Part shown: positions 1 to 64,000 of the stretch, one piece after another | How the letters are laid out: each line of letters opens with the position of its first letter | Position numbering within the stretch: position 1 is the stretch's first letter | From: an uncultured Gammaproteobacteria bacterium | Lineage (GTDB): Bacteria; Pseudomonadota; Gammaproteobacteria; CAVZZX01 | Assembly: GCA_963779865.1 (NCBI GenBank) | Contig: CAVZZX010000003.1 | Coordinates: 1,924,429 to 1,988,428 of the forward strand | Reading direction: 5' to 3' | Length of the DNA stretch: 64,000 nucleotides | The notes under the pieces: model-generated | Seen by the model: the letters and a program-made list of their open reading frames with translations, nothing else | Database searches by the model: none | Told to the model about the DNA's origin: nothing | Program-made: the position numbers and the translations under genes

Positions 1-239
1 TGGAAGGGCACGTGGTCAAGTCCCCGATGGTGGGCACCTTCTATGAAGCCTCCGCCCCCGGCGCAAAGCCGTTCGTCACCGTCGGCCAGCAGGTCGGGGT
101 TGGCGACACGCTCTGCATCATCGAGGCGATGAAGCTGCTCAACCAGATCGAGGCCGACCAGGCCGGGAGCATCAAGGCCGTGCTGGTCGACAACGGCCAG
201 CCCGTGGAATACGGCCAGCCGCTGTTCATCATCGGCTAA
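1..239 (+). CDS. accB: Biotin carboxyl carrier protein of acetyl-CoA carboxylase, C-terminal part (5' end outside window)
   Basis: Biotinyl-lysine motif region [15 protein letters not shown]; followed immediately by accC; ORF open to window start. Confidence 0.85.
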
Positions 240-303
240 TGGCAACGTGCGGTCCGCGCGCGTGCGCCGGGCCCCGCCCCCAGACAGCGACGATCCCGCA
301 GCA

Positions 304-1644
<1,341 letters not shown>

Positions 1645-1715
1645 AGGCGTACCGCCGAGGCGTAGGCGGCGCCCGCCTCGGCCGGTGCCTCGCGAGCCGC
1701 TGTCGATAACCGCCG

Positions 1716-2594
1716 GTGGCGTGGCTGCAGCTCATACTGGAAACCGACGCCGCGCGTGCGGAGGCGGTGTCGGCGGCGCTCGAAGCCCAGGGCGCCCTGG
1801 CGGTCACCCTGGGCGATGCCGCGGACGACCCCCTGTTCGAACCGCCGCCGGGCAGCACGCCCCTGTGGCGGCACACCCGCGTGACTGCCCTGTTCGCCGC
1901 CGATGCCGACGTCAACGCGGCGCTCGGCCGTGCCGAGGAGGCCCTGGGCTTTGCCCTGGGGGGCTGGCGGGTGGAGCCGCTGGCCGATCAGGATTGGGAG
2001 CGCAGTTGGATGGACGACTTCCATCCCATCCGCTTCGGCGAGCGCCTCTGGATCTGCCCCAGCTGGCACACGCCGCCCGCCCCGGAGGCGGTCAACATCC
2101 TGCTCGATCCCGGGCTGGCCTTCGGCACCGGCACCCACCCGACCACGGCCATGTGCCTGCGCTGGCTCGATGCCCATCCGCCGCAAGGGCGGGAGGTGCT
2201 CGATTTCGGCTGCGGCTCGGGCGTGCTCGCGGTGGCCGCGTGCCGGCTCGGCGCGGCCGACGCCTGGGCCACCGACATCGATCCGCAGGCGCTGCAGGCC
2301 ACGCGCGCCAACGCGGCCAAGAACGGCGTCGAGGCCTGCGTGCGCACCGCGGCGCCCGACATCCTGCCCGCGCCGCTGCAGGTCGACGTGCTGCTCGCCA
2401 ACATCCTCGCGCGCCCCTTGATCGACCTGGCCCCGGCGCTTGCCGGCCGCGTGCGGTCGGGCGGATGGGCGCTGCTATCAGGTATCCTTGCAGAGCAGGC
2501 AGGGACGGTGATCGCCGCCTATGCCCCCTGGATCGACCTGCGCGTCTGGCAACAGGAAGAGGACTGGGTCTGCCTCAGCGGGCGGCGCCGCTGA
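1716..2594 (+). CDS. prmA: Ribosomal protein L11 methyltransferase
   Basis: SAM-MTase motif VLDFGCGSGVLAVAA, N-term WLQL, conserved position after accBC; GTG start. Confidence 0.85.
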   Translation: MAWLQLILETDAARAEAVSAALEAQGALAVTLGDAADDPLFEPPPGSTPLWRHTRVTALFAADADVNAALGRAEEALGFALGGWRVEPLADQDWERSWMDDFHPIRFGERLWICPSWHTPPAPEAVNILLDPGLAFGTGTHPTTAMCLRWLDAHPPQGREVLDFGCGSGVLAVAACRLGAADAWATDIDPQALQATRANAAKNGVEACVRTAAPDILPAPLQVDVLLANILARPLIDLAPALAGRVRSGGWALLSGILAEQAGTVIAAYAPWIDLRVWQQEEDWVCLSGRRR

Positions 2595-2609
2595 GCGAGC
2601 CACGCAGCC

Positions 2610-3554
2610 ATGTACACCGAGTGTCCGCACTGCCACACCCTGTTCCGCATCGGCGCCGAGGAGCTGCGCGCCGCGCGCGGCCTGGCGCGTTGCGGACGCT
2701 GTGCCCGCCTGTTCAATGCGGTGGAGCAGCTGCGCGAGCCGCCGGGTCCCGAGGAGGATGGCGCTGCGCAAACGGCCGCGCGCCCTGCCATCGGCCCCGC
2801 CGATGCGGCGGCGCCCGAGGTCGAGCCGGAGCGCCCCGAACCGCCCCCCCCGCAGGAGGCGGCCGAGGCGCCCGCCCCCTCCGAAGGGACGGCCGCGGAG
2901 CGCGCGCGCGACGAAGAAGACGAAGACCTGCCGCATATCCAGACGCCGCCGCTGGCCCGCGCGGACGAGGAGGAGCGGCGCGTGCGCCGCGCCCGAGTGC
3001 GCGGCATCGAGCCCCTGCCGGCGGAGCTGCGCGAGGGGCCGGCGCCACGGCCACGGGTGCGCATCGGCCGCCTGCTGCTGGGCCTGTTCGCCGCCCTGCT
3101 GCTGCTCGCGCTCGCCGCGGCGCAGCTGAGCTGGTACCGCGCCGGTGAGCTGGCGGCCTGGCAGCCGACGCTGCGCCCATGGCTGGAGCACCTCTGCGCC
3201 GAGCTGGGCTGCGATGTCACCCCGCCCCGCGCCCCGCAGCGCATCGCCCTGCTCGACCACGACGTGCGCAGCCACCCCAAGGTCGCCGGCGCGCTGCTGA
3301 TCAAGGCCACCATCGAGAACCAGGCCGATTTCGCTCAGCCCTTCCCGGACATCCTGGTGACCCTCTCCGATCTGACCGGGACGGTGGTCGCGCAGCGCCG
3401 CTTCCACCCCCGCGAGTACCTGCCGAAAGGGATGCAAGTGAACGCCCACTCGGGCGCCCTGCCCCTGCTTCGGCCGCATCAGCCGGTGTACATCGATCTG
3501 GAAGTGATCGACCCCGGCCGCGACGCCATCAACTACCAATTCGACTTCCTCTGA
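2610..3554 (+). CDS. Zinc-ribbon (MJ0042-type) + DUF3426-like protein
   Basis: N-terminal CPHC...CGRC zinc ribbon, acidic/Pro-rich linker, TM segment, C-terminal conserved domain; commonly follows prmA. Confidence 0.65.
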   Translation: MYTECPHCHTLFRIGAEELRAARGLARCGRCARLFNAVEQLREPPGPEEDGAAQTAARPAIGPADAAAPEVEPERPEPPPPQEAAEAPAPSEGTAAERARDEEDEDLPHIQTPPLARADEEERRVRRARVRGIEPLPAELREGPAPRPRVRIGRLLLGLFAALLLLALAAAQLSWYRAGELAAWQPTLRPWLEHLCAELGCDVTPPRAPQRIALLDHDVRSHPKVAGALLIKATIENQADFAQPFPDILVTLSDLTGTVVAQRRFHPREYLPKGMQVNAHSGALPLLRPHQPVYIDLEVIDPGRDAINYQFDFL

Positions 3555-3638
3555 GCGCCGCCGGGCGGCAGCCTTTTACGGCCGCGGTTTAGCGGGTATG
3601 ATTGCCAGTCCCCTGAGCACCCCGTGCCCCCGGCAGCC

Positions 3639-4625
3639 ATGCAGATCGGTCCCTACAAACTTGGCAACAACCTGATCCTGGCGCCCATGGCCGGCGTCAC
3701 CGATCGGCCCTTCCGCCAGCTGTGCAAGGACCTGGGCGCCGGCATGGCCGTGTCGGAGATGGTGTCCTCCAATTCGCTGCTGTGGGGCAGCACGAAGACC
3801 CAGCGCCGCGCCAACCACGAGGGCGAGACCGAGCCCAAATCGGTGCAGATCGCCGGTGCCGACCCGCAGATGATGGGCGAGGCGGCCCGCTTCAACGCCG
3901 ACCGGGGCGCCCAGCTCATCGACATCAACATGGGCTGCCCGGCCAAGAAGGTCTGCAACGTCATGGCCGGCTCGGCGCTGTTGAAGGACGAACCGCTGGT
4001 GGGCCGCATCCTCGAAGCGGTGGTCGGCGCAGTGCAGGTGCCCGTCACCCTGAAGATCCGCACCGGCTGGGACCGCGACCATCGCAATGCCCTGCGCGTG
4101 GCGCGCATCGCCGAGCACAGCGGCATCCAGGCCCTGGCCATCCACGGGCGCACGCGCGCCTGCGGCTACACGGGCGAGGCCGAATACGAGACCATCGCCG
4201 CGGTGAAGGACGCCGTCGGCATCCCGGTGATCGCCAACGGCGACATCACCACGCCGCAGAAGGCCGAGCAGGTGCTCGCCCTCACCGGCGCCGATGCGGT
4301 GATGATCGGGCGCGCCGCCCAGGGCCGGCCGTGGATCTTCCGCGAGATCGAGCACTATCTGGCCACCGGCGAGGAGCTGCCCGAGCCCGGACCCGGCGAA
4401 GTGTGCGACATCCTCATGGGCCACCTCGAGAACCTCTACGCCTTCTACGGCGAGCACACCGGGGTGCGCATCGCCCGCAAGCACATCTCCTGGTACAGCA
4501 AGGGCCAGCGCCACGGCGCCGCCTTCCGCCAGCAGGTCAACCGGGTGGAGAGCGCGGCCGAGCAGCTGGCCATGACCCGTGACTTCTTCGACGCCCTGGC
4601 GGCGGGCCGGGCCCTCGCGGCATGA
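3639..4625 (+). CDS. dusB: tRNA-dihydrouridine synthase B
   Basis: MQIGPYKL...LAPMAGVTDRPFR, TIM-barrel Dus motifs; followed by overlapping fis. Confidence 0.85.
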   Translation: MQIGPYKLGNNLILAPMAGVTDRPFRQLCKDLGAGMAVSEMVSSNSLLWGSTKTQRRANHEGETEPKSVQIAGADPQMMGEAARFNADRGAQLIDINMGCPAKKVCNVMAGSALLKDEPLVGRILEAVVGAVQVPVTLKIRTGWDRDHRNALRVARIAEHSGIQALAIHGRTRACGYTGEAEYETIAAVKDAVGIPVIANGDITTPQKAEQVLALTGADAVMIGRAAQGRPWIFREIEHYLATGEELPEPGPGEVCDILMGHLENLYAFYGEHTGVRIARKHISWYSKGQRHGAAFRQQVNRVESAAEQLAMTRDFFDALAAGRALAA

Positions 4626-4900
4626 ACGCCTCGCGCCGCGACAACCTGCAGGTGGACGCCGACAGCGACGGCAAAACCCTGCGCGAGTGCGTCGCCTTGG
4701 CGCTCCGCGAATACCTCAAGCACCTCGACGGCCACCCGCCCGGCAATCTCTACCAGATGGTCCTCCAGGAAATGGAGGCGCCGCTGCTGGAGGCGGCCCT
4801 GCAGCACACCGGCGGCAACCAGAGCCATGCAGCCGAGATCCTCGGCATCAGCCGCGGCACCCTGCGCAAGAAACTCAAGCTCTACGGGCTGGACAAGTGA
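4622..4900 (+). CDS. fis: DNA-binding protein Fis
   Basis: C-terminal HTH GNQSHAAEILGISRGTLRKKLK; 92 aa; ATGA overlap with dusB. Confidence 0.85.
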   Translation: MNASRRDNLQVDADSDGKTLRECVALALREYLKHLDGHPPGNLYQMVLQEMEAPLLEAALQHTGGNQSHAAEILGISRGTLRKKLKLYGLDK

Positions 4901-4994
4901 GCCCCCCAGCCGGGCCGCGGACGCCGTCGGCAGACGCGCGCCCGGGCGGTGACGTAAGCCTAGCCAGAACCACCAGCGAAACCAGACCATAGCC

Positions 4995-6566
4995 ATGCAC
5001 AAGATCAAGCGCGCGCTCATCAGCGTCTCGGACAAGAGCGGCATCGCCGAGTTTGCCGCCCGCCTGCACCGCGAGTTCGGCGTGGAGATCCTCTCCACCG
5101 GCGGCACGGCCCGCCTGCTCGCCGAACAGGGGGTCCCGGTGGTGGAGGTCTCCGACTACACCGGCTTTCCCGAGATGATGGACGGGCGGGTGAAGACCCT
5201 GCACCCCAAAGTCCATGGCGGGCTGCTCGGCCGCCGCGGCATCGACGACGCGGTGATGGCGGAGCATGGCATCCCGCCCATCGACATGGTGGTGGTCAAC
5301 CTCTATCCCTTCGAGCAGACCGTGTCCAAGCCCGACTGCACCCTGGCGCAGGCGATCGAGAACATCGACATCGGCGGCCCGACCATGCTGCGCGCCGCGG
5401 CCAAGAACCACGCGGCGGTCGCGGTGGTGGTGGACGCCGCCGACTACGCGCCGGTGCTGGGCGAGATGGCCGAGCGCGGCGGTGCGTTGAGCGACGCACG
5501 CCGCTACGACCTCGCGGTGAAGACCTTCGAGCACACGGCGCGCTATGACGGGGCCATCGCCAACTACCTCGGCGCGGTCTCCGCGAGCGGGGAGCGCAGC
5601 GCCTTCGCGCGCACCTTCAACCTGCAGCTGCGCAAGGCGCAGGAGATGCGCTACGGGGAGAACCCGCACCAGGCGGCGGCCTTCTACGTGGAGGACGCGC
5701 CCGAGCCCGGCAGCGTCGCCACCGCCCAGCAGTCACAGGGCAAGGCGCTGTCCTACAACAACATCGCCGATACCGACGCGGCGCTGGAGTGCGTGAAGCA
5801 GTTCGCCGAGAGCCCCGCCTGTGTCATCGTCAAACACGCCAATCCCTGCGGCGTAGCGCTCGGGCACAGCCTGCTGGAGGCCTACGAACGCGCCTTTCGC
5901 ACCGACCCGACCTCCGCCTTCGGCGGCATCATCGCCTTCAACCAGCCGCTGGATGCGCAGACCGCGCGCACCATCGTCGAGCGCCAGTTCGTCGAGGTCA
6001 TCATCGCCCCCGCCGTCGAGCCGGAGGCCGCCGACGCCGTCGCGGCCAAGAAGAACGTGCGCCTGCTGGCCTGCGGCGACTGGCCTGCGCAGCCGTTGCC
6101 GGTGCTGGATTTCAAGCGCGTCTCCGGCGGCCTCCTGGTGCAGGAGCGCGACAGCGCCATGGTGGCGGAGGACGCACTGAAGGTGGTCACCCGTCGCGCC
6201 CCGGAGCGGCGCGAGCTCGAGGACCTGCTGTTCGCCTGGCGGGTGGCGAAATTCGTCAAGTCCAATGCCATCGTCTATGCCCGCGAGGGCACCACCATCG
6301 GCGTCGGCGCGGGGCAGATGAGCCGCGTCTACAGCGCGCGCATCGCCGGCATCAAGGCCGCCGACGAGGGTCTCACCGTGGCCGGCTCGGTGATGGCCTC
6401 CGATGCCTTCTTCCCGTTCCGCGACGGCATCGACGCCGCGGCGCAGGCCGGGATCACCGCCGTTATCCAGCCGGGCGGCTCGATGCGCGACGAGGAGGTC
6501 ATCGCCGCCGCCGACGAGCACGGCATGGCCATGGTGTTCACCGGCATGCGCCACTTCCGGCATTGA
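4995..6566 (+). CDS. purH: Bifunctional AICAR formyltransferase / IMP cyclohydrolase
   Basis: N-term [16 protein letters not shown]-like and AICARFT domains, 523 aa. Confidence 0.9.
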
Positions 6567-6602
6567 CTTCGCGCCGCGCGCGGCGATTACGGGGACGCGG
6601 AT

Positions 6603-7895
6603 ATGAAGGTACTGATCATCGGCGGCGGCGGACGCGAGCACGCCCTCGCCTGGAAGGCAGCGCAGTCCCCCGGCATTGAAACGGTCTACGTCGCCCCCGG
6701 CAACGCCGGTACCGCACGCGAGCCGAAGCTCGAGAATGTGGCGATCGCCGCGGAGGACATCGACGCCCTGCTCGCCTTCGCCCGCGGGGCGCAGGTCGGG
6801 CTCACCATCGTCGGGCCCGAGGCCCCGCTGGTGGCCGGCGTGGTCGACCGCTTCACCGCGGCCGGGCTGCGCTGCTTCGGCCCGAGCGCCGCGGCCGCAC
6901 GGCTGGAGGGCTCCAAGGCCTTCAGCAAGGACTTCCTCGCCAGGCATGGCATTCCGACGGCCGGCTACCGGGTGTTCACGGAAATCGAGCCCGCGGCCGC
7001 CTACGTGCGCGAGCGCGGCGCGCCGCTGGTGGTCAAGGCCGACGGCCTGGCCGCCGGCAAGGGCGTGGTGGTCGCGCCAAGCGTCGACGAGGCGCTGGCC
7101 GCGGTGCAGGAGATGCTGGCGGGCAACCGCTTCGGCGAGGCCGGCCACCGGGTGGTGGTCGAGGACTTTCTCAGCGGCGAGGAGGCCAGCTTCATCGTCA
7201 TGGTCGACGGCGAGCACGTCCTGCCGATGGCCAGCTCACAGGACCACAAGGCGCGCGACGACGGCGATCGCGGGCCCAACACCGGCGGCATGGGCGCCTA
7301 TTCCCCCGCGCCGGTGGTCACCCCCGATGTGGAGCGCCGCATCCTCGAGGAGGTGATCCTGCCGACCGTGCGCGGCATGGCCGCCGAAGGCCACCCCTAC
7401 ACCGGCTTTCTGTATGCCGGGGTGATGGTCGACGCGGACGGCCGTCCGCGCGTACTCGAATACAACTGCCGCTTCGGCGACCCCGAAACCCAGCCCATCA
7501 TGATGCGCCTGCGCTCGGACCTGGTCGCCCTGTGCGAGGCGGCGCTGGACGGCCGGCTCGATACCGTGCGCGCCGAGTGGGACCCGCGCGCCGCGCTCGG
7601 CGTGGTGCTGGCCGCCGGCGGCTACCCGGACACCTACCGCAAGGGCGAGCGCATCCAGGGCCTTCCCGAGAAGGATGCCCCCGACGCCAAGGTCTTCCAC
7701 GCCGGCACGGCCGCGGCGGACGGCGGCGTAGTCACCAGCGGCGGCCGCGTCCTGTGCGCCGTGGGGCTGGGGGAAAGCGTCGGCACCGCGCAGCGCCGCG
7801 CCTACGCCCTGGCCGATGCCATCCATTGGGACGGCGTCTACTACCGCCGCGACATCGGCCACCGCGCCATCGCCCGCGAGGCAGGCGCCGGCTGA
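6603..7895 (+). CDS. purD: Phosphoribosylamine--glycine ligase
   Basis: MKVLIIGGGGREHALAWK, ATP-grasp; 430 aa; directly after purH. Confidence 0.9.
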   Translation: MKVLIIGGGGREHALAWKAAQSPGIETVYVAPGNAGTAREPKLENVAIAAEDIDALLAFARGAQVGLTIVGPEAPLVAGVVDRFTAAGLRCFGPSAAAARLEGSKAFSKDFLARHGIPTAGYRVFTEIEPAAAYVRERGAPLVVKADGLAAGKGVVVAPSVDEALAAVQEMLAGNRFGEAGHRVVVEDFLSGEEASFIVMVDGEHVLPMASSQDHKARDDGDRGPNTGGMGAYSPAPVVTPDVERRILEEVILPTVRGMAAEGHPYTGFLYAGVMVDADGRPRVLEYNCRFGDPETQPIMMRLRSDLVALCEAALDGRLDTVRAEWDPRAALGVVLAAGGYPDTYRKGERIQGLPEKDAPDAKVFHAGTAAADGGVVTSGGRVLCAVGLGESVGTAQRRAYALADAIHWDGVYYRRDIGHRAIAREAGAG

Positions 7896-8011
7896 CCCGC
7901 CACTCGCCCGATTGACCGCCCCCCGGGCCGGTGCAATGATGCCCACGGGGGGGAAAACACATGCCGGCGATCCCGGGGGAGAAGCGCGGCATGGGCTCCC
8001 CTGCCTGAACC

Positions 8012-8035
8012 CATAACGACAACACATAACGACAA
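8012..8035. repeat. Tandem direct repeat cataacgacaa (2 copies, 13-bp period) in AT-rich leader
   Basis: cataacgacaaca cataacgacaata seen directly; AT-rich island in a GC-rich genome, about 15 nt upstream of the DUF898 gene start. Confidence 0.5.
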
Positions 8036-8049
8036 TAAAGGGGGGCGCC

Positions 8050-9117
8050 ATGAACGCGCAGAGCACCCACCGCTTCGCCCATCTCGGCACGGGCGGCGAG
8101 CTGTTCCTCATCTTCATCGTCAACCTGCTGCTCACCATCCTCACCCTGGGCGTCTACAGCTTCTGGGCCAAGAGCCGGGTACGCCGCTATCTGTGGAGTC
8201 AGAGCCGCTTCGACGACGAGCCGCTGGAATACACCGGCACCGGCCGTGAGTTGTTCGTCGGCTATCTGCTCGCCATGGGCCTGCTGCTGCTCGGCGTCCT
8301 CGCTCTGGTGCTGGTCGGCGCGCTGCTGGCGCAGGTGAACCCGTCCCTGGTGTTCGTGCCGATGCTGCTCGGCTATGCGGCGTTTTTCGTGCTGATCGGC
8401 GTCGCCATCCATCGCGCGGTGCGCTACCGGCTCAGCCGCACCCGCTGGCGCGGGATCCGCCTGGGGCTGGAGGGCTCCTCACTGAGGTACGCCGGGCTGA
8501 TGATCGGCTACGGGCTGCTCAGTGCCCTCACCCTGGGCCTGGCAATGCCCTGGATGCGCAGCCGCCTGTACGGCCAGATCGCCGGCCATGCCAGCTTCGG
8601 TTCGGCCGCGCTGCACTACGACGGGCGCGGCGGCCGGTTGCTGCGCCCGTTCATGCTGGTGTGGGTGCTCGGACTGGCCGGCTTCGCCGGCTACGCCGCG
8701 GTGGCGTTCTCGGTGGCGCTGCAGGCCCAACAGGCCGGCGCCCCGGCCGAGCCCGGCGCCATGGCGGCCCTGCCGCTGCTGTTGCTGCTCTTCTGGCTCC
8801 CGGCCGGCCTCGCCTGGCTTTGGTATCGCGCCCGCGAGCTGCGTTACTTTGCGGCGCACACCCACCTGCAGCAGGCCCGCTTCGCCAGCGACATCCAGGC
8901 ACGGGGCTTTCTGCGGCTGATGCTCGGCAACCTGGCGCTGCTGATCCTCACCGTGGGGCTCGCCTTCCCCTGGGTGCTCACGCGCTCCATGCGCTTCTTC
9001 GCCGCGCATCTGACGCTCGAGGGGCCGCTGGACTTCGCCGCCATCGCACAGAACACGCAGCAGGTGCCGCACACCGGCGAGGGGCTGTTCGAGGCCTTTG
9101 ACCTCGGTGCGCTCTGA
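8050..9117 (+). CDS. DUF898 (YjgN-like) family inner-membrane protein
   Basis: Multiple hydrophobic helices, repeated architecture; N-term pattern resembling YjgN family. Confidence 0.55.
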   Translation: MNAQSTHRFAHLGTGGELFLIFIVNLLLTILTLGVYSFWAKSRVRRYLWSQSRFDDEPLEYTGTGRELFVGYLLAMGLLLLGVLALVLVGALLAQVNPSLVFVPMLLGYAAFFVLIGVAIHRAVRYRLSRTRWRGIRLGLEGSSLRYAGLMIGYGLLSALTLGLAMPWMRSRLYGQIAGHASFGSAALHYDGRGGRLLRPFMLVWVLGLAGFAGYAAVAFSVALQAQQAGAPAEPGAMAALPLLLLLFWLPAGLAWLWYRARELRYFAAHTHLQQARFASDIQARGFLRLMLGNLALLILTVGLAFPWVLTRSMRFFAAHLTLEGPLDFAAIAQNTQQVPHTGEGLFEAFDLGAL

Positions 9118-9119
9118 GC

Positions 9120-10307
9120 TTGTCCGAACGCGCCGCCCAGGACGCCGGGCCGCACCACCCCGGGTCGTACCTCGACGGGCAGTACTACGACGGCCGCACC
9201 GCGGCCCGCCATGCGGTGACCGTCTGGCTGCGGGGAGCCTCGCTGTGCATCGAGGACGCGGCCCGCGCGGAGGAACGCGCGCACTGGAGCTATGCCGGCC
9301 TGCGCCTCTGCGAGGAGGTCCACGCCGGCGGCCCCGCCCGGCTGCGCCACGCCGAGGCGGGCGATGCCCGGCTGGTGGTGGAGGCAGCGTGCTTCGCGGC
9401 CCTGATTGAGCGGGCGCCGCAGCTGCGCCGCCGGCGCGTCGCCCGGCCGCTGGGCCTGCGCATCGGAGCCGCACTCGGCGTGCTGGGGCTGCTCGCGGGA
9501 GGCCTGGTACTGGGCGTACCGCGCCTGGCCGGGCCGCTCGCCCGCGCGCTGCCACTCGCATGGGAACGCGCCCTGGGGGCGCAGGTGGCTGCCGGTATGG
9601 AGGCGCAGACCTGTCACCAGCCTGCCGGCGAGGCCGCGCTCGCCGTGCTGGTGCAGCGGCTGGCGGCACACGCCCACAGCCCCCTGGCCTTCACGGTGCG
9701 CGTGCTGCAGGACCCCGACCGGCCGGTGCTCAACGCCTTCGCCGCGCCCGGAGGCCAGATCCTGATCTACCGCGGGTTGCTCGATTTCACCCACAGCCCG
9801 GACGAACTGGCGGGGGTGCTCGGCCACGAAATGGCGCACGTGCGCCATCGCCATCCCACCGCGGGGCTGATCCGCGCGCTCGGCCTGCGGCTGGCCGCCA
9901 GCGCGCTGTTCGGCGACCTGGGCAGCATCGGCGCCACCGCGGGCGGCCTGGGCGCCAGCCTCCTCGATCTCTCCTATGGACGCGATGCCGAGCGCGAGGC
10001 CGATGCCGGCGCCGTGAACATCCTGCAGGAGGCCGGCTATGACAGCCGCGGCCTGGCGCGCTTCTTCGAGCGCCTCGCCGCGGACAAGGAGGCCCCCGGC
10101 ACCGCCCTGCCCGCCCTGCTCTCCACGCATCCGCTCACCGCCGAGCGGATCGCCCAGCTGCGTCGCAGCGGCCGATCCGGGGCGGCGCCCCTCAGTCCGC
10201 GCCAATGGGAAGCGCTCCAGGCCATCTGTGGGCCCCCGGCCACCGGCGACGGCGGGCCGGCGAGCGCACCGGCACGAACAAATTCCTCCGACGGGGCAGG
10301 GACTTAG
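9120..10307 (+). CDS. M48 family metallopeptidase with N-terminal extra domain
   Basis: HEMAHVRHRH zincin motif (HExxH), downstream E; TM segment before peptidase; TTG start 2 nt after DUF898 stop. Confidence 0.65.
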   Translation: MSERAAQDAGPHHPGSYLDGQYYDGRTAARHAVTVWLRGASLCIEDAARAEERAHWSYAGLRLCEEVHAGGPARLRHAEAGDARLVVEAACFAALIERAPQLRRRRVARPLGLRIGAALGVLGLLAGGLVLGVPRLAGPLARALPLAWERALGAQVAAGMEAQTCHQPAGEAALAVLVQRLAAHAHSPLAFTVRVLQDPDRPVLNAFAAPGGQILIYRGLLDFTHSPDELAGVLGHEMAHVRHRHPTAGLIRALGLRLAASALFGDLGSIGATAGGLGASLLDLSYGRDAEREADAGAVNILQEAGYDSRGLARFFERLAADKEAPGTALPALLSTHPLTAERIAQLRRSGRSGAAPLSPRQWEALQAICGPPATGDGGPASAPARTNSSDGAGT

Positions 10308-10441
10308 CCGAGGGCGCCGCGCGCAGGCGCGGCTATCGAGACTCAGCCGCTTGATTTCACTACAATGTGCGCCTTTCGCGAGCGACCGGAACAGGGCGCC
10401 GCGCCGAATTCGTTGTGCCAAAAGCTTGTAAGGAGAAATCG

Positions 10442-11320
10442 ATGTCGAAGAAGCATCCAGTCATTGCGGTGACCGGCTCGTCGGGCGCCGGCACCAGCAC
10501 CGTCAAGAGTGCGTTCGAGCACACCTTCCGGCGGCTCGAGGTCAACCCGGCGGTGGTCGAGGGCGACAGCTTTCACCGCTACAACCGCACGGAGATGAAG
10601 GCGGCGATCGCCAAGGCCGCTGCGGAAGGGCGGGACATGAGCCATTTCGGCCCCGAGGCGAACCTGTTCGACAAACTGGCCGAGACCTTCAAACAATACG
10701 GCGACACGGGCATGTGCCAGCGCCGCTACTACATCCACAGCGAGGAGGAGGCCGAGGCCTGGAAGGACCTCGCTCTGAACCCCGGCGAGTTCACACCCTG
10801 GAAGGACATCCCGGCCGACACCGATCTGCTGTTCTACGAAGGCCTGCACGGGGGCGTGCAGACCGATGAGGTCGACGTCGCCAAGTACGTGGACCTGCTG
10901 GTGGGCGTGGTCCCGATCGTCAACCTCGAGTGGATCCAGAAGATCCACCGCGACGCCGCCGAGCGCGGCTACTCGCCCGAGGCGATCGTGGACACCATCC
11001 TGCGGCGCATGCCCGAATACGTCACCTGCATCACCCCGCAGTTCTCGCGCACGCACATCAACTTCCAGCGTGTGCCGACGGTGGACACCTCCAACCCGTT
11101 CATCGCCCGCGACATCCCCACGCCGGACGAGAGCTTCGTGGTGATCCGCTTCCGCAACCCGAAGGGCGTGGACTTCCCCTACCTGCTGAACATGGTCCAC
11201 GACTCGTTCATGTCGCGGCCCAACAGCATCGTCGTGCCCGGGGGCAAGATGGGCTTCGCGATGGAGGTGATCTTCACACCGCTCATCGAGGAGATGCTGG
11301 AGAACCGCCGCAAGGGCTGA
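10442..11320 (+). CDS. prk: Phosphoribulokinase
   Basis: N-term MSKKHPVIAVTGSSGAGTST (P-loop), PRK/uridine kinase family length about 292 aa; RBS aaggag upstream. Confidence 0.85.
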   Translation: MSKKHPVIAVTGSSGAGTSTVKSAFEHTFRRLEVNPAVVEGDSFHRYNRTEMKAAIAKAAAEGRDMSHFGPEANLFDKLAETFKQYGDTGMCQRRYYIHSEEEAEAWKDLALNPGEFTPWKDIPADTDLLFYEGLHGGVQTDEVDVAKYVDLLVGVVPIVNLEWIQKIHRDAAERGYSPEAIVDTILRRMPEYVTCITPQFSRTHINFQRVPTVDTSNPFIARDIPTPDESFVVIRFRNPKGVDFPYLLNMVHDSFMSRPNSIVVPGGKMGFAMEVIFTPLIEEMLENRRKG

Positions 11321-11348
11321 GGCGCGGGCCCGCCAAGGCAGTTCCAGA

Positions 11349-11377
11349 GGGGCCGTCCGCAAGGACGGCCCCTTTTT
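11349..11377 (+). terminator. Rho-independent terminator after prk
   Basis: Hairpin ggggccgtcc-gcaa-ggacggcccc followed by ttttt. Confidence 0.55.
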
Positions 11378-12696
11378 CATCCGTCGGTGCGCGCGTACAG
11401 GTCGTGCGCATCCGCGGCGCTCACCCGCACCTCGGCGAACTCGCCCACCGGCAAAGCGGCCCCGTCCTCCACCACCACGACCCCGTCGATCTCCGGCGCC
11501 TCGCCGGCGCTGCGCGCCAGGGCCAGCCCGTCCCCGGTCACCTCGTCGACCAGCACGCGCAGGCGGCGGCCGACCTTGTCCTGCAGGCGGTCGGCGCTGA
11601 TCTGCGCCTGCACCTCCATGAAGCGCTCCAGCCGCTCCTCCTTGAGCTCCTCGGGCACGGCGCCCGGCAGGGCATTGGCCGCGGCACCCTCCACCGGCGA
11701 ATAGGCGAAGGCCCCCACGCGGTCCAGGCGCGCCGCCCGCAGAAAATCGAGCAGCTCCTCGAACTCGGCCTCCGTCTCGCCGGGGAAACCGACGATGAAG
11801 GTGCTGCGCAGGGTAAGCTCGGGGCAGTCCGCGCGCCAGCCCTCGATGCGGCGCAGCGCGTTCTCCGCATTGGCCGGGCGGCGCATGGCCTTGAGTACGC
11901 GCGGGCTGGCGTGCTGCAGGGGCACGTCGAGATAGGGCAGCACCCGCCCCTCGGCCATCAGCGGGATCAGCTCGTTGACGTGCGGGTAGGGGTAGACGTA
12001 GTGCAGGCGCACCCAGGCGCCCAGATCGCCCAGCGCGCCCGCCAGTTCGGTGAGGCGCGTCTTCACCGGGCGCCCGCCCCAGAACCCGGTCCGGTAGCGC
12101 ACATCCACGCCGTAGGCGCTGGTGTCCTGCGAGACGACCAGCAGCTCGCGCACCCCGGCGGAGACCAGGGCCTCGGCCTCGCCCAGCACGTCCCCGACCG
12201 GGCGGCTGTCCAGGTCGCCGCGCATGGAGGGGATGATGCAGAAGCTGCAGCGATGGTTGCAGCCCTCGGAAATCTTCAGGTAGGCGTAGTGCCGCGGGGT
12301 GAGCTTGATGCCGCCGGGCGGCACCAGCGAGGTGTACGGGTCGTGCTGCGGGGGCAGGTGGGCGTGGATGGCGCTCATCACCTCCGCGGTGGCGTGCGGG
12401 CCGGTGACCGCGAGCACCTGCGGGTGGGCCTCGCGGACCACGTCACCTTTCGCGCCAAGACAGCCGGTCACGACCACCCGGCCGTTCTCGGCCAGGGCCT
12501 CGCCGATGGCGTCCAGCGATTCCTCGACGGCGGCATCGATGAAGCCGCAGGTGTTCACGATCACCAGGTCGGCCTGCGCATAGTCGGGGGCGAGGAGATA
12601 GCCCTCCGCGCGCAGCTGGGTGAGGATGCGCTCGGAGTCCACGGTCGCCTTGGGGCAGCCGAGACTCACGAAGCCGATTCGGGCCGGTGCCTGCAT
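11377..12696 (-). CDS. rimO: Ribosomal protein S12 methylthiotransferase
   Basis: MTTase N-domain, radical [18 protein letters not shown] domain; 439 aa. Confidence 0.9.
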
Positions 12697-12705
12697 ATTC
12701 GGAAT

Positions 12706-13164
12706 CTACTCGAGGGTGAAATCGGAGAAGTCGTAGTCGATGCGGTTGTCCGCGACATCCAGCCCGGACTCCACGCGCAGCCCCGCGTCCTGGCGGCGCA
12801 GCCGCGCATGGTGGCGGGTCGGAATCTCGTCCAGGATCCAGCCCACCTCGCTGGGGTCCAGCACCCGCCCGTCGGCGCGGGTCAGGTGGCGTACCAGCAC
12901 CTGGTCGGCCTCCACGCGCAGCACCAGCGGCAGCGGCAATTGCAGGGGCAGCACGTGCTCCTGCACCACCTGCTCCAGGGGCGAGGGCCGACCGTGTGCC
13001 TGCCGCAGGTCGAGCCGGAAATAAGCGCCCCCGCCGGGCAGCTTGAGCAGGCGCGCCAACCAGTCGCCCTGAAAGCCGCGATGGACGATGATGCTGCGCC
13101 CGGCGAAGCGTTCGAAAAATTGCGCCAGCGGCGCGCCGCGCCGGCTGCGAAAAAGGCCGAACAT
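12706..13164 (-). CDS. Hypothetical protein
   Basis: ORF with good GC3, start at MFGLF; no motif recognised. Confidence 0.35.
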   Translation of the reverse strand: MFGLFRSRRGAPLAQFFERFAGRSIIVHRGFQGDWLARLLKLPGGGAYFRLDLRQAHGRPSPLEQVVQEHVLPLQLPLPLVLRVEADQVLVRHLTRADGRVLDPSEVGWILDEIPTRHHARLRRQDAGLRVESGLDVADNRIDYDFSDFTLE

Positions 13165-13351
13165 CGCTGTGCCTCTGCCGTCTCCCGGGCGCGGCATTAT
13201 AGCCGATCGACGCCGCTTCCGCGGGTGTTACACTGTTCGCGAGTGCCGCCCGGGTGTTTCAGCCACCTGCGTCGGGCCGCGGCGCGCGGCGGCGCCCCGG
13301 GCGTGTTCGGGCCTCACGGCCGCCATCGGCACCGCTTCGGCGAATCGGCAC

Positions 13352-14449
13352 ATGGACAAATTTCTCTACGCACACGCCGGCGGCGCCTCCGCGGCCGCCC
13401 TGCTCGACCGCTGCCTGACCGGGCTCGGGCCGGTCCCGCGCGAGGCCAATCTCGGCTTCATTTATGCCACCGACACCTTGGCGGACGAACTGCCGATGCT
13501 GCTCGAGGCGCTACGTGCCGGCACCGGCGTGGAGCACTGGGTGGGCACCCTCGGGCTGGGCATCTGTGCCACCGGCACGGAGTACTACGACGAGCCCGCG
13601 CTGGCGGTGCTGGTGGGTGACTTCCCGCCGGGCAGCTTCCGCGTCTTCCAGGGCCTGCCCGCGGCCGCCTCACCGGCCGGCAGCCACGGCAACGCCCGTT
13701 TCGCCGTGGTGCATGGCGATCCGCGCAACGGCAAGCTGCCCGAGCACATCGCCCGCCTGCCCGCCCTGATTGGCGATGGCTTTCTCGTCGGCGGGTTGAC
13801 CGCCTCGCAGGCCAGCTTCCAGCAGGTGGCCGACGGCCTCACCGAGGGACAACTCTCAGGCGTGGTGTTCGAACCCGAGGTCCGGGTGGTCAGCGCACTC
13901 ACCCAGGGATGCAGCCCCATCGGCCCGGTGCATACCGTGAACGAGTGTCAGGGCAACGTCGCCGTGCGCATCGACGAGCGGCCGGCCCTGGACGTGCTCA
14001 AAGAGGACATGGGCGAGCTGCTCGCACGCGATCTGAATCGTGCGGCGGGCTACATCTTCGCGGGCTTCCCGGTGCGCGGGTCCGACACCGGCGACTACCT
14101 GGTGCGCAACCTGCTGGGCATGGACAGCGCCCGCGGGCTGCTGGCCGTCGGCGACCGCCTGGAGATCGGCCAGGGGCTGCTGTTCTGCCGGCGCGACGCG
14201 CAGACGGCGGTGCAGGACCTGGAGCGCATGCTCGCCGACCTGAAGAGCCGCCTGCCGGGCCCGCCGCGCGGCGGCGTCTATCACTCCTGTCTCGGCCGCG
14301 GACACACTCTGTTCGGCGAGGCCTCCGAAGAACTCAGAATCATCGCCGAGGCGCTGGGGCCCGTGCCCCTGGTCGGCTTCTATGCCAACGGCGAGATCTC
14401 CGGCGATCGTCTGTACGGCTACACCGGCGTGCTCAGCCTGTTCGTCTGA
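13352..14449 (+). CDS. FIST domain sensory protein
   Basis: FIST-N/FIST-C-like pattern; start at MDKFLYAHAGG inside longer ORF (frame-derived coordinate). Confidence 0.55.
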   Translation: MDKFLYAHAGGASAAALLDRCLTGLGPVPREANLGFIYATDTLADELPMLLEALRAGTGVEHWVGTLGLGICATGTEYYDEPALAVLVGDFPPGSFRVFQGLPAAASPAGSHGNARFAVVHGDPRNGKLPEHIARLPALIGDGFLVGGLTASQASFQQVADGLTEGQLSGVVFEPEVRVVSALTQGCSPIGPVHTVNECQGNVAVRIDERPALDVLKEDMGELLARDLNRAAGYIFAGFPVRGSDTGDYLVRNLLGMDSARGLLAVGDRLEIGQGLLFCRRDAQTAVQDLERMLADLKSRLPGPPRGGVYHSCLGRGHTLFGEASEELRIIAEALGPVPLVGFYANGEISGDRLYGYTGVLSLFV

Positions 14450-14482
14450 GCGCGCCTCGACAAATCAAGGAGAACCGCGAGC

Positions 14483-15526
14483 ATGCACTACCGCCGTCTG
14501 GGCAATACCGACGTCGAGGTCAGCGCGATCTGCCTGGGGACCATGACCTGGGGTGAGCAGAACACCGAGGACGAGGCCCACACGCAGCTCGACTACGCCC
14601 TCGAGCAGGGCATCAATTTCATCGACACCGCGGAGATGTATCCCATCCCGCCCGCCGCCGAGACCCAGGGGCGCACCGAGACCTACATCGGCAACTGGCT
14701 GCACAAGCGCGGCCGGCGCGAGGACGTCGTGCTCGCCAGCAAGGTGATCGGCCCGCCGTGGGAGGCGCTCAAGCACTTCCGCGGCGGCGCGGCGCGGCTG
14801 GACCGCCCCAACATCGAGACGGCCATCGATGCCAGCCTCAAGCGGCTGCGGACCGATTACCTGGACCTGTATCAGCTGCACTGGCCGGACCGCAAGACCA
14901 ACTTCTTCGGCAAGCTCGGCTACGTGCACGCGCCCGACGACGATCCGGTGCCGATCGAGGAGACCCTCGCCGCGCTGGACGGACTCGTGAAGGCGGGCAA
15001 GGTGCGCCACATCGGTCTGTCCAACGAAACCGCCTGGGGGACCATGAAGTTCCTGCAGATCGCCGAGTCGCGCGGGCTGCCGCGTGTGGTCAGTGTGCAG
15101 AACCCCTACAGCCTGCTCAATCGCAGCTTCGAGGTGGGGCTGGCGGAGGTCGCCATGCGCGAGAGCGCCGGCTTGCTGGCCTATTCGCCGCTCGCCTTCG
15201 GCATGCTCAGCGGCAAGTACAGCGGCGGCGCCCAGCCCGCCGATGCGCGCCTGACGCGCTGGCCGCACTACGACCGCTACAGCAACCCGCAGGCGCGTGC
15301 GGCAACCGACCGGTACGTCGCCCTGGCGCGCGAGCACGGGCTCGACCCGGCACAGATGGCGCTCGCCTATGTGAACAGCCGCCCCTTCGTGACGGCCAAC
15401 ATCGTGGGCGCGACCAGCGTGGAGCAGCTGCGCAGCGATATCGACAGCATCGAGCTGGAATTGCCCGACACGGTGCTCGAGGGCATCGAGGCCATCCACA
15501 CCGAGCATCCCTACCCGAGTCCGTGA
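14483..15526 (+). CDS. NADP(H)-dependent aldo/keto reductase (Tas-like)
   Basis: AKR family motifs MHYRRLG...INFIDTAEMY...LDLYQLHWPD; 347 aa. Confidence 0.8.
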   Translation: MHYRRLGNTDVEVSAICLGTMTWGEQNTEDEAHTQLDYALEQGINFIDTAEMYPIPPAAETQGRTETYIGNWLHKRGRREDVVLASKVIGPPWEALKHFRGGAARLDRPNIETAIDASLKRLRTDYLDLYQLHWPDRKTNFFGKLGYVHAPDDDPVPIEETLAALDGLVKAGKVRHIGLSNETAWGTMKFLQIAESRGLPRVVSVQNPYSLLNRSFEVGLAEVAMRESAGLLAYSPLAFGMLSGKYSGGAQPADARLTRWPHYDRYSNPQARAATDRYVALAREHGLDPAQMALAYVNSRPFVTANIVGATSVEQLRSDIDSIELELPDTVLEGIEAIHTEHPYPSP

Positions 15527-15576
15527 GCGGCCGCCACGCGGTTCGGCCCTGCCGCTCGCACAACCAGGAGAACGAG

Positions 15577-15918
15577 GTGGACTGTATCTTCTGCAAGATC
15601 GCCCACGGCGAGATCGACAGCGACATCGTCTACGAGGACGACGATGTCGTCGCCTTCCGCGACCTGAATCCGCAGGCGCCCGAGCATGTGCTGCTGATCC
15701 CGCGCAAGCACATCGCGACGGTCAACGATCTCACGGCGGCGGATGCGCCCCTGGTCGGCACGCTCTACCTCGGCGCTCGAGAGGTCGCCGCCCGCCTGGG
15801 GGTGGCGCAGGACGGTTACCGGCTGGTGATGAACTGCAACCCACGCGCCGGGCAGAGCGTGTACCACATCCACCTGCATCTGCTCGCGGGGCGCGATATG
15901 GGCTGGCCGCCGGGTTGA
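15577..15918 (+). CDS. HIT family (histidine triad) protein
   Basis: CIFCKI..., histidine triad HIHLHLL; GTG start with aggag RBS. Confidence 0.75.
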   Translation: MDCIFCKIAHGEIDSDIVYEDDDVVAFRDLNPQAPEHVLLIPRKHIATVNDLTAADAPLVGTLYLGAREVAARLGVAQDGYRLVMNCNPRAGQSVYHIHLHLLAGRDMGWPPG

Positions 15919-15921
15919 GGC

Positions 15922-16989
15922 TCAGCCGACCCGCATGCGGGTCGGCACCCCCTGCAGACCGCCCTCGAGCACACTTGCCGCGAAGCCGCTCTGGGCGAGC
16001 AGGAAGCTCGCCGCGGCGCTGCGCCGCCCGGTGCCGCAATAGCACACATAGTGTGTCTGGCGGTCCAGCTCGTCCTGGCGCTCGCGCAGCTCGTGCAGCG
16101 GAATGTTCAGGGCGCGCGGCAGGCGCTGGTGCCGGTACTCGCGGGGATGCCGCACGTCGAGCCAGCGTGCCCCTTCGACGATCCTGCGGCGCGCCTGATC
16201 GACCTCCAGGCGCTGCACCAGCGGCTCGTGCAGCAGCGCATCGAAATCGCTCTTGGCCAGCCGCATCAACGTCCCCGCCGAGGTCATGGTGACGGTGGCG
16301 TTGCGCTCACCGCCGCAGATCAAGGCTTCCTCGCCGAACACCGCACCCGGCCCGATGTCGGCGAGCGCAACGGTGCGCGTCACGCGCGCCGTCCCCTCGG
16401 TGAGTACGTAGTAGTAGTCCCCGGCTTCGCCCTGACGCACCACCACCTCCCCGGCCCTGGCCTGCACCGGGCGCATGCGTTCGAGCAGCGGCCGCACATG
16501 GGCGGACGGGAGGTTCTTGAAGGCCATGATGTGGCGCATGCGCCCCACCCAGTCGCGGGGGGCAGGAGGGGCGGGCTCGGCGAGGCGCTCGCCGGGCTGC
16601 GGATCTGCCTGCAGCGGCGCGGCGCTGAGCTGCTCCCAGCTCAGCATGTAGTCGAGAATGCTGTTGTCGATGCGCAGCAGCGTGACCGCGCTGAGGCTCA
16701 CGGCATCCACCTGATGCGGTTGGCTGGGGTCGAGGGCGGCGCACGCCGCATCGCTGCCGCCGCTCACCACACGCTCGAGGGTGCGGCCGGCGCCGCTCAG
16801 CTGCACATTGCCCTGCAACACGAACACCGACTGCCCGTCGACGTCACCCTTGCGGAAGATGGTCGTGCCCATGCCGAGGCGCTCGACGCAGGAGAGGCCG
16901 AGGAGTTCCTCCAGGCGCGCGTCACTGAGCGACGCGAGCGGCTGGAAGCCGCGCAACTGACTGGGGCCGATCCCCGGGAGAGCGTCCAT
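15922..16989 (-). CDS. Two cyclic-nucleotide-binding domains fused to a rhodanese domain
   Basis: Two CAP_ED-like segments (FGEEALI..., RKGD), C-terminal rhodanese with active Cys (YCGTGRRS). Confidence 0.65.
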   Translation of the reverse strand: MDALPGIGPSQLRGFQPLASLSDARLEELLGLSCVERLGMGTTIFRKGDVDGQSVFVLQGNVQLSGAGRTLERVVSGGSDAACAALDPSQPHQVDAVSLSAVTLLRIDNSILDYMLSWEQLSAAPLQADPQPGERLAEPAPPAPRDWVGRMRHIMAFKNLPSAHVRPLLERMRPVQARAGEVVVRQGEAGDYYYVLTEGTARVTRTVALADIGPGAVFGEEALICGGERNATVTMTSAGTLMRLAKSDFDALLHEPLVQRLEVDQARRRIVEGARWLDVRHPREYRHQRLPRALNIPLHELRERQDELDRQTHYVCYCGTGRRSAAASFLLAQSGFAASVLEGGLQGVPTRMRVG

Positions 16990-17184
16990 GGCCGCGTTCC
17001 TTTGCGTTCTTGTGGGCGACACGAGCCGTGTAACGCACCATTGGTAACGCATCGGTGACACACCCGACGTGACAGCGTTCGCATTTCGCCCGCTCCCCCC
17101 CGGGCTGCGGCATCGTGCGCCCGCCGGCCCGGGCCGCGGACATCGCTGGCTTCCCGCCGCGCCAGGGGCGCAACCGGTCGCCGG

Positions 17185-17805
17185 CTAGACTCCCAAGGCG
17201 CAGTCGAGCGCGGCGGCGATCCCCTTGTCGGCCCCCGGGCCGAACTGCGTGGTGCCCGGCTCGAAGCGGTCGGTGAAGGCGTATTCGTACTTCACGTCCT
17301 GCAGGCCCAGGGCGCCGAACAGGCGCGTCTCGAAAGACTGATCGTCGGCGTGCTCGATCAGCGTCGGCCAACCGTCCGCCCCCGGCTCCAGGATCGGGCC
17401 GAAGAACACCACGCCGGGCTTGTTCTTCAGGCGCAGTGCGCAGCTGCCTTGCGTGCGCCCCGACATGGGCAGAAAGTCGATGGTACGGGTGAGCTTGGTC
17501 TGTGTATTCAGGCTCAGGTCGACGGTGCCCTCGATGGCGGCGACCTCGGCCTCGAAGGCCAGCGCCTCGGCGCCCGAGGCCGCGCGCCAGGCGTCGAGCT
17601 CGTGCGCCCCGAAACGGCTGGGCAGGAAGATGAATTTCAGCGGTGCCAGCGCCTGCAGCGCCTGCAGGGTTTCGGCGGAAAAGGGGGGCGTATTGACCAG
17701 CACGCCGTTGACTTCCCGGTCGACGATGTAATACACCGCAGGATGTCCCGGCGGGACAGGCACGAGATAAATCCTGCGACCGACGATGGAAAGCAGCTCC
17801 TGCAT
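17185..17805 (-). CDS. Hypothetical protein (possibly degenerate MBL-fold)
   Basis: ORF with coding-like composition; no catalytic motif recognised. Confidence 0.35.
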   Translation of the reverse strand: MQELLSIVGRRIYLVPVPPGHPAVYYIVDREVNGVLVNTPPFSAETLQALQALAPLKFIFLPSRFGAHELDAWRAASGAEALAFEAEVAAIEGTVDLSLNTQTKLTRTIDFLPMSGRTQGSCALRLKNKPGVVFFGPILEPGADGWPTLIEHADDQSFETRLFGALGLQDVKYEYAFTDRFEPGTTQFGPGADKGIAAALDCALGV

Positions 17806-17880
17806 GAGAACACCCGTGGAAGAATGGGGCCCCTACCTTAGCCGAAGCCCTGCGGGGCCGCCAGGGCGGAGCGATCCACC

Positions 17881-18513
17881 GTGAGCACCGGGGGCGCGGA
17901 CCTGCTCCTGCTCAGCGGTGGCGTGGAGAGCACGACCCTGCTCTATCGCCTGCGCGGGCAGCCGCTGCACGCCGTAAGCATCGACTATGGGCAACGCGCC
18001 GCCGCACGCGAATACGCCGCCGCACGGTGGCACTGCGAACGCCTGCAGGTGCCATTGACCCGTCTGCAGATGCCCCAGGCGGGGGAGGCGTTCCGGGCGC
18101 ATCAGACGCACAAGCTGCACGTCCCCATCCCGCACCGGAACCTGTTCATCCTCAGCCTGTCCGTCGCCTTCGCCGCCCAGCAGGGGGCACGCCGCATCTA
18201 CCTGTCCATCAACCGGGAGGACAGTGAACGCCACCCGAGCGCGGCGCCGGGGTTCCTCGAACGTTTCAACGCCATGGTGCAGGCGCTGGAGCCGATCGCC
18301 GTGCACACGCCGCTGGCCGCCGATAGCAAGGCGGCGATCATCCTTCAGGGCCTGAGCGCCGGCGTGGATTTCGCCCATACCTACAGCTGCCTGCTCGGCC
18401 ATGCACGCCATTGCGGCGGCTGCCCGCAATGCCGCAGCCGACGCGCCGCCTTCGCGGCCGCGGCGCAGAGTGAGCCGGCGGGTTTCTACCGGCACGGCGG
18501 CGACGTAGTTTAA
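17881..18513 (+). CDS. queC: QueC-like PP-loop ATPase (7-cyano-7-deazaguanine synthase homolog)
   Basis: PP-loop LLLLSGGVESTT, IDYGQR, C-terminal Cys cluster CGGCPQC; shorter and divergent vs E. coli QueC (SGGxES not SGGxDS). Confidence 0.6.
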   Translation: MSTGGADLLLLSGGVESTTLLYRLRGQPLHAVSIDYGQRAAAREYAAARWHCERLQVPLTRLQMPQAGEAFRAHQTHKLHVPIPHRNLFILSLSVAFAAQQGARRIYLSINREDSERHPSAAPGFLERFNAMVQALEPIAVHTPLAADSKAAIILQGLSAGVDFAHTYSCLLGHARHCGGCPQCRSRRAAFAAAAQSEPAGFYRHGGDVV

Positions 18514-18540
18514 GGTGCCCGGTCCCGCGGCCGTTATACG

Positions 18541-19860
18541 GTGAACGAAGGGAACTCGCGCACAGCGCAGAATCGCGGCATGGGCTCACCGGAAATCTCA
18601 CGCACGGCGATCATTCAGAGCCTCCTGGAGGCCGCTCAGGTCAAGACCGCAACGCGGTGCACGCCCGGAGCGATGCCGCGCCGCGGCTGTGCGGTGCTGT
18701 TGCGCCGAGGCGAACAGGTGCTGCTTGCCCTGCACGATACCCGGCGCCGCCTGGACCTCGCCGCGCTCGAGCGGGAGCTCGGCGAAGGGCTGCGCCCGGC
18801 CCGGCCCGAGGAATGCGCCGAGGCGATGTTCATGCACCGGCCCGGCGCCGGCGCACTTCTGCTCGCGGTGGACCTCGACGTGCGTGCCGACGAGACCGTC
18901 GAGCTCGTCGAGGCGGAGCACCGCCTGTACCTTCCCGCCGCGGCCCTGCTCGGCACCCCTGCCGCGCGGCGCGGGCACTTTACGCACGCCCGCGCGCCGG
19001 GCCCCGCAGCCGGGCTGGACGCGCGCCTGCAGCGGCTGGAGCAGCTGCCCGGCCCTCCGCAACTCGCCCGCCGCCTGTTGCTACTCAGGGGCAACCCGCA
19101 CGCGACCGTGGCCGGGCTGTGCACCGTGGTCGAGGAGGACGCCGCGATCGCCGCGCAAGTCATGCGCGTGGCCAACTCCGCGCACTACGGGGCGGGCGCG
19201 GTGGCGACCCTGGAAGCGGCAGTGCTGCGCGTACTCGGCTTCGAAGCGGTGCTGCACATCGCCATGGGCATGGCGGTGCGCAGCGGGCTGGAGCTGCCCC
19301 AGGACGGCCCCCTCGGTGCGCAGCGCCTCACCCGGGACGCCATCTACACGGCGGCCGTGGCCGAACACCTCGCCGCCGCGCTGCCGCGCCGGCGACGCCC
19401 GGTGCCGGGCAGCGCCTACCTGGCCGGCCTGCTGCACGACATCGGCTATCTGGCCATGGCGCAGCTGTTCCGCAGCGAGTATTTCTGGCTCAACAAGCTG
19501 CTGCAGGCCCATCGCGAGGCGGCACCGCTGGACATCGAGTGCCGCCTGCTCGGCACCGATCATGCCGACCTCGGAGGCCGCCTGTGCGCGGCCTGGTCGC
19601 TGCCCGCTGCGGTGATCGCGGTCGCCCATCACCACCACGATCCCGACTACGCCGGCGAACAGGCCGACGCCGTGCGGCTGGTGCAGGTCGCCGAGCGTCT
19701 GCTCGCGAGTCAGGGGCTGGGCGCCAGCGGGCCCGACGAGCTGCCCGAGGCGCTGCTCTCGGCGCTGGGTCTGGAGGAGGAACAGGTGCTCGAACGCTTC
19801 AGCGAGGTGCTGGCGGACCGGCTCAATATCGAGGCGATGGTCGCCGCCGGCACCGCCTGA
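18541..19860 (+). CDS. HDOD domain signalling protein
   Basis: HDOD-like segment LPGPPQLARRLL...VMRVANSAHYG...LLHDIGYL; start uncertain. Confidence 0.55.
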   Translation: MNEGNSRTAQNRGMGSPEISRTAIIQSLLEAAQVKTATRCTPGAMPRRGCAVLLRRGEQVLLALHDTRRRLDLAALERELGEGLRPARPEECAEAMFMHRPGAGALLLAVDLDVRADETVELVEAEHRLYLPAAALLGTPAARRGHFTHARAPGPAAGLDARLQRLEQLPGPPQLARRLLLLRGNPHATVAGLCTVVEEDAAIAAQVMRVANSAHYGAGAVATLEAAVLRVLGFEAVLHIAMGMAVRSGLELPQDGPLGAQRLTRDAIYTAAVAEHLAAALPRRRRPVPGSAYLAGLLHDIGYLAMAQLFRSEYFWLNKLLQAHREAAPLDIECRLLGTDHADLGGRLCAAWSLPAAVIAVAHHHHDPDYAGEQADAVRLVQVAERLLASQGLGASGPDELPEALLSALGLEEEQVLERFSEVLADRLNIEAMVAAGTA

Positions 19861-19902
19861 TCGCCTTGCAGGTCCGCCGGGCGGCCGCTAGAGTTCGTCC
19901 CC

Positions 19903-20586
19903 ATGAATGCCAACCCTGCCCCGCTTCGCCCTCGGCTGATCAGCTTTTCACTGTGTCCCTACGTGCAGCGCTCGGTCATCACGCTGCTCGAGAAGGACGT
20001 CGCCTACGACATCGACTATATCGAGCTGGATGCGCCCCCCGAGTGGTTCCTGCGCATCTCCCCGCTGCGCAAGGTGCCGGCGCTTCGGGTGGGCGACACG
20101 GCCCTGTTCGAGTCGGCGGTGATCAACGAATACCTGGACGAGATCCATCCCCCGAGCCTGCATCCGCCGGCGCCGCTGCGGCGCGCCCACAACCGCGCCT
20201 GGATCGAGGTGGGCTCGGAGTTGATCGGGGATCAGTTCCGGTTGTACACGGCCGCAACCCAGGAGACCTTCGAACAGGCACTGGCCGCCATCGAAAGCAA
20301 GTTCTCGCGCCTGGAGGAACAGCTGGGCGCCGGCCCCTTCTTCAACGGCGAGACGGCCGCGCTCGTCGATTTCGCCTACGCCCCCTTGTTTCAGCGCTTC
20401 GCGCTGCTGGAGGCCTGGCAGCCCCTGCACCTCACCGAGGAGTTCCCGCGCATCGCGGCGTGGCAGGAGGCCCTCGTGCGTCGCCCCTCCACGGCGGCCT
20501 CGGTGCTCGATGACTTCGCCGAGCGCTTCCGCGCCTACATCCGCGACCACGGCGCGTACGCCGCCGGCCAGTTCGCCCGCGCCTGA
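19903..20586 (+). CDS. Glutathione S-transferase family protein
   Basis: Thioredoxin-like N-domain LISFSLCPYVQR, ESAVINEYLDE motif. Confidence 0.7.
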   Translation: MNANPAPLRPRLISFSLCPYVQRSVITLLEKDVAYDIDYIELDAPPEWFLRISPLRKVPALRVGDTALFESAVINEYLDEIHPPSLHPPAPLRRAHNRAWIEVGSELIGDQFRLYTAATQETFEQALAAIESKFSRLEEQLGAGPFFNGETAALVDFAYAPLFQRFALLEAWQPLHLTEEFPRIAAWQEALVRRPSTAASVLDDFAERFRAYIRDHGAYAAGQFARA

Positions 20587-20602
20587 GGCCGCCCGAGCCG
20601 CC

Positions 20603-21538
20603 TCAGCGGGTCTCCTCGCCCAGCGCGTGCATGCCCGCGGCCCGCCCCGCCCGCCGCCACCAGGCGGCCAGCAGGGCGCCGGAGAGATTGTGCCAGATGC
20701 TGAACAGCGCGCCGGGGAGCGCCGCCGTCGGCCCGAAGAACTGCATCGCCAGGGCCACCGCCAGGCCGGAATTCTGCATCCCCACCTCGATGGCCAGGGT
20801 GCGCGCCGTGCGCCGCCCGGCCCCCATGGCACGTGTCAGCCCATAGCCGGCGGCGAGCCCCGCGCCGTTGTGCAGCGCCACCGCGAGGACGAGCACGCCC
20901 GCCAGCGAGGCGAGTCGCTCGCCGTTGAGGGCCACGATGATGGCGATGATCAGCACGATGATCAGCACCGACAGCAGCGGAAAGAGAGCACGCAGGCGAC
21001 GCGTGTAGCGGTGCGCGTAGGTGTTGATCAGCACCCCAAGCAGCACCGGCACCAGCACGATCTGGGCCACGCTCACCAGCATCGCGCCGGCGGGCACCGG
21101 CACACGCTCGCCGACGTAGAACCAGGTCAGCAGGGGCGTTGCAACCACCGCCAACAGCGTCGAGGCGCCGGTCACCAGGATCGACAAGGCCACGTTGCCG
21201 CCGGCCAGATAGCAGATGACGTTGGAGGCCGTGCCACCGGGCGCCGCCCCCACCAGGATCAGCCCCGCGGCGAGCTGCGGCGGCAGATCCAGCGCCGCGG
21301 CGATCAGCCACGCCAGCGCGGGCATCAGCGCGTACTGCAACAGCACGCCGAAGCCGATCAGCTGCGGTGCGCGCAGCACGGCGCGAAAGTGATCGAGCCG
21401 CAGACTCATGCCCATGCCGAACATCACGGCGCCGAGCAGATAGGCGATCGACGGCTTCAGGGCGGCGAAGGGCGCAGGCAGCACGAAGGCGATGGCACTG
21501 GCGAGCAGGGCCCAGAGCGGAAACAACCGCGTGAGCAT
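20603..21538 (-). CDS. Bile acid:sodium symporter (BASS) family transporter
   Basis: Multi-TM protein with BASS-like repeats; start at MLTRLFPLWALL. Confidence 0.7.
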   Translation of the reverse strand: MLTRLFPLWALLASAIAFVLPAPFAALKPSIAYLLGAVMFGMGMSLRLDHFRAVLRAPQLIGFGVLLQYALMPALAWLIAAALDLPPQLAAGLILVGAAPGGTASNVICYLAGGNVALSILVTGASTLLAVVATPLLTWFYVGERVPVPAGAMLVSVAQIVLVPVLLGVLINTYAHRYTRRLRALFPLLSVLIIVLIIAIIVALNGERLASLAGVLVLAVALHNGAGLAAGYGLTRAMGAGRRTARTLAIEVGMQNSGLAVALAMQFFGPTAALPGALFSIWHNLSGALLAAWWRRAGRAAGMHALGEETR

Positions 21539-21927
21539 CAGCAGCACGCGCTGTCCCCCGCGGCGGCGGCGAGCCAGACCACGCCGTCCTCCACGCTCAC
21601 CGGCACGCGGTGCAGAAAGCGGCCGAGGCACGGCCCGTGGATGCACTCGCCGCTCAGCGGATCGAACAGGGCCCCGTGCAGCGCGCACTGCACCCAGCGA
21701 CCCTCCGCATCGAAGAAGCGATCGGCAAGCCAGTTCAGATTCGCACCGGTATGCGGACAACTGTTGCGATAGGCACGCACCGCGTCGCCCCGGCGCAGGA
21801 CGAACAACTCGAGCACGCCCCGCTCGAGGACGAGTTCAACGCCGCGCGCACCGGGATCCTCGAGTGCCTCGAAGCGGCACAGGCGAATGCGGCGCGGCGC
21901 GGATTTGGCGGACGAAGCAGTTGGCAT
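21538..21927 (-). CDS. Rieske (2Fe-2S) domain protein (NirD-like)
   Basis: CPH...CALHG (CxH / CxxH) Rieske motifs; stop overlaps BASS start (TGATG). Confidence 0.65.
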   Translation of the reverse strand: MPTASSAKSAPRRIRLCRFEALEDPGARGVELVLERGVLELFVLRRGDAVRAYRNSCPHTGANLNWLADRFFDAEGRWVQCALHGALFDPLSGECIHGPCLGRFLHRVPVSVEDGVVWLAAAAGDSACC

Positions 21928-21997
21928 GGGTGCGCGACGGCTCTCGGACCGCTACCATTATGCCGAGTCCCTGCCACAGACGGAAACCAGCGCCCCG

Positions 21998-22417
21998 ATG
22001 AGCCCCCCCCACTTCGCCACGCCCGAAGCCGCCGAAGACGCCTTCTATGCCGCCTTCGAACGCATCGACATCGAAGCGATGCAGGCCGTGTGGAGTCCGG
22101 GCGAGTCGGTGGAATGCGTGCACCCGATGGGCGAGCGTCTGCACGGGCGCAGCGCAGTGCTCGACAGCTGGCGGCGCATGTTCGAACACTCGCCGCCGCT
22201 GCGCATTGCACTGAGTCACCGCAGCCGCATCGCCGACGAGCGGGTTGCCGTCCATATCGTCTTCGAGAACATCGACGTCCCGGGCCGCGCGACCCCGCCA
22301 TCGCAGATGATTGCCACCAACGTCTACCGGCTGGAGGCCGACGGCTGGCGCATGGTGCTGCACCACGCATCGCCCGCGCCGCGTCACGCCGAGGCACCCG
22401 CACGCGCCGTGCACTGA
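21998..22417 (+). CDS. NTF2-like (SnoaL/DUF4440-like) protein
   Basis: About 140 aa with NTF2-like pattern; start at MSPPHF. Confidence 0.45.
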   Translation: MSPPHFATPEAAEDAFYAAFERIDIEAMQAVWSPGESVECVHPMGERLHGRSAVLDSWRRMFEHSPPLRIALSHRSRIADERVAVHIVFENIDVPGRATPPSQMIATNVYRLEADGWRMVLHHASPAPRHAEAPARAVH

Positions 22418-22556
22418 ACCGCGCACGCGCCCTGGCGCATGGCATCGACAGTCTCGGCACACTCAATCCACCGCCCGCTCCGAGCGTGTTCGTAAGCGCT
22501 GCGGGGAACCCCGCCACGCAGCGCGAACCGGCGCGCGCGGCAAGCCGCCGCCCGCT

Positions 22557-22964
22557 CTACGTGCCCACGTGCACCAGCAGCTGCCGTCTAGCGCGCTGGC
22601 GGCGATGCTCCCACAGATAGATCCCCTGCCAGGTCCCCAGGGCGAGCCGGCCCTCGAGGATCGGCACCGCGAGCGAGCTGGCCGTGAGGGCCGCCTTGAT
22701 GTGCGCGGGCATGTCGTCAGGTCCTTCGAGCGTGTGCGTATAGAGGGGATCCCCCTCGGGCACCAGCCGGTTCAGCCAGGCCTCGAGGTCGCGCCGCGCA
22801 CTCGGGTCGGCGTTTTCCTGGATCAGCAGGCTTGCCGAAGTGTGCTGTACGAACACCGTGCACAGGCCCTCGCGCACCCCCGCGCGTGCCGCGAGCGCGG
22901 CCACCTCGTCGGTGATTCGGTGCAGCCCCTGCCCGCGCACCTCTACTGCGAATCGCTCTACCAT
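22557..22964 (-). CDS. YjbQ family protein (UPF0047, secondary thiamine-phosphate synthase-like)
   Basis: Conserved YjbQ signature CTVFVQHTSASL...GPDDMPAHIKA...GTWQGIYLWEHR. Confidence 0.75.
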   Translation of the reverse strand: MVERFAVEVRGQGLHRITDEVAALAARAGVREGLCTVFVQHTSASLLIQENADPSARRDLEAWLNRLVPEGDPLYTHTLEGPDDMPAHIKAALTASSLAVPILEGRLALGTWQGIYLWEHRRQRARRQLLVHVGT

Positions 22965-22968
22965 GGGC

Positions 22969-23541
22969 TCATCCTCCGCGCCGCGCGCCCCCTTTGGCGG
23001 GGGGCGCAAAGCGTATTTTGTCGATCCGCCAACCGCCGCGCTCCACGTGCAGAACAAGGCAGCCCGGGCCGCCGAAGGTACGCGTCAGCCCGGCCGCGCC
23101 CGGGTTGAGAATCCACGGCTCGATCTGGGTGTCGCACAGCTGGCGGTGGCTGTGACCATACACGACCGCGCGCGCATCGGCGAAGCTGCGCCGCAGGCGC
23201 CGATGCCGCTCGCGCGCCGCACCATGCCGGTGGCCGTGTACGACCACCAGGTCCCCTCCGGGAAGCTGCAGGCGGATCTGTTCGGGCAAATCGGCCAATA
23301 CGGTACGCTCGGCCAGGGCCCATTTCTCCGGAACGTCGTTGTTTCCGCGCACGGCGAGGACCGTTCCACCGCGCGGGCGCATGGCATGCAGGGCGGCGGC
23401 GGCTCCGACATCGCCGGCATGCACGACGTAATCGCACCCGGCCACCACTGCGCCAATGCGCTCATCGAGCTGTCCGTGGGTGTCGGAGACCAGCGCCACG
23501 CGGCGCGGAAGTACCGTGTTTTTCAGGTCGAAAACGCACAT
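22969..23541 (-). CDS. Metallophosphoesterase (YfcE/MJ0936 family)
   Basis: Calcineurin-like motifs ALVSDTHG, VHAGD, GNND, VVHGHRH, GHSH. Confidence 0.7.
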   Translation of the reverse strand: MCVFDLKNTVLPRRVALVSDTHGQLDERIGAVVAGCDYVVHAGDVGAAAALHAMRPRGGTVLAVRGNNDVPEKWALAERTVLADLPEQIRLQLPGGDLVVVHGHRHGAARERHRRLRRSFADARAVVYGHSHRQLCDTQIEPWILNPGAAGLTRTFGGPGCLVLHVERGGWRIDKIRFAPPAKGGARRGG

Positions 23542-23623
23542 AAAACGCTTCCCGTACAGATATATTATGCTATCGTAATAACGCCTCGTTTCACCCTCTT
23601 ATAACGAGAAATCGGGAGCAGCC
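23542..23623 (+). promoter_or_regulatory. AT-rich leader/promoter region upstream of HU-like gene
   Basis: Locally AT-rich (atatattatgctatcgtaataac) in GC-rich context; RBS gggag before ATG. Confidence 0.35.
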
Positions 23624-24055
23624 ATGGCGACCAAAAAGAAGACCAGCAAGCGTACGGTAAGCAAGAAGAAGACGGCGGCGAAGAAGAAGACCGCGGCAAA
23701 GAAGACGGCGGCGAAGAAGACCACCACCGCAACACGGGTGACGGCCATCAAGGACCCGTACACCAAGTCCACCCTGTACAGCGATCTCGCCGAGCGGACC
23801 GGCCTGACGAAAAAGCAGGTCGATTCGGTCTTCGGAGAGCTGGGCAATATCGTCCAGGCTCACGTGAAGAAGAACGGCGCCGGCGTGTTCACGCTGCCGG
23901 GCATGCTGAAGATGAAGGTGGTGCGCAAGCCCGCGACCCGCGCCCGCAAGGGCACCAACCCCTTCACCGGCGAGCCCACCACGTTCAAGGCCAAGCCGGC
24001 CCGCAACGTGGTGAAGATCCAGCCGCTGAAGAATCTGAAGGAAATGGCGAAGTAG
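23624..24055 (+). CDS. HU-family DNA-binding protein with Lys/Ala-rich N-terminal tail
   Basis: N-terminal KKKT/AAKK repeats, C-terminal HU/IHF fold with DNA-binding arm (RKGTNPFTGEP). Confidence 0.7.
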   Translation: MATKKKTSKRTVSKKKTAAKKKTAAKKTAAKKTTTATRVTAIKDPYTKSTLYSDLAERTGLTKKQVDSVFGELGNIVQAHVKKNGAGVFTLPGMLKMKVVRKPATRARKGTNPFTGEPTTFKAKPARNVVKIQPLKNLKEMAK

Positions 24056-24069
24056 CACTGCGCGCGCCC

Positions 24070-24092
24070 GGGCCGGAGGCTTCCTCCGGCCC
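24070..24092 (+). terminator. Hairpin between convergent genes (putative terminator)
   Basis: gggccggagg-ctt-cctccggccc stem-loop; weak T-tract. Confidence 0.4.
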
Positions 24093-24105
24093 TCTTCACC
24101 CCCGC

Positions 24106-24810
24106 CTACCCCTGCTCGTTCCCGTTCAACATCTCTAACAATGCCGGCAGTTCGCTCACGCCGGGCACCTCGTGCATGGCGGCGGCACGCCGCCGGATCA
24201 TGGCTTCGGCGTCCAGGCGCTCGCGAATGAAGTGCGTGGTCAGCACGGTGGTGAAACCCAGCGCACGGGCACCCCGGTGCTCATCGCTGCCCCCGTCGCC
24301 GACGAACAGACACTCCGCGGCATCGAGCTCGAGCGCGGCGAGTGCCGCTGAATAGATGCCCGGCTCGGGTTTGCGACTGCCGCAGTAACAGCTGAACACC
24401 GCCGCATCGAACAGGTCGGCCAAGGGGGAGTCCTCCCAGGCGGCGACTTCGGCCGAGGAGGCGTTGGACACCAGCGCCAGGCGCAGCCCCGCGTCCCGCA
24501 GTGCCCGCACGGCGGCCACGCTTTGTGCCGGCGGGTTGCGCAGACAATGGTCGAAGCGCCGCTGCCGATCCGCAGCGGCGGCGTGGATGCGCGCCTCGGG
24601 AATGGCGGGATCGATGCTGTGGGCGAGCCGCCGCAAGGTCGCGACGGCCTCCGTCGGCGTGCAGATCTCGTGCAGCGGACCGAAGCAGGCCGCACTCCAC
24701 TGCGCGCGATCCACCCCGAGGATGTCCGCCGTCAGGGCGCCGATCTCGCCCGGCACCTGCCAGACGTCGACGAGGGTGTGGAAAAGGTCGAAACAGATGC
24801 CGCGAATCAT
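24106..24810 (-). CDS. HAD family hydrolase
   Basis: Motif I region CFDLFHTLVD, later LVSNAS, GDGGSDE. Confidence 0.7.
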   Translation of the reverse strand: MIRGICFDLFHTLVDVWQVPGEIGALTADILGVDRAQWSAACFGPLHEICTPTEAVATLRRLAHSIDPAIPEARIHAAAADRQRRFDHCLRNPPAQSVAAVRALRDAGLRLALVSNASSAEVAAWEDSPLADLFDAAVFSCYCGSRKPEPGIYSAALAALELDAAECLFVGDGGSDEHRGARALGFTTVLTTHFIRERLDAEAMIRRRAAAMHEVPGVSELPALLEMLNGNEQG

Positions 24811-24900
24811 CCCGGTTCTCCAGGCCGTGTGCAGCGCGCCGATTGCAAAGGCGCCGCAGATGGACTATCGATTTCAGTAGGACCCCTATCTAGAGGAGGC

Positions 24901-25524
24901 ATGCCGATGGGAGTCGCCTACCAGCCTCTGCCCTCGCGCCGCATGGCGCCGGGCACCCGTTACCACCGCCTGTTCCGGGCCGTGGTCGCGCCGCCGGCGA
25001 AGCTCTCCAGCCCCGCCACCGATGTGATGACCGACCTGCGCAAGGTCCCCGCCGTAACCATTGACGCCGACGAAGGTATCGAAGAGGCCAACAGCAAGAT
25101 GCTGGTCAATCGCATCCGGCTGCTGCTGGTGGTGGATGAGGGCGACCGCATCCTCGGCGTGATCACCGCCACCGACATCCTCGGCGAGAAGCCGGTGCGC
25201 CACCTGCAGCGCACGAGGGGCCGCCGCAGCGAGATCCTGGTCCGCGACATCATGACGGCGGAGCAGGAACTGGAAGTGATGGACCTGCACCAGGTCCAAC
25301 GCGCCCACGCCGGCCACATCGTGGCTCATCTACAGCAGGTGGGGCGCCAGCACGCGCTGGTGGTCGAGCGTGACGGCAACGGTCACGACGAGGTGGTCGG
25401 GCTGTTCTCCACCAGCCAGATCGGCCGGCAGTTGGGCGCCCCGGTCGCCACCACGGCGGTGGCGCGCACCTTTGCCGAGCGCGAGGCGGAGCTGATGGCG
25501 GGCGAGCGAGAGGCCCAGATCTGA
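24901..25524 (+). CDS. CBS domain pair protein
   Basis: Two CBS-like segments (LLVVDEGDRILGVITATDIL; LVVERDGNGHDEVVGLFSTSQI); gaggagg RBS. Confidence 0.6.
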   Translation: MPMGVAYQPLPSRRMAPGTRYHRLFRAVVAPPAKLSSPATDVMTDLRKVPAVTIDADEGIEEANSKMLVNRIRLLLVVDEGDRILGVITATDILGEKPVRHLQRTRGRRSEILVRDIMTAEQELEVMDLHQVQRAHAGHIVAHLQQVGRQHALVVERDGNGHDEVVGLFSTSQIGRQLGAPVATTAVARTFAEREAELMAGEREAQI

Positions 25525-25612
25525 GCCGCCCCGGCGGCGCGTCGGCGCCGCCGGGGCCCTGCCCATCCCTATACGCCGGGCCACGCGCCGGGCGCCGCCC
25601 TGCCGGCGCGAA

Positions 25613-26170
25613 CTACCAGCGCAGATGAACGCCGACCGTGGTGGCCACGTCGATGTTCACCTCCGGGCCGTTCTTGAGGTCCGCCGAGATATCGTGGCGT
25701 TCGACGTACACGTTCGCCTGCGGCATCAACTGGTAGCTCACGCGCGCGGCGAGTTCGGTCAGCCCGTCCGCATCGCCGAAGGAAACGATGCGCGGTGCGT
25801 AATAGGCATGTCCCCCGACACCCAGACCGTGCCAGTTCTGGGGCGCATACATGAAGCGGCCGCCCAGGGCCAGTCCGCCGAGTTCGTTCGGTCCGGTGTC
25901 CACGTAGTAGAAGCGGCCGCCGATGCCCAACTCGAGCGGACTCTGCCAGGAATCGTTGTATACGAGCATCCCTGCATCCAGAAGCACGTCATCGTCCGTG
26001 TCGTACAACAGCCCGCCTTCGACCTCCACTCGCCCGTACTGCTGCCCCCACATCGGGGTGGCGTAGCGCACGCGCGCGGTCTCGTCGTTGAGCGAAAGCT
26101 CCAGCGACTGGGCATGGGCGGCGCCGGCGGCCAACAGGGCCAGTCCGGCGAATAACGGATGAAAACGCAT
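25613..26170 (-). CDS. Outer-membrane beta-barrel protein (YfaZ-like)
   Basis: Signal peptide LLAAGAAHA, alternating beta-strand pattern, C-terminal aromatic residue. Confidence 0.5.
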   Translation of the reverse strand: MRFHPLFAGLALLAAGAAHAQSLELSLNDETARVRYATPMWGQQYGRVEVEGGLLYDTDDDVLLDAGMLVYNDSWQSPLELGIGGRFYYVDTGPNELGGLALGGRFMYAPQNWHGLGVGGHAYYAPRIVSFGDADGLTELAARVSYQLMPQANVYVERHDISADLKNGPEVNIDVATTVGVHLRW

Positions 26171-26260
26171 GTGAGGCTCCCGTATTGCTGCAGTGACGGC
26201 ACCGGCTGCGGCGCCCGGCGTATCATATCGACTCCGCGCCGCCTTGGCACCTCGCCGCGT

Positions 26261-27220
26261 TCACCGTTTGAGGATGCGTTGCAGAGTATCGCGGTAGCGA
26301 TCGAGGTGGGCGTCGCCGGCGGCCAGGGCACGGCGGGCGTAGACTTCGGCCGCCGTCCAACGGCCGCGGTCGGCCAGCACGCTGGCCAGATTGTTCAACG
26401 CCGGGGCATAGTCCGGCGCACGCTCGATCAGGCGTCGATAGGCCTGTTCGGCACGCTCCAGATCGCCGGCGCGGTAATAGGCGTTGCCCAGCCCCATGGC
26501 GGCGATGCGGCTCTCCGGCCAGCGCGCCAGGGCCCCCGCATAGGCGGGGATCGCGGCGGTGGCGTCCCCACCCTCTTCCAGGGCCGCCACAGCAGCCAGA
26601 TACGGGCTCGGCGACGCGCTCACCGGCAGCGTGCCCGGCGACAGGGCAAGCAGGGCCCAATGCCCCCCGCGCGCCCAGGTGCGCTCGAACAGCGCCAGCG
26701 TCTCGCGGTGTCGACGCTCGGTGCCCGAACGCAGCACCAGCACACCGTCCTGCAGGTCGTAGCCAACCACCACCGCATAGTGCCAGCGCGGCAGCCAGCT
26801 CAACCCCAGGTTCTGCAGCACCAGCACCGGATGTCCCGCGGCGACTTCCGCGAGCAGGTCTTTGAGGTGCGGCGGCAGCACGTAGGCGACGCGGCCCTGG
26901 GCACGCGCCGCCGCCACCAGCTCGAGCTGCAGGCTCCCCTTGCGGGCGGGCACGTAGACCGCCGGCGTGAGCTGCTCGGGCTGCACGTGCAGCCCGCTCC
27001 AGTCGAGCACCGTGGCCAGGGCGGCCGGGCCGCACTGATGCAAGGTCTGCGGGAAGAAGGGCACGTCGGTGAGCTCCGCGCGCGGCGCCAGGCCCGGAGG
27101 CGGCGCGCTCCGCAGGTGCGCGCTCTGCGGCGCGCTGGCGCAGCCGCCCAGGAGCAACAGCAAGAGTATCCACAGCAGACCGCCCGGACGCAGCCGGGCG
27201 GTCGGGGGCGAGGCGAACAC
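26261..27220 (-). CDS. PA2778-family cysteine peptidase-like lipoprotein with TPR region
   Basis: Lipobox LLGGC, C39-like peptidase pattern (QCGPAALATVL...HYAVVVGY), C-terminal TPR-like repeats. Confidence 0.55.
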   Translation of the reverse strand: MFASPPTARLRPGGLLWILLLLLLGGCASAPQSAHLRSAPPPGLAPRAELTDVPFFPQTLHQCGPAALATVLDWSGLHVQPEQLTPAVYVPARKGSLQLELVAAARAQGRVAYVLPPHLKDLLAEVAAGHPVLVLQNLGLSWLPRWHYAVVVGYDLQDGVLVLRSGTERRHRETLALFERTWARGGHWALLALSPGTLPVSASPSPYLAAVAALEEGGDATAAIPAYAGALARWPESRIAAMGLGNAYYRAGDLERAEQAYRRLIERAPDYAPALNNLASVLADRGRWTAAEVYARRALAAGDAHLDRYRDTLQRILKR

Positions 27221-27233
27221 CCTTATCGCAGCC

Positions 27234-27638
27234 TCACTGCACGGTCTTCTTCACGAACGGAAACACGTCGGTGTAGCCGAGGATGTCCGTCGCCAACAGC
27301 ACCAGAAACACGAATACCGCTGCCCCGAGCAGATCACCGCCGGCGGGCATGTCCTGCATGCGCTGCGCCAGCGACTGCGCCTCCCGGTCGCTGAGCCGGG
27401 CGATACGCGCCTGGGCCTGTTGCGGGTCCACGCCCCATTGGACGAGCTGCTTCTGCACGGCATCGCGGGCGAGAAAGGCGTTGAGCTGGGCACGGCTTTG
27501 CTGCGCCGCCGGCGCCTGGGCCAGCAGCTCACTGGTGCCCACGACCGACGCGGCGGCGGGCGAGGCCATGGAGGCGAGCACCAGGGCCGCCGCGGACAGA
27601 TGCACCCAGAGGCGGGCACGACGTCGACACAATTCCAT
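27234..27638 (-). CDS. PA2779-family protein (signal peptide + C-terminal TM anchor)
   Basis: About 134 aa, N-terminal signal, helical middle, C-terminal hydrophobic segment; 13 nt upstream of PA2778-like gene. Confidence 0.5.
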   Translation of the reverse strand: MELCRRRARLWVHLSAAALVLASMASPAAASVVGTSELLAQAPAAQQSRAQLNAFLARDAVQKQLVQWGVDPQQAQARIARLSDREAQSLAQRMQDMPAGGDLLGAAVFVFLVLLATDILGYTDVFPFVKKTVQ

Positions 27639-27724
27639 AAGGGCCTCCCTAGTCGGTTGCTTGCTGTGGATTTGAGAAGAGCCAGGGTCGAAAACGGAAG
27701 TGTGCACCACGGGCGCAGCGCGCG

Positions 27725-28669
27725 CTAGGTGTGTAAACCCACCAGGTTGTTCACGATAAGCCGTGAGATCGGAGGCCGATAGCCGAGGCTGGCGTGCGGT
27801 CGGTGCCAGTTGTACTGATGCAGCCAGGGCAGGAGGTGCTCGGAGCGCTGGTCGGAGGAGACGTAGGCGCGGGCATAGGCCCATTCGCGTAGCGCGGTCT
27901 GGATGAAGCGCTCGGCCTTGCCATTGGTGCGCGGGGTGTAGGGCTGCGTGCGCAGATGGCGCAGCCCCAGACGACGGCACAGGCGCGCAAAGCGCCGGGA
28001 CAGATAGCAGGCGCCGTTGTCGGTCAACACCCGCTGGAAGCGGATGCCCAGTCCCCGGTAGTAGCGCAGCACCTGCAGCAGAAAGGCGCAGGCGCTGCGG
28101 CCGGTCTCATCGGGGTGGATGGCGCCGAAGGCGACTCGGGAGTGGTCATCGATGGCCACGTGGACATACTCCCAGCCGGCCCCGCGGGAGCACTGGCGTC
28201 GGTCCTCGGTGGCGCGGTGCCCCGGGACGCGAAAGCGCCCGAGTTTCTTGATGTCCAGGTGCAGCAGCCCGCCGGGCTGGGCGTATTCGTAGCGCCGTAC
28301 CGGCGGGGCGGGCTCGAGCTGGGCCAGGCGATTGAGCCCCATGCGGCGCAGCCAGCGCCCCACCGTGCTGTGACCGATCCCCAGCCGCTGGCTGATCTGG
28401 CGGTAGGTCTGACGGGCCCGGCGGCATTCGACCAGCTGGGCCCGGCGCTGCGAGCAGAGTGCGTGCGGGCTGTGATGGGGACGCGAGGGGCGATTCGCCA
28501 GGCCCGTCGGCCCCTCCTCGCGGTAGCGCTGGAGCCACTTGTAGGCGGTGCGCACGCTCACGCCGGCCGCCTGGGCCGCCTCGCGGGGGCGCAGGCCCTG
28601 CTCGAGGATGCGACGCACCAACAGCTCTCGACCATGGACGGTTAATCGGGCATTTTTATGGTTGTTCAT
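27725..28669 (-). CDS. IS481 family transposase
   Basis: N-terminal HTH, rve integrase core domain (DDE); stop codon formed at flanking CTAG. Confidence 0.85.
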   Translation of the reverse strand: MNNHKNARLTVHGRELLVRRILEQGLRPREAAQAAGVSVRTAYKWLQRYREEGPTGLANRPSRPHHSPHALCSQRRAQLVECRRARQTYRQISQRLGIGHSTVGRWLRRMGLNRLAQLEPAPPVRRYEYAQPGGLLHLDIKKLGRFRVPGHRATEDRRQCSRGAGWEYVHVAIDDHSRVAFGAIHPDETGRSACAFLLQVLRYYRGLGIRFQRVLTDNGACYLSRRFARLCRRLGLRHLRTQPYTPRTNGKAERFIQTALREWAYARAYVSSDQRSEHLLPWLHQYNWHRPHASLGYRPPISRLIVNNLVGLHT

Positions 28670-28753
28670 TCGGGGCTCCCGGAGGTTGGATTTGGTTTGC
28701 ACCTCCAGTCTTCCGGGTAAGCCCCGAGTGAACAACCTACTGAGAGATCACAG
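27729..28753 (-). mobile_element. IS481-family insertion sequence
   Basis: Single DDE transposase ORF; imperfect about 30-bp terminal inverted repeats sharing AGGTTGTTCAC; flanked by CTAG on both sides (27725-27728 and 28754-28757). Confidence 0.8.
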
Positions 28754-29716
28754 CTAGGCATTGTGCTCGTCGGGCGGAGGGCAGGCCGGGGCGCCCGCCA
28801 TCCGCCCCATCTCGCCGAGCATGCGTTCGAGCTGCGCCCGCGAGTCGGGAAAGCGGCCCGCCTGGTGCAGCTCATGGCGGCGGTTGTGGGCGACCTGATC
28901 GATGCGGTCACGTACGTCGGGGTTCTCCTGGATGAAGGCGAGAAACGGTGCACAATCGATACGCAGGACCTCCAGGTCGCTGCTTGCGGTCACCGTGGCG
29001 GCGCGCGGCGCGCCCGTGAGCAGCGACCACTCGCCGAAGTAGTCGCCGGGCCCGAGCAGGGCGAGGTTGAGTGCAGGCCCGCCGGCCCGGTGCGAGACGC
29101 GCGCCGCGCCGTAGACGATGACGAACAGCGCATCGCCGGGCTCGCCCTCCACGACGATCGGCGTGCCGGCGCCGAAACACAGCAGCGCGGCCTGCTCCAG
29201 CAGTTGGTCGCGCGCCTCTTCGGGCAGATAACGCAGCAGCGGCACCGCACGCAGGCCGGTATGCAGGACCCGGCTTCGATAGCGTTCGAGCACCCCCTCG
29301 CGCACGCGCGGGTTGCGGGCAATCAGCGTGGCGAGCACAGCGCCGGGGATTTCCAGCAGCAGGGTTTCGCGGCTGGCGGTGGCCGTGGACAGGCGCGCCG
29401 CGCCAAACAATGCCCCGATTTCCCCGCACAGCTCGCCACAGCCCAGGCGCGCCAGACGCACCGGCTCGCCGTCGACCACTTCGGACACGGCCACCTCTCC
29501 GGAGAGCAGGAGGAAGGCACGCTCGTCGCGCTCGTGCTGGCGGCAAAGCACCGCGTCTGCGGCCACCCGGCGCAGCACGCCGTGCTCCACCAACAGCTCG
29601 CGATCGGCGTCGCTCAACAGGGCGCCGAAGGCGGACGGCCGGCTCAGCACCCGCTGTACGAGCTGCAGCAACTGCGCCGCACCGGGAGCCGCACGATCGT
29701 CGAGTTTGTGCGCCAT
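28754..29716 (-). CDS. Protein with two cyclic-nucleotide-binding domains
   Basis: Two CAP_ED-like segments (GEVAVSEVV..., FGEWSLLTGAPRAATV); stop codon lies in the CTAG at the IS boundary. Confidence 0.6.
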   Translation of the reverse strand: MAHKLDDRAAPGAAQLLQLVQRVLSRPSAFGALLSDADRELLVEHGVLRRVAADAVLCRQHERDERAFLLLSGEVAVSEVVDGEPVRLARLGCGELCGEIGALFGAARLSTATASRETLLLEIPGAVLATLIARNPRVREGVLERYRSRVLHTGLRAVPLLRYLPEEARDQLLEQAALLCFGAGTPIVVEGEPGDALFVIVYGAARVSHRAGGPALNLALLGPGDYFGEWSLLTGAPRAATVTASSDLEVLRIDCAPFLAFIQENPDVRDRIDQVAHNRRHELHQAGRFPDSRAQLERMLGEMGRMAGAPACPPPDEHNA

Positions 29717-29893
29717 GTTCCCACACCTGCACGTATTGATCGTCTATGGTCCACGGCCCTTCGGCCGCAGGACAGGAAACCGGTCACAAATCGCAGCGGG
29801 CGCCGCCCCACCCGCCGGAAACCAGAGCGTGGCGCTTTATGGCGCACCCCAGGCCGGGTACTATCGTGCGCGTCGCCGTGAAGAGCGCCCGGG

Positions 29894-31357
29894 ATGTTCA
29901 TTCCGCTCCACCGCAAGCTGGACCTGCGCAACCCGCCACTGGCCACCGTCGCCCTGATTTTGGCCAACCTTGCGGTATTCCTGTTCTGGCAGCACAACGA
30001 TGCCGCCCTGGAGCAGGCCGCGGTCGACTACTACCTGCATTCGGATCTGCCGGCGCAGGAGCTGCCGCGCTACCGCGACTACCTCCGGCACCATGCCGAG
30101 CAGGGCCCGGCCGCAGGACAGTCTGCGCTGCTCCTGCAGCGGATGCTCGCCGACGCCCCGTTCATGGCCGCGCTGCGCGACGGTGCGCTAGTCACGCCCC
30201 GGGCCCCCGGCTATGCACAGTGGCAGCGCCAGCGCGCGCAGTTCGAGGCGCTGCTGCAGCAATCCACCGCCTGGCGCTACGGCCTCAAGCCGGCGGCGCT
30301 CTCGCCCGCGGCACTGGGCCTGCACATGTTCCTGCACGCCGATCTGCCCCATCTGCTCGGCAACATGCTGTTCCTGTTCCTGTTCGGATTCGTGCTCGAG
30401 GGGGTGCTCGGCTGGCGCCTGCTGCTCGGCGTCTACCTGCTCGCCGGGCTCGCCTCGGCCGGCGTCGACATCCTGGTGCGGCCCGACAGCCTCGCCCCCG
30501 GGATAGGCGCCTCGGGCGCCATCGCCGGGCTGGCCGGCGTCTATACGGCCCTGTTCGGGCGCCGCCGCATCCACTTCTTCGTGGCGCTGGGGGTGTATTT
30601 CGATTACGTCCGTGCGCCCGCGGTGGTGCTGCTGCCGGTGTGGCTTGCCTACGAGGGACTGCTGCAGGTTCTGGCGCCGGGGGCGAGCAATCGCATGGTC
30701 CACATCGGCGGCCTGCTCGCCGGCGCCGCCATTGGCCTGGGTGCCCGCCACCTGCTCTCCGAGCGCGGCCACGACACGCTGGAGGCCGAGGCGAAACGCG
30801 ACGCCCGCAACCGGCAATATACCGAAGCGCTCGATCTGATCGCCGACATGGAGCTGGACGCGGCGCGCCGCCTGCTCGAAGAGCTCCATGCGCGCGACCC
30901 CGCCGACCGTGACGTGCTGCTCCAGCTCTATCACATTGCCCGCTTTGACCCGAGCTCGGCCGCCTATCACGACTATACGCACCGGCTGCTGGCCCTGCCG
31001 GGCAGCGACCCCTCGACTCTGCGCCTGGCGCACGACATCTACGAGGAATACATCCGCGATGCCCGGCCCGCGTTCCGCTTCACCGGCGGCGACCTGCTCG
31101 GGCTCGCCATCCGCTTCGCCGGCGGCGGCTATGCCGCGAGTGCCGAACGCATCGTCGCCTGGTTCCTGCAGCACCGACGCGAGCATCCGCGCAATGCCGA
31201 AGCCCTGCTCGCGCTCGCTGGCGGCTTTCGCCGCGAGGGTGACGAGGACAAGCACACCCGGGCGCTCGAGCTGCTGATGCGGCTCTACCCGGAAAGCCCG
31301 CAGGCATTGCTGGTGCGTACCGGCACGCGTGAGCCGGCCGGCTCAGGCGCTGCGTGA
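29894..31357 (+). CDS. Rhomboid family intramembrane serine protease with C-terminal TPR-like domain
   Basis: Rhomboid GxSG (GASGAIAG) and downstream His in TM helices; soluble helical C-terminal region. Confidence 0.65.
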   Translation: MFIPLHRKLDLRNPPLATVALILANLAVFLFWQHNDAALEQAAVDYYLHSDLPAQELPRYRDYLRHHAEQGPAAGQSALLLQRMLADAPFMAALRDGALVTPRAPGYAQWQRQRAQFEALLQQSTAWRYGLKPAALSPAALGLHMFLHADLPHLLGNMLFLFLFGFVLEGVLGWRLLLGVYLLAGLASAGVDILVRPDSLAPGIGASGAIAGLAGVYTALFGRRRIHFFVALGVYFDYVRAPAVVLLPVWLAYEGLLQVLAPGASNRMVHIGGLLAGAAIGLGARHLLSERGHDTLEAEAKRDARNRQYTEALDLIADMELDAARRLLEELHARDPADRDVLLQLYHIARFDPSSAAYHDYTHRLLALPGSDPSTLRLAHDIYEEYIRDARPAFRFTGGDLLGLAIRFAGGGYAASAERIVAWFLQHRREHPRNAEALLALAGGFRREGDEDKHTRALELLMRLYPESPQALLVRTGTREPAGSGAA

Positions 31358-32764
31358 CACCGAATCGATGAGGTCGCGATAGGCACGGACCTCGGCCGCC
31401 AGGGGATGGTGCGCATAGCGTACGAGCACGAAGTCGAGCACCCGGCGCGCCTGCTGATCCTGCCCGTACTTGTCGCACATCAGGTGCGCCGCCAGCAGAT
31501 AGGCGCCGGGGGTCTCCGGGCTGTCCGGGTACGCCTGGTGGAAATTGCTGAGCAGGCCCAGTGCCGAGCGCGGATCGCCGCTCGCCACGAAGGCCTCGGC
31601 CAGGCGCACCGCAGCGCGCGCGCCGAGCGGCTTGCAGGCGGCGTCCGCCGCGGCGCAGTCCCGGTAGACCGCCATGGCCCGCCGCGTGCGCCGTTCCAGC
31701 AGCAGCCGCGTGACGTAATCGCGCCCGTGCGCCACCAGCCGCTGCGGCTCGGCCCGCACGCACAACAGCTTGTGCAAGCGATCGCGCAGTACGAAGTCGG
31801 TGGGCGCCGCACGCGCGCCCTGCTCGAGCACGTGCAGCGCCTCCGCGTAACGTCCCTCCTTGACCAGCACCTCCGCCTGCCTCAGCACGGGGCTGCCCTG
31901 CGGGGCCTCGTCCGCCGCCTCGACTGCGCCGGGGTCGACCTCCACCGCATGGCCGAGCTGCTCGTGATACTGGTACACCACATAGCCCATCATCGCGAAC
32001 ATGACGAGGCAGAAGTACATCGCGATGAGGCTGTACGCGGGCGGCAGCGCCCACGCGGGCCGCATGCCGGCGAACAGCTCGGCGGCCGCCGACGAACCGA
32101 GCAGCAACAGCGCGATGAACAGGCACAGGATGAAGTACGGCGCGCCGATGCGGGCGATGAAGGTGCCCAGGGTGAGCGGATTGAAGGCGCGGAAGAAGCT
32201 GCGCTCCACCGCGAGCACCATGACACTGGCCGGCAGCGCGAGGACCGTCAGGCCCAGGCCGACCCCGTAGGCGATGCGGCCGAACAGGTCGAATATCGCA
32301 AAGTTCGCAAACGCCAGCACGAAGAACACCAGCACCTGCTTGAACGGCAGTTCCAACTCCCCGGCCAGCGAGGCCCCGGCAAGCCCCGGCGGGTCCGCGT
32401 GGCCCGCGGCGACCCGCTCCAGGGCCGCATAGGCGTACTTCATAAAGCCGAAACCCACGACAAGCATCACCACGAAACCGAGCACGTCCACCTGCGAGAG
32501 CAGGGTCAGGGCGGCGAACAACAGCAGCATCCCGAGGCTCGCCGGATGCAGGGGATAGGCGAAGAACGTGGGCAGCCGATGCCAGAACGGCTCGATCGCG
32601 TTGCCCGCGCCCAGCGGCTCGAGCGCCCGGGCGCACACCGGGCAGGCGGGCGCCTGCTCATGCGGCGCCTGGTGAATGCAACGCGGGCAGTAATTAATGT
32701 GACAGGCGCGGCACACCCAGCGCGCGGGGGCGTCGGGGTGATACTTGCACGTGACGGTCGACAT
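31343..32764 (-). CDS. Membrane protein with N-terminal Cys-rich zinc-finger and C-terminal TPR-like region
   Basis: CKYH...CRAC...CPRC...CPVC Cys cluster, several TM helices, helical repeats at C-terminus. Confidence 0.45.
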   Translation of the reverse strand: MSTVTCKYHPDAPARWVCRACHINYCPRCIHQAPHEQAPACPVCARALEPLGAGNAIEPFWHRLPTFFAYPLHPASLGMLLLFAALTLLSQVDVLGFVVMLVVGFGFMKYAYAALERVAAGHADPPGLAGASLAGELELPFKQVLVFFVLAFANFAIFDLFGRIAYGVGLGLTVLALPASVMVLAVERSFFRAFNPLTLGTFIARIGAPYFILCLFIALLLLGSSAAAELFAGMRPAWALPPAYSLIAMYFCLVMFAMMGYVVYQYHEQLGHAVEVDPGAVEAADEAPQGSPVLRQAEVLVKEGRYAEALHVLEQGARAAPTDFVLRDRLHKLLCVRAEPQRLVAHGRDYVTRLLLERRTRRAMAVYRDCAAADAACKPLGARAAVRLAEAFVASGDPRSALGLLSNFHQAYPDSPETPGAYLLAAHLMCDKYGQDQQARRVLDFVLVRYAHHPLAAEVRAYRDLIDSVSRSA

Positions 32765-33071
32765 CGGATCGAAGCAGGCTCCCGCACCCTGCGGCCGCAG
32801 GCCGCCTGGAGCGGCGCGGCGCGGAGCAGGTTGATATGACGTGTCAGCGCCGGCGGCCCCTTGCGGCAGCGCGCCGCCTCGTGAGGCCGTGCAGCGCCCA
32901 GGCCACGACAGTGCCGCGCTGACTGCCCGCAGTGGCAGCGCCCTACTATAAACGCTGCGCAACCGGGGTGCACGGGGAACAGGGTGGGAGGAACTGGCGC
33001 CGAGCCGGGCCCCCGCCGCGCTGACGGGCGGGCCCGCTCCGCGCGGCGGGGGGAAGCTGTGCGGCCGAGGG

Positions 33072-33311
33072 TTACGCCACGCTCACGGCGTGGCGAGGCG
33101 GACAGTGGCTGTCGGGCAGCCGCGCCAGGAGCTCTGCGCTGAGCCGATCGAGCGCCGCGGCGTCCATCGCCTGCAGCTCGAGCGTGCTGCGCAGATCGTG
33201 AGCGGCGGCCACGCTCGCCAGCGAGGGTTCATGGAAGCGGATGCCGGGGTAACGCTTGCGCGCCTTCACGTGGATGAGAATCTTCACTGCGTCGCTTTCA
33301 CAAAAGCACAT
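33072..33311 (-). CDS. Hypothetical small protein
   Basis: 80-aa ORF with high GC3; no motif recognised. Confidence 0.3.
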   Translation of the reverse strand: MCFCESDAVKILIHVKARKRYPGIRFHEPSLASVAAAHDLRSTLELQAMDAAALDRLSAELLARLPDSHCPPRHAVSVA

Positions 33312-33432
33312 GGCTCGTCCCTCCCGTTCGGTGACGATCTTGACCGTAGATCCGGCACCGGTGCTGCGCAAGCGCAACGGCACGTCGCGACTATACTTGC
33401 GCCGATCATCGCACCGAGCTGTGGAGGCCGAC

Positions 33433-33675
33433 ATGGACATCGAAATGGTGGACGTCACGCTGCATTTTGCGGACCCGCTGGAGCGCGAGCGCCTGCAGGC
33501 GCTGGAGGACGGAGTGCATCGCCTTCAGGGCGTGGTCAGCACCCACGTGTCGAAGGACAACCCGCGCATGATGATGGTGGAGCTCAACCCGCGGCAAACG
33601 AGCGACCGCGCCGTGCTCGAGTACGTGCAGGGCCAGGGGGTCACGGCCGAGCTCACCGTGCCCGCGCATCTGTAG
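33433..33675 (+). CDS. Small HMA-like (ferredoxin-fold) protein lacking CxxC
   Basis: 80 aa; ggagg RBS; pattern shared with ORF at 52288-52518. Confidence 0.4.
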   Translation: MDIEMVDVTLHFADPLERERLQALEDGVHRLQGVVSTHVSKDNPRMMMVELNPRQTSDRAVLEYVQGQGVTAELTVPAHL

Positions 33676-33771
33676 GGCGGCCCGCGCAGCGCCGGCCGCC
33701 GTTGGACCGGAGCTTGTCAGGGCCGCGCAGAGTGGCCATCCTGCCGGCAGGCAACCACGAGGAGAAACTGC

Positions 33772-34134
33772 ATGCCGCAGGATGGGAGCGAAGACATCTA
33801 CATCGAGAACGCCGCCGGCGAGCGCAAACGCTTCGACGAAATGGCCCTGATGGTCGCCGCCGCGAGCGACTACAGCGGCCACAAGGAACTCAAGCTCGGC
33901 GCGGCGGGGCCGCCGAGCGAGCTCGCCGGCGCCCCGGGTTACATCTATCGGCGCGGCGAGCTGGCGCTGGTGCTGAGCAAGGAGGAGCTGTTGCGGCTGG
34001 TGTTCTGGGCCCTGCGCCCGGCCGAATACCGCGCCCTGCGCGAACGCCACGGCGCGTTCGCGGAGATCGGCGCGGACAAGTACGACCCGGCCGAGGGCCG
34101 CGCGCTGCAGCCGAAGGTCAAGGTCCCCGAATGA
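33772..34134 (+). CDS. Hypothetical protein
   Basis: 120-aa ORF, gaggag RBS upstream. Confidence 0.4.
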   Translation: MPQDGSEDIYIENAAGERKRFDEMALMVAAASDYSGHKELKLGAAGPPSELAGAPGYIYRRGELALVLSKEELLRLVFWALRPAEYRALRERHGAFAEIGADKYDPAEGRALQPKVKVPE

Positions 34135-34138
34135 GCGC

Positions 34139-34864
34139 CTACCACCACTTCTCGTAGCGGATGCGCTCGCTGGGGATCCCCAGCGACTCGAGCATGAGCG
34201 CGGTCTCCTCGACCATGCCCGGCGGCCCGCACAGGTAGTACAAAGACGCGACGTCGAGCCCGGCTTCCTGCACGGCGGCGGCGTCGATGCGGCCGCGGCG
34301 GCCGGGCCAGCCCGGCGAGGGCTGGCTGACGGTGATCAACAGCCGGATACGCTCGCGTTCGGACGCCAGGCGCTCGAGCTCCTCGCGGAACAGAATCTCC
34401 TCCGCAACGGCGACCCCATAGAGCAGCGTGGCATCCACCTCGGGCGCCGCCTCGGCCACGTAGCGCAGGATGCTCAGCATCGGCGTCACGCCAATCCCCG
34501 CCCCGATCAGCACCAGGCGCTCGGCCATCCCCTCCCGGAAATAGAACTCGCCGCTGCCTTGCGAGATCCATACGCGGTCGCCGACCCGGGCGCGCGCATG
34601 CAGAAAATGGGTCAGCGCATGGGAATCCGAATACTTGATCGCCAGTTCAATACTGCCGCGCCGCAAGGGGCTGGAGGTCATCGAGTAGCCGCCGACCCGC
34701 AGCTCGCCCCCGATTTCGGCATACAGGTCGATCCATTGGCCGGCCAGGAACTCGAAGGGCGCCTCGCCATAGTCGATGACGAAGCTCTTGATGGTGGGGG
34801 TCTCCTGCCGGATCTCGGCGATGCGTGCGGGTATTCTCACAAATTCCACTCGGGCAATGCGCAT
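34139..34864 (-). CDS. Ferredoxin-NADP reductase-like FAD/NAD(P)-binding oxidoreductase
   Basis: FAD-binding RxYS-like (GGYSMTS), NAD-binding LIGAGIGVTP, C-terminal CGPPGM. Confidence 0.7.
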   Translation of the reverse strand: MRIARVEFVRIPARIAEIRQETPTIKSFVIDYGEAPFEFLAGQWIDLYAEIGGELRVGGYSMTSSPLRRGSIELAIKYSDSHALTHFLHARARVGDRVWISQGSGEFYFREGMAERLVLIGAGIGVTPMLSILRYVAEAAPEVDATLLYGVAVAEEILFREELERLASERERIRLLITVSQPSPGWPGRRGRIDAAAVQEAGLDVASLYYLCGPPGMVEETALMLESLGIPSERIRYEKWW

Positions 34865-35003
34865 GGGCGCCGCGGCGAACAGCTCCGCGGTCCGCGGCCA
34901 AAGCGCCATTCTAGCGCACATGCCGGCCCGGATTCAGGCGCCCTGGCGACCGGCGGCGCTTTTGCCTATCCTGTGGGCGCACATCCACGGCACTGCGACG
35001 CCC

Positions 35004-35504
35004 ATGGCCGACTCCGAGCACGACAAACCCACACGCTATCGCGGTGCACCGCACCGGGGTCCGCAGCATCAGGCCCCCTACCCGGTCAGCCGCATGGCTC
35101 CCGCGGTCGACCTGGTGGATATGGCGCGCGAGATCGCCCAGGCGGACGCGATGGTGAACACCCGGGTGTCGGCCAAGCTCGAGGTGATCGCCGAGCAGAT
35201 CCGCACCCTGCAGCGCCAGGCGCGCGAGGTGCTCGAGCAGGCGGCCCGCGACCGCGATCTGCACCGCGCCGACTGTCGCTTCAAACGGGTCCCCGGGCGC
35301 GTCTACCATCTGTACCGGCGCGCGGACGCGTCCTGCTACTTCTCCATGTTGGCGCCGGCGGAATGGGGCGGCGATCCGCCGCATGGATATGCCGGGGCCT
35401 ACCGCCTGGAGGCCGATCTGTCCTGGACGCCGGCCGGCGAGCGGGGCCTCGAGGACGAGGGTCGCGAGTTGCTGGCCCGCCTGCTGGGCGAGGATTCGCG
35501 CTAG
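35004..35504 (+). CDS. Hypothetical protein
   Basis: 166-aa ORF in frame with good codon bias; start at MADSEHD. Confidence 0.4.
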   Translation: MADSEHDKPTRYRGAPHRGPQHQAPYPVSRMAPAVDLVDMAREIAQADAMVNTRVSAKLEVIAEQIRTLQRQAREVLEQAARDRDLHRADCRFKRVPGRVYHLYRRADASCYFSMLAPAEWGGDPPHGYAGAYRLEADLSWTPAGERGLEDEGRELLARLLGEDSR

Positions 35505-35629
35505 GCATTCTCCCCTCTCGTGCCCATTCCAGGCATGCGCCCGGCAGCGTGCACGGCGGCCGCCGCGTGTCGGCGCGTCTGCTGTGCTAAGGTGCCGCAG
35601 CACACTCTGAGGCGGCAAGCGGCCGGCGC

Positions 35630-36799
35630 ATGGAACACGACGCACTCGTATTCACCATCTTCCTGGTCTTCACCGGCGCGGCGGGCCTCGCCACCTTCGC
35701 CCTCTATGCGCGCCAGGCGATGCTGGTCGCCTACATCGTGCTGGGCGTGCTCCTGGGGCCCTCCGTGCTGGACCTGGTGCCCCGCCCGGAACTGATCGCC
35801 GACGTTTCCAATATCGGCATCATGTTCCTGCTGTTCCTGCTGGGGCTGAACCTGCACCCGCAAAAGCTGCTGCAGCTGCTGCGCGAGACGCTGGTGGTCA
35901 CCGGCGTGAGTTCGCTCCTGTTCGCGGCCCTGGGGATCGCCGTGGGCAGCGTGCTGGGCCTGAGCTGGACCGAGCGGTTGGTGGTCGGCGCGGCCACCAT
36001 GTTCTCCAGCACCATCATCGGACTCAAGCTGCTGCCCACCAGCGTGCTTCACCACCGCCACACCGGGGAGATCATCATCAGTGTGCTGCTGCTCCAGGAT
36101 CTCATCGCCATCGTGATCCTGTTGCTGCTCCAGGCACTCGGCCACGGCGGTGTGCCGCTATGGGACGCCGGGCGGCTGCTGCTTTCATTGCCGCTGTTGA
36201 TCGGGGTGGCCATCGCGGTGGACCGCTTCGTGCTCGATCCCCTCATGGCGCGCTTCGACACCATTCAGGAGTATCTGTTTCTGCTGGCGATCGGCTGGTG
36301 CCTGGGGGTCGCGGAGCTGGCCGTGCAGCTGGGCCTGTCGCACGAGATCGGCGCCTTCATCGCCGGCGTGGCGCTGGCGACCAGCCCCATCTCCACCTTC
36401 ATTGCCGAAAGCCTCAAACCGCTGCGCGACTTCTTTCTGGTGCTGTTCTTCTTCTCGCTCGGTGCAGGCTTTGACATGCAGACCCTGCCCGCCGTACTCG
36501 TCCCGGCGCTGGTGCTGGCCGCCGCGGCGCTGGTGCTCAAGCCACTGGTCTTCCGGCTGCTGCTGCAGCGCTCGGGGGAGGCACGCCATCGGGCAATGGA
36601 GGTGGGGGTGCGCCTGGGGCAAATCAGCGAGTTCTCGCTGCTGATCGCCGTGCTCGCGCTGGACCTGCACGTGATCGGCGAACGCGCCTCGACGCTGATC
36701 CAGGCCGCGACGCTGCTCACCTTCGTGGCCTCGTCCTACTTCATCGTGCTGCGCTATCCCAGCCCGATGGCGGTGGACGCGCGTCTACGGCGCGACTGA
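35630..36799 (+). CDS. Cation:proton antiporter (CPA family Na+/H+ exchanger)
   Basis: About 11-12 TM helices, Na_H exchanger-like motifs. Confidence 0.8.
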   Translation: MEHDALVFTIFLVFTGAAGLATFALYARQAMLVAYIVLGVLLGPSVLDLVPRPELIADVSNIGIMFLLFLLGLNLHPQKLLQLLRETLVVTGVSSLLFAALGIAVGSVLGLSWTERLVVGAATMFSSTIIGLKLLPTSVLHHRHTGEIIISVLLLQDLIAIVILLLLQALGHGGVPLWDAGRLLLSLPLLIGVAIAVDRFVLDPLMARFDTIQEYLFLLAIGWCLGVAELAVQLGLSHEIGAFIAGVALATSPISTFIAESLKPLRDFFLVLFFFSLGAGFDMQTLPAVLVPALVLAAAALVLKPLVFRLLLQRSGEARHRAMEVGVRLGQISEFSLLIAVLALDLHVIGERASTLIQAATLLTFVASSYFIVLRYPSPMAVDARLRRD

Positions 36800-36835
36800 A
36801 GCGGGGCCGGGGCAGCGCCGCCGGCCCCGTGTGCT

Positions 36836-37318
36836 CTACGCCGCCTTTTGCTTGGTCTTGGTCCGACGCCGCTTCGCCTTGGGTCGATTGAGCGCGGATT
36901 CGGCCTTCGCTGCCGCCTTCTCCAGCGTGGTGAAGCGCTTGGCGCCGTCGCGCAGGGCACGCTCGTTTTCACGCACCTCGGCGAGCTTGGGGCGCTCCTG
37001 CTTCAACTGCTCGGCAATCTTCTTGTAGTCGCGCTCGATGCTGCGCAGCGCCTTGGTGGCTGCGGCCGTCGCCTTGTTCTCCACCCGGGCCTTGGCCTTC
37101 TTGAAACGCTCGGCAAGCTGCTGTCGCTTCTTATTGAGCGCATCGACGTTGCGCTTCTGCACGTTGAGCTCACGCTTCGCCGTGGTGGTCGCCCGCTTGT
37201 AGGCGCGCTCCACGTCCTGGCGCAGACGGGCCAGGTCTTTTTCCATCGCGTCGATGTCGGTGCGGGTCGGTGCGGGTTTGGCCTTTCGCGCTGCGGTCTT
37301 TTTCTTTCGCACTGCCAT
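36836..37318 (-). CDS. Basic Lys/Ala-rich coiled-coil protein (histone H1-like)
   Basis: Highly basic, K/R/A-rich, predicted coiled coil; start at MAVRKKK. Confidence 0.45.
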   Translation of the reverse strand: MAVRKKKTAARKAKPAPTRTDIDAMEKDLARLRQDVERAYKRATTTAKRELNVQKRNVDALNKKRQQLAERFKKAKARVENKATAAATKALRSIERDYKKIAEQLKQERPKLAEVRENERALRDGAKRFTTLEKAAAKAESALNRPKAKRRRTKTKQKAA

Positions 37319-37472
37319 GCGGTGTTCCCCGTCGTTGTGTTTTCTCAATGAGTGCGTGTTCCCTCTCCCGAGCTGCCGTCCCTTGCCGCCGCAGCACTGC
37401 TGCGCCGCAACGTTGCAGCGCCTACTTTAATACATCGAGCCCGATATTCCACCCTCGCTGCGCGACACGCGA

Positions 37473-38462
37473 TCACGGGTCGCCGTCGTCGTCAGCCCAA
37501 CGCACCACGCGCAGAGGGATCTCGCGCGGGTGAATGTGTTCCTCGGAGAACACGCGCCCGCGCACCGAGATGCCCGCTTCGTGGACGCTGTTCGGGTCGC
37601 GCGTGAGCAGTGGGTGCCAACCGCTGAGGTCGCGCCCTTCGCTGATCCGCCGATAGGCGCACGAGGGCGGCAGACGCGCCAGCAGATCCGTGCGCTGCGG
37701 CTTCAACACCATGCAATCGGAAACCCTGCGGGTGCGCGCCACGTAATCGCCGCAGCGAGCGCTGTCGCCATCGAGCAGACGGCAGGCGACATCGGTGCGC
37801 AGGATGCGGCCGTCGCTCTCGTCTTCGAAGGTATGCACGCAGCAGCGGCCGCAGCCGTCACAAAGCGACTCCCACTCCGTGGGGCTCATCTCCTCGAGCG
37901 ATTTGTGCCGCCAGAAGGTTTCCGATTCCCCCATCGCCGGTTCGCTCACGCCCGGCTCGTGCTCGAGCAGCGCGAATGCGCGCCGCGCGCGGCGCACGTC
38001 GGGGTCCACCCGTGTCGTGACCGCCTCGATCGCCGCCAGATAGTCGGCCGGAAAGCCATGCACCCGCGCGCCGTGCAGCACCAGTGCCCGGTACCATGAG
38101 AAGGGCTGCAAGTGCGGCTCGATATGGCTGGGCTCGGCGATGTAGGCGAAGGCCTGCAACGATCGGCCTTGCGCGTCCGCCACGGTCAACTCGCGAACGG
38201 CATAGCCCGCCCCTTCCGCGCGGTCCAGGGCGGCCTTCTCCTCAAGGGCGATCTCGTACACCACGCCATGCACGCGGTGCTGCGCAGCGCCGGTAAAGCA
38301 GGCGTCGCCCTTGCCCGAGCCGTCCGCCCCGCGCTTGTGGAAGGCCAGACGATAGCCGGGCAGGGTGGCGCGCACCGCCACGCGGCACGAGGGGGTGCGC
38401 GCGCGCAGTCGCGGGGGCAGCAGGTTCGAGCCATAGGCGAAGTAGTTCAACGTGCGACCCAT
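37473..38462 (-). CDS. Fusion protein: gamma-glutamyl cyclotransferase-like (AIG2/GGCT) domain + YcgN (UPF0260) Cys-rich domain
   Basis: N-term YFAYGSNL (GGCT fold); C-term LCDGCGRCC...VACRLLD...CGDY resembling E. coli YcgN. Confidence 0.6.
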   Translation of the reverse strand: MGRTLNYFAYGSNLLPPRLRARTPSCRVAVRATLPGYRLAFHKRGADGSGKGDACFTGAAQHRVHGVVYEIALEEKAALDRAEGAGYAVRELTVADAQGRSLQAFAYIAEPSHIEPHLQPFSWYRALVLHGARVHGFPADYLAAIEAVTTRVDPDVRRARRAFALLEHEPGVSEPAMGESETFWRHKSLEEMSPTEWESLCDGCGRCCVHTFEDESDGRILRTDVACRLLDGDSARCGDYVARTRRVSDCMVLKPQRTDLLARLPPSCAYRRISEGRDLSGWHPLLTRDPNSVHEAGISVRGRVFSEEHIHPREIPLRVVRWADDDGDP

Positions 38463-39487
38463 TCGTCCTCCTCCAGAACACGTGTCTCGCCGTGCCGCAA
38501 AACCTGAAACTCCTCGGGCGCGAGACCGGCGGCTTGCGCCGCGGCGCGCAGCCGCTTCGGAGGTTCATCCAGCGGCTCGTCGGTCAGGGGAAAGGTCCCC
38601 CAGTGAATGCCGACCGAGCGACGGCTGCGCAGATCACAATGCACCTGAACCGCCTCCTCGGGGTCCATGTGATGGGCACGCATGAACCAACGCGGTGCAT
38701 AGGCGCCGATGGGAATGGCGGCCAGGTCGAAGGGCCCCAGGCGGCGTCCGATATCGGCAAAATCCGGAGAATACCCCGAGTCGCCCGCGAACAGGAAACG
38801 CAAGCCATCGACGCTGGCCGCCCAGCCACTCCACAGGCTGCCGTTGCTCGAAAAAGGTGTCCGCTTGCTCCAATGCTGCACCGGCACCGGCATGATGCGC
38901 AGGCCGCGATGAGTCGTGCCCTGCCACCAGTCGAGCTCGATCACTTCATCGATGCCGCGCCGCGCAAACCAGCGCTTGAGCCCGAGGGGCACGAAGAACA
39001 CCGTGCGGCCGCCGCCGCGACGATGCAGCTTGCGGATCGTCGCCGCATCGAGCGAGTCGTAGTGGTCATGGGAGATGAGCACCGCGTCAATGGCGGGCAG
39101 GTCCTCCAGGGCGATCCCCGGGGGCACCACGCGCCGGGGTCCGGCCCACTGCACGGGCGAGGCGCGGCGCGAGAACTGCGGGTCGGTGAGCACGTTGCGC
39201 CCTGCCATCTGCAGCAGCAGGGTGGCATGGCCTATCCAGGTCAGCGTGGTACGTGCCGTGTTTGCCCGCAGCGCCGCAGGATCATTGGCGGCGAGTTCAA
39301 ACCGCGGGGTGGGCGGCGCACCGCGGCCCCGCTGCTCGAGCTTCCAGCGCAGAAAGTCGGCGAAGCCCGGTGGCCGATAGCCGGGGTGCACGTTGCGAAA
39401 GCCGTGCGCGGCGTGATGCGGCAGCGCCGCATCCGGCGAGGGCACGCGGGTGAACAGCTGGCTCACGGAGCCGAACAGATGGCGCAC
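38447..39487 (-). CDS. MBL-fold metallo-hydrolase (NAPE-PLD-like)
   Basis: HxHxDH-type motif ISHDHYDS, FRNVHP N-terminal pattern; GTG start with aagggagg RBS; 16-nt overlap with downstream gene. Confidence 0.7.
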   Translation of the reverse strand: MRHLFGSVSQLFTRVPSPDAALPHHAAHGFRNVHPGYRPPGFADFLRWKLEQRGRGAPPTPRFELAANDPAALRANTARTTLTWIGHATLLLQMAGRNVLTDPQFSRRASPVQWAGPRRVVPPGIALEDLPAIDAVLISHDHYDSLDAATIRKLHRRGGGRTVFFVPLGLKRWFARRGIDEVIELDWWQGTTHRGLRIMPVPVQHWSKRTPFSSNGSLWSGWAASVDGLRFLFAGDSGYSPDFADIGRRLGPFDLAAIPIGAYAPRWFMRAHHMDPEEAVQVHCDLRSRRSVGIHWGTFPLTDEPLDEPPKRLRAAAQAAGLAPEEFQVLRHGETRVLEEDEWVAR

Positions 39488-39597
39488 ACCGAGACCTCCC
39501 TTGGGTGTGAACGGGCCGAAACCTACTGGGTTCGACGGGTTCGGGGGGGCGGGGGTTCCCTCGGCGCGCCTTGGCGGCGGGCACGGCGCGGTCCCGG

Positions 39598-40062
39598 TCA
39601 GACGAGACCGGCCTTGTGCATGGCGCGGTGCTTGGCGGCGATGAAATCGCGATGCGGGACGTACAGCAGATCGGCGATCTTGCGCACCAGATGCTCCTCG
39701 TACTTGTCCAGCTCGCGGTCGGCAAAGGCGACCTGCCACATCAGCTCGATGAGGTGTGTCTTCTGCTCGGGGGAGAAGTGATCCTTGATGAGCGAGGTGA
39801 ACTGGTAGTGCGAGGTCGAATTGTTCGCCCGCCGCCCCGCCACGTCGATGAGCTCACTGGTGGCCTCCTCATCCAGGTCGAAGGTGCGCTGCACCGCACG
39901 GCGTAGCGCCTCCACCTCCGCGGCCTCCTCGCTGTGGTCGGCCCGTGCGGTTTCGATCAGCAGCGCGGCCGCCGCCAGCCGCACGCGCCGCTCCAGATCG
40001 GCCTCGGCCGCACCGTCCGTCTCGAGGTGCTGCGCAAAGAAGCGTTTTATGGCGTCTATCAT
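39598..40062 (-). CDS. TerB-family (tellurite resistance TerB-like) protein
   Basis: All-helical about 150 aa with TerB-like acidic pattern. Confidence 0.6.
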   Translation of the reverse strand: MIDAIKRFFAQHLETDGAAEADLERRVRLAAAALLIETARADHSEEAAEVEALRRAVQRTFDLDEEATSELIDVAGRRANNSTSHYQFTSLIKDHFSPEQKTHLIELMWQVAFADRELDKYEEHLVRKIADLLYVPHRDFIAAKHRAMHKAGLV

Positions 40063-40110
40063 GGGGATTCCTCCACTGCGTTCAGAATAGCAGGAGGGCG
40101 GCCGTCGTTC

Positions 40111-40992
40111 TCAGCCGCGCACCGCCTCCTCGGCCTCCGCCGCGGGCGGGGGCGGCAGTGCGGCGGCGGGGCTCACGGCCTGAATGTTGTAGGCCTGCAG
40201 CGCGCCCTCCTTCACGGCCGAGCGCCCGATGTCGAACTCGAAGATCACGTCATGGCTGGGCAGGGACGCCGCGCGCACGTGTTCGGGGAGGTCCGAATCG
40301 CTGAAGAAGATGGACCCGTAGGGCGAGTCCTCGCGGCGGCTGTCGGTGATCCACAGATTGCCACCCACGTGCTTGAGATAACGCAGGAAGCCGTAGCCCT
40401 CGCGGCTGTGAAAATAACAGGTGCCGCGCACGCGCGAATCGAGCTCGCCCCAGGCCGTGCGCTCCTGCCCCTTGGGCGCGACCAGGTTGGGAATCAGATA
40501 GCCGGAGACGAAAACGTCCGCCTCCCGGCGCAATTCGGCAGACACGTTGTCGAAGGCGACCACCTCGACGCGGCAGCCCTTGTTCTGCAACGCGCGCACC
40601 ACCTGCACGAAGTCGCCGTCGCCGGTCCCCAGCAGCACGCGCCCAAGGTTCTCCGACTGCAACAGCGCGTCGACGGCCATGTCGAGGTCGGCATTCGCCT
40701 TGGCATAGGCGTTGCCTTCGTCGTCGCGGTACCACTTGTAGTTCTTGACGATGACCTTGTAGCCGACGTCGCGCAGGGCGGAGAAGTAGCGGTGCGTCCG
40801 GGTCTTGTACGGGCGGTCGCGGCGGCCGCGCTCCTCGTCATAGGTGACGTAGGCGTTGAGCCGCACCGGCTCGCCGCCGTCGTGACAGGCGTACTCGCGC
40901 AGCACGTCGTACTGCATCCCGTAGCCGCCGTTGCTCTGCAGGTTGGCCGAGTCGACGTAGACGCCGACGCCGCTGCGGTTGAATGCCGCCAT
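40111..40992 (-). CDS. NYN (PIN-like) domain protein with C-terminal cold-shock domain
   Basis: NYN/LabA-like N-domain (VYVDSANL...LLGTGDGDF), C-terminal CSD (GTCYFHSREGYGFLRY...SIFFSDSDL). Confidence 0.7.
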   Translation of the reverse strand: MAAFNRSGVGVYVDSANLQSNGGYGMQYDVLREYACHDGGEPVRLNAYVTYDEERGRRDRPYKTRTHRYFSALRDVGYKVIVKNYKWYRDDEGNAYAKANADLDMAVDALLQSENLGRVLLGTGDGDFVQVVRALQNKGCRVEVVAFDNVSAELRREADVFVSGYLIPNLVAPKGQERTAWGELDSRVRGTCYFHSREGYGFLRYLKHVGGNLWITDSRREDSPYGSIFFSDSDLPEHVRAASLPSHDVIFEFDIGRSAVKEGALQAYNIQAVSPAAALPPPPAAEAEEAVRG

Positions 40993-41291
40993 CAGGCCTC
41001 GTTCTCGGCCGCCCCTACCCAGCCCTGCAGCGCGTCGATGATCTTCTGGGCCTGCTCGCGGCTGGAAATGTTGAATTTCGACTTCTGCCGAAATTCACCG
41101 TAGCGCTTCTGATAGCGCCGGATGGAATACTTCTCGGACCCGTAGTCGTTCGCCTTCGCGTCCCATTCCTGATAGCGGAACAGGATGGTCGTCCAGGCGC
41201 CGCGGGTGAGAACGACCTTGTCCAGCTCCTTGACCAGCTGGATGCCGCCCTCTTCGTAGTCGATGGTGATGTCCTCGATGTTCTCTGCCAT
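40992..41291 (-). CDS. Hypothetical small protein, translationally coupled to NYN-CSD gene
   Basis: 99-aa ORF; stop overlaps downstream start; no motif recognised. Confidence 0.45.
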   Translation of the reverse strand: MAENIEDITIDYEEGGIQLVKELDKVVLTRGAWTTILFRYQEWDAKANDYGSEKYSIRRYQKRYGEFRQKSKFNISSREQAQKIIDALQGWVGAAENEA

Positions 41292-41387
41292 CGCACCGCT
41301 CCGGTTGTGATCGAGGGGGCGGCGGCAGCGCCGCCGCGGGGGGAGCATGCTACTACAAATGGGCGCGCACGGGCGATGCCGCGGCGC

Positions 41388-42107
41388 TCAGTCCGCGGCG
41401 CGGCGCTGCGGCTTGAAGTCGAAGTAGGCCGAGAACTCGTCAAGATAGCGGCTGCGGTGAAAGACCCAGCCGGGCTCCTCGTCGAGCACCTTGACGAACA
41501 CCTCGCCGGCCAAGCGCAGGCCCAGCGCATGGAGCAGCAGCACCAGGGCCGTCTCGTAGAGCCGAAACAGCTGCTGGTTCAATCCCGCCGCGCCCAACTC
41601 CGAGCAGAAGCCGGGATAGGCGCCCTCCTCGAGCCGCGCCAGGCGCCGACCGAGCTCCTCGCGCGACAGCGGGTCGGCACGGCGGCAATCGTCGTAGAGG
41701 CGTCGTACGTCGGCCTGGAAGGCACGCCGCACATCGTCGCGGAAGGCGTCCAGGCGCAGCGCCACCAGCTTGTCCAAACCACTGTGCGCGACCTCGCCCT
41801 GCAACCGGTGCAGACGCTGCCCCATGGGCTGGCTACGCCACTGCTGGTCGACATAGACGGTCTGCACCAGCAGGCGCAGCAGGTGCCGGATCTCGCGCTG
41901 CACGGGCGTGTGCAGGCCCTCGCCGGCCAACCGAAAGATGGCCAGCGCGCACTGCACGACGTCGTCGAGCTGGCGCAGGGTGAGGGAGTTCGAGGCCGCC
42001 TCGCGCGAGCGTTGCGCGAACTTCCAGCAGTTCTGCACTCCGAAGAGGAAATCCCGCGTCAATGCGGCGAGACGGTCCTGCGGTTCGGAGCGGCGGCGCT
42101 GCTGCAT
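41388..42107 (-). CDS. Hypothetical protein
   Basis: About 240-aa ORF, helical; start at MQQRRR. Confidence 0.4.
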   Translation of the reverse strand: MQQRRRSEPQDRLAALTRDFLFGVQNCWKFAQRSREAASNSLTLRQLDDVVQCALAIFRLAGEGLHTPVQREIRHLLRLLVQTVYVDQQWRSQPMGQRLHRLQGEVAHSGLDKLVALRLDAFRDDVRRAFQADVRRLYDDCRRADPLSREELGRRLARLEEGAYPGFCSELGAAGLNQQLFRLYETALVLLLHALGLRLAGEVFVKVLDEEPGWVFHRSRYLDEFSAYFDFKPQRRAAD

Positions 42108-42174
42108 GCGTGGATCGGTCCGGTGGCCGGCGATTGGCCGGATTCTACCACCTTTGGCGGCCGCTTCGCCCCCC

Positions 42175-42465
42175 TCAGGGCGCGCGCGAGGAGAGGTGCT
42201 CGATGCGGGCACCGATGTCGTCGAAGATCTTCAGCAGGCCCTCGCCCGCGTCGTCCTGCACCCAGGCCTCGGCGTCGCGCGTGCGCAGCTCGACGAGGCG
42301 GTCCTCCGCCTGCAGACGCTCCTTGCGCAAGGTGTGGATCTCCTGGCGGTAGGCCTCGCGCTGCGCGGGCTCGGCCTGGGCCAGGCGCCGCTCCAGGCTG
42401 ACCAGCTCGCGGTCCCAGCGCGCCAGCCGCTGCTCCAGGTCCTCGATCAGCTCGTTGCGTTCCAT
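42175..42465 (-). CDS. Hypothetical coiled-coil protein
   Basis: 96-aa ORF, charged heptad-like sequence. Confidence 0.4.
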   Translation of the reverse strand: MERNELIEDLEQRLARWDRELVSLERRLAQAEPAQREAYRQEIHTLRKERLQAEDRLVELRTRDAEAWVQDDAGEGLLKIFDDIGARIEHLSSRAP

Positions 42466-42519
42466 TCGCTCGCTCCATGCCGCTGCCGGGGAAATACCAC
42501 TCAGGGAAGTATAGGCCCG

Positions 42520-43578
42520 CTACGGTGGGCCGACTGGATCGCCGATCACGTCCTCGATGTAGAGCAGGCGCACCGCCACCATGATGGCAACGGCCAGGGG
42601 TGTGGCGAGCAGCACCCCGAGCACGCCGGCCCAGACGCCCATGATGAGCTGCATGGTGAGCAGCAGCGCGGGGGGGATGGAGACGGCGCGCTGCTGGATG
42701 AAGGGCGTGATGAAGTAGCTCTCCACGGTCTGCACGCCGATATAGAGCAGCACGACATAGGCGGCCATCATCGGGCCGAGCGAGAGCGCGGTGAGCACGG
42801 CCGGCAGGGCGGAGACGATGGGCCCGATGTTCGGGACGAAGGACAGCAGCCCGGCGAGCACCGCCAGGGTGAAGGCGAGCGGCATGCCCAGCGCCATCAG
42901 GCCCGTCCAGGTGAGCACCCCGACCACGGTCATCGAGCTGATCCGCCCCAGCAGCCACCAGCGCAGGCTGTGGCCCTGGGCGGCGAGCACCTCGCGCGTG
43001 CGCTCCCGGCGGTGGTGCGGGATCAGCAGGATGAAGCTGTGCGTATAGACGCGTGGGTCGACGCTCAGGTAAAGCCCGATGACGATGATCACGAGCAGGC
43101 TGGTCAGCCCGCCGAGTGCGGTGGCGAAGATCCCCGCCAGATGCGAGAACACCTTGTCGCTGAGCCCTTCCTTGACCGAGCTGTAGGCGTGATTGAGGAG
43201 ACGCTGCAGCCATTCGACCTGACTGAGTTGCTGCGTGAACTGCTGCACCGATTGCGGGATATCCTGGGCGAGGCGGTCCAGCCCCTGCATGAGGTGGGGC
43301 CCCATCAGCCAAATCGCCGCACCGAGCAGGAGAAAGAAGGCCACATCCACCAGCAGCAGGGCCCAGCCCTCGCGCAGACGCGTGTGCGCGTGGATCACGT
43401 CGGCCAGCCCGCGCAGGCCCACGGCGAGCAACGTGCCGGCAAAGAACAGCAGCAACACCTGAAAGACCCGCCAGGCGAGCACGAGGATGGCGGTGACCAG
43501 GGCCACGATGCTGACCGCGATCAGCACCCGCCGCGTGAAGTCACCGTGCGGGGTGAGGGTTCGAACGTCCTTGTTCAT
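42520..43578 (-). CDS. AI-2E family transporter (PerM/YhhT-like)
   Basis: Multi-TM protein with AI-2E pattern; start at MNKDVRT. Confidence 0.75.
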   Translation of the reverse strand: MNKDVRTLTPHGDFTRRVLIAVSIVALVTAILVLAWRVFQVLLLFFAGTLLAVGLRGLADVIHAHTRLREGWALLLVDVAFFLLLGAAIWLMGPHLMQGLDRLAQDIPQSVQQFTQQLSQVEWLQRLLNHAYSSVKEGLSDKVFSHLAGIFATALGGLTSLLVIIVIGLYLSVDPRVYTHSFILLIPHHRRERTREVLAAQGHSLRWWLLGRISSMTVVGVLTWTGLMALGMPLAFTLAVLAGLLSFVPNIGPIVSALPAVLTALSLGPMMAAYVVLLYIGVQTVESYFITPFIQQRAVSIPPALLLTMQLIMGVWAGVLGVLLATPLAVAIMVAVRLLYIEDVIGDPVGPP

Positions 43579-44270
43579 GCGGATTCCTGCGCGCGGCCGT
43601 GGCGCGGGGCCGCCCAGCGGACCGCGTTGAGGAGCACGCGCTGCACCTCGGGCTGGTGGTATGTGGGATAGGTCTGGTCGCCCGGCCGGAAATAAAATAC
43701 CCGTCCCTTGCCCCGATAATAGCAACAGCCACTGCGGAAGACGTCGCCGCCGGCGAAGCCGCTCACCAGCACCAGCTCATCGGGCGCGGGGATGTCGAAG
43801 GGCTCGCCATAGGTCTCCTCGGCCGGGATGCGGAATCCACGGCCGAGCCCCGCTGCGATCGGATGCCCCGGCGCCACGCACCAGAGGTGCTCGCTCTCGC
43901 CCGCGTCGCGCCAGTGCAGGCTCCCGGAGGTGCCCATCAGGCGGCGGAAGATCTTCGAGTAGTGCCCCGAGTGCAGCACCAGCAGGCCCATCCCGGCGAG
44001 CACCGCCTGCTGGAGGCGGTCCACCAGGCCGTCCTCGACCGCCTCGTGGGCGCGATGCCCCCACCACAGCAGCACGTCGGTCACGGCGAGCGTCGCGGCG
44101 GGCAGCCCCTGTCCGGGCTGCTCCAGCGTCGCCGTGCCCACGGTCAGACCGGCCGCGCGCAGCGGTGCCGCAAGGGCGCCGTGCAGCCCCTCGGGATACA
44201 GGCCGGCCACGTGCGGGTCCTCGCGCTCGTGAACGTGCTCGTTCCAGACGGTCACGCTTGGCCGGTCCAC
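43575..44270 (-). CDS. ThuA-like (class I glutamine amidotransferase-like) protein
   Basis: N-term VTVWNEHVHE..., LLWWGH motif resembling ThuA family. Confidence 0.55.
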   Translation of the reverse strand: MDRPSVTVWNEHVHEREDPHVAGLYPEGLHGALAAPLRAAGLTVGTATLEQPGQGLPAATLAVTDVLLWWGHRAHEAVEDGLVDRLQQAVLAGMGLLVLHSGHYSKIFRRLMGTSGSLHWRDAGESEHLWCVAPGHPIAAGLGRGFRIPAEETYGEPFDIPAPDELVLVSGFAGGDVFRSGCCYYRGKGRVFYFRPGDQTYPTYHQPEVQRVLLNAVRWAAPRHGRAQESA

Positions 44271-44291
44271 GGCCGCCCTCCCTTGTTTGGG

Positions 44292-44948
44292 TCACCCACA
44301 GTCCTGCAGCCAGCGCCGCACCGCACCGCGCCGTTGCCGCCAGCGGCTGAGCTGGCGGGTCTCCGCCGCGAGTGGCCGCACCGTCAGCCCCTCCTCGCCC
44401 ATCTTCACCGCGAAACGCCGTGCCGCCCCGAGCGGCTGCGTGAAGTGGCCGTGGAGGAACACCGCCCTGATCTCCACCGTACCGAGATTGGCGACGAATT
44501 CCCGGAAGCGCGCATCGCTCGCCGCGCGCTCGGCACCGGTGTGTCCCACCGGCGCATGGATCACCCGCCGCAGCAAGGCGTCGAAGGTGCCCAGGGTGAT
44601 GAAATAGCCCGGCAGCACCGGCCCCTGCTTGAGCACGTCCTCGATGGCGATGTGGTCGTCACGCTCCGGACTGAAGCCCGCGTAGTCGGTGATTTTCTGC
44701 ACGACCTGCTTCCCGTCGAGCTCGAGCACCAGCATCACGCATTCAACGTGCACCGGTTCGGCGCTGAGGTTGCTGACGAAACAGGTGGACTCGGGCCCCG
44801 CGCCCTGTGCATGGATGTAGACCAGCGGCGTGCGCTGGCGCTGGTACGAGCGGTACAGGAGATTGGCGTAGAAGATCCAGACCAGCAGCAGGAGCACGTA
44901 GGTGAGGCTGGAGATCAGCTGGCTGTTCTGGCGCAACCACTCGAGCAT
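44292..44948 (-). CDS. Hypothetical membrane-anchored protein
   Basis: N-terminal TM helix then soluble domain. Confidence 0.4.
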   Translation of the reverse strand: MLEWLRQNSQLISSLTYVLLLLVWIFYANLLYRSYQRQRTPLVYIHAQGAGPESTCFVSNLSAEPVHVECVMLVLELDGKQVVQKITDYAGFSPERDDHIAIEDVLKQGPVLPGYFITLGTFDALLRRVIHAPVGHTGAERAASDARFREFVANLGTVEIRAVFLHGHFTQPLGAARRFAVKMGEEGLTVRPLAAETRQLSRWRQRRGAVRRWLQDCG

Positions 44949-45047
44949 CGGTCCTCCCTGACCGCATGTTGCGCGCCGCGACGCGGGCGCCGACTCGGTG
45001 GTAAGCCTAGCAGCCGACGCCGGAATCCCGGCGCGCCGGCCCCCCGA

Positions 45048-45413
45048 TCAGCCCCGCGGCAGGAACTCGCACAGCGTGTGCTCGGCCGCCGCGCGGATCG
45101 CCGGCCAACGGCGGTGGCCGCGCGCATCGGCGATCCGCTCGGGCGGCATCGACGTGAACAGCAGCCGTGCGTGCGCGGCCTCCTGCGCGCTGTCGGGCAG
45201 GAACAGCACCGCGAGACGACCGTCGTAGGCGGCGCTGCGATCCACCCGCCCGGCGGGGGTCAGGCGTGCGTAGAGCGGCTTGGCACAATAGTGGCCGAGG
45301 AAACGGCCAGCGCAGGCCAGCGGGGCGAAGTCCGCCGGACGCAGCGGATAGCGGAAGTAGTGCGCAACCTCGGGACGGCGGCGCAGCGCCGCAAGCAGGC
45401 GCTCATCGAGCAC
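45048..45413 (-). CDS. Hypothetical protein
   Basis: 121-aa ORF; no motif recognised. Confidence 0.35.
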   Translation of the reverse strand: MLDERLLAALRRRPEVAHYFRYPLRPADFAPLACAGRFLGHYCAKPLYARLTPAGRVDRSAAYDGRLAVLFLPDSAQEAAHARLLFTSMPPERIADARGHRRWPAIRAAAEHTLCEFLPRG

Positions 45414-45747
45414 CGCCGCGCGGCCCCTCGATCAGGCGATCGAAGCGGCGGATCAGCTCCAGCAGCGCCGCCGCCGCGCCGTCCCCCGCCAGCGGCGATT
45501 CCTCGGCATAGGCATGAATGCCGCTGCGGGCCGGCAGCGGTGCGCCGGCCTCGATGATCCGGTACATGCGCGGCAGGAAGATCCATTGCAGCCACTGCTC
45601 CAGCGAGAGACGGTCGCAGCAGAACGGCGCATCGCTCTGCAGTGCCTCGTCGGAGGGGGGCGTTGCCTCCCAGCGCTCGAGCCGGCGCAGTTCGAGCTCG
45701 ATGCGCAGCACCAGGTCGGCCGCGCGCGCGTGCTGCTCAGGCGCCAT
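45403..45747 (-). CDS. YqcC family protein (DUF446)
   Basis: Pattern LEQWLQWIFLPRM typical of YqcC. Confidence 0.55.
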   Translation of the reverse strand: MAPEQHARAADLVLRIELELRRLERWEATPPSDEALQSDAPFCCDRLSLEQWLQWIFLPRMYRIIEAGAPLPARSGIHAYAEESPLAGDGAAAALLELIRRFDRLIEGPRGGAR

Positions 45748-45967
45748 TGCCGCGCCCTGCGTGTGCCGCCGGCAGGATGTTGCAGCTGCCGGTCTCCGGG
45801 TCGTAGAGCAGCCAGGCCTCGCCGCGCTCGAGCTGGCGCCGCACCTGGTCCACCTTCCGGGCGAGCGGCACCTCTTGTGCGCCGTACTCCGTGCCCTCGC
45901 GGGTGACGAATTCCTCGATCACCGCCGCCAGGGTCTCCGCCGCGAGGGCCTCAGGGGGTATGCGCAT
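45737..45967 (-). CDS. YheU family protein (UPF0270)
   Basis: IPPEAL..ETL..VIEEFVTREGTEYG pattern as in E. coli YheU. Confidence 0.65.
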   Translation of the reverse strand: MRIPPEALAAETLAAVIEEFVTREGTEYGAQEVPLARKVDQVRRQLERGEAWLLYDPETGSCNILPAAHAGRGNGA

Positions 45968-46018
45968 AAACCCTCCATGTCGGGTCCAGTGTAGCAGCCC
46001 GGGCAGGGGCGGCGCGGC

Positions 46019-47089
46019 TCATGAGGAGGGCGCGCTGAGCAGTCGCCGCACCAGCGCCGTGCCCCTGGCGAGCACCCCCTCGCGCCAACGGCGCGAGGAC
46101 GGACAGAACGCCGTGCGCAGCCGCCGCTTGCTCGGATGGTCCAGGGTGCCGGCGCCGTAGTGATGCCAGCGGTTCTCCTCGCGCATCGCGTGCAGCACGC
46201 GCAGTGCGCCGCGCGTGCCGAATTCCTGGGTGAGCGCGGTGACGCGCACCCCCGGCAGCCAGTGCACGAGGGCCGGCGCCAGGCCGCCGCGGTTGAGGTA
46301 GCCGCTGCGCATCCCCGGCTCGACCCACTGCACCCACCGTACATCGGGCCCGAGCCGCGCCTGCAGTGCGGCCCGCTCGCCGCCGGCGGCCTCGACGAAC
46401 AGGGTCTGCCGGCCACCTCGCCCCAGTCCGGTGTGCACGTCCACGGCCCACACCTGCTCCACGCCGCGCAGGCGCCGCTGCAACCACTGGCGATAGCGGC
46501 GCGGTCCCTCCTCCAGCTCGCGGCCGCCGTAGAACAGGCCCTTCGGGTACTCGTACTGGCCGCCCGCCACCGCCGCCTGCAGCGCGCGGAAGCCGTGGCG
46601 CAGCACGGCCCCCACGGCCTGGCGATAAAAACCGTCGGACGCCGGCGGCGAGGCGGGGTTGAGCAGCGGGTCCAGCGCCCGATAGAACGGGGGGGCGCCG
46701 CACCAGGCCTCGCCCGGGCCGGGGCAGTTTCGGTTCAGGTCCACGTTGTGCTCGTTGACGCGCCGCAGCCAGGCCATGCCGAAGGGGTTGAGGGCGTGCA
46801 CCAGCACCAGTGCCTGGTCGGCGGCGAGCGGCGGCGGCTCGGCGAGCAGCGCCAGCTGCACCGCGGCGCCCGCGAAACCCTCGACGCCGTGCAGGCCGCA
46901 GGAGTGCAGCAACACGCGCCCCGCCCGCGCCGGCCCCAGCCAGGCGATGTCGATCCCCAACGCCTCGCCGCGGGGGCCGCGGCCGGAGAGCAGCAGGCTG
47001 TCGAAGCCGGCACCGGCGGCAGCCGCAGCGCGTCGGAAGCGCTCGCGGGCCAGCGCATAATCGGGCGAGAACCGTTCCGCGGCGGGCAT
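46019..47089 (-). CDS. DUF2817 / M14 carboxypeptidase-like protein
   Basis: Zn-binding-like HSCGLHGVEG, succinylglutamate desuccinylase/aspartoacylase-like fold pattern. Confidence 0.55.
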   Translation of the reverse strand: MPAAERFSPDYALARERFRRAAAAAGAGFDSLLLSGRGPRGEALGIDIAWLGPARAGRVLLHSCGLHGVEGFAGAAVQLALLAEPPPLAADQALVLVHALNPFGMAWLRRVNEHNVDLNRNCPGPGEAWCGAPPFYRALDPLLNPASPPASDGFYRQAVGAVLRHGFRALQAAVAGGQYEYPKGLFYGGRELEEGPRRYRQWLQRRLRGVEQVWAVDVHTGLGRGGRQTLFVEAAGGERAALQARLGPDVRWVQWVEPGMRSGYLNRGGLAPALVHWLPGVRVTALTQEFGTRGALRVLHAMREENRWHHYGAGTLDHPSKRRLRTAFCPSSRRWREGVLARGTALVRRLLSAPSS

Positions 47090-47091
47090 GG

Positions 47092-47790
47092 TCAGTACGA
47101 CTGCGGTGGGGCCCACAGGCGCACCCCGCTGCGCTTGAACACAGGCACGAGCAGCAGCCCGGCCACGAAGCCGCCGATGTGCGCGAACCAGGCCACCCCG
47201 CCTTCCTCCTGGGCCCCTGCCACCGAGCTGAACAGCTGCAGCGCAAACCACAGCGCCAGCACCAGGGCCGCCGGCAGCTTGATGAACAGGGGGATGAAGC
47301 CGAGCGGGATCAGCACCGTTACGCGGGCATGCGGGTGCAGCAGCAGGTAGGCGCCGAGGACCCCGGCGATGGCGCCGCTCGCCCCAATCATGGGCAGGGT
47401 GGAGTCCGGCGCGGGCAGGGATTGGGCGAGTGCGGCGGCGACGCCGCACAGCAGATAGAAGCCCAGGAACCGCGCATGGCCCATGGCGTCCTCGACATTG
47501 TTGCCGAAGATCCACAGGTAGAGCATGTTGCCGAGCAGGTGCAGCCAGCCGCCGTGCAGGAACATCGCCGTGAACACGGTGGCCGCGGGCGGCAGCACCG
47601 CCAGCTGCGGCGGCAGCCGCGCGTCGCCGAACAGGAGGGCCGGCACCAGACCAAAGCTGTAGGCGATGGCCTGCTGGGCCTGTTGTGGATGGGCGTTCTG
47701 CCACAGAAACACCAGCACGCAGGTCGCGATCAGGGCCACCGTGACCACCGGCGGGCGGCGCGTGGGGTTGTCATCGTGGAGCGGAATCAT
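47092..47790 (-). CDS. Rhomboid family intramembrane serine protease
   Basis: GxSG (GASGAIAG) and HIGG motifs in TM helices. Confidence 0.75.
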   Translation of the reverse strand: MIPLHDDNPTRRPPVVTVALIATCVLVFLWQNAHPQQAQQAIAYSFGLVPALLFGDARLPPQLAVLPPAATVFTAMFLHGGWLHLLGNMLYLWIFGNNVEDAMGHARFLGFYLLCGVAAALAQSLPAPDSTLPMIGASGAIAGVLGAYLLLHPHARVTVLIPLGFIPLFIKLPAALVLALWFALQLFSSVAGAQEEGGVAWFAHIGGFVAGLLLVPVFKRSGVRLWAPPQSY

Positions 47791-47891
47791 TGCTGTACCT
47801 TCGGAGCGCGCCTCGATTCTGCGGGCTCGGGCCGCGCGGGTCCAGGCGGCCGGGTTGCCGCCGCGCCCCCGCTGCCCCAACATAGCGCATC

Positions 47892-49277
47892 ATGATGTCC
47901 CGAGCCGTCCCCTCCTCGCTGGCGTTTCTCGCCGGCGCCGCGCTGCTGGTCACCGCCGCGATGCCGCTGCGCGCGCACGCGGCCGCGGCCGCCACCCGCC
48001 TGAGCCTCTATCGCGACGGGCTCGCCCTGGTGCAGGAGCAGCGCCACACCGCCCTGCAGAAGGGAGAGAACGAGGTCGCCTTCGGCGACCTGAGCCGGCA
48101 ACTGCAGGCCGACACCGTGTTGCTCGAGCCCGGTGCGCCGGGCGTGCACGTCGTGCAGCAGCGCTTCGAGGCGGGCGGTCTCACCCCGGAACGCCTGCTG
48201 CAGGCCTATATGGGCAGGCGCATCGAGCTGGTGCGCACCAACCCGGTCACCGGCAAGGAGCAGCGCGAACCCGCCCGCGTGTTGAGTACCCAGGGCGGGC
48301 TGGTCCTGCAGCTCGGGGACCGGGTCGAGACCGGCGTCAGCGGCCGGCTGTCCTTTCCCGGCGTTCCGCCGACGCTGCACCGAGGCCCGCAGCTGCAGGC
48401 GCGGATCGCGGCGGCGCATGGCGGCCGGGCCGCTATCGAGCTGAGCTATCTCACGGGCGGGCTCGGCTGGGACGCCGATTACGCGGCCGAGCTCGAGGGC
48501 GACCGGATGCAGCTGCACGCCCGCGCCCGCATCCGCAACGACACCGGCGTGGACTTCCAGGCCGCCCGCGTGCGTCTCATCGCGGGCAGCCCGCACCGGG
48601 TGGCCGCCCCCGCGCCACAGCTCTACGCCGCACAGCGTGCCGGCGCATCGGCGGGCGCGCGCACCAGGAGCTTCGAATACCACCGCTACGCGCTGCCCGG
48701 GACCTTGACCCTGCCGGCCGGCACGACGTTGCAGACGTCGCTCTTCGAGCAAGCGCACGTCCGCGTCGAGCACGGCTACCTGCTGGAGGGGGACCCGGCG
48801 CCGTTTCGCATCCGGCGCCCCGAGCGGGAGGCACTTGCGGTGCAGACGCGGCTGCACTGGCGCAGCGCCGCCCCCGTGCCCGCCGGGGTGCTGCGCGTCT
48901 ACCGCCGCGCCGCGGACGGCGGGCGCGAGTTCCTGGGCGAGGCGCGCATCGGCCCCGCACCGGCCGGCGCCCCCATCGACGTCCCTCTCGGGCAGGCCTT
49001 CGACCTGCGCGCCGAGCGCGTGCAGACGGTGTATGAACGCCGCGCCACCGTGGCGCCCTACGAGCACGCCGTCCTCAGTGCCTATGCCATCTCCCTGCAC
49101 AACGCCGGCGCCCGCGCGGTGAGCGTCACCGTGCGCGAGCCCATCCCCGGCGACTGGCACATCGAGCAGGAGAGCCATCCGCATCAGCGCACCTCGGCCG
49201 GCACGGCCCAATGGCAGCTGCAGGTTCCGGCGCATGGCGAGACGGTGCTCCGTTACCGCGTCCTGAGTCGCTCCTAG
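47892..49277 (+). CDS. DUF4139 (MuiA-like) protein with signal peptide
   Basis: Signal peptide, about 460 aa beta-rich with conserved N- and C-terminal segments. Confidence 0.6.
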   Translation: MMSRAVPSSLAFLAGAALLVTAAMPLRAHAAAAATRLSLYRDGLALVQEQRHTALQKGENEVAFGDLSRQLQADTVLLEPGAPGVHVVQQRFEAGGLTPERLLQAYMGRRIELVRTNPVTGKEQREPARVLSTQGGLVLQLGDRVETGVSGRLSFPGVPPTLHRGPQLQARIAAAHGGRAAIELSYLTGGLGWDADYAAELEGDRMQLHARARIRNDTGVDFQAARVRLIAGSPHRVAAPAPQLYAAQRAGASAGARTRSFEYHRYALPGTLTLPAGTTLQTSLFEQAHVRVEHGYLLEGDPAPFRIRRPEREALAVQTRLHWRSAAPVPAGVLRVYRRAADGGREFLGEARIGPAPAGAPIDVPLGQAFDLRAERVQTVYERRATVAPYEHAVLSAYAISLHNAGARAVSVTVREPIPGDWHIEQESHPHQRTSAGTAQWQLQVPAHGETVLRYRVLSRS

Positions 49278-49456
49278 GACGGGGGCAAGCGGGCAGCGTT
49301 TCTCGCGCTTCACGCAACCGCGCTACACTCCAGAGACATCGCCATGGGTATCAGCCTCGACAGCGCAGGGCACGAGCGCCCCGGAGCGTGCCGCCCTCCC
49401 GTGGACCGGCCCGCCCGGGGCGCGCCGGGCGCACGCGCGGGCCGCTAGGGCCTCCC

Positions 49457-49840
49457 ATGCCGCTGCGCGTCCCGCCGCAGGCACGCCGGCTGTACGCGGC
49501 CGCCTGCGGCGAGCCGGTCCCGCCGGCCCTGGTGCTGCGTTGGCGCTGGTGGTGGGGCGCCTTTCGGGGCCTGGCGCTCGGACCGCTGGTGCTGGTGGCC
49601 GACCCGCGCGACGCGGCTCTGGTCTGCCACGAACTGTGTCACGTGCGCCAGTTCTACCGACAGCCGCTGAGCTTCGCGCCCCGCTACCTCTGGGAGCTGT
49701 ATCGCGTGGGCTACCGGCGCAACCGCTTCGAGCGGGAGGCCGCCGCAGTGGCGGCGGCCGTGCGCGCCCTCACTGCTGCTGGGTCCAGTCCAAGAACTGC
49801 TGGCGCTGGTCCGGATCGGCCAGCTTCCACCAGAACTTGA
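49457..49840 (+). CDS. Hypothetical small protein with HExxH-like motif (possibly degenerate)
   Basis: CHELCH motif; C-terminal tail low-complexity and overlaps convergent gene. Confidence 0.3.
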   Translation: MPLRVPPQARRLYAAACGEPVPPALVLRWRWWWGAFRGLALGPLVLVADPRDAALVCHELCHVRQFYRQPLSFAPRYLWELYRVGYRRNRFEREAAAVAAAVRALTAAGSSPRTAGAGPDRPASTRT

Positions 49841-50435
49841 GCCGCTCCAGCCGGTCGGCCTCGAGCACGCGGCGCTCCGCCGCCGCCGTGCCATCCGCCC
49901 CCGGCGCAGCAGCCGCGCTCGCCGCCCCGCCGCCCGCGAACGCGCCGCGGATCGCGCGGTTGATCTGGCTGCCGCCCGCGGCCACGGCGACGGCCTCCAC
50001 CCGCGTTCCGGTCGCCGGATCGGTAAGCCAGGCGCGCGGCTCGTCGGCGTAGGCGGTGGCGGCGGACTCGTCGGCGAGCTGCGGATAGTCGATGCGGTAG
50101 GTGGCGCCCGCACGCGCCTGAAACTGCAGGGCCATCACATCGGACACCACCAGCATGCTCGAGATGGAATCGCCCCACAGGTGTTTGTACACGAGCTGCA
50201 GGCGGTGCTCGCCCGGCAGCAGCTGCACCTCGTAGCGGCCCTCCGGGCGGTAGGGGATCTCGACCTTCTTGCCGTCGATGCGGCGCACCTCCAGGTCCAC
50301 GGGCACCATGACGCAGGCGATCTCGCCGGCCGGCCGCGGGGCACCGGAGTAGCTGCGCACCGGCCCCTTCACCGAGGCGCAGGCCGACAGGAATACGGCT
50401 GCGCAGAGCAGCCCCAGCACTTTTTTCGTGATCAC
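49770..50435 (-). CDS. Lipoprotein (possible transport-auxiliary lipoprotein)
   Basis: Lipobox FLSAC after GTG start with aaggag RBS. Confidence 0.5.
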   Translation of the reverse strand: MITKKVLGLLCAAVFLSACASVKGPVRSYSGAPRPAGEIACVMVPVDLEVRRIDGKKVEIPYRPEGRYEVQLLPGEHRLQLVYKHLWGDSISSMLVVSDVMALQFQARAGATYRIDYPQLADESAATAYADEPRAWLTDPATGTRVEAVAVAAGGSQINRAIRGAFAGGGAASAAAAPGADGTAAAERRVLEADRLERLKFWWKLADPDQRQQFLDWTQQQ

Positions 50436-50494
50436 GAACAGCTCCTTTCGGCGCGAGGGCCTCGATAAAAACCGGGAAGCGCGCGGGGCGGCCG

Positions 50495-51001
50495 CTACGC
50501 CACCAGGGCGCGCCGGGCGCGGCCGGCCACCTGGGCGGTGGCGAGCATGGCGAGCAGCACCGAGGCGGCATAGGCGTAGAGCCCGTAATGCAGCTCGACA
50601 TGCCCCAGGGCGCCGAGCTTGACACTCACCAGCAGCACGGCGACCACGAAGACGTCCAGCATCGACCACTTGCCGTACTGCGCCAGCCATTCCAGCGAAC
50701 GCGCGTGGCGGCGATGCAGCACCCCGTTCCACACCCGCGCCAGCAGCGCCAGCTTGAGCAGCGGCACCAGCAGCGTGAACAGGGCCAGCAGCACGAACAC
50801 GAACAGCTGGCGCTCGCGCCAGAGATCGGCCAGCGCGGTCAGCACGCTGACCGTGTTGCTGAACACGAACAGCTTCTCGAAGGTGAACAGCGGCGCCATG
50901 ATGCCCACCGCGTACAGCGCGAAGGCCGCGATCAACTCGAGGTTCAGCAGCGGCCCCAGGCGCGGGTGGCGGCGGGCCAGACGGGGCGATGTCGGTGCCA
51001 T
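50495..51001 (-). CDS. Paraquat-inducible protein A (PqiA) family membrane protein, short form
   Basis: PqiA-like TM core (WSMLDVFVVAVLLVSVKL). Confidence 0.55.
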   Translation of the reverse strand: MAPTSPRLARRHPRLGPLLNLELIAAFALYAVGIMAPLFTFEKLFVFSNTVSVLTALADLWRERQLFVFVLLALFTLLVPLLKLALLARVWNGVLHRRHARSLEWLAQYGKWSMLDVFVVAVLLVSVKLGALGHVELHYGLYAYAASVLLAMLATAQVAGRARRALVA

Positions 51002-51055
51002 GGCGCGCCTATGCTAGGATGTGCCGCTCCTGCAGACAAGCGTTCCGGCGCCCCC

Positions 51056-52249
51056 ATGAATCGCAACGTCCTCCTGTTGTCCGCGGCCCAGGCGCTGATG
51101 ATGAGCGGCAACTCGCTGCTGGTCGCGACCTCGGCACTGGTCGGCATCGCCCTGGCGCCCGATGCCGCCCTGGCCACCCTGCCCCTGGCGCTGCAATTTC
51201 TCGCCACCATGAGCGCCAGCATCCCGGCCTCGCTGCTCATGCAGCGTATCGGGCGCCGGGCGGGCTTCGTGCTGGGGGCGGCCATCGGCGCGGCCGGGGC
51301 ACTGCTGGCCGCCAGCGCCATCGTCGACGGCGACTTCGTGCGTTTCTGCATGGGCACGGTGCTGGTGGGGACCTTCAACGGCTTCGGCATCTACTTCCGC
51401 TTCGCCGCCGCGGAGGCGGCCGCAGAGGCGGCGCGCAGCCGGGCCATCTCCTACGTGCTGGCCGGCGGGGTGGTGGCGGCCTTCGTCGGTCCCAACCTCG
51501 CCAACTGGACCCAGGACTGGCTGCCGGGCGCCCAGTTCGCCGGCAGCTACCTGGTGCTGAGCAGCCTCTACGGCATCGCGCTGGGGGTGCTCGCCCTGAT
51601 CCACATCCCGCGGCCCACAGCGGACGAGCGCCGCACCGCCGGGCGCCCGCTGCGCCGCATTGCCGCCAACCCGCTGTTCGTGGTGGCGGTACTCGGGGCC
51701 ATGTTCGGCTACGGCATCATGACCTTCCTGATGACGGCCACGCCGCTGGCCATGCGCGGGCTTGCCTACCCGTTCTCGACCGCGGCCTTCGTGATCCAGT
51801 GGCACGTGTTCGGCATGTTCGCGCCGTCATTCTTCACCGGGCGGCTGATCGAAGCCTTCGGGGTACTGCGCATCATGCGCGCCGGGGCGCTGCTGATGGG
51901 CGCTTGTGTCGCCATCAACCTGTCGGGGACGGCGCCCTGGCAGTTCTGGCTGGCGCTGCTGCTGCTCGGCGTGGGCTGGAACTTCCTGTTCATCGGCGCA
52001 ACCACACTGCTCACGGAGACCTATCGCCCTGCCGAGCGGGCCAAGGCGCAGGCGGGCAACGACTTCCTGGTCTTCACCACCGTGGCGGCCGCGTCCCTGT
52101 CCGCGGGCAGCCTGCACTATCACTTCGGCTGGACCGCGGTGAATCTGGGCGTGCTGCCGGTGCTGGCGCTGGTGCTCATCGCCATCGCCGTGGCCGACCG
52201 GCACCGCCGGCGCACGGGCAGCGCGGCCGGCCTGGCGGCGCGGCAATAG
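51056..52249 (+). CDS. MFS transporter
   Basis: 12-TM architecture, MFS motif-like GRR between TM2-3. Confidence 0.8.
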   Translation: MNRNVLLLSAAQALMMSGNSLLVATSALVGIALAPDAALATLPLALQFLATMSASIPASLLMQRIGRRAGFVLGAAIGAAGALLAASAIVDGDFVRFCMGTVLVGTFNGFGIYFRFAAAEAAAEAARSRAISYVLAGGVVAAFVGPNLANWTQDWLPGAQFAGSYLVLSSLYGIALGVLALIHIPRPTADERRTAGRPLRRIAANPLFVVAVLGAMFGYGIMTFLMTATPLAMRGLAYPFSTAAFVIQWHVFGMFAPSFFTGRLIEAFGVLRIMRAGALLMGACVAINLSGTAPWQFWLALLLLGVGWNFLFIGATTLLTETYRPAERAKAQAGNDFLVFTTVAAASLSAGSLHYHFGWTAVNLGVLPVLALVLIAIAVADRHRRRTGSAAGLAARQ

Positions 52250-52287
52250 GGCTACACTTTGCGGCAGCGACACGCAACGGGGGATTC

Positions 52288-52518
52288 ATGGCGCAGCCGA
52301 TCGAACAGGTGGTGGAGATCGTCCAGGACTTGGACGTGGACGCCCGCCAGGAATTGGTGGAGAAGCTCGAGCACCAGCGCGGCATCCTCGCCGCCTGGTT
52401 TCCGGACGAGCCGCCCGGGCACCTCCTGACCGTGCGCTACGACCCCGAGTACTTCAGCCCCGCGACGCTGCTCGGGTTCATCGGCGAGCACCGCGTGAGG
52501 GGCCGCCTCCCGCAGTAG
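52288..52518 (+). CDS. Small HMA-like protein lacking CxxC (paralog of 33433-33675)
   Basis: 76 aa; shares conserved pattern with ORF 33433-33675. Confidence 0.4.
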   Translation: MAQPIEQVVEIVQDLDVDARQELVEKLEHQRGILAAWFPDEPPGHLLTVRYDPEYFSPATLLGFIGEHRVRGRLPQ

Positions 52519-52619
52519 TGCCCGCCCCCAACATGCCCGCCCGGAGTGGCGCCCGATTTCGGAGTCGCGCCCACGCGGTGGGGCGGCATCAGGCCCGGTC
52601 GCGCCGTGCCGCACCGCCC

Positions 52620-52811
52620 TCAGCGCCCGCGGCCGCCTTCGCGCTCACGGTCGGGACGTTCGCGCTCCCAGCGATCGAAGCAGTCCGTCCCGCAAAAATA
52701 CAGCGCGTAGTCCTCGCCCTCGCGCGTCTTCGCCTCCGAGCGCGGGATCTCCTTGAGACAGACCTCGCAGCTGACGTGCTCGTCCTGATACGGGCGCTCG
52801 GGTCCGGGCAT
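52620..52811 (-). CDS. DUF3330-like small zinc-ribbon protein
   Basis: CEVC...CGTDC Cys4 pattern in 63 aa. Confidence 0.5.
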   Translation of the reverse strand: MPGPERPYQDEHVSCEVCLKEIPRSEAKTREGEDYALYFCGTDCFDRWERERPDREREGGRGR

Positions 52812-52895
52812 GGCAGGGCCTCCTCCGTGTGCGGTAAAGCATCCAACCCCGCAAGTCTAGCGCAGCGCCGCGGTGCCACGCCGGCGGCGGCCCGC

Positions 52896-53276
52896 TCAGG
52901 CGCGCAGCGCGGCGATGCACAGCAGGACCCAGGCGGCCAGGAAGGCCGTTCCCCCGAACGGGGTCACCGCACCCAGCCAGCGCACCCCGCTGAGGGCGAG
53001 CAGATACAGACTGCCGGAAAACAGCACGATGCCGGCCAGCATCAGCCAGCCCGACCATTTCAGCAGGCCGCCGGCCGGCAGGTGCGCGGCGAGCAGGCCA
53101 ACCGCGAACAGGCCGAGCGCGTGATAAAAGTGGTACTGATTGCCGGTGTGGTACACGGCGAGCAGTTCGGGCGAGACGCGCCCGCGCAGCGCGTGGGCAC
53201 CGAAGGCGCCAATGGCGACCGCGAGAAACGCATTGAGGGCGCCGAGGAACAGGAACAGCTTTGCGAGGTACGGCAC
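52896..53276 (-). CDS. DUF423 (YgdD/TMEM256 family) membrane protein
   Basis: 4-TM, GAFGAH motif. Confidence 0.7.
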   Translation of the reverse strand: MPYLAKLFLFLGALNAFLAVAIGAFGAHALRGRVSPELLAVYHTGNQYHFYHALGLFAVGLLAAHLPAGGLLKWSGWLMLAGIVLFSGSLYLLALSGVRWLGAVTPFGGTAFLAAWVLLCIAALRA

Positions 53277-53506
53277 GGGAAAGCCTCCGCAGACTGGGGC
53301 CGAGGCAGTCTACGGCAAGCCCGCATTGCGCCACAAACCAGGCTCAGCGCTGCTCGCCCGCGGCGGGCGCTTCGACGGGCGGTCCCTCCGCCTTCTTGTA
53401 CCAGAGCGGCGCGAAGGCGGCGAAGACCAGAATGAGGATGAACAAGGCGAGCGCGATGTAGCCGAGTCGACGCTTCATGAGCCGCAGTTCCCTGTCGTTC
53501 GCGCGA

Positions 53507-53713
53507 CTAGTCGGCGGAAGTCACCCCGGAGGGGACCTCCAGCCAGACCTGGGCCGGGTCCCGGGCCAGCAGTTGCGCCGCCTGCTCCACCGAGAGACCT
53601 TCGCCCTCGGCGGCCCCGTCCGGGAGCAGCTTCTGGTTGAGGCGCACGCCGTGCCGGCGTGCATACTCCAGCGCCTCCTCGCCCTTCAGGACCACACTTC
53701 GATTGTCCGTCAT
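53507..53713 (-). CDS. Hypothetical small protein
   Basis: 68-aa ORF starting MTDNRS inside longer track ORF. Confidence 0.3.
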   Translation of the reverse strand: MTDNRSVVLKGEEALEYARRHGVRLNQKLLPDGAAEGEGLSVEQAAQLLARDPAQVWLEVPSGVTSAD

Positions 53714-54041
53714 CGCTCGTGTCCTCCGCGTTTCCCGCCCGCGGCCTACCGCGCGGGCGCGCTCTGCTGCGTCGCCGGGCCCGGGGCTTCGTGCACCACC
53801 CGCGGGCCGAAGGTAAGCACCAGGAGAATGATGGCCACCACGACCACCGCGATCCATGCCAACATCCGGCCCACGCCTGCGCCCTCCTCGGCTCGCTCGT
53901 CCTCCCGAGTCTAGCAGGACGCTGAAAACCGCAGCGCGGGTTCCGTACCGCAAGGCCGGACGCATGCGGCGCAGCGCCGGGGCGTCGCCCGGCCGCGCGA
54001 GGCCGCCGCGGGAGGGTTCGGCTGGCCGGCCGGCGGGCCGC

Positions 54042-54308
54042 TCAGGGCAGACGGCCGCTGGCCAGCAGCGCCAGCAAGACGGCTTCCGCGGCCATGCGCA
54101 GCACGCCGACGTTCAAGCCTGCCCGGGCGAGCCGCGGCCAGCGCGGCGGCCCCCGGTAGCGGCGGGCGGCGCGCCGGATCCCCACGTCGATGAACACGAA
54201 CCAGGCGAGCGATGCCGCGTAGATCCCCCAAAGCGCAGGCAGGGCCCGGGGCCCGCCGCTCAGATAAACGGCAATCAGCAAGCCCAGCAGCGACATGTTG
54301 CCGCCCAC
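54042..54308 (-). CDS. Hypothetical small membrane protein
   Basis: Two hydrophobic helices; start uncertain. Confidence 0.3.
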   Translation of the reverse strand: MGGNMSLLGLLIAVYLSGGPRALPALWGIYAASLAWFVFIDVGIRRAARRYRGPPRWPRLARAGLNVGVLRMAAEAVLLALLASGRLP

Positions 54309-54381
54309 CCCCCCACAGCCAGTAGCTCAACGCGAAGCGGACGCGCCCCTGCCAGAAACGGCGCCAGATCGGCAGGCCGAT

Positions 54382-54936
54382 TCAGGCGCCGGGCTCACGC
54401 GGTAACAGCCGGCCCGCCTCCAGATAACGGCGTGCGGCCGCAACGTCCTGCATGAGGCAGGCGAGCGCGGGATCCGCCCCCTCCCACTCCATTTCCAGCA
54501 GGGTGCCGCCGTTCACCGGCCGAAAGCGCAGCACGCCGCGCTGCGGCAAGGCGGCGCCCACCGCACCCTCCCAGGCAACCAGCGCATTGGGCTCATGGCG
54601 TGTGACCACCGCCACCCATTCCAGCGGCGCCGAGCCCGGCGGCTGGACCACCCAGCGCCAGCGGCCCTCGTCCAGCGCCTCGACGCGCCGCACGTGCGCC
54701 ATGAAGTGCGGCAGGCGCGCATAATCCGTCAGGGTCTCGAACACCCGGTCGAGCGGTGCCGCGAGCTGTATGCGCCGCCGCCGCGGTTGCGGGCGTCCGG
54801 CAGAGGCGGCGAGCAGCAGGCCGGCGGCGGCGCCGGCCAGCGCGGCGCCGATGCCGTGCCCCGACCGGCGTCCGGCCAGCAGCGCCACGCCGGTGCCGAG
54901 GCCGGCACCCAGCCAGAGTCGCGCCCGCAGCTCCAT
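54382..54936 (-). CDS. SRPBCC (polyketide cyclase/START-like) protein with N-terminal TM anchor
   Basis: N-terminal hydrophobic segment, SRPBCC-like core. Confidence 0.5.
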   Translation of the reverse strand: MELRARLWLGAGLGTGVALLAGRRSGHGIGAALAGAAAGLLLAASAGRPQPRRRRIQLAAPLDRVFETLTDYARLPHFMAHVRRVEALDEGRWRWVVQPPGSAPLEWVAVVTRHEPNALVAWEGAVGAALPQRGVLRFRPVNGGTLLEMEWEGADPALACLMQDVAAARRYLEAGRLLPREPGA

Positions 54937-54954
54937 GACCCGGCCGGGCGCGCC

Positions 54955-56121
54955 TCAGTGGACCGCCGGCTCGGTCCCGCCCGGCTGGCGGGCCGCGTCG
55001 CGTGCGGGCGTGCCGGTCTCGATGAAGGACTTCAGCCGCAGCAGGTCAGCGTCCAGCCGATGTTTGGGATCGCTCCCCAACAGCGCCAGCAGTGCATGAC
55101 CGGCCGCGCCCGCGACCGGGTTGTAGGTGAGCTTGACATCCAGGTTGGTGGAGCCGTCGTCCAGGCGCATGAAGCGCACGATTCCGGCGTGCTCCACGCT
55201 CGCGCCGTCGTCCGTGCGCCAGGCCAGCAGCTCGTTGGGGACCTCGGAGACCAGCTCGGCAATCCATTCCAGGCGCACGCCGCCGGGGGCGGCCAGCTTC
55301 CAGCGCGAGCGTCGGGCGTCCAGGCGCTCGACCTCCCGCACCTGCGACATCAGCCGCGGAAAGTTCTCATAGTGCGTGAACATCTGATAGACGCGCTCCA
55401 CCGGCGCCTCGATGTGGATGCTCTTCTGGATGTCCACCGCGCGGCGCCCGGCGCCAATGCCGAACAGCCGCCGCAGCTCCAGGTTGGTGACGGCACGCAG
55501 CAGCGCCAGCGCACCCGCGAGACCGGCGGTTGCCGCGGCCGGCGAGCGCCGCGAGGTCCCGTACAGCGCGGCCGCCGCCCCCGCCGTGCCGACGAGCAGG
55601 CGTGCCGTGGGGGACCAGTTCGCCTGCATCAGCTCGAAGCGGCCGCGCCCGGCCCGCGTGAGCGCGCCCTGCAGCCCGGGGACATGCGCGGGCGAGTCGT
55701 GGACCTCCAGCTCGTCGCGGACCTCGCGCACCCCGCGAATGGCGCGCACCCCGCGCAGCAAGGGCCCCACCTCGCCGGCGATCACGGGGCCGCCGAGCAC
55801 GATCGTCCCCTGCTCGCTGTGCACCCGGATCGAGTGCGGATGGCTGACCAGCCGCCCGAGCCCCGCGCGCACCCGCTCGGTGAGGACGCGCTCGTCGGCG
55901 TGATCCTCCCGCAGCCGCCGGCGCAAATCCGCACCCAGGCCGCGCGAGCGGTTCACGAGGTCGCGCCGCGTCAGGTCGATCGCGGCGCCGGTGCGGCGCG
56001 CCGCATGCAGGCTGCGGTCGCGCAGCACGCTGCGTCGGCGGCGCCCGCGATCCGGGTCGAGCAGGTACATGAGACCGGCACCGAGGCCGGCGCTCACCAG
56101 CAGCGAAACCGCCTTGTTCAT
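54955..56121 (-). CDS. Membrane-anchored BON domain + SRPBCC domain protein
   Basis: BON-like segment (RVHSEQGTIVLGGPV...GVREVRDELEV), SRPBCC C-domain; aggagg RBS. Confidence 0.5.
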   Translation of the reverse strand: MNKAVSLLVSAGLGAGLMYLLDPDRGRRRRSVLRDRSLHAARRTGAAIDLTRRDLVNRSRGLGADLRRRLREDHADERVLTERVRAGLGRLVSHPHSIRVHSEQGTIVLGGPVIAGEVGPLLRGVRAIRGVREVRDELEVHDSPAHVPGLQGALTRAGRGRFELMQANWSPTARLLVGTAGAAAALYGTSRRSPAAATAGLAGALALLRAVTNLELRRLFGIGAGRRAVDIQKSIHIEAPVERVYQMFTHYENFPRLMSQVREVERLDARRSRWKLAAPGGVRLEWIAELVSEVPNELLAWRTDDGASVEHAGIVRFMRLDDGSTNLDVKLTYNPVAGAAGHALLALLGSDPKHRLDADLLRLKSFIETGTPARDAARQPGGTEPAVH

Positions 56122-56326
56122 CGCTCCACCTCCTTGTCGGTCCGCCGAATCCAGGGGCGGCGGCGGGGCCGCTTGCGCCGCCGCAGAGTGTTGAGAGTCT
56201 AGTCGATCGGCAGCGGCCGGGCGGGCGCGGGAACAAGCGCTGGCCCCGCCCGCCGCCGGCCCGCCAGCCCCACGGGGGGCTACGCTTAGGGGACGAGTCG
56301 CGACCGGCGCAACACTGCGGGATACC

Positions 56327-57451
56327 ATGGAATCACACCGCACCATCGCTGCCCTGCTCGGCGAGCGGCACCAACGCATCCTTGCGCGCTGGCGCAAGGC
56401 CGTGCGGGAGCTGCCCGCGGCGCGTGGGCTGGAGGGACCGGCGCTGCGCGATCAGGTGCCCGACCTGCTCCGGGAGATCGCCCGCAACGTCGCCGTGGGC
56501 GAGTTCCGGGAGAAGAGCGGCAATCCCACGCCGGTACAGCTTGCCGCCGCCCACGGCATCGAGCGCATGCGCGCCGGCTTCGACGTCGAGGAGGTCGTCG
56601 CCGAATACAACCTGCTGCGCCGCAGCATCTTCGACGAGCTCGCCCAGCAGGGACAGAAGCTCAACGGCGCGAGCGCCAACTTCATCAACCGCTTGCTCGA
56701 CCTGGCCATCGGCGAATCGCTCAGCAGCTACGTGCGGCAGAAGTCCATCAGCGAACACGAGCGTATCACCGAGTATCTCGCCTTCGTGATGCACGACATG
56801 AAGTCGCCGCTTGCGGCCCTGACTGCCAGCCGGGACCTGCTCCACACCCGGGCGGGGGAGGATGCCGATCTCGCGACGGTGGACCGCAGCATGGGACAAA
56901 GCCTGGAGCAGCTCAACGCCCTCGTGCAGCGCCTCCTGGAGGAGTCGCGCAGCATGTCGCAGGACGTCGAAAACACGCTGCGCCCCGAACACCTGCCGCT
57001 GAAGGCGGTCGTCGATGCGGTGTTCTCCGCCATGCACGGCCCGGCCGACGCCCGAGGGGCGCAGCTGCTCAATCACGTTCCGGAGGATGTCGTCGTCGAC
57101 GCGGACCCGAACCTGCTCGACACGGTGTTCTCGAATCTCGTGCACAACGCCATTGAGCATGCCGCGGCGGCCCGTATCGAGGTCGGCGCCGAGACGAGCG
57201 GGGACATGCTGCGCTGCTGGGTCGCCGACGACGGCAGCGGCATCCCCGCAGACGGGCTGGGGCAGCTCTTCGAGCCCTACGCGACCGGCAATCCGGCGCG
57301 CGGCACCGGCCTGGGGCTGTACATGGTGCGCCGCTACGTGGAGGCGCACGGCGGCCGCATCCGGGTGCAGCCGCGCCACGACGGCGGGACCCGCTTCGAG
57401 TTTACGCTGCGTCGCGGCGGGGCCGGCGAGGACCCGTCCCCTGCCGCCTAG
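56327..57451 (+). CDS. Sensor histidine kinase (cytoplasmic)
   Basis: H-box FVMHDMKSPL, N-box LVHNAIEH, G-boxes DDGSGI, GTGLGL. Confidence 0.7.
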   Translation: MESHRTIAALLGERHQRILARWRKAVRELPAARGLEGPALRDQVPDLLREIARNVAVGEFREKSGNPTPVQLAAAHGIERMRAGFDVEEVVAEYNLLRRSIFDELAQQGQKLNGASANFINRLLDLAIGESLSSYVRQKSISEHERITEYLAFVMHDMKSPLAALTASRDLLHTRAGEDADLATVDRSMGQSLEQLNALVQRLLEESRSMSQDVENTLRPEHLPLKAVVDAVFSAMHGPADARGAQLLNHVPEDVVVDADPNLLDTVFSNLVHNAIEHAAAARIEVGAETSGDMLRCWVADDGSGIPADGLGQLFEPYATGNPARGTGLGLYMVRRYVEAHGGRIRVQPRHDGGTRFEFTLRRGGAGEDPSPAA

Positions 57452-57457
57452 GGTGGC

Positions 57458-58390
57458 TCAGCCGGGCGCCACGGCGGGCGCGGCGGCGCGATGGCGCTCG
57501 GCCTCCACGAACACGCGCTGGACGCGGGGAAAGCGCTGTTTGATGCCGTGATCGAGCGCGGCGATGGCCCGCTCGATGTCGGTGGCCGTGGCCGCATCGG
57601 CGAAGTCCACGCTCAGGTTCACCAGGATGAAGTCCGGCCCCATGTGCAGGGTCAGCACCTCGTTGATGTGCTCGACGATGGGACTGGCCGCGGCGATCTC
57701 GCGGATCCCCATCACCACCCCCGGCCTCGCACTCTCCCCGATGAGCAGGCCCTTGGTCTCGTAGGCCAGCCACCAGGCGGTCCCGCCGAGGATCAGACCG
57801 ATGAGCAGCGAGGCGATGCCGTCGAAATAGGGCCACCCGGTGAGCTCGCCCAGCAGGATGCCCACAAAGGCGACCGCCAGGCCGAGGATGGCGGCGGAGT
57901 CCTCGAACAGGACCATGAAGAGCGTCGGGTCCTTGCCGCGATGCACCGCCTCCACATAGCCTCGCTCGCCCTTGCTGCGCGAGAACTCGCGCAGCGCGAA
58001 GTACCAGGCCCCGCCCTCGAACAGCAGCGCCAGAGCGAGCACGATGTAGTTGATGAAGGCGTCGGTCACCGGCGCCGGATGCAACAGGTGCAGGATGCCT
58101 TCGTAGATCGAGATGCCGGCGCCCAGCGCGAAGATGAGGATGGCGACCACGAAGCTCCAGAAGTAGATCTCCTTGCCGTGGCCGAACGGGAACTGCGCAT
58201 CGGCGGGCCGGCGCGCGCGCCGCATGCCGTACAGCAGCAGCCCCTGGTTGCCGGTGTCCACCAGCGAGTGGATGCCCTCGGCGAGCATGGCCGAGCTGCC
58301 GGTGAACAGGGCCGCAAAGAACTTGGTGACGGCGATCAGGGTGTTGCCGATGAGGGCGGCGTAGACGACCTTGCGGGAGCCGGCGGACAT
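57458..58390 (-). CDS. Cation diffusion facilitator (CDF) family transporter
   Basis: 6-TM with HSLVD motif, C-terminal cytoplasmic domain. Confidence 0.8.
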   Translation of the reverse strand: MSAGSRKVVYAALIGNTLIAVTKFFAALFTGSSAMLAEGIHSLVDTGNQGLLLYGMRRARRPADAQFPFGHGKEIYFWSFVVAILIFALGAGISIYEGILHLLHPAPVTDAFINYIVLALALLFEGGAWYFALREFSRSKGERGYVEAVHRGKDPTLFMVLFEDSAAILGLAVAFVGILLGELTGWPYFDGIASLLIGLILGGTAWWLAYETKGLLIGESARPGVVMGIREIAAASPIVEHINEVLTLHMGPDFILVNLSVDFADAATATDIERAIAALDHGIKQRFPRVQRVFVEAERHRAAAPAVAPG

Positions 58391-58473
58391 GGTCGGGGTT
58401 CCATCCTGCGACGCCCGGACATCGGGCAGTGCCCTAATCATGGCGGCCCGCACCGGCGCCGATCAAGGCGGCC

Positions 58474-59037
58474 TCAGCCCTCCAGCGCCTCGCGCAGCTC
58501 GCGAAACAGACGGGCGAAGTCCGCCGGACGGTGGTGCGCGTTGGCCCCGCTCGGGTTGGGCAACACCCACAGCAGCGTGTCGCCGAGCGTCTCCGGCTGC
58601 CGTCCCAGCGCCGCGTGCGGCCGCTCGAAGGCGACGCGGTAGGCGCCGATGCCGAGCACCGCCAGACAGCGCGGCCGGTAGCGCTGCACCCGGCGGCGCA
58701 GGGCGCGCCCGCCTTCGATATAGTCCGCGCGCTCCAACTCGCCGGCCGAGGCGCTCGCCCGTGCCACCACGTTGGTGATCCCGCAGCCGTACTCGAGCAG
58801 GCGGCGTTCTTCGGCGGGCGCGAGCTGGCGGGGCGTGAACCCGCCGGCGTGCAACGCCGGCCAGAAGCGATTGCCGGGGCGGGCGAAATGGTGGCCGACC
58901 ACGGCGGTGTAGAGGCTCGGATTGATCCCGCAGAACAGCACGCGCAGCGCCGGGGCAATCACGTCCGGCACCCTCTTGTCGGCGGCGGCGCGAAGCTCGG
59001 CCGGGGTGGGGCGGTGCACGGGAACGGAAGGTCTCAT
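58474..59037 (-). CDS. mug: G/U mismatch-specific DNA glycosylase
   Basis: FCGINPS, NRFW, VLPNPSG motifs closely matching E. coli Mug. Confidence 0.8.
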   Translation of the reverse strand: MRPSVPVHRPTPAELRAAADKRVPDVIAPALRVLFCGINPSLYTAVVGHHFARPGNRFWPALHAGGFTPRQLAPAEERRLLEYGCGITNVVARASASAGELERADYIEGGRALRRRVQRYRPRCLAVLGIGAYRVAFERPHAALGRQPETLGDTLLWVLPNPSGANAHHRPADFARLFRELREALEG

Positions 59038-59121
59038 GCGGGCATGATACCGGAGCCGCCGCCCGCGGCCGAATGCCGGGCGCGCGCCGCGCCCGATTGG
59101 GGCCGGCCCCGCAGCGGGCCG

Positions 59122-59508
59122 CTAGTGCCGCTGGATGGTACCCGCCACGCCCGGCAGGGCGAGAAATTCCTCGGTGGGCCCACCCAGTTCCAGGAGCAGA
59201 TCCAGGTAGGCCGGCTCCAAGTAGCAGATGGTCAGGGTACGCGACACCAGAGCCTCCGCGGCCGCCGGGGCGAGCGGCCAGCTGGCCAGTTCGAGCCGCC
59301 GCGCCTGCGGCAGGAAATGGCGCCGGTAGAAGCCCTCGTGCTGCCCGGGTCCCGCGTACAGGAACTGGCGCCGCAGCCACAGCGGGACCTCGCGGAACAG
59401 GTGCGCGCCCTGCGGGCGCAGGACCAGCAGCCCGCTGCGTCCGGCGGCGGCCAGATTGAAGCCCAGCGCCGGGAGCGCGGTCGCGCCCGTTTCAAATAGC
59501 GTGATCAT
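59122..59508 (-). CDS. Hypothetical protein
   Basis: 128-aa ORF starting MITLFETG. Confidence 0.35.
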   Translation of the reverse strand: MITLFETGATALPALGFNLAAAGRSGLLVLRPQGAHLFREVPLWLRRQFLYAGPGQHEGFYRRHFLPQARRLELASWPLAPAAAEALVSRTLTICYLEPAYLDLLLELGGPTEEFLALPGVAGTIQRH

Positions 59509-59599
59509 GAGTGGTCCGTCCTGCTGCGCATGCGAAGTGCGCCTAGGATAGGCCTGCAAGTGCGCGGCGTCGCGACCGGCGCCACAGATCGCCGGCCCG

Positions 59600-60025
59600 C
59601 TACAGCGCAGGTGCGCCCGGATCGCCCGCCGTGTGATGCGCCTCCGGTGCTGCGGGCAGCGGCACGGCCTCGTCCCACTCCTGCAGCTCCAGGGCGCGGG
59701 CGATCTTGTCCTCGCGCAACAGGAGCATCGCAGAGGTAATGACGCGGATGCCGTCGGGGTATTCACAAAACTCGGTGAAGGCGAGCCGATCCTCGCCGAG
59801 CACCTCGTCCTCGATGCGATGCACCATGTCACGAGTGAACACATCGCGCAGGTGGGCGGCAATCGCTTCGCGACCGCGGATGTCCAGGGGCTCGCTGGGC
59901 GGGTGGTTGCGGTCGACGATGCGCAGCTGCGCGTCCTCGTGATAGAGGCTCAGGAGCAGTTCCACGTCGTGGGCCTCGACGGCGCGGTGCAGGGATTTGA
60001 AGAGGTTTGCTGTGACCTCGCTCAT
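59600..60025 (-). CDS. NTF2-like (SnoaL/DUF4440-like) protein
   Basis: 141-aa ORF with NTF2-like pattern. Confidence 0.45.
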   Translation of the reverse strand: MSEVTANLFKSLHRAVEAHDVELLLSLYHEDAQLRIVDRNHPPSEPLDIRGREAIAAHLRDVFTRDMVHRIEDEVLGEDRLAFTEFCEYPDGIRVITSAMLLLREDKIARALELQEWDEAVPLPAAPEAHHTAGDPGAPAL

Positions 60026-60079
60026 GTCCGTCCTCCGGATCGGGAAGTACGCCCGCGGCAGGGCAGCCGGGGGCAGGGC

Positions 60080-60334
60080 CTAGACACGGTCGAGGACCTG
60101 CTCGAAGTCCAGGGCGCCGCGCATCCCGCGCTCCAGGAGTCGGTGCGCCCGGCGGCTGCCATTGTTCACCATGAACTCCAGCCGCCGCACCTTCGGATCG
60201 CTCTCGTGGCCGTGCACCTGGGCCGCGGCACGGACGAGCGTCAGCAACTCCGCGGTTTCGAACGCCGAGAGGTCCGGCTCCGGCGTGCGGCGTATCAGCT
60301 GCGCAAGCACCTGCAGCGGCGTGCGCTGTCCCAT
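60080..60334 (-). CDS. Hypothetical small protein
   Basis: 84-aa ORF starting MGQRTPLQ. Confidence 0.3.
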   Translation of the reverse strand: MGQRTPLQVLAQLIRRTPEPDLSAFETAELLTLVRAAAQVHGHESDPKVRRLEFMVNNGSRRAHRLLERGMRGALDFEQVLDRV

Positions 60335-60510
60335 GTGCGTGTCTCCTTCGGGGCCTTTCCGTCCGTGGCCGCCCTCTCTGCGCCCCGTTCGCTGCGGAAC
60401 GCCTCGTCTGACAATAGCCCTCAGACGGCACAAATCAAACGCCCATCAGGCATTCGCCTGCCGCGGCTGGACGGCGCCCGAGGCTCGTCTACCATCATCA
60501 GCATTTCGCC

Positions 60511-61020
60511 ATGCACTCATGGACGCTGCCGATGGTGGACTCACCGCTGCTTGGACCCGTGGAACGCCGCAGGGGCGGCACCCTGCGCGTCAAAGTCCTG
60601 CTCGCCCACGCCTTCTCGGCCATTTTCCTCGCCCTGTCCATCGCCCTGGCCGGCTTCTCGGTATTCGAGTTCCTGAGCATCCCCTTCCGCGACGAACCGC
60701 TGGTGGGCAACGTACTCCACGCGATCAACACCGCCGTGATCGCGCTGGCCACCTTCGAGCTGTGGCTGGGTATCGCCAAGGAGTACACCAAGGACGACGC
60801 GGGGGAACATATTTATCACGGCATCCGCCGCAGCATCGCGCGCTTCGTGAGCGTGGGCTGCACGGCGCTGGTACTCGAGAGTCTGATCATGGTGATCAAG
60901 TACAGCCAGCTCGAGCTCGCCGGCAATCTCTACTACCCGGTGGCCATTGTCGCCGCCGCGGCCCTGCTGTTGATGGCGCTCGGCGTCTTTCTGCACCTCA
61001 CCCGCCCCGACTGCAACTGA
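60511..61020 (+). CDS. Hypothetical membrane protein
   Basis: 4 predicted TM helices. Confidence 0.4.
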   Translation: MHSWTLPMVDSPLLGPVERRRGGTLRVKVLLAHAFSAIFLALSIALAGFSVFEFLSIPFRDEPLVGNVLHAINTAVIALATFELWLGIAKEYTKDDAGEHIYHGIRRSIARFVSVGCTALVLESLIMVIKYSQLELAGNLYYPVAIVAAAALLLMALGVFLHLTRPDCN

Positions 61021-61343
61021 GGTGGCGGTGGGGCTTTTGCCCCGCGTCGGTGGGGGATATCCCCCAGCTGGGCGCCGCTCCCGGCCGGCACGGCGTGCGC
61101 GCCCGATGGCACGATCCGTGCCCACGTTCATCCCACCGCCGTATCCGGAGACATGCGCGTGCCAGCCAACCCCCCTGCCGCGGAAGGGCCCGGCGCCCAG
61201 CGCGGACCGTCCCGCCCTGAGCTGGCCGGCGCCGGGCGATGAGCCGGCGCAACGAGGTCAATCGGCCGAGCCGGCCAGAATCGCTTAGAATCGGAGAGGG
61301 AAAGTCCGTTTCGTCCTCCGGAGAAGCCCCCCTGCAGCTGCGC

Positions 61344-62775
61344 ATGAATCGCACTCGCATCTACCGCTGGTTCTGGCTCTCGGCGATCGTGCTCGGCGTC
61401 CTGCTGCTGGGCGCGGCGGTGCTGCTGGTGGCGACCAGCTGGCGGGGCATGCAGCGCCTGCAGCCGCTCAACGCGCATCTGGCGGACCTCAGCCGCGTCC
61501 AGGAGACCGGGCTGCGCATCCAGGACACGTTGATCGACATCCTGGAGCACGGCGGCAGCGCACCCGCGGCGCGCGTGGCGGCGCTGCGCACGCAGCTGCA
61601 CGCCCTGGTCGCGGAGAACACCGCGCTGGTGCCCGCCACACGCGCCCGCCTCGCGGCGGTCGACCATCTGCTCGAGCGACTGCAGCAGCAGCCCGACCGG
61701 GCGCTCATCACGGCCACCATCAAGCAGCTGCGCGGCGTGCTCTCAAGGGAAATCGGGGCGCACCAGGCCCTGCTTCGCGCCGTGGACGCGGACACCCGGG
61801 ACGAGTTCCACATCGCCGTCACCGGGGTGGTCGCCTTCGTGCTGCTGGCCGCCCTCGCCTTCGGCTTCCTGCGCCGCCGCATCCAGCGTCCGCTGGGCAA
61901 CCTGGCCTCGCTCATGGGGCTGCTGGCCGAGCGCGATTACCGATCGGTGCCCACCGACGACGTGGCGCCGCCGCTGCAGCCGCTGTTCTCGAACTACAAC
62001 CGCATGGTCGAGCGTCTTGCGCGGCTGGAACGCGAGGACCAGGCGCGGCGCGACTCGCTGGAGCGGGAGGTGCGCACCGCCACCGAGGCCCTGCTCGAGC
62101 AGCAGCGCAACCTCGGCCGCGCCGAGCGTCTGGCGGCCGTCGGCGAAGTGGCCGCCGGGCTCGCGCACGAGCTGCGCAACCCCCTTGCCGGGATGCAGAT
62201 GGCGCTGGTGAATCTGCGCCAGGACGTGGGCGAGGCGCAGCGCGAACGCCTCGATCTGGTGATCAGCGAACTGCAACGCATCGTTCACCTGCTCAACACG
62301 GCGCTGGGCCAGGCCCGGCAGCAGCCCGAGCCGGCGACCGACATCGTGCTGCCGGTGCTGGTGGCGGAGCTGCTGTCGCTCACCCGCTACCAGATCCCGC
62401 CGCGCATCGAGCTGCGCAGCGAGGTGCCCGACCCGCTGCGCCTGCACGCCCCTGCCGGCCAGCTGCGCCAGGCGGTGCTCAACCTGGTCCTCAACGCCGC
62501 CCAGGCCATGGACGGGCAGCCGGGCTGCATCAGCGTGCGCGCCATGAAGCAGCACGCCGACATTGTCCTGGAGGTGTGCGACGAGGGGCCCGGCTTCGCC
62601 CGCGAACTGCTCGACAGCGGCGTGCGCGCCTTCGGCAGCTGGCGCAAGGACGGCACCGGGCTGGGCCTGGCCATGGTCCGCCGCTTCGCCCACGATCTCG
62701 GCGGCGAGCTGCATCTGTCCAATCGCAAGCCGCGCGGCGCCTGTGCGGCGCTGCGCCTGCCGCAAAGGGAGCCCC

Positions 62776-62783
<8 letters not shown>
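61344..62783 (+). CDS. Membrane sensor histidine kinase
   Basis: TM helices flanking periplasmic region, H-box LAHELRNPL, N/G boxes (GTGLGLAM). Confidence 0.75.

Positions 62784-64000
<1,217 letters not shown>

Follow-up and report, generated by a model that had tools for sequence, protein, structure and literature searches.

BepA (YfgC) is a periplasmic M48 protease of Escherichia coli that serves the quality control of outer-membrane proteins and acts at the outer-membrane assembly machine. HtpX, another M48 peptidase, takes part in the quality control of membrane proteins; its active site is cytoplasmic and its membrane topology is unlike the one proposed below. LoiP and YcaL are outer-membrane lipoproteins. 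In mitochondria, the M48 stress protease OMA1 is anchored in the inner membrane with its M48 domain towards the intermembrane space, and its activity and stability are affected by a disulfide between two conserved cysteines. The active-site plug motif of M48 peptidases, H-P-x(4)-R, was defined by Bryant et al. 2020 (PMC7950410).

In the DNA analysed here (the window, a stretch of 64,000 nucleotides) an M48 peptidase gene follows a gene for a protein of the DUF898 (YjgN) family. Members of these families routinely carry the annotation 'YjgN family protein' or 'M48 family metallopeptidase', and DUF7092, the domain that precedes the protease domain, comprises about 2000 clusters at 50 % identity. 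Our literature search turned up neither a published experiment nor a functional description for DUF898 or DUF7092, and the name 'DUF7092' was absent from the literature searched. The 'DUF898' of a paper on the urate oxidase PuuD is a misprint for DUF989, printed 14 times there, and the 'DUF898' of a study on E. faecalis biofilms is a 101-residue single-unit protein. In the literature searched, YjgN appears only as a linked marker (yjgN::tet) or in gene lists; no function was found. In E. coli, where yjgN is flanked by yjgM and valS and has no M48 neighbour, the protease has been lost and YjgN is a degenerate orphan. Since E. coli is devoid of the protease, the pair has never been studied, and the orphan state of its YjgN may be the reason for the absent knowledge.

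Results

The first gene of the pair (8050..9117, + strand) has an ATG start and encodes the DUF898/YjgN-family inner-membrane protein of 355 aa; the second (9120..10307, + strand) has a TTG start and encodes the M48 zinc metallopeptidase of 395 aa, predicted to be bitopic. The junction (9115..9122, + strand) reads TGA-GC-TTG, with the stop codon at 9115-9117 and the TTG at 9120, which bears out the 2-nt spacing given in the preliminary description. Upstream of the invariant residues D24-G25 of the N-terminal domain this TTG is the only in-frame ATG, GTG or TTG, and use of the next start candidate, a GTG at codon 33, would cut off conserved residues. The public record of the peptidase, P0001 (100 % identity and coverage), is also 395 aa long, so the deposited annotation has the same TTG start. 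An ATG placing the peptidase in a separate transcription unit, which had been named beforehand as evidence that would speak against the pairing, is not present. The earlier term 'co-translation' is justified by the 2-nt gap if it means translational coupling by termination-reinitiation, but not in the sense of co-folding. The evidence strongly indicates that both genes are expressed from one message and that translation of the protease is coupled to termination of DUF898.

The pair is preceded by purD, with an intervening gap of 154 nt. This gap contains a promoter-like TTGACC-17-AATGAT (7912..7940, + strand), possibly the pair's own promoter; the consensus promoter scan returned 1 site versus 0.1 expected, which is weak evidence. 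Closer to the DUF898 gene, and 17-42 nt ahead of its start, lies a tandem 13-nt direct repeat, AAC(C/A)CATAACGAC x2 (8008..8033, + strand). Both exact copies are confined to this position, the sole other match in the window (37331-37343) has 2 mismatches, and the repeat is a possible regulator site. A Shine-Dalgarno-like AAAGGGGGG (8037..8045, + strand) can be read from the sequence 4 nt upstream of the DUF898 ATG. Downstream of the protease gene, a GC hairpin at 10316-10333 was considered as an intrinsic terminator and rejected, as it has no U-tract and its folding is not superior to that of shuffled sequence (z -1.0); a terminator scan of the + strand found none.

The association of the two genes was analysed in 80 M48 loci, one genome per species. 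DUF898 was present in the locus of all 36 DUF7092-type M48 genes from other species, and in 35 of these it was the immediate upstream neighbour on the same strand. Of the 44 other M48 genes, only two had a directly upstream DUF898, and one of these two has DUF7092 according to Pfam. The association is well beyond chance: cross-tabulation of the N-terminal domain against a directly upstream DUF898 over the 80 loci gave 34/2/2/42 (Fisher p = 8e-18, with species relatedness ignored). The junctions of the 37 paired loci range from -17 to +25 nt; 31 are within -4 to +6, mostly ATGA, TGATG or gaps of 0-6 nt. Conversely, outside Enterobacteriaceae each of the 13 DUF898 genes that were examined had the M48 gene downstream; the 13 included genes of Nitrococcus, Trinickia, Qipengyuania, Sinorhizobium, Azoarcus, Methylobacterium, Roseinatronobacter, Magnetococcus, Acinetobacter, marine Gammaproteobacteria, Flavobacterium and Oleispira. 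The neighbourhood is kept in Alpha-, Beta- and Gammaproteobacteria, Nitrospirota, Acidobacteriota, Rokubacteria and Bacteroidota. The pairing was to be given up if the genes were not conserved as neighbours elsewhere, and they are adjacent across at least six phyla or classes.

Longer relatives of the protease that carry BepA-like TPR repeats are likewise encoded downstream of DUF898, with a 17-nt overlap, and in one acidobacterial locus an outer-membrane barrel gene sits between the DUF898 and protease genes. Clustering of the flanks of 43 paired loci gave no third conserved gene; at most 7 loci, from Rhodobacterales or Bradyrhizobium, share synteny, which is of the within-family kind. An exhaustive profile search with DUF7092 returned 2077 cluster representatives. 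In all listed proteins of about 350-400 aa the domain is N-terminal, and the few complete ones that were checked with Pfam are M48 peptidases; the other architectures returned were fragments, one tandem duplication (P0242) and one spurious repeat protein of 5170 residues (P0241). No natural DUF898-M48 fusion was found among the top 120 matches of either family or the top 150 DUF7092 matches, and the PADLOC defence-system models gave no match for DUF898 or the protease at E <= 0.01. The survey of loci supports the view that DUF898 and DUF7092-M48 are a conserved, translationally coupled unit. The unit of inheritance is the pair rather than the single gene, and the pair in the window is a further case of a widespread, catalogued module.

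The DUF898 protein matches PF05987 from end to end (E 5.5e-87, 292.5 bits versus a threshold of 28, profile positions 1-335 of 336). Its AF2 model (pLDDT 94.2, pTM 0.89) shows 2.5 internal repeats, each composed of a helix-TLGxY turn-helix hairpin, a beta hairpin, a long TM hairpin and a second beta hairpin, and the repeats were recovered by hhalign with probabilities of 98, 96 and 97 %. There are three TLGxYxxW hairpin units (residues 15-50, 144-180 and 284-320), whose uncharged TLGxY tips lie between the long TM hairpins in the model, and N25, T32, G34, Y36, W39, R45, T301 and G303 are conserved to 90 % or more. Lysine and arginine residues sit on the beta-hairpin side and are missing from the TM-TM turns. 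The periplasmic turns have a length of 1-5 residues in most members, and the second TM hairpin has shrunk to about 25 residues in the closest short homologues. The acidic C-terminal tail (residues 321-355; 9010..9114, + strand) carries the motif G343-E344-G345...D351, in which E344 and G345 are invariant and G343 and D351 are conserved to at least 89-90 %; it contains a mean of 6.4 D+E and is modelled with lower confidence (pLDDT 59-80). Structure models and charge statistics strongly indicate that DUF898 resides in the membrane, with both ends predicted to be cytoplasmic and next to nothing predicted to face the periplasm. By the same token its soluble parts, a 10-strand sheet formed by five beta hairpins and the acidic tail, would be on the cytoplasmic side. 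No solved structural relative of this fold was found in a structure search. A common origin of DUF7092 and the beta hairpins of DUF898 was considered and rejected (hhalign probability <= 0.2 %).

The orphan YjgN clade of the Enterobacteriaceae retains the intramembrane N..TLG.Y.W turns but is devoid of E60, G63, E67, R130, R134, R312 and Q334, and the GEG..D motif of the tail cannot be aligned in it. The lost residues are located in the beta hairpins, in the helix ends next to them and in the C-terminal tail, which is the predicted cytoplasmic side. Loss of these residues appears to track the absence of the partner, although a single clade represents one evolutionary event and the correlation is anecdotal.

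In the protease, PF23368 (DUF7092) matches residues 18-90 (36 bits versus a cut-off of 24.5), a purpose-built profile of the N-terminal domain gives an E value of 2e-27, and PF01435 (Peptidase_M48) matches residues 171-349 with 116.9 bits versus a threshold of 20.3. In the AF2 model (pLDDT 86.7) the DUF7092 domain (residues ~15-100; 9162..9419, + strand), predicted to be cytoplasmic, is a seven-stranded bent sheet with a C-terminal capping helix, the architecture of the PH-like superfold (PH / PTB / EVH1 / RanBD), and its fold is PH/PTB-like. Between this domain and the protease domain a helix of 33 residues (111-143) is modelled; it includes the membrane-spanning helix (residues 113-135; 9456..9524, + strand), whose N-terminus is predicted from the charge bias to be inside. 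The preliminary description had already recognised an extra N-terminal domain ahead of a TM segment as well as the HEMAH zincin motif, and both are indeed found. The M48 catalytic domain (residues ~145-372; 9552..10235, + strand) is BepA-like and predicted to be periplasmic, and the protein stops 25 residues past it, with no TPR family detected by Pfam.

HEMAH (residues 236-240; 9825..9839, + strand) provides zinc ligands and the catalytic base with H236, E237 and H240; the two histidines are present in 157/157 family members and E237 in 156/157. The third zinc ligand, E291 (9990..9992, + strand; 157/157), aligns with the first Glu of the EQEAD of BepA (E201 region), and HExxH together with E291 aligns with the ligands of BepA, which were taken from PMC7950410, and of 3c37. 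The auto-inhibitory plug H337-P338-x4-R343 (x4 = LTAE; 10128..10148, + strand) is likewise found in 157/157 members. The catalytic and plug residues of the family match the M48 pattern of PMC7950410, which strongly indicates that the catalytic site is complete and predicts it to be competent. The catalytic core is flanked by two family-specific cysteines, C165 (9612..9614, + strand) and C370 (10227..10229, + strand; motif W363-x-A-L-x-x-I-C). Both are present in 152/157 members and both are missing in 3 (Fisher p 1.6e-5); 43 of 54 M48 proteins that are devoid of the N-terminal domain have neither. Judged from this conservation, the M48 domain is probably disulfide-bonded via C165/C370.

Over the 157 members the flanks of the membrane helix have a net charge of +3.2 on the N-side and -0.7 on the C-side. 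Based on this bias, the conserved cysteine pair and the secondary structure of the AF2 model, the most likely topology is a cytoplasmic DUF7092, one membrane helix and a periplasmic M48 domain. With a catalytic domain that resembles BepA and in all likelihood faces the periplasm, envelope/periplasmic protein quality control is a better guess than generic membrane-protein quality control.

Discussion

We propose, and give the proposal an even chance of being right, that DUF898 and the protease are the two subunits of a single machine in the inner membrane, found widely among double-membrane (diderm) bacteria, in which DUF898 holds or regulates an envelope protease. The protease would be bound by DUF898 either inside the membrane or at its cytoplasmic face: the PH-like domain would dock on the acidic tail or the beta platform, helix would pack against helix, or both. 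Via this contact DUF898 would position the protease or switch it on, and the protease would then act in the periplasm as BepA does, cutting envelope proteins that are misassembled or regulatory. A role in envelope quality control is suggested by analogy, because of the similarity to BepA, the TPR-bearing relatives and the one acidobacterial locus with a barrel gene. Against this model it must be said that control would have to pass from a cytoplasmic contact to a periplasmic active site through one helix. A more specific version, which is possible but rather doubtful, would be a trans-membrane control device of diderm bacteria: DUF898 would sense the state of the cytoplasm or the membrane, and the PH/PTB-like domain would grip the acidic tail and free the plug of the periplasmic BepA/OMA1-like protease.

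Other explanations have to be considered. DUF898 could be a small transporter or channel that acts in the same pathway as the protease but does not regulate it, for example importing peptides made by the protease in the periplasm or exporting a product that the protease matures. The three re-entrant hairpins with their conserved Thr-Leu-Gly tips, the conserved polar residues within the membrane and the lack of a solved relative of the fold are consistent with such a function; moreover, even the orphan E. coli clade has kept the hairpin residues that are conserved to 90 % or more, which hints at a function independent of the protease. However, DUF898 has no sequence or fold similarity to transporter families, a second TM hairpin of only about 25 residues in the closest short homologues fits poorly to a conserved pore, and it would be left unexplained why the protease has a cytoplasmic PH-like domain that is all but confined to this pairing; we regard a transporter as unlikely. 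It is somewhat less probable still that both proteins merely reside in the envelope under the same conditions, without contact, and that the junction sets their expression ratio. Translational coupling by itself is no proof of a complex, fusion proteins were not seen among the top matches listed, and DUF898 persists without the protease in Enterobacteriaceae, but retention of the pair across at least six phyla or classes while all other neighbours change is typical of interacting subunits, and DUF7092 occurs in essentially no other architecture.

Could DUF898 be the substrate of the protease, or a cleavable anti-factor in a regulated-proteolysis switch that releases a signal? Dedicated protease-substrate pairs are often encoded together, and the conserved, flexible tail of DUF898 resembles a recognition motif. 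This tail and the other soluble parts are, however, predicted to be cytoplasmic whereas the active site is predicted to be periplasmic, and with periplasmic turns of 1-5 residues in most members DUF898 exposes almost nothing to the periplasm, which makes it a very unlikely substrate. We give the least credence to the reverse topology, in which a cytoplasmic M48 domain, like that of HtpX, would break down misfolded membrane proteins brought by DUF898. The cytoplasmic active site of HtpX and a weak similarity to the HtpX models of NCBIfam could be taken in its favour, but the positive-inside rule (+3.2 versus -0.7) sets the N-terminus inside, exported domains typically have cysteine pairs that are conserved together, the TPR-bearing relatives resemble periplasmic BepA, and export of a folded N-terminal domain of 100 residues without a signal peptide is improbable.

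What frees an M48 protease from its auto-inhibition is under active study for BepA and OMA1, and a dedicated membrane partner, if true, would be a new answer to it. If the pair is a control device, a condition of the inner membrane or the cytoplasm would be coupled to the turnover of envelope proteins, and the reason why this escaped notice would be that only the orphan DUF898 was kept in E. coli. The analysis adds a testable architecture, predicted to consist of a cytoplasmic PH-like domain, a membrane helix and a periplasmic, plug-regulated protease, and the pair is present in tractable and in clinically relevant species, among them Acinetobacter baumannii, Sinorhizobium meliloti and Rhodobacterales.

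Comparison with known systems

E. coli YjgN belongs to the same Pfam family as the DUF898 protein of the window and has the repeated N..TLG.Y.W hairpin motifs in common with it; it differs in being an orphan, from which the cytoplasmic-face residues and the acidic tail motif of the paired members are gone. With HtpX, LoiP and YcaL the protease shares the peptidase family and the catalytic and plug motifs. Its score with the NCBIfam model for LoiP is 58.7, versus a cut-off of 365, and with the HtpX equivalogs it is 36 bits or less, versus cut-offs of 245-422. The M48 protein Q74D82 of Geobacter sulfurreducens (PDB 3C37) is a structural-genomics entry whose chain of 253 residues comprises the protease domain only; no DUF7092 is seen in it.

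OMA1, here compared by its description in the literature, has the N-in/M48-out arrangement that is proposed for the protease of the window. The cysteines of yeast OMA1 (272 and 332) are close in number, whereas C165 and C370 flank the whole catalytic core; given this different spacing, the disulfides are probably not equivalent. We know of no DUF898 partner of OMA1.

BepA has the zinc ligands (HExxH, Glu) and the HPx4R plug that are also present in the protease of the window, as well as the periplasmic site predicted for the latter, and the C-terminal TPR repeats of BepA recur in a subset of the DUF7092-M48 family. The identity to BepA is 26 %, and the score with the BepA equivalog NF052400 is 91.3 bits, well below the cut-off of 570. 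Unlike BepA, the protease of the window is without a TPR domain, and it is not a soluble periplasmic protein with a cleavable signal peptide: it starts, without a signal peptide, with a folded PH-like domain of about 100 residues, predicted to be cytoplasmic, followed by the membrane helix that would anchor it, and it has the family-specific cysteine pair. Finally, BepA is without a linked DUF898, whereas the DUF7092-M48 family is encoded together with it.

Conservation of the gene pair

The DUF898 gene (8050..9117, + strand; 355 aa, ATG start) and the M48 protease gene (9120..10307, + strand; 395 aa, TTG start) are separated by only 2 nt (TGA-GC-TTG), as the preliminary description had it. 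DUF898 is a whole-length Pfam match of the 355-aa protein (E 5.5e-87), and the 395-aa protein has DUF7092 at residues 18-90 and Peptidase_M48 at residues 171-349. No canonical start other than the TTG precedes the invariant D24-G25 in the N-terminal domain, and the public record of the protease (P0001; 100 % identity, 100 % coverage) also has 395 aa; a separate ATG start that would detach the protease from DUF898 can thus be dismissed. The pair follows a 154-nt gap in which there is a promoter-like site. A tandem 13-nt direct repeat, AAC(C/A)CATAACGAC x2, lies at 8008-8033, which is 17-42 nt ahead of the DUF898 ATG; it is AT-richer than the surrounding sequence, has no exact copy elsewhere in the window and one other match there, with 2 mismatches, and may be a putative regulator-binding site.

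Upstream neighbours are purH and purD, a phosphoribulokinase gene is found downstream, and rimO, encoding a radical-SAM methylthiotransferase (UPF0004, Radical_SAM and TRAM domains), is nearby on the opposite strand; these flanking genes have no relation to envelope biology. A 453-aa FIST_N/FIST_C sensor-domain protein beyond rimO (13088-14449, + strand) has no apparent link to the pair. ARAGORN called a tRNA-Asn at 46029-46127 (- strand; 99 nt, anticodon at position 39); the Rfam gathering scan of the whole window revealed no tRNA and no other RNA family, and the call is probably false.

The pairing was analysed with an alignment of 29 DUF7092-M48 homologues (A1) and a protease-anchored survey (one genome per species), in which HMMs built by us for DUF898, the M48 core and the N-terminal domain were run against all six frames of the best 80 M48 loci. 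DUF898 was present in all 36 loci whose M48 bears the N-terminal domain, and in 34 of them it is intact and immediately precedes the M48 gene on the same strand. At locus L022 it is adjacent but frameshifted, and at the acidobacterial locus L041 (1501-7059) one gene is inserted between the two. The inserted gene encodes a 1134-aa TonB-receptor-like outer-membrane barrel (CarboxypepD_reg and OMP_b-brl_4); it shares the strand of its two neighbours, from which 15 and 3 nt separate it. As a pointer to an envelope role it is suggestive only. Of the 44 M48 genes in which no N-terminal domain was detected, only 2 had DUF898 upstream, and in one of these (L070) Pfam found DUF7092 after all. The association is strong (Fisher p 8e-18 among the 80 loci, a statistic that ignores species kinship), and the loci cover Alpha-, Beta- and Gammaproteobacteria, Nitrospirota, Acidobacteriota and Rokubacteria. 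Since the junction is ATGA, TGATG or a gap of 0-6 nt in 31/37 paired loci, translational coupling is a trait of the family and not a peculiarity of this genome. DUF898 also precedes longer protease relatives with BepA-like TPR repeats, with a 17-nt overlap. Conversely, an M48 gene comes next after DUF898 in 13/13 DUF898 genes examined outside Enterobacteriaceae, including the non-enterobacterial homologues closest to E. coli YjgN (Flavobacterium, Oleispira, marine Gammaproteobacteria). Clustering of the flanks of 43 paired loci gave no third conserved gene. DUF898 and DUF7092-M48 are a self-contained two-gene module, and their pairing as neighbours, proposed from this genome, extends to others.

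The enterobacterial YjgN clade (E. coli K-12, a second E. coli record and Metakosakonia) has no M48 partner. It keeps the intramembrane N..TLG.Y.W motifs and is devoid of E60, G63, E67, R130, R134, R312, Q334 and the tail motif; on the side predicted to face the cytoplasm, these lie in the beta hairpins, at the ends of the helices next to them or in the C-terminal tail. These losses, a single event, fit the idea of a DUF898-protease contact and are weak evidence for it. The missing partner may explain why E. coli has been uninformative on the pair. Metakosakonia has two tandem DUF898 paralogues of 397 and 400 aa (L097, 3501-6082) and no M48 gene. In E. coli and Metakosakonia valS adjoins the orphan yjgN, and in two metagenome contigs of alphaproteobacteria it is one or two genes away from a DUF898-M48-TPR pair, which may be residual synteny or coincidence (L085, 9731-13838; L097; L086; the locus of protein record P0074, for the two arrangements together).

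Structure and topology

The AF2 model of the protease (pLDDT 86.7) has seven strands and one helix at residues 17-98, one long helix at residues 111-143 and, in the rest, a helical M48 domain; from the seven strands and the helix, DUF7092 is modelled as a PH-like fold. H236, H240, E291, H337, P338 and R343 are present in 157/157 complete family members and E237 in 156/157. The zincin motif and the extra N-terminal domain before a transmembrane segment are as originally described. Judged by sequence, the M48 signature of the protease is complete and extends to the H-P-x4-R plug, which in BepA gives the fourth zinc ligand and holds the enzyme auto-inhibited (PMC7950410). Among the matches listed in a profile search (2077 matches), DUF7092 occurs in essentially no other architecture. 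Record P0242 (483 aa) has DUF7092 duplicated in tandem ahead of the membrane helix and M48 domain. P0241, a giant repeat protein (5170 aa), topped the search by the sum of 21 weak repeat matches and was judged spurious because it is built of many near-identical tandem repeats.

Over 157 sequences, mean net charge is +3.2 for the 15-residue flank ahead of the membrane helix and -0.7 for the 15-residue flank that follows it, which puts the N-terminus inside. Of the 157 family members, 152 have both C165 and C370 and 3 have neither; among M48 proteins without the N-terminal domain, 43/54 have neither. This co-conservation suggests a disulfide and hence an exported domain, to which the TPR-bearing relatives, by analogy, likewise point.

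DUF898 was modelled very confidently (pLDDT 94.2, pTM 0.89). In the model, residues 65-129 and 195-269 each form a long helical hairpin; there are also three helix-turn-helix units, whose TLGxY turns carry no charge, and ten short strands. The protein contains 2.5 internal repeats (hhalign 96-98 %). Lys and Arg are concentrated on the strands and adjoining helix ends, and none occur where the long hairpins turn, over 1-5 residues. This predicts a cytoplasmic location for every soluble part, the acidic C-terminal tail (residues 321-355; mean D+E 6.4) among them, and DUF898 would expose almost nothing to the periplasm. In the closest short homologues (P0123-P0132, 314-320 aa; alignment A2) the second long hairpin is shorter by some 40 residues (~213-250 of the window protein), so this hairpin need not fully cross the membrane in every member. 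Altogether, there are strong indications that the catalytic domain is BepA-like and periplasmic, that the PH-like domain is in the cytoplasm and that DUF898 faces the cytoplasm.

Possible function

We found no paper on the function of DUF898 or the DUF7092-M48 family; the window contains an unremarkable example of a gene pair that is very widespread and catalogued in databases but experimentally untouched. A text search on "DUF898" could falsely tie the family to urate oxidation: the lone mention in the PuuD urate oxidase paper (PMC4562309) is a misprint for DUF989, used there 14 times.

The pair is a conserved, coupled unit with an intact catalytic and plug site. As no part of DUF898 is predicted to protrude into the periplasm, it would have to touch the protease within the membrane or from the cytoplasm, where the protease would carry its near-exclusive DUF7092 domain. 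PH-like domains of the PTB, EVH1 and FERM-F3 kinds usually bind short peptide motifs, and the conserved acidic tail of DUF898 (G-E-G-x-x-E-A-F-D-x-G, of low model confidence) would be a natural candidate ligand of DUF7092. We favour, with about an even chance, a complex in which DUF898 would anchor or regulate a plug-controlled periplasmic protease acting on envelope proteins. That DUF898 is instead a transporter in the same pathway as the protease is a real but minor possibility, and mere co-expression of the two is unlikely. DUF898 is an improbable substrate of the protease, since the topology speaks against it, and an inverted, HtpX-like topology, contrary to flank charges and cysteine pair, is more improbable still. 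The initial interpretation as a membrane-protein quality-control or signalling-protease module is partly supported: the two-gene module is real, its function is putative, and the site of action has to be amended, the protease most likely acting in the periplasm. No expectation is overturned, and two "domains of unknown function" are turned into a specific, testable model.

Neither DUF898 nor the protease matched anti-phage defence models. The protease has all sequence-defined features of M48 peptidases. It is not a BepA: the equivalog score is 91 bits versus 570 (NCBIfam), and TPR domain and signal peptide are lacking. Similarity to LoiP and HtpX is sub-threshold in NCBIfam, and assignment to HtpX, LoiP or YcaL was rejected. 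In its working the protease would be most like a membrane-tethered version of BepA, and its predicted layout, N-terminus in and M48 domain out with a cysteine pair, recalls mitochondrial OMA1.

Follow-up and report, generated by a model that had tools for sequence, protein, structure and literature searches.

Does a short QueC-like gene that lies beside candidate signaling genes encode the preQ0 synthase of its cell, or does it encode a paralog with a distinct role, possibly tied to those neighbors? We addressed this question for one locus in a 64-kb window (i.e., the whole stretch of DNA that was analyzed, part of a 3,415,820-bp contig), in which four adjacent genes were found as the earlier note had described them:

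15922-17061, minus strand: protein with two cNMP-binding stretches and a rhodanese domain (Pfam cNMP_binding, Rhodanese)
17185-17805, minus strand: degenerate MBL-fold protein of 206 aa without the metal-binding motif
17881-18513, plus strand: QueC-like PP-loop ATP pyrophosphatase with a C-terminal Zn ribbon, 210 aa (Pfam QueC, fold, motifs, and tree)
18541 (or 18580)-19860, plus strand: HDOD-domain protein (Pfam HDOD, 142 bits)

The QueC-like gene has a GTG start with GGAG 10 nt upstream, and it is divergent from the MBL-like gene, from which a 75-bp spacer separates it. The HDOD gene, the start of which was placed at 18580 by a gene caller on an identical contig, is co-directional with the QueC-like gene and lies 27-66 bp downstream of it, with no terminator-like site between the two. 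No Rfam family reached its gathering score when the window was searched for riboswitches and other RNA elements.

Pfam and NCBIfam both returned QueC as the top match of the QueC-like protein (121.7 bits, E 3.9e-35 on the Pfam model), and the protein carries the previously noted SGGVES and CGGCPQC motifs. However, with the curated equivalog cutoff of the NCBI model TIGR00364 (150.3 bits) as the criterion for a canonical QueC, the protein scored only 99.3 bits, as compared with 295.8 bits for the E. coli QueC control. Likewise, nine further members of the family described below, including those from plants, scored 77-117 bits, all under the cutoff. The description of the protein as short and divergent was borne out, as it shares 24% identity with E. 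coli QueC (E 1.7e-4) and lacks a loop of ~14 residues present in canonical QueC; overall, the two are comparable in size. Its AF2 model (pLDDT 95) matched the structures 3BL5 (QueC) and 9NTO (Cap9, the QueC-like deazaguanylase of type IV CBASS) at TM scores of about 0.73-0.84 in Foldseek (i.e., 0.74-0.79 for QueC; 0.73 and 0.84 for Cap9, the latter normalized to the target), and structural alignment gave 28% identity with B. subtilis QueC and 25% with Cap9.

We then compared individual residues (E. coli QueC numbering) in the 120 nearest homologs of the window protein and in 34 canonical-like representatives. The ATP/adenylation core is preserved in the window protein, which has the conserved counterparts of Tyr35 and Gln37 (Tyr-x-Gln), Arg99-Asn100, Asp127, and Lys165, together with an equivalent of Glu42. 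The VPxRN motif reads IPHRN, and its Arg and Asn are invariant in the 120 homologs. The Zn site, C(x)8CxxCxxC in canonical QueC, is C170-(x)7-C178-xx-C181-xx-C184 (C170...C178GGC181PQC184), and all four cysteines are retained in at least 119 of 120 homologs. The SGGxDS PP-loop reads SGGVES, Glu replacing Asp in 110 of 120 homologs (Asp is retained in 10), as compared with Asp13 in 34/34 canonical-like proteins; because this change is conservative, the loop is probably functional. In contrast, the residues expected around the substrate differ. His39, Asp133, Cys134, and Tyr189 each occur in 0/120 homologs, whereas Asp133, Cys134, and Tyr189 occur in 33, 29, and 32, respectively, of the 34 canonical-like representatives. 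In the window protein these positions are Ala (His39), Ser (Asp133), Ala (Cys134), and Leu (Tyr189). More specifically, YxQxHxxE is replaced by YGQRAAARE, in which the His is missing (as in all 120 homologs) and the Glu is displaced by one residue; YPDC is replaced by HPSA (YPSA in the consensus of the homologs, with Tyr at position 131 in 89/120 and His in 21/120); and the residue after the first Zn cysteine is Leu in 113/120 and Met in 7/120. Also present are extra histidines specific to the family described below (HVPxPHRN), and the C-terminus ends in an EPxGFYR tail.

These substitutions bear on substrate recognition. Arg99 and Tyr131 are counted as essential residues in the canonical motifs VPxRN and YPDC, and the Y189A and Y131A substitutions each abolish the activity of E. 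coli QueC (PMC13329287). In structure 9NTO, the deazaguanine base is held by D117, Y115, and R86 of Cap9, with the Asp hydrogen-bonding to the base (bioRxiv 10.1101/2025.04.06.647259), and the position of D117 aligns with the Ser of the window protein and its homologs. Judging from these alignments, the residues by which canonical QueC and Cap9 recognize 7-carboxy-7-deazaguanine (CDG) are missing from the window protein. Some residual chemistry on CDG may nevertheless persist, because the catalytic core is largely preserved and 89 of the 120 homologs retain Tyr131.

The shared features define what we term family X: SGGx[ED]S, YGQRxxxxE (no His), xPHRN, Y/H-[PA]-S-[AS], C-[LM], the shortened loop, and the EPxGFYR tail, every one of which the window protein carries. 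Its identity with the aligned bacterial members is 40-78%; the members from plants fall in the same clade and share 43-46% identity with other bacterial members. In a neighbor-joining tree of 81 sequences, family X was separated, with moderate bootstrap values (71-76%), from canonical QueC, Cap9, and a clade resembling cluster 4 of Libby et al. 2026, and profile searches revealed a score gap between family X (≥194 bits) and canonical QueC (≤157 bits). Family X is thus a separate, so far uncharacterized clade of the QueC superfamily, for which our literature search returned no paper. The earlier note had allowed for either a housekeeping queC or a paralog; the equivalog score, the four absent signature residues, and the placement of the protein outside canonical QueC all favor the latter. 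Hosts of family X are sulfur-oxidizing beta- and gammaproteobacteria, Sorangium, bryophytes (mosses and liverworts), algae, and several protists. No member was found in plasmid and phage collections, in which all matches were canonical QueC at ≤34% identity.

Could the window protein still be the housekeeping preQ0 synthase, having diverged in sequence yet still turning CDG into preQ0 for queuosine-tRNA? The QueC fold, the PP-loop, the Zn site, and the equivalents of Y35, R99-N100, and K165 are consistent with this reading, as is the setting of the gene, which is a stable single-copy chromosomal gene in a housekeeping region. Furthermore, no second QueC was detected in the window, and if canonical queC were absent from the whole genome, the window protein would have to be the preQ0 synthase. 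"7-cyano-7-deazaguanine synthase" is also the database name given to its relatives. On the other hand, every family member tested falls below the equivalog cutoff, and none of the 120 homologs has either Tyr189, which E. coli QueC requires, or Asp133, the residue that binds the base. The clade also takes in intron-containing plant genes, and de novo preQ0 synthesis is absent from eukaryotes (PMC13329287). The genomic context points the same way: as the earlier note had observed, queuosine genes are not nearby (queD, queE, queF, tgt, and queA were not found in the 64-kb window by tblastn or by Pfam scans of about 65 ORFs), and neither queD nor queE was recognized among the recurrent neighbor clusters of family X members in 73 loci, whereas 33% and 26% of canonical QueC genes have these neighbors, although most canonical queC genes are unlinked too, making linkage weak evidence. 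We therefore consider a role as preQ0 synthase unlikely, albeit with a real chance of being correct.

Our preferred reading, to which we assign a probability of about 0.62, is that the window protein is a stand-alone, chromosomally stable enzyme of family X that acts on a substrate other than CDG and has no functional tie to its neighbors. It is most likely an ATP-dependent adenylating amidoligase with a substrate other than CDG. As in other PP-loop enzymes, a planar substrate would be adenylated at a carboxylate (or oxo) group, presumably with Arg86 on one side of the substrate and the Tyr/His of "YPSA" on the other; ammonia or an amine would then attack, yielding an amide or possibly a nitrile. 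The residue changes suggest that this substrate would not be the guanine-like CDG of queuosine synthesis, in which case the window protein would not be the preQ0 synthase of the cell. The HDOD, cNMP/rhodanese, and MBL-like neighbors would likewise not be part of the function.

The claim of a signaling neighborhood did not survive comparison with relatives. Here, one could envisage that the QueC-like, HDOD, and cNMP/rhodanese proteins form a module that makes or senses a deazapurine-type signal, given the close co-directional spacing of the QueC-like and HDOD genes described above and the recurrence of this arrangement in two other loci (L004 and L043). However, when the ORFs of the 73 loci were clustered, no universal neighbor of the QueC-like gene emerged. 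Apart from the window, HDOD was present in L004 and L043 alone; it was missing from the closest relative (L005, with a QueC-like protein 78% identical) and from Ectothiorhodospiraceae bacterium 2226 (L001). The cNMP/rhodanese gene was present in L005 and L043 but missing from L001, and neither of the two accompanied the QueC-like gene in eukaryotes or at the remaining family loci (roughly 55). Since both genes are missing from close relatives, the signaling context is incidental: HDOD is a lineage-specific insertion outside any conserved unit, and the cNMP/rhodanese gene is an incidental neighbor. A signaling module is accordingly highly improbable, and a "signaling neighborhood" seen in one genome needs to be checked against relatives before a function is read from it. 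Other syntenies were also lineage-specific, involving an ABC exporter, alpha/beta-hydrolase, MazG-like, TerB, SlyD-like FKBP, YccV-like, RnfB-like ferredoxin, MarC, and VanZ genes. An apparent second QueC-like ORF in tandem in Sulfuriferula proved to be a spurious antisense ORF, and a PP-loop match downstream in four loci is argG.

We also considered if the window protein is a Cap9- or QatC-like ligase with a role outside defense, which would couple the carboxylate of a nucleobase to a protein N-terminus (conjugation of the deazaguanylation type), the target being encoded either elsewhere or next door, e.g., the MBL-like protein. Several features accord with this possibility: (i) the compact size and loop deletion are shared with Cap9, as are the minimal QueC fold, R-N motif, Lys, and Zn ribbon; (ii) the Y-x-Q-(x)5-E spacing is the same as in the Cap9 variant (Y/F-x-Q-(x)5-E); (iii) the outgroup lying closest in the tree is Cap9; (iv) the protein scored 67.9 bits on the PADLOC QueC model; and (v) an MBL-like gene adjoins the QueC-like gene in the sub-lineage of the window (L001, L005, and L043). 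Nevertheless, Cap9 keeps Y-x-D-C, with D117 on the base, where the window protein has Ser, and has C-E where family X has C-L/M. In addition, the gene is vertically stable and lies outside any defense island, with no CD-NTase, Cap10 (TGT-like), Cap11, QatA/B/D, or other defense gene nearby, and the related loci likewise have no CD-NTase or Cap10. PADLOC returned domain-level matches only for the window, with no CD-NTase, TGT-like, or Qat partners. This outcome and the absence of family X from plasmids and phages led us to reject an origin in defense or mobile elements. The MBL-like protein was also rejected as a dedicated partner, as its family occurs widely where no QueC-like gene adjoins it. 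Only within the sub-lineage of the window are the two genes neighbors. The 709,889-bp contig of L040, judging by its length, also carries an MBL-like homolog (P0143), which does not lie within 10 kb of the QueC-like gene. Moreover, this protein begins with Met-Gln (MQELL), rather than with Gly as reported for the QatB N-terminus. Taken together, a ligase of this type appears very unlikely, and the analogy with DpdC and the CBASS-associated QueC-like proteins that the earlier note had drawn failed on several of these grounds; no TGT-family protein (tgt/dpdA) was found in the 64-kb window, in which the sole Dpd match by PADLOC was a 13-bit stretch to DpdF.

Other known systems were also compared with the window protein. 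QatC of QatABCD shares the PP-loop core of the QueC superfamily and the Zn site, but it is about 400 aa long, has N- and C-terminal extensions, and is remodeled at the active site, and its gene accompanies qatA/B/D, whereas the window protein has 210 aa and the window yielded no KAP NTPase, TatD neighbor, or PADLOC Qat match. A set of loci (L070-L087) probably corresponds to "cluster 4" as described by Libby et al. 2026, a group of QueC-like proteins associated with PfkB/deoxyribosyltransferase. Like the window protein, these are proteobacterial and slightly shorter than QueC, and they have the Zn ribbon and YGQR(A)xxxE without the His; unlike it, they carry the motifs TPGRN, FPDQ, and C-H, are encoded in a fixed cassette of co-directional genes, are only about 30% identical to it, and form their own clade with 100% bootstrap. 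YcfA, a PP-loop enzyme of 6-thioguanine biosynthesis (9KQ6-9KQD), was the next-best structural neighbor after QueC and Cap9 (TM about 0.6); it too is a small stand-alone PP-loop enzyme, and it acts on a purine, but it belongs to a different family (16-18% identity).

In the latest survey of the QueC family (Libby et al. 2026), eukaryotic members of the large canonical cluster were treated as transfers or contaminants, and at least some family X members appear to have been left inside that cluster. Single-linkage clustering at E 1e-30 still joined family X to canonical QueC via intermediates, and for this reason the clade is invisible in published networks. If the substrate does differ from CDG, reconstructions of the queuosine pathway would be wrong at the QueC step for sulfur oxidizers, Sorangium, bryophytes, and algae, and a conserved enzyme common to bacteria and early land plants would be open for study. 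A bolder proposal is that family X represents a housekeeping ligase of the QueC type, conserved across proteobacteria and land plants, with chemistry undescribed for this fold: it would either build an amide or nitrile on the carboxylate of a heterocycle unlike guanine, or conjugate such a compound to a protein independently of defense systems. We regard it as quite unlikely; if true, it would add a new branch of PP-loop metabolism to eukaryotes, which are considered to lack QueC altogether. N-terminally extended relatives contained no informative domain, and domain fusions were set aside as hints of function, as the two seen (one with RWP-RK, in Hanusia, and one with HEAT repeats) are possibly gene-model artifacts. 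Genetically tractable hosts of family X exist in Marchantia and Physcomitrium. The Marchantia gene is nuclear, has about 7 exons, and adjoins KIN17; the gene is also present in Riccia, Physcomitrium, and Hanusia, and on protist contigs it adjoins ISWI.

The span singled out in the earlier note was described correctly at the sequence level, including the SGGVES and CGGCPQC motifs, both of which are present in its QueC homologue. In this window, the G+C content is ~70% and a GC3 of >0.82 marks real genes; the span comprises the following features:

15922-17061, minus strand: protein with two cNMP-binding domains and a rhodanese domain (domain matches)
17185-17805, minus strand: MBL-fold (MBL-like) protein, 206 aa (no match in Pfam or NCBIfam)
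17881-18513, plus strand: QueC-family protein, 210 aa (Pfam PF06508, 121.7 bits)
18541 or 18580-19860, plus strand: HDOD protein (HDOD domain)

The genes around it form an ordinary housekeeping set (accC, prmA, dusB, fis, purH, purD, PRK, rimO, FIST, aldo-keto reductase [AKR], HIT, GST, an SBF transporter, Rieske, SnoaL, YjbQ, phosphoesterase, HU, and HAD). Consistent with the claim that the QueC homologue lies apart from queuosine genes, the 64-kb window contains neither queD/E/F nor tgt nor queA and no further QueC-like gene, and no Rfam family (tRNA, riboswitch, or sRNA) reached its gathering score anywhere in positions 1-64000.

By every available test, this QueC homologue is not a canonical QueC. 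It shares 24% identity with E. coli QueC (E 1.7e-4), and its score of 99.3 bits against the NCBI equivalog model TIGR00364 lies below the cutoff of 150.3; nine of its relatives scored 77-117 bits, and the E. coli QueC control scored 295.8. Both by sequence and by fold, it is about equally distant from B. subtilis QueC (3BL5) and from Cap9 (9NTO), the QueC-like deazaguanylase of type IV CBASS (predicted model pLDDT 95; TM 0.74-0.79 and 0.73-0.84, respectively). The canonical signature comprises SGGxDS, YxQxHxxE, VPxRN, YPDC, K165, and C(x)8CxxCxxC, and the activity of E. coli QueC is abolished by Y35A, R99A, Y131A, or Y189A (Libby et al. 2026, PMC13329287). More specifically, alignment to E. 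coli QueC (whose numbering is used here) revealed that the window protein retains Tyr35, Gln37, Arg99-Asn100, Asp127, Lys165, and the four cysteines, that the loop Asp is replaced by Glu, His39 by Ala, YPDC by HPSA, and Tyr189 by Leu, and that ~14 residues of the 66-95 loop are missing. Among its 120 nearest homologues, none carries His39, Asp133, Cys134, or Tyr189, and 107 have His at position 98; among 34 canonical-like representatives, Asp133 occurs in 33, Cys134 in 29, and Tyr189 in 32. As judged from these alignments, the residue changes are family-wide properties.

When all 1.84 billion representatives were scanned, 36 clusters reached an E-value of 1e-30 or lower, beyond which scores fall off smoothly into canonical QueC. 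The motif table of the top 150 representatives divides cleanly into two types, one (SGGx[ED]S / YGQRxxxxE / PHRN / Y[PA]S[AS] / C[LM]) belonging to the clade that holds the window protein, hereafter family X, and the other reading SGGxDS / YGQRH / VP[NG]RN / [YF]PDC / CY. In a neighbor-joining (NJ) tree of 81 sequences, which is distance-based and gives this split moderate support (bootstrap 71-76%), all family X falls on one side, and canonical QueC, Cap9, and a third clade fall on the other. The phylogeny against QueC clades thus sets the window protein apart from canonical QueC, and of the earlier proposal of a paralogue with a distinct role, a paralogue-type protein is supported and the distinct role is probable. 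Likewise, a profile search left a score gap between family X (at least 194 bits) and canonical QueC (at most 157 bits). Single-linkage clustering at E 1e-30 did not separate the two types, which is probably why family X was not singled out in the published similarity network; we found no literature on it. The clade to which the window gene belongs is an uncharacterised variant within a known superfamily.

The third clade (loci L070-L087; e.g., L071:10001-10561) has FPDQ/CH motifs and 100% bootstrap in the NJ tree. Its members, from Pseudomonas, Brenneria, Xanthobacter, Rhodobacter, and others, show TPGRN, FPDQ, and C-H motifs and sit in a fixed co-directional four-gene cassette; they probably represent 'Cluster 4' of Libby et al. 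2026, which is associated with PfkB.

Bacterial carriers of family X include Sulfuriferula, Sulfurirhabdus, Thermithiobacillus, Thioalkalivibrio, Acidihalobacter, Acidiferrobacteraceae, many Burkholderiales and gammaproteobacterial MAGs, and Sorangium/Polyangiaceae; no member was found in plasmid and phage collections. Eukaryotic carriers are Riccia, Marchantia, Physcomitrium, and the cryptophyte Hanusia, and N-terminally extended family-X proteins also occur on contigs with ISWI-type remodellers as neighbouring genes. The Marchantia polymorpha gene (AP019869.1, L091:8001-9959; 1,959 bp) is a bona fide nuclear gene rather than a contaminant, because it has ~seven exons and lies on a 27-Mb chromosome, adjoining KIN17. 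It is annotated '7-cyano-7-deazaguanine synthase', and preQ0 synthesis is not expected in this host. In a 593-aa Hanusia phi model (P0257, EukProt), a family-X QueC-like domain is fused to an RWP-RK domain, an arrangement that may be a gene-model artefact. In Table S1 of Libby et al., the canonical 'Cluster 1' includes a haptophyte sequence whose best match is Physcomitrium, and its eukaryotic members were read as transfers or contaminants (PMC13329287); family X seems to be hidden inside this cluster. The clade would gain interest if its eukaryotic distribution reflects new chemistry.

The window protein combines the QueC fold, PP-loop, Zn ribbon, and an intact adenylation core with an altered substrate pocket. 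In the Cap9-CdnD structure, D117 hydrogen-bonds the 7-deazaguanine base, on which Y115 and R86 stack (bioRxiv 10.1101/2025.04.06.647259). D117 aligns with QueC Asp133 and with a family-X Ser. Relative to Cap9, family X keeps the stacking platform but lacks the residue reading the guanine-like edge. We consider a substrate other than 7-carboxy-7-deazaguanine (CDG) most likely (probability about 0.6), because no member retains the Asp reading the 2-amino-6-oxo edge and because plants and algae unable to make CDG keep the gene. A divergent yet functional preQ0 synthase is an unlikely reading, and a Cap9-like protein ligase acting outside defence is given still less credence. Established PP-loop chemistry is exemplified by QueC, Cap9, GMP synthase, NAD synthetase, and LarE. 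By analogy, the window protein would use ATP to adenylate a planar substrate, sandwiched between Arg86 and the Tyr/His of 'YPSA', at a carboxylate or oxo group, which ammonia or an amine would then attack.

For the gene neighbourhood, ORFs of 73 loci were clustered and recurrent neighbours annotated, and no universal neighbour of the QueC-like gene emerged. The window order (FIST-AKR-HIT-cNMP/rhodanese-MBL-like, then divergent QueC-like-(HDOD)-GST) recurs only within its own sub-lineage. Besides the window, HDOD was present only in L004 (identical contig) and L043; neither L005, the closest relative (78% identity), nor Ectothiorhodospiraceae bacterium 2226 (L001) has it, and L001 lacks the cNMP/rhodanese gene as well. 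The 'signalling neighbourhood' of the earlier note is thus incidental, and a true signalling module of the window protein with its adjacent HDOD protein is scarcely credible. The MBL-like family occurs without a QueC-like neighbour in Acidihalobacter and Sulfuriferula AH1, and at L040 (a 709,889-bp contig, apparently also with an MBL-like homologue, P0143) the QueC-like gene has no MBL-like gene within 10 kb. Elsewhere, depending on the lineage, the QueC-like gene adjoins an ABC exporter/hydrolase/MazG-like operon, is flanked by metG and an rnfB-like gene, or neighbours TerB and HU. PADLOC returned domain-level matches only, and the suggested DpdC and CBASS analogies fail; the context is that of a stand-alone enzyme passed on by vertical descent, not of a signalling module or defence island.

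Several neighbours have features of their own. At ~60% identity across gamma- and betaproteobacteria, the family of the 206-aa MBL-fold protein is very conserved; its HxHxDH metal site has been lost, no His is invariant, and the nearest structure is the uncharacterised Ava_3068 (2P97). The HDOD protein (18541-19860, plus strand) has an N-terminal region of ~165 aa with a sub-threshold YbaK/aminoacyl-tRNA editing match (23.6 bits; cutoff 25.5), an unusual combination for an HDOD protein. The two-cNMP-domain/rhodanese fusion (15922-17061, minus strand) keeps the rhodanese active-site loop (CGTGRRS), which suggests a putative cyclic-nucleotide-regulated sulfurtransferase in a sulfur-oxidiser-type genome. 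A second two-cNMP-domain protein (28754-29716) is directly adjoined by an IS481-type transposase (27725-28735; span 27725-29716, minus strand). Finally, in other gammaproteobacterial lineages (L017, L020, L024, L032, L040, L044, and L049), the gene immediately upstream of the QueC-like gene encodes a TerB-domain protein; in the window, a TerB gene (39598-40062, minus strand) lies 21 kb from the QueC-like gene, suggesting that an old shared region (HU, FIST, TerB, QueC-like) has been rearranged.

Follow-up and report, generated by a model that had tools for sequence, protein, structure and literature searches.

PA2779 and PA2778, two curated protein families of no known function, form a two-gene cassette in this gammaproteobacterial genome, with PA2779 first and PA2778 second, and the YfaZ-family gene that follows them is an independent neighbor. 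The pair is a typical member of its families. We propose, with roughly equal confidence for and against, that the lipoprotein PA2778 cuts PA2779 at a Gly-Gly-type site after Gly101, a cut that would part the periplasmic domain of PA2779 from a short membrane stub.

The window (the whole 64,000-nucleotide stretch of DNA that was analyzed) carries three minus-strand open reading frames at 27234 to 27638, 26261 to 27220, and 25613 to 26170, whose products of 134, 319, and 185 amino acids are found in exactly the same form in the public NCBI/ENA annotation. The coordinates and co-orientation given in an initial annotation of this DNA are thus borne out, and its PA2779-like, PA2778-like, and YfaZ-like family calls all hold, with HMM scores above the respective cut-offs. 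The first product matches NCBIfam NF033919 (PA2779_fam) with 132.2 bits (cut-off, 40) and Pfam DUF6627 (PF20332) with 112.4 bits (cut-off, 27), and its ATG is preceded at 6 nt by the Shine-Dalgarno sequence GGGAGG. The second matches NF033920 (C39_PA2778_fam) with 344.7 bits (cut-off, 150) over profile positions 1 to 253 of 255, passes Pfam Peptidase_C39_2 (PF13529; 32.4 versus 24), exceeds the Pfam cut-offs of several TPR models, and scores 17.2 bits against PF03412, the C39 bacteriocin-processing peptidase, which is under the cut-off of 22. The third matches Pfam YfaZ (PF07437) with 42.6 bits (cut-off, 23; E value, 6.5e-11) over profile positions 7 to 162 of 180 and has no NCBIfam match. Full-text literature searches returned no functional study of PA2778, PA2779, or DUF6627, and the function of the YfaZ family is unknown, in keeping with the earlier description of all three families as functionally uncharacterized.

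A neighborhood survey of 80 genomes with a PA2778 homolog, covering Gamma-, Beta-, and Zetaproteobacteria and Desulfobacterales metagenome-assembled genomes, revealed PA2779 immediately upstream of PA2778, and in the same orientation, in 78; of the two loci that depart from this order, one lies at a contig edge. In the window, the GTG start codon of PA2778 lies 13 nt past the PA2779 stop codon. The idea that the peptidase and its small partner work together is therefore strongly supported. Nothing in the survey speaks for an export module. Beside the pair, neither a transporter nor any further partner shows conservation: no third gene is found at more than 11 of the 80 loci, and across the 80 neighborhoods no ABC exporter, T6SS, or immunity gene is conserved. 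PA2779 is present in a single copy in the window and at most as tandem duplicates elsewhere, and the peptidase motifs of PA2778 were matched in at least 595 species genomes. Several candidate members of the module were considered and rejected. Genes for a GGDEF protein, an ABC ATPase, ZapA, thymidylate synthase, and a PPIase occur in 5 to 11 loci each, at varying positions and as generic paralogs. A rhomboid protease 2.2 kb away, a conceivable processing enzyme by analogy with GlyGly-CTERM and rhombosortase, is conserved in no other clade and persists where the pair has been lost.

PA2778 (26261 to 27220) begins with a lipoprotein signal peptide ending in the lipobox L-G-G-C27 (27140 to 27220, minus strand; Cys codon at 27140 to 27142). 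C27 is invariant among 29 aligned homologs. Scoring picked up a lipobox at 73 of the 80 loci, and four others show one as well; the residue at +2 is Ala here and in 54 of the 73, and never Asp. Residues 46 to 200 (26621 to 27085, minus strand) make up a papain-like peptidase domain with the C39 three-dimensional fold, and the AF2 model of the protein has a mean pLDDT of 92.3. The oxyanion residue Gln58 (codon at 27047 to 27049), Cys63 in QCGPAALA (27032 to 27034), and His147 in WHYAVVVG (26780 to 26782) are invariant in the 29 aligned homologs, and every intact homolog from the 80 loci retains the Cys and the His. In ComA, the residue aligned with Cys63 is the Cys of the C-G-P-A motif. Because this Gln/Cys/His set is invariant, the enzyme is probably active. 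The third residue of the C39 triad is usually an Asp 16 residues past the His. No obvious equivalent of this Asp could be found in PA2778, the pattern-equivalent position being the invariant Ser165-Gly166. Residues 204 to 318 (26267 to 26611, minus strand) form three TPR repeats, seen as helical repeats in the AF2 model and presumed to be a partner-binding module. In a search of the PDB, TPR proteins dominate the matches of the full-length profile. The profile of the peptidase domain alone gave C39 matches that were weak, and the domain as a single-sequence query gave no match at all. The initial annotation had described a lipoprotein with a C39-like Cys-peptidase pattern and TPR repeats; all of these elements are present, including the catalytic Cys and His on which the peptidase assignment depended.

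PA2779 (27234 to 27638) matches its earlier description as a small signal-peptide protein with a C-terminal anchor: the signal peptide is there, and a hydrophobic helix followed by a KK tail lies at the C terminus. The Sec signal peptide spans residues 1 to 30 (27549 to 27638, minus strand) and has a predicted signal-peptidase I site at A28-A29-A30/S31; homolog alignments show an invariant A30 and a conserved A-x-A pattern, and AF2 places a helix at residues 2 to 24 followed by a disordered stretch at 27 to 34. The predicted periplasmic domain, residues 31 to 96 (27351 to 27548, minus strand), is modeled as short helices at 42 to 56, 59 to 67, 72 to 81, and 84 to 96, with pLDDT values of 85 to 89 over residues 50 to 90. 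A Foldseek search of the PDB with the model gave no match with an E value below 2.8 and so no structural relative. The helix before the loop is amphipathic, with hydrophobic residues at -5, -8, and -12 and a proline at -4 relative to the candidate site.

This site is the loop P98-A99-G100-G101 (27336 to 27347, minus strand), of double-glycine type, whose predicted scissile bond is G101/D102 and which the AF2 model places between helix 84 to 96 and helix 102 to 120. Among 200 nonredundant homologs, 194 of them with the searched motif, the loop residues are P in 100%, A in 99%, and G in 100%; the residue after PAG is G in 72%, S in 15%, A in 9%, and E in 2%, and a few homologs carry PAAG or PLGEG in place of PAGG. 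The mean pairwise identity of 80 homologs is 78% in the PAGG loop, 36% in the periplasmic domain, and 39% in the membrane helix. The membrane helix is best conserved only among closer relatives, and across 80 diverse genomes only the PAGG loop stands out. The C-terminal membrane helix and basic tail, residues 102 to 134 (27237 to 27335, minus strand), follow the conserved pattern FLVLLxTDxxGxTDVFPFVKK, with F111, L112-L115, T117, D118, G121, T123, and F126-V129 invariant in 31 homologs; Kyte-Doolittle hydrophobic windows extend as far as positions 109 to 111. A profile of the tail matched 1,175 clusters at 50% identity, and the best 150 of the 1,175 are all proteins of 54 to 210 amino acids with the tail at the C terminus. 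Judged by these 150 sequences, the tail is confined to one small protein family.

How might such a pair work? In the mechanism that we propose, PA2779 would be exported by Sec, lose its signal peptide after A30, and remain anchored in the inner membrane through its C-terminal helix; its KK tail would face the cytoplasm, and a four-helix domain of about 65 residues would be shown to the periplasm. PA2778 would be a lipid-anchored periplasmic enzyme, its C39 papain-like domain fused to three TPR repeats, by which the helical domain of PA2779 would most probably be held. The protease would then cut past the invariant P-A-G-[G/S/A] loop, 1 to 4 residues from the membrane helix (here at G101/D102), to yield a soluble periplasmic fragment of about 70 amino acids and a 33-amino-acid membrane stub. 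The C39 family accepts GS at its cleavage site. Its members usually cleave at a GG motif and sometimes at GA (PMC5557850). The most conserved element of PA2779 is just such a G-[G/S/A] site in an exposed loop, and cleavage is further supported by the near-obligate adjacency and 13-nt coupling of the two genes and by the agreement on location between the family-wide lipobox of PA2778 and the conserved A-x-A signal peptide of PA2779. The occurrence of the tail on one protein family, as seen in the best 150 of 1,175 matches, favors a dedicated partner.

Other features argue against cleavage. Canonical double-glycine leaders have hydrophobic residues at -4, -7, -12, and -15; the spacing in PA2779 is shifted, and a proline occupies -4. 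PA2778 has no obvious third-triad Asp, about 2% of PA2779 homologs have Glu at -1, and a few read PAAG or PLGEG. In Escherichia coli, a lipoprotein with Ala rather than Asp at +2 goes to the outer membrane. By this rule, the +2 Ala of PA2778, never Asp, would place the enzyme in the outer membrane, a long way from a cleavage site that lies on the inner membrane surface.

PA2779 could instead be an uncut and stable membrane partner of PA2778, acting as an anchor, a regulator, or a pseudo-substrate inhibitor, the true substrates being other envelope proteins whose genes lie elsewhere; we consider this unlikely, though it is the strongest of the alternatives. Adjacency proves partnership and not proteolysis, the TPR domain could merely dock PA2779, the conserved polar residues T117, D118, and T123 in the helix are odd for a disposable anchor, and the missing canonical third catalytic residue fits a protein that does not cut its neighbor. 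What speaks for cleavage instead is that the top-conserved element of PA2779 is a C39-type site in an exposed loop and that the invariant Gln/Cys/His set makes an active enzyme probable. It is also possible, if rather doubtful, that cleavage occurs and that the stub is the product: the pair would then be a periplasmic system of leader-GlyGly-core peptide maturation, in which the Sec signal and helical domain serve only to insert the C-terminal segment N-out and present it to PA2778, and the 33-amino-acid membrane peptide, D102-Q134, with the conserved tail pattern, would act on a membrane partner.

A third alternative, sortase-like sorting, would have the cysteine enzyme remove the tail by way of an acyl-enzyme intermediate. 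The periplasmic domain would then be joined to an acceptor in the envelope, for instance a lipid, peptidoglycan, or a lipoprotein, and not set free. The architecture of the PA2779 tail, PAGG followed by helix 102 to 120 and the KK tail, copies the tripartite C-terminal signals of LPXTG, PEP-CTERM, and GlyGly-CTERM proteins, and PA2778 is a Cys/His peptidase predicted to be membrane tethered. True sorting signals sit on many different passenger proteins, whereas the PA2779 tail was found on a single family of about 130 amino acids (best 150 of 1,175 matches), with one copy in the window and tandem duplicates at most elsewhere. Moreover, we know of no report of transpeptidation by C39 enzymes, and we regard sorting as improbable.

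The initial annotation had grouped all three genes into a single module for envelope processing or export, the YfaZ barrel being its outer membrane component, a view that we now hold to be very improbable. The membership of the third product (25613 to 26170, minus strand) in the YfaZ family and its export signal are confirmed: it is a small predicted outer membrane protein, its sequence showing a signal peptide (AHA/Q) and an aromatic C-terminal end (...LRW), and it has no sequence relative in the PDB. Family members have been detected in the outer membrane proteome of Klebsiella pneumoniae and modeled with OmpX and Ail, two 8-stranded barrels, as templates (PMC4404324). The window gene matches the family model of the E. 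coli and Klebsiella YfaZ proteins, but the match is distant, and the family has no consistent link with PA2778/PA2779. In favor of a three-gene module, the genes are adjacent and co-oriented not only here but also in the 84 to 86% relative L082/L083 and in L025. Against it, YfaZ lies near PA2778 in only 2 of the 80 other genomes, and L025, one of these two, has the whole ancestral backbone in common with the window (rhomboid / cNMP-binding > ... > YfaZ / CBS / HU), so that the two trios represent one evolutionary event. Exact-protein look-ups of five YfaZ relatives revealed the context of the gene elsewhere. The closer relatives L084/L085 and L086/L087 have the same backbone with YfaZ at the same site, and only the pair is cleanly absent; in the more distant L088, YfaZ sits beside relA and ruvCAB. 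When metagenome contigs were scanned with YfaZ as the query, 48 pattern matches turned up, none of them confirmed. In addition, the PA2778-YfaZ spacer contains a sigma-70-like promoter match, GTGCCA-17-TATGAT (26222 to 26250, minus strand; consensus match only), the only one between 25300 and 29000, with 0.1 expected from shuffles, suggesting that yfaZ has its own promoter. Since relatives with this backbone keep YfaZ and lack only the pair, the cassette consists of two genes; YfaZ, rare near PA2778, retained without the pair, and preceded by its own promoter-like match, stands outside it.

It is hardly credible that PA2778 is a T6SS toxin with its small neighbor as immunity protein, or that the pair is a bacteriocin precursor and its maturation protease, even though bacteriocin maturation is the classic role of C39 enzymes: the conserved lipoprotein signal peptide implies that PA2778 leaves the cytoplasm by the Sec/lipoprotein pathway, T6SS effectors, to our knowledge, carry neither a Sec nor a lipoprotein signal peptide for their export, no conserved T6SS, ABC transporter, or immunity gene lies nearby, none of the PA2779, PA2778, and YfaZ proteins matches a PADLOC defense model, and the PA2779 tail is shared between proteobacterial classes in conserved form, whereas bacteriocins evolve fast. 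The toxin idea draws on a Pseudomonas aeruginosa TraDIS screen in which PA2778, upstream of a small depleted gene, was listed as a possible H1-T6SS toxin candidate and not followed up (bioRxiv 10.1101/733030).

The locus itself is ordinary apart from a recent insertion just upstream. An IS481-family insertion sequence of 1,023 bp (27730 to 28752, minus strand), read directly from the sequence, lies between the cNMP-binding gene and PA2779, 91 bp upstream of the pair. It has the inverted repeats TGTG…AGGTTGTTCAC and a 6-bp target duplication, CCTAGC, at 27724 to 27729 and 28753 to 28758; its transposase matches LZ_Tnp_IS481 with 88.6 bits, plus rve, and the element is absent from the same site in the close relative L082. 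Alignment with L082 also delimits a 20-bp box, GCCCGTGGTGCACACTTCCG (27695 to 27714, minus strand), in the native spacer 5' of PA2779, which differs by one base in that relative and is a candidate regulatory site.

Among known systems, the C39 domains of ComA, LahT150, and PCAT1 (PF03412) reside in the cytoplasm as fusions to an ABC transporter (PMC5557850, PMC10318531). PA2778, in contrast, is a stand-alone Sec-exported lipoprotein with TPR repeats and no ABC exporter, falls below the PF03412 cut-off, and has no Asp evident at the triad position. The sites of ABC-exporter C39 peptidases follow an N-terminal leader of 15 to 30 amino acids, whereas the candidate site of PA2779 lies near the C terminus, immediately ahead of a membrane helix, and PA2779 carries a Sec signal of its own. 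For C39-like peptidases of the type seen in the crystal structure 3ERV, a Bacillus anthracis protein of the Peptidase_C39_2 type (PF13529), we came across no description of a TPR fusion, a lipobox, or a partner of the PA2779 type. The sortase/LPXTG, exosortase/PEP-CTERM, and rhombosortase/GlyGly-CTERM systems resemble the pair in having a tripartite C-terminal signal beside a dedicated membrane-associated enzyme. Sortases use Cys/His chemistry, as PA2778 would, but the folds differ, and sorting signals decorate many unrelated passengers per genome.

A precedent for a periplasmic enzyme of this kind is FapD of the Pseudomonas Fap amyloid system, the only periplasmic case besides general reviews that came up in a literature search for periplasmic C39 lipoproteins. 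FapD is a Sec-exported, stand-alone periplasmic C39 protease that requires its active-site Cys for function, and its target "remains unclear" according to its authors (PMC5557850). PA2778 is likewise Sec-exported, stand-alone, of C39 type, and predicted to be periplasmic. FapD sits in the fapABCDEF operon with the FapF barrel; the PA2778 locus has no amyloid genes, and PA2778 differs further in its lipobox, its TPR repeats, and a single obvious candidate substrate encoded next to it. The pair is common and takes in the P. aeruginosa genes PA2778 and PA2779. Cleavage at G101/D102, if true, would thus give a substrate to the class of periplasmic C39 proteases, described by the FapD authors as not yet characterized, and with release of the soluble domain, PA2778 would be a periplasmic C39 peptidase with a defined substrate and cleavage site, the first that we have found in the literature searched.

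Three co-oriented ORFs occupy positions 25613-27638 on the minus strand, and their products of 134, 319, and 185 amino acids are identical in the public NCBI/ENA annotation of a 3.4-Mb contig. The 134-aa protein (27234-27638) scores 132 bits with NCBIfam PA2779_fam (cut-off, 40) and 112 bits with Pfam DUF6627. The 319-aa protein (26261-27220) matches C39_PA2778_fam of NCBIfam at 345 bits (cut-off, 150), is also above threshold for Pfam Peptidase_C39_2, and is hit by several TPR models; the 185-aa protein (25613-26170) scores 42.6 bits with Pfam YfaZ (cut-off, 23) and finds no match in NCBIfam. Coordinates and HMM matches thus confirm three co-oriented genes of the families named in the initial annotation. 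The PA2779 and PA2778 families are both already curated and named, and the finding is real but should better be scoped to this pair.

The analysis of PA2779 drew on alignments of 31 and 81 homologues and on statistics, anchored at the motif, for 200 non-redundant sequences. Its signal peptide ends in a conserved A-x-A (A28-A30 here), and its helical region is moderately conserved. The motif [L/M]-P-A-G-[G/S/A] is present in 194 of the 200 sequences, and among these carriers P is found in 100%, A in 99%, and G in 100%, the next residue being G (72%), S (15%), A (9%), or E (2%). After the motif come a hydrophobic helix with T-D-x-x-G-x-T-D-V-F-P-F and then K-K. Mean pairwise identity reaches 78% over the five motif residues, compared to 36% in the periplasmic region and 39% in helix plus tail. 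In the AlphaFold2 model (pLDDT 72), the helix of the signal peptide is followed by a disordered cleavage region, by four short helices at 42-96 (pLDDT 85-89), by a loop at 97-101 that holds the PAGG motif, and by a helix at 102-120; no structural relatives of the helical domain were detectable in the PDB. Within or just past the predicted membrane helix, T-D is conserved at residues 117-118 and 123-124 (window ~27267-27290), polar residues that are unusual in a simple anchor and hint at a specific partner within the membrane. A study on strong constitutive promoters of P. stutzeri lists a PA2779-family gene in its promoter-screening table (PMC10155442), an entry compatible with an abundant protein.

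Double-glycine leaders carry an amphipathic helix ahead of the cleavage site, and GS is also accepted by C39 peptidases. For these enzymes, the usual cleavage motif is GG, with GA used in some cases (PMC5557850). In PA2779, the candidate site occupies a loop, and the amphipathic helix preceding it has hydrophobic residues at -5, -8, and -12. Since this invariant C39-type site occurs with a single constant companion gene, PA2778, whose product is an enzyme that has a C39 fold and is exported to the same compartment, we propose that PA2778 cleaves PA2779. The enzyme would bind the helical domain of PA2779, probably via its TPR repeats, and cut at G101|D102, leaving a membrane stub of 33 aa and a separate periplasmic fragment of ~70 aa. 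Alternatively, PA2778 may leave PA2779 intact, the latter acting as a partner or pseudo-substrate. Another possibility is covalent attachment directed by the PA2779 tail as a sortase-like signal, a reading weakened by the restriction of the tail to one family: a profile built on the 51 C-terminal residues, run against 1.84 billion representatives, retrieved 1175 clusters, and the best 150 of the 1175 are all small proteins (54 to 210 aa) matched at the C terminus, so that the tail, as far as this shows, appears to belong to one protein family rather than being a general sorting tag.

The initial description of PA2778 as a lipoprotein with a C39-like domain plus TPR holds, given the family matches and a lipobox (L-G-G-C27 here) that is kept across the family. 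The expected Cys and His are present as Cys63 (QCGPAALA) and His147 (WHYAVVVG), invariant in PA2778 homologues together with Gln58. AlphaFold2 models PA2778 with confidence (pLDDT 92.3), the peptidase-domain profile matches only C39 proteins in the PDB, and Cys63 aligns to the Cys in the C-G-P-A motif of ComA. The canonical C39 model PF03412 stays under threshold (17.2; cut-off, 22), and no counterpart of the C39 catalytic Asp was identified in PA2778; judging from residue spacing, the pattern-equivalent position would be the invariant Ser165-Gly166. The residue at +2 after the lipid Cys is mostly Ala and never Asp, and by the E. coli rule Ala predicts outer-membrane sorting, which is at odds with a site at the inner-membrane surface. 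Residues 31-50, just past the lipid Cys, are ordered in the model (pLDDT 94-96), suggesting that the catalytic domain may be held close to whichever membrane bears the enzyme. The proposal that PA2778 is a T6SS toxin (bioRxiv 10.1101/733030) conflicts with its conserved lipoprotein signal and variable genomic context; PADLOC models gave no match.

PA2778 homologues were confirmed in at least 595 stretches, and neighbors were sought by iterated HMM searches of six-frame ORFs from 80 loci in Gamma-, Beta-, and Zetaproteobacteria and Desulfobacterales MAGs. In 78 of the 80, the gene directly upstream, in the same orientation, encodes a PA2779 homologue; one exception is at a contig edge (L073), and the other has a different gene upstream (L068). 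The latter, a deltaproteobacterial MAG, encodes a PA2778 with a lipobox (5542-6939) and no PA2779 upstream. All-against-all ORF clustering of the 80 loci found no further neighbor gene in more than 11, and those recurring were generic (GGDEF protein, ABC ATPase, ZapA, thymidylate synthase, PPIase). Two loci (L005, 5057-5961; L010, 5128-5971) have tandem PA2779 copies upstream of one PA2778, indicating that the partner gene can duplicate while the peptidase stays single. An in-frame stop splits PA2778 in two genomes (L034, 5968-6915; L052, 5869-6876), reflecting either a pseudogene or a sequencing error.

YfaZ is near PA2778 in only 2 of the 80 loci (L025 and L035). The 84 to 86% relative (L082/L083) shares the order cNMP-binding, PA2779, PA2778, YfaZ, CBS, HAD, and HU with the window, and the complete arrangement, pair included, recurs in L025, a more distant MAG of the Ectothiorhodospiraceae; the 56 to 58% relatives L084-L087 keep the backbone of rhomboid, cNMP-binding, YfaZ, CBS, and HU with the pair cleanly missing. 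The adjacency is therefore a single arrangement inherited in one clade, from which the pair was lost as a two-gene block with YfaZ retained. One YfaZ gene that is still more distant adjoins relA and ruvCAB. Over 3.7 kb, a single sigma-70-like match was found, inside the 90-bp PA2778-YfaZ spacer. Co-occurrence thus upholds the link between PA2779 and PA2778, and the single three-gene envelope module of the initial annotation is essentially excluded, as YfaZ is rarely nearby and persists where the pair is gone.

Upstream of the pair, an IS481-family element (27730-28752; inverted repeats TGTG…AGGTTGTTCAC; transposase with LZ_Tnp_IS481 and rve domains) is flanked by 6-bp target duplications, CCTAGC (27724-27729 and 28753-28758). 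The insertion fell precisely on the stop codon (TAG) of the cNMP-binding gene, 91 bp ahead of the PA2779 start, and the transposase frame terminates at the TAG within the target duplication. In L082, the 86% relative, no such element is present and the spacer measures 114 bp. Both spacers contain a 20-bp box, GCCCGTGGTGCACA[C/G]TTCCG, differing at one base (27695-27714, GCCCGTGGTGCACACTTCCG in the window), with the remainder diverged; the box is a possible promoter or operator. In a Logan assembly, the contig of identical sequence (L001) stops 25 bp into the end of the IS. Multicopy repeats are expected to break assemblies in this way, suggesting that the genome carries several copies. The cNMP-binding gene (28754-29716, minus strand) encodes two such domains and no DNA-binding domain. 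Divergent from it is a rhomboid protease of 487 aa that is extended at length at its C terminus (29894-31357, plus strand), found at the same position in L082, L084, L086, and L025, pair present or not; the two genes adjoin in these relatives except L086/L087. On the other side, a GC-rich inverted repeat lacking a T-run (25528-25557; GCCCCGGCGGCG … CGCCGCCGGGGC) separates the convergent yfaZ and CBS genes and is a likely bidirectional terminator. The HU-type protein (23624-24055, plus strand), whose homologues carry Pfam Bac_DNA_binding, has a histone-H1-like Lys/Ala-rich N-terminal tail of ~35 aa.

The pair is valuable for the sharp and testable hypothesis of cleavage that it offers in a widespread module. 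Sec-exported periplasmic C39 proteases do exist, as exemplified by FapD, the target of which "remains unclear" according to its authors (PMC5557850). Compared to classical double-glycine leaders, PA2779 differs in its hydrophobic spacing and in the proline at -4.

Follow-up and report, generated by a model that had tools for sequence, protein, structure and literature searches.

The window, as we call the whole 64,000-nt stretch of DNA analysed here, very probably records the insertion, most likely near-neutral, of an IS481-family element into a CTAG target, in which the target supplies the stop codon of the transposase and the left end of the element pairs with the transposase start region as an RNA hairpin. 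The element lies, as the earlier note had placed it, between a gene for a protein with cyclic-nucleotide (cNMP)-binding domains and a trio of PA2779-family, PA2778-family and YfaZ genes. These four genes and the transposase gene are all on the minus strand, and their identities come from Pfam and NCBIfam matches (Table 1).

Table 1. Features of the insertion and its surroundings, in positions of the window.
Feature	Positions	Strand	Basis or remark
Insertion sequence, IS481 family, complete, 1,023 bp	27730..28752	-	set by 6-bp direct repeat and inverted repeats
Target-site duplication GCTAGG (CCTAGC in transposase orientation)	27724..27729	.	transposase end side
Target-site duplication GCTAGG	28753..28758	.	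holds the stop TAG (28756-28754) of the cNMP-binding gene
Left inverted repeat, transposase 5' side, TGTGATCTCTCAGTAGGTTGTTCAC	28728..28752	-	repeat comparison
Right inverted repeat, TGTGTAAACCCACCAGGTTGTTCAC inward	27730..27754	+	repeat comparison
Transposase gene, 314 aa, stop TAG 27727-27725 outside the IS	27725..28669	-	ORF and Pfam/NCBIfam
Predicted RNA hairpin, arms 28737-28720 (5') and 28677-28660 (3')	28660..28737	-	complementarity, folding, covariation
Protein with two cNMP-binding domains (cNMP_binding x2), 320 aa, ORF intact, stop TAG 28756-28754	28754..29716	-	Pfam/NCBIfam
Native spacer left upstream of PA2779-family gene, 85 nt	27639..27723	-	aligns with IS-free L003 spacer
Conserved 20-nt motif GCCCGTGGTGCACACTTCCG, 10 nt downstream of the repeat	27714-27695	-	common to IS-free L003 spacer
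PA2779-family (DUF6627, NF033919) gene, 134 aa	27234..27638	-	Pfam/NCBIfam
PA2778-family C39 cysteine peptidase with TPR repeats (NF033920), 319 aa	26261..27220	-	Pfam/NCBIfam
YfaZ-family outer-membrane protein gene (PF07437), 185 aa	25613..26170	-	Pfam

Ends of the element and target-site duplication

The earlier note had read the flanking CTAGs as a 4-bp target duplication. CTAG does lie on both sides, at 27725-27728 and 28754-28757, but these copies are the centres of 6-bp GCTAGG repeats and the true duplication is 6 bp of the form NCTAGN rather than 4 bp. CTAG is rare in the 64-kb, 70% G+C window (n = 23, 0.36 per kb), as is GCTAGG (n = 5), yet both GCTAGG copies directly adjoin the tips of the inverted repeats, which excludes flanking repeats that arose by coincidence. 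The outer bases of the 6-bp repeat are less certain than its central CTAG, since 16 of 55 relatives differ between their two repeats, mostly at an outer position.

The terminal inverted repeats are 25 bp long and imperfect (18/25 identical); apart from the TGTG tips they agree over an 11-nt core, AGGTTGTTCAC, and at three isolated positions, and the tip and core of the left repeat are common to 46 distinct related left ends. The right inverted repeat doubles as coding sequence for the transposase C-terminus (...VNNLVGLH). Only one copy of the element is present in the 64-kb window.

The transposase ORF has no stop codon inside the element and its reading frame runs past the right end. Its last codon, ACC, consists of the final IS base A and two target bases and is followed by the target TAG as stop, the repeat copy on this side thus giving both the last two bases of the final codon and the stop. 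The stop of the cNMP-binding gene falls in the other copy, so the earlier claim that both stops are contained in CTAG copies holds.

Transposase and family assignment

Membership of the IS481 family, also proposed in the earlier note, is confirmed by the NCBIfam model NF033577 (transpos_IS481), which the transposase matches with 319.2 bits (cut-off 224; E = 2.6e-95). The Pfam domains found are PF13011 LZ_Tnp_IS481 (residues 23-103 of a 336-aa ORF), HTH_23/28/29/32, rve and rve_3. The protein is encoded by one uninterrupted ORF with no frameshift and combines an N-terminal HTH/leucine zipper with an rve catalytic core, in which D139, D217 and E253 show no variation in 16 homologs that are 53-76% identical. 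A TTG start at 28735, which would give the 336-aa form, was set aside for the ATG at 28669 because the Pfam match starts there, a GGGAG precedes it by 6 nt and the proteins of the database cluster are 314 aa long.

IS3-family elements have two overlapping ORFs joined by -1 frameshifting and a 3-4 bp duplication. We rejected this family for the window element given its single ORF and 6-bp duplication and a score of only 105.8 bits with the IS3 model NF033516 (cut-off 160); the IS3, IS630 and IS21 models all stay under their cut-offs for this transposase. The IS481-family prototypes, which Stibitz reportedly described in 1998, are said to have a 6-bp NCTAGN target duplication and inverted repeats that begin with TGT. 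Family members are ~1-1.3 kb long with imperfect inverted repeats starting TGT, and the window element agrees in size, in its ends, which both start TGTG, and in its NCTAGN duplication, a consensus documented in PMC6794481, with GCTAGG on each side. IS481-family identity is thus supported on every defining feature that the sequence allows to be tested, and the element is complete and probably active.

Related copies and copies in the source genome

Our scan for related loci took one genome per species and returned 80 loci, a set in which the source genome is not included. The best match, in Pokkaliibacter, has 76% protein identity. Among intact related copies, which come from many phyla, the ORF stop lies within the flanking CTAG in 60 of 66, and identical 6-bp NCTAGN repeats were found in 39 of the 55 copies for which both ends were located. 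Lengths range from 1,023 to 1,048 bp, and the ATG lies 80-90 nt from the TGTG tip. In an element present in multiple copies in a Bryobacterales MAG, the bases adjacent to CTAG vary from site to site and do so jointly on both sides; these bases therefore belong to the duplication and not to the IS.

Closer to the window, the 90% cluster of its transposase contains four variants encoded on one 3,415,820-bp source contig. Three are identical except for the last residue, which is S, I or T, and the fourth ends in S and carries two internal substitutions. These last residues are what an A-N-C codon yields with G, T or C, respectively, as the target base. We therefore conclude that at least three different NCTAGN sites in the source genome are occupied by a copy and that the right boundary is exact to the base. 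Compared as protein variants, these copies are 99-100% identical to each other, with at least three distinguishable by their targets. The fifth cluster member, from SRR11534415 (locus L090), aligns over exactly positions 1-1023 with 94.4% nucleotide identity, has its own CCTAGC repeat and lies beside an unrelated hydrolase gene. In ERR11718636, a short-read assembly of the same strain, both junctions are present and the contigs break ~24 nt inside each IS end, as expected for an element that is repeated in the genome.

Searches further afield gave more distant relatives. The plasmid collection held no match above 72% nucleotide identity over 78% of the element, a metagenome scan with the 5' 40-mer of the IS returned 0 matches, and the nearest metagenome proteins to the transposase have 78-79% amino acid identity. 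Copies are usually assigned to the same IS at 95% protein and 90% DNA identity, and by sequence the element falls below these thresholds against everything retrieved outside its own lineage (76-79% amino acid, 72% nucleotide identity), so it would get its own name.

To see whether relatives favour the stop codons of neighbouring genes, we counted copies whose flanking CTAG ends a stretch of 100 or more codons free of stops; these are 24 of 49, to be read against a chance expectation of ~48% when either strand is allowed in G+C-rich DNA. By a rough count (stop-free for at least 100 codons, GC3 of at least 0.8), ~9 of 21 native CTAGs in the window lie at apparent gene ends.

Neighbouring genes and loci without the element

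The IS leaves the reading frame of the cNMP-binding gene unaltered and causes no coding damage to its neighbours. The trio genes match the lengths of their orthologs and therefore show no decay. So much for the genes themselves; the IS also changes their distance. It has moved the cNMP-binding gene and the PA2779/PA2778/YfaZ genes 1,029 bp further apart.

We compared the locus with IS-free orthologous loci, as the earlier note had suggested, and the spacers in same-order relatives, at 114-251 nt, are not IS-sized. In L003, an 8-kb contig, a cNMP protein of 78% identity is followed by the PA2779-family gene after 114 nt; in L007/L008 (51% identity) and L092 (53%) the full trio follows after 147 and 251 nt, respectively, and in L004 (56%) YfaZ comes directly next after 120 nt. 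None of the three same-order relatives, nor L004, has an IS between the cNMP gene and the next gene. These comparisons use orthologs of at most 79% nucleotide identity. The cNMP gene adjoins the trio, or YfaZ alone, in every relative that we examined.

The closest of these loci, L003, has the gene order rhomboid (minus strand), cNMP, PA2779-family, PA2778-family, and aligns with the window at 79% nucleotide identity on each flank of the IS. Between the aligned blocks, 169 nt remain unaligned in L003 and 1,170 nt in the window. Deleting the IS and one repeat from the window leaves 86 nt from stop to ATG. The L003 cNMP protein, the closest ortholog, is also 320 aa long, but its C-terminal tail differs from that of the window protein, which prevents an alignment of the exact insertion point. 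In the reconstructed pre-insertion sequence, ...AAT GCC TAG CGCGCG..., the cNMP ORF already ends at this TAG. The empty site is expected to read ...CACAATGCCTAGCGCGCGCTGC..., and a 25-mer across the reconstructed junction had 0 exact matches in metagenomes.

The spacer motif that the window shares with L003 reads GCCCGTGGTGCACA(C/G)TTCCG over 20 nt. We considered a sigma-54 or ECF-type promoter at this motif and dropped it by eye, as the spacing does not fit. An Rfam search of 27000-30000 gave no match.

A covarying hairpin at the left end

The hairpin pairs the inner part of the left inverted repeat, as its 5' arm, with a 3' arm that takes in the Shine-Dalgarno spacer, the ATG and transposase codons 2-3. 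Each arm has 18 nt, and the two are 94% complementary. The 131-nt region has a minimum free energy of -54.9 kcal/mol (z = -6.7), and 0 of 200 shuffled sequences were as stable.

RNAalifold recovered the pairing unguided from 38 distinct related left ends. Over the 17-pair stem, 81.6% of cells are paired, against 73.1% in shuffles and 25-52% (at most 51.7%) with slid partners, and the number of double-change cells is 68 compared to 26 in shuffles. Compensatory changes occur in 9 of the 17 stem pairs; at one position, for instance, U-A is found 18 times, C-G 17 times and G-C once. The covarying columns fall outside the shared inverted-repeat core and outside the coding region.

Judged from sequence and covariation, the hairpin probably blocks translation of the transposase on transcripts that enter from outside, and translational shielding is the most economical reading of the left-end pairing. 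We infer that internal transcripts that start past the 5' arm escape the hairpin and stay translatable. Our literature search found no IS481-family description of a pairing between left end and start codon that acts as a translational insulator.

Alternative explanations

We give almost no credence to the idea that the flanking CTAGs and the stop overlaps are coincidental and that the true ends and duplication lie elsewhere. A motif only 4 bp long could suggest this, but with CTAG at 0.36 per kb both copies touch the inverted-repeat tips, the same arrangement is found in the 60 of 66 relatives, the target-encoded last residue varies as predicted, and the L090 copy confirms the ends. It is also very improbable that the locus has fixed a relic no longer able to move, or a domesticated integrase-like gene. 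The single copy in the 64-kb window is compatible with such a history, as is the result that no identical copy was found in the plasmid or metagenome collections. However, the ORF is intact, the DDE triad invariant, the inverted repeats well formed and the duplication perfect, and the source genome carries at least three target-distinguishable copies of 99-100% identity; moreover, orthologous loci lack the element and a 94% copy occupies another locus in another sample.

A further possibility is that the insertion re-wired PA2779/PA2778/YfaZ, either through an IS-borne promoter, acting by read-through or as a hybrid, or by cutting the trio off from transcription or regulation of the cNMP gene. 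The genes are co-oriented, and no intrinsic terminator was found between the transposase and the PA2779-family gene; a scan of 27400-29000 gave two weak terminator-like hairpins only, one antisense and one inside the ORF. In Bordetella pertussis, IS481 transposase transcripts reach flanking DNA at 101 copies and enter co-oriented downstream genes at 46 of them (PMC6161684). The constant cNMP/trio (or YfaZ) neighbourhood in relatives would also suggest a functional link, and the right IS end bears an outward-facing TTTACA, a -35-like hexamer. Nevertheless, manual inspection found no -10-like hexamer 16-18 nt beyond TTTACA, and a consensus promoter scan of 27400-29000 found no sigma-70-like promoter on either strand and no IS481-type Pout antisense promoter. 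The insertion has also spared the 85 nt of native sequence ahead of the trio, conserved motif included, and the downstream genes are undecayed. It is plausible from sequence that the trio has its own promoter, independent of the cNMP gene, since the IS-free spacers are all >100 nt long (with no recognisable terminator) and two more distant orthologs have a sigma-70-like TTAACA-N17-TATCAT ~45 nt upstream of the PA2779-family ATG. We therefore consider re-wiring unlikely. Distinctly unlikely, too, is the more far-reaching view in which the pairing is a clade-wide IS481-type insulator, the transposase ORF stays untranslated on transcripts from the cNMP gene, the IS thereby exerts a Rho-dependent polar effect and cuts off the trio of envelope genes from cyclic-nucleotide-linked transcription, and low-level read-through from the IS promoter substitutes for it.

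Discussion

In the course of events that we favour, a near-neutral insertion, the DDE transposase would have recognised an NCTAGN site whose TAG already ended the cNMP-binding gene. A 6-bp staggered cut and subsequent insertion would have duplicated GCTAGG, with the cNMP gene keeping its original stop in one copy and the transposase borrowing the TAG of the other. Because the original stop was retained in the other repeat copy, no coding sequence is damaged. Transcripts derived from the cNMP gene would hold both arms and form a stable hairpin that hides the transposase initiation region, and those with an internal start beyond the 5' arm would allow the transposase to be translated. A recent, near-neutral insertion seems most likely, with near-neutrality as the default. 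Had the cNMP gene and the trio once shared a transcript, Rho-dependent polarity would probably act on the 942-nt ORF, which the hairpin would shield from translation. The transposase promoter may also feed some weak read-through into the trio, as no terminator was found in the stretch from the transposase to the PA2779-family gene.

The element resembles the prototypes IS481 and IS1002 of B. pertussis in its length of ~1 kb and its one DDE transposase ORF with LZ_Tnp_IS481 and rve domains. This likeness to IS481 is at the level of the family, the nearest relative at one genome per species being the Pokkaliibacter copy. A parallel in target use is ISRe46/TnRErm46 of Rhodococcus equi, where NCTAGN direct repeats provide a TAG stop on both sides: the right repeat ends the transposase, and the left repeat of TnRErm46 ends the target gene parB, which stays uninterrupted (PMC6794481). 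The window element uses its two TAGs alike, with the cNMP-binding gene in the place of parB. ISRe46 differs in moving a 6.9-kb transposon that bears cargo genes and in its inverted-repeat sequence, TGTTGCGGGTCATGACGTTG; the 1,023-bp window IS has no cargo and comes from a gammaproteobacterium-like genome of 70% G+C. The hit on a stop codon is thus a known consequence of CTAG targeting (PMC6794481) and is not peculiar to the window locus. The IS481-family copies of Pokkaliibacter plantistimulans, Dechloromonas, Pseudomonas paraeruginosa, Frateuria and Xanthomonas (L010-L021) have 65-76% transposase identity. These share with the window element the TGTGAT...AGGTTGTTCA ends, a length of 1,025-1,031 bp, an ATG 83-86 nt from the left tip, a stop in the flanking CTAG and the hairpin between left end and start codon, but they fall below the 95% protein and 90% DNA identity of a same IS.

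The proposed shielding has counterparts in other families. The transposases of IS10 and IS50 are reportedly protected from outside transcription, as Mahillon and Chandler are said to have reviewed in 1998. In IS200, a stem-loop sequesters the Shine-Dalgarno sequence of the transposase mRNA (PMC4513863). All three resemble the window element in that a 5' mRNA structure hides the Shine-Dalgarno sequence or the start codon of the transposase. They differ in belonging to unrelated families, and in the window element the 5' arm lies in the terminal inverted repeat, with a function read from covariation only.

For annotation, these results mean that the transposase gene has to extend past the end of the element, that the duplication is 6 bp and that the upstream gene is undisrupted. 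The current understanding of IS481 elements and of the neighbouring genes is unchanged by our findings; rather, the window locus is a clean case, in a G+C-rich genome, of a CTAG-targeting element hitting a stop codon harmlessly. Since the element is multi-copy, assemblies are likely to break, and rearrangements to occur, at its copies in this lineage. Finally, the covarying hairpin offers a testable mechanism by which this clade of elements may avoid activation by host transcription.

Upstream region of the PA2779-family gene

Two more distant IS-free orthologous loci (L007 and L092) have in common a sigma-70-like sequence, TTAACA-N17-TATCAT, which precedes the start codon of the PA2779-family gene by about 45 nt and suggests that the PA2779, PA2778 and YfaZ genes have their own promoter. 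Closer to home, the spacer in the window and that of the IS-free ortholog L003 have a 20-nt motif in common, GCCCGTGGTGCACA(C/G)TTCCG, which includes the palindrome GTGCAC, while the rest of the spacer is poorly conserved between the two. This motif may be a regulator site or a piece of a non-consensus promoter.

We also observed a CRP-like palindrome, TGTGGTCTGTGTCACA (TGTGN-N6-TCACA), directly 3' of the cNMP-binding gene in a single ortholog; no DNA-binding domain is recognisable in the cNMP-binding protein.

Coordinates of the features discussed
Feature	Locus	Position
Conserved gene neighbourhood	window	25613-31357
Second CTAG	window	27649-27652
20-nt motif	window (minus strand)	27695-27714
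20-nt motif	L003	6890-6909
Final transposase codon	window	27728-27730
CRP-like palindrome	L007	6993-7018
Sigma-70-like sequence	L007	7048-7076
Sigma-70-like sequence	L092	about 4675-4703
cNMP-binding gene and YfaZ	L004	6001-7602

The IS481-family element and its insertion sites

The final transposase codon spans the boundary between element and target (A on the element side, N-C on the target side), and same-genome copies therefore end in Ser, Ile or Thr depending on the insertion site (P0121, P0241, P0243 and P0244), so that insertion sites can be counted from transposase protein variants alone, with the DNA unseen. Run SRR11534415 contains both the IS-free L003 (78% amino acid identity) and L090, where a 94%-identical copy of the element occupies a different position. 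Should L003 and L090 belong to a single organism, the element is older than the divergence of the two lineages, and its insertion at the window locus is lineage-specific. Another CTAG, a potential further IS481-type target, occurs in the window's spacer, only 11 nt before the PA2779-family gene begins and within its ribosome-binding region (GACTAGGGAGG); an insertion there, if the site is used, would split the gene from its upstream region.

Conserved gene neighbourhood

Gene order is conserved between the window and its relatives L003, L007, L008 and L092, which show 51-78% identity. A TPR protein and a divergently oriented rhomboid protease come first; the cNMP-binding protein, PA2779 family, PA2778 C39 peptidase and YfaZ come next, followed by OMP beta-barrel and CBS-domain genes. 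This set looks like an uncharacterised envelope module tied to a cyclic-nucleotide sensor. Because one relative (L004, 56% identity) keeps YfaZ directly after the cNMP-binding gene without the PA2779 and PA2778 genes, the conserved partnership may be that of the cNMP-binding gene and YfaZ.
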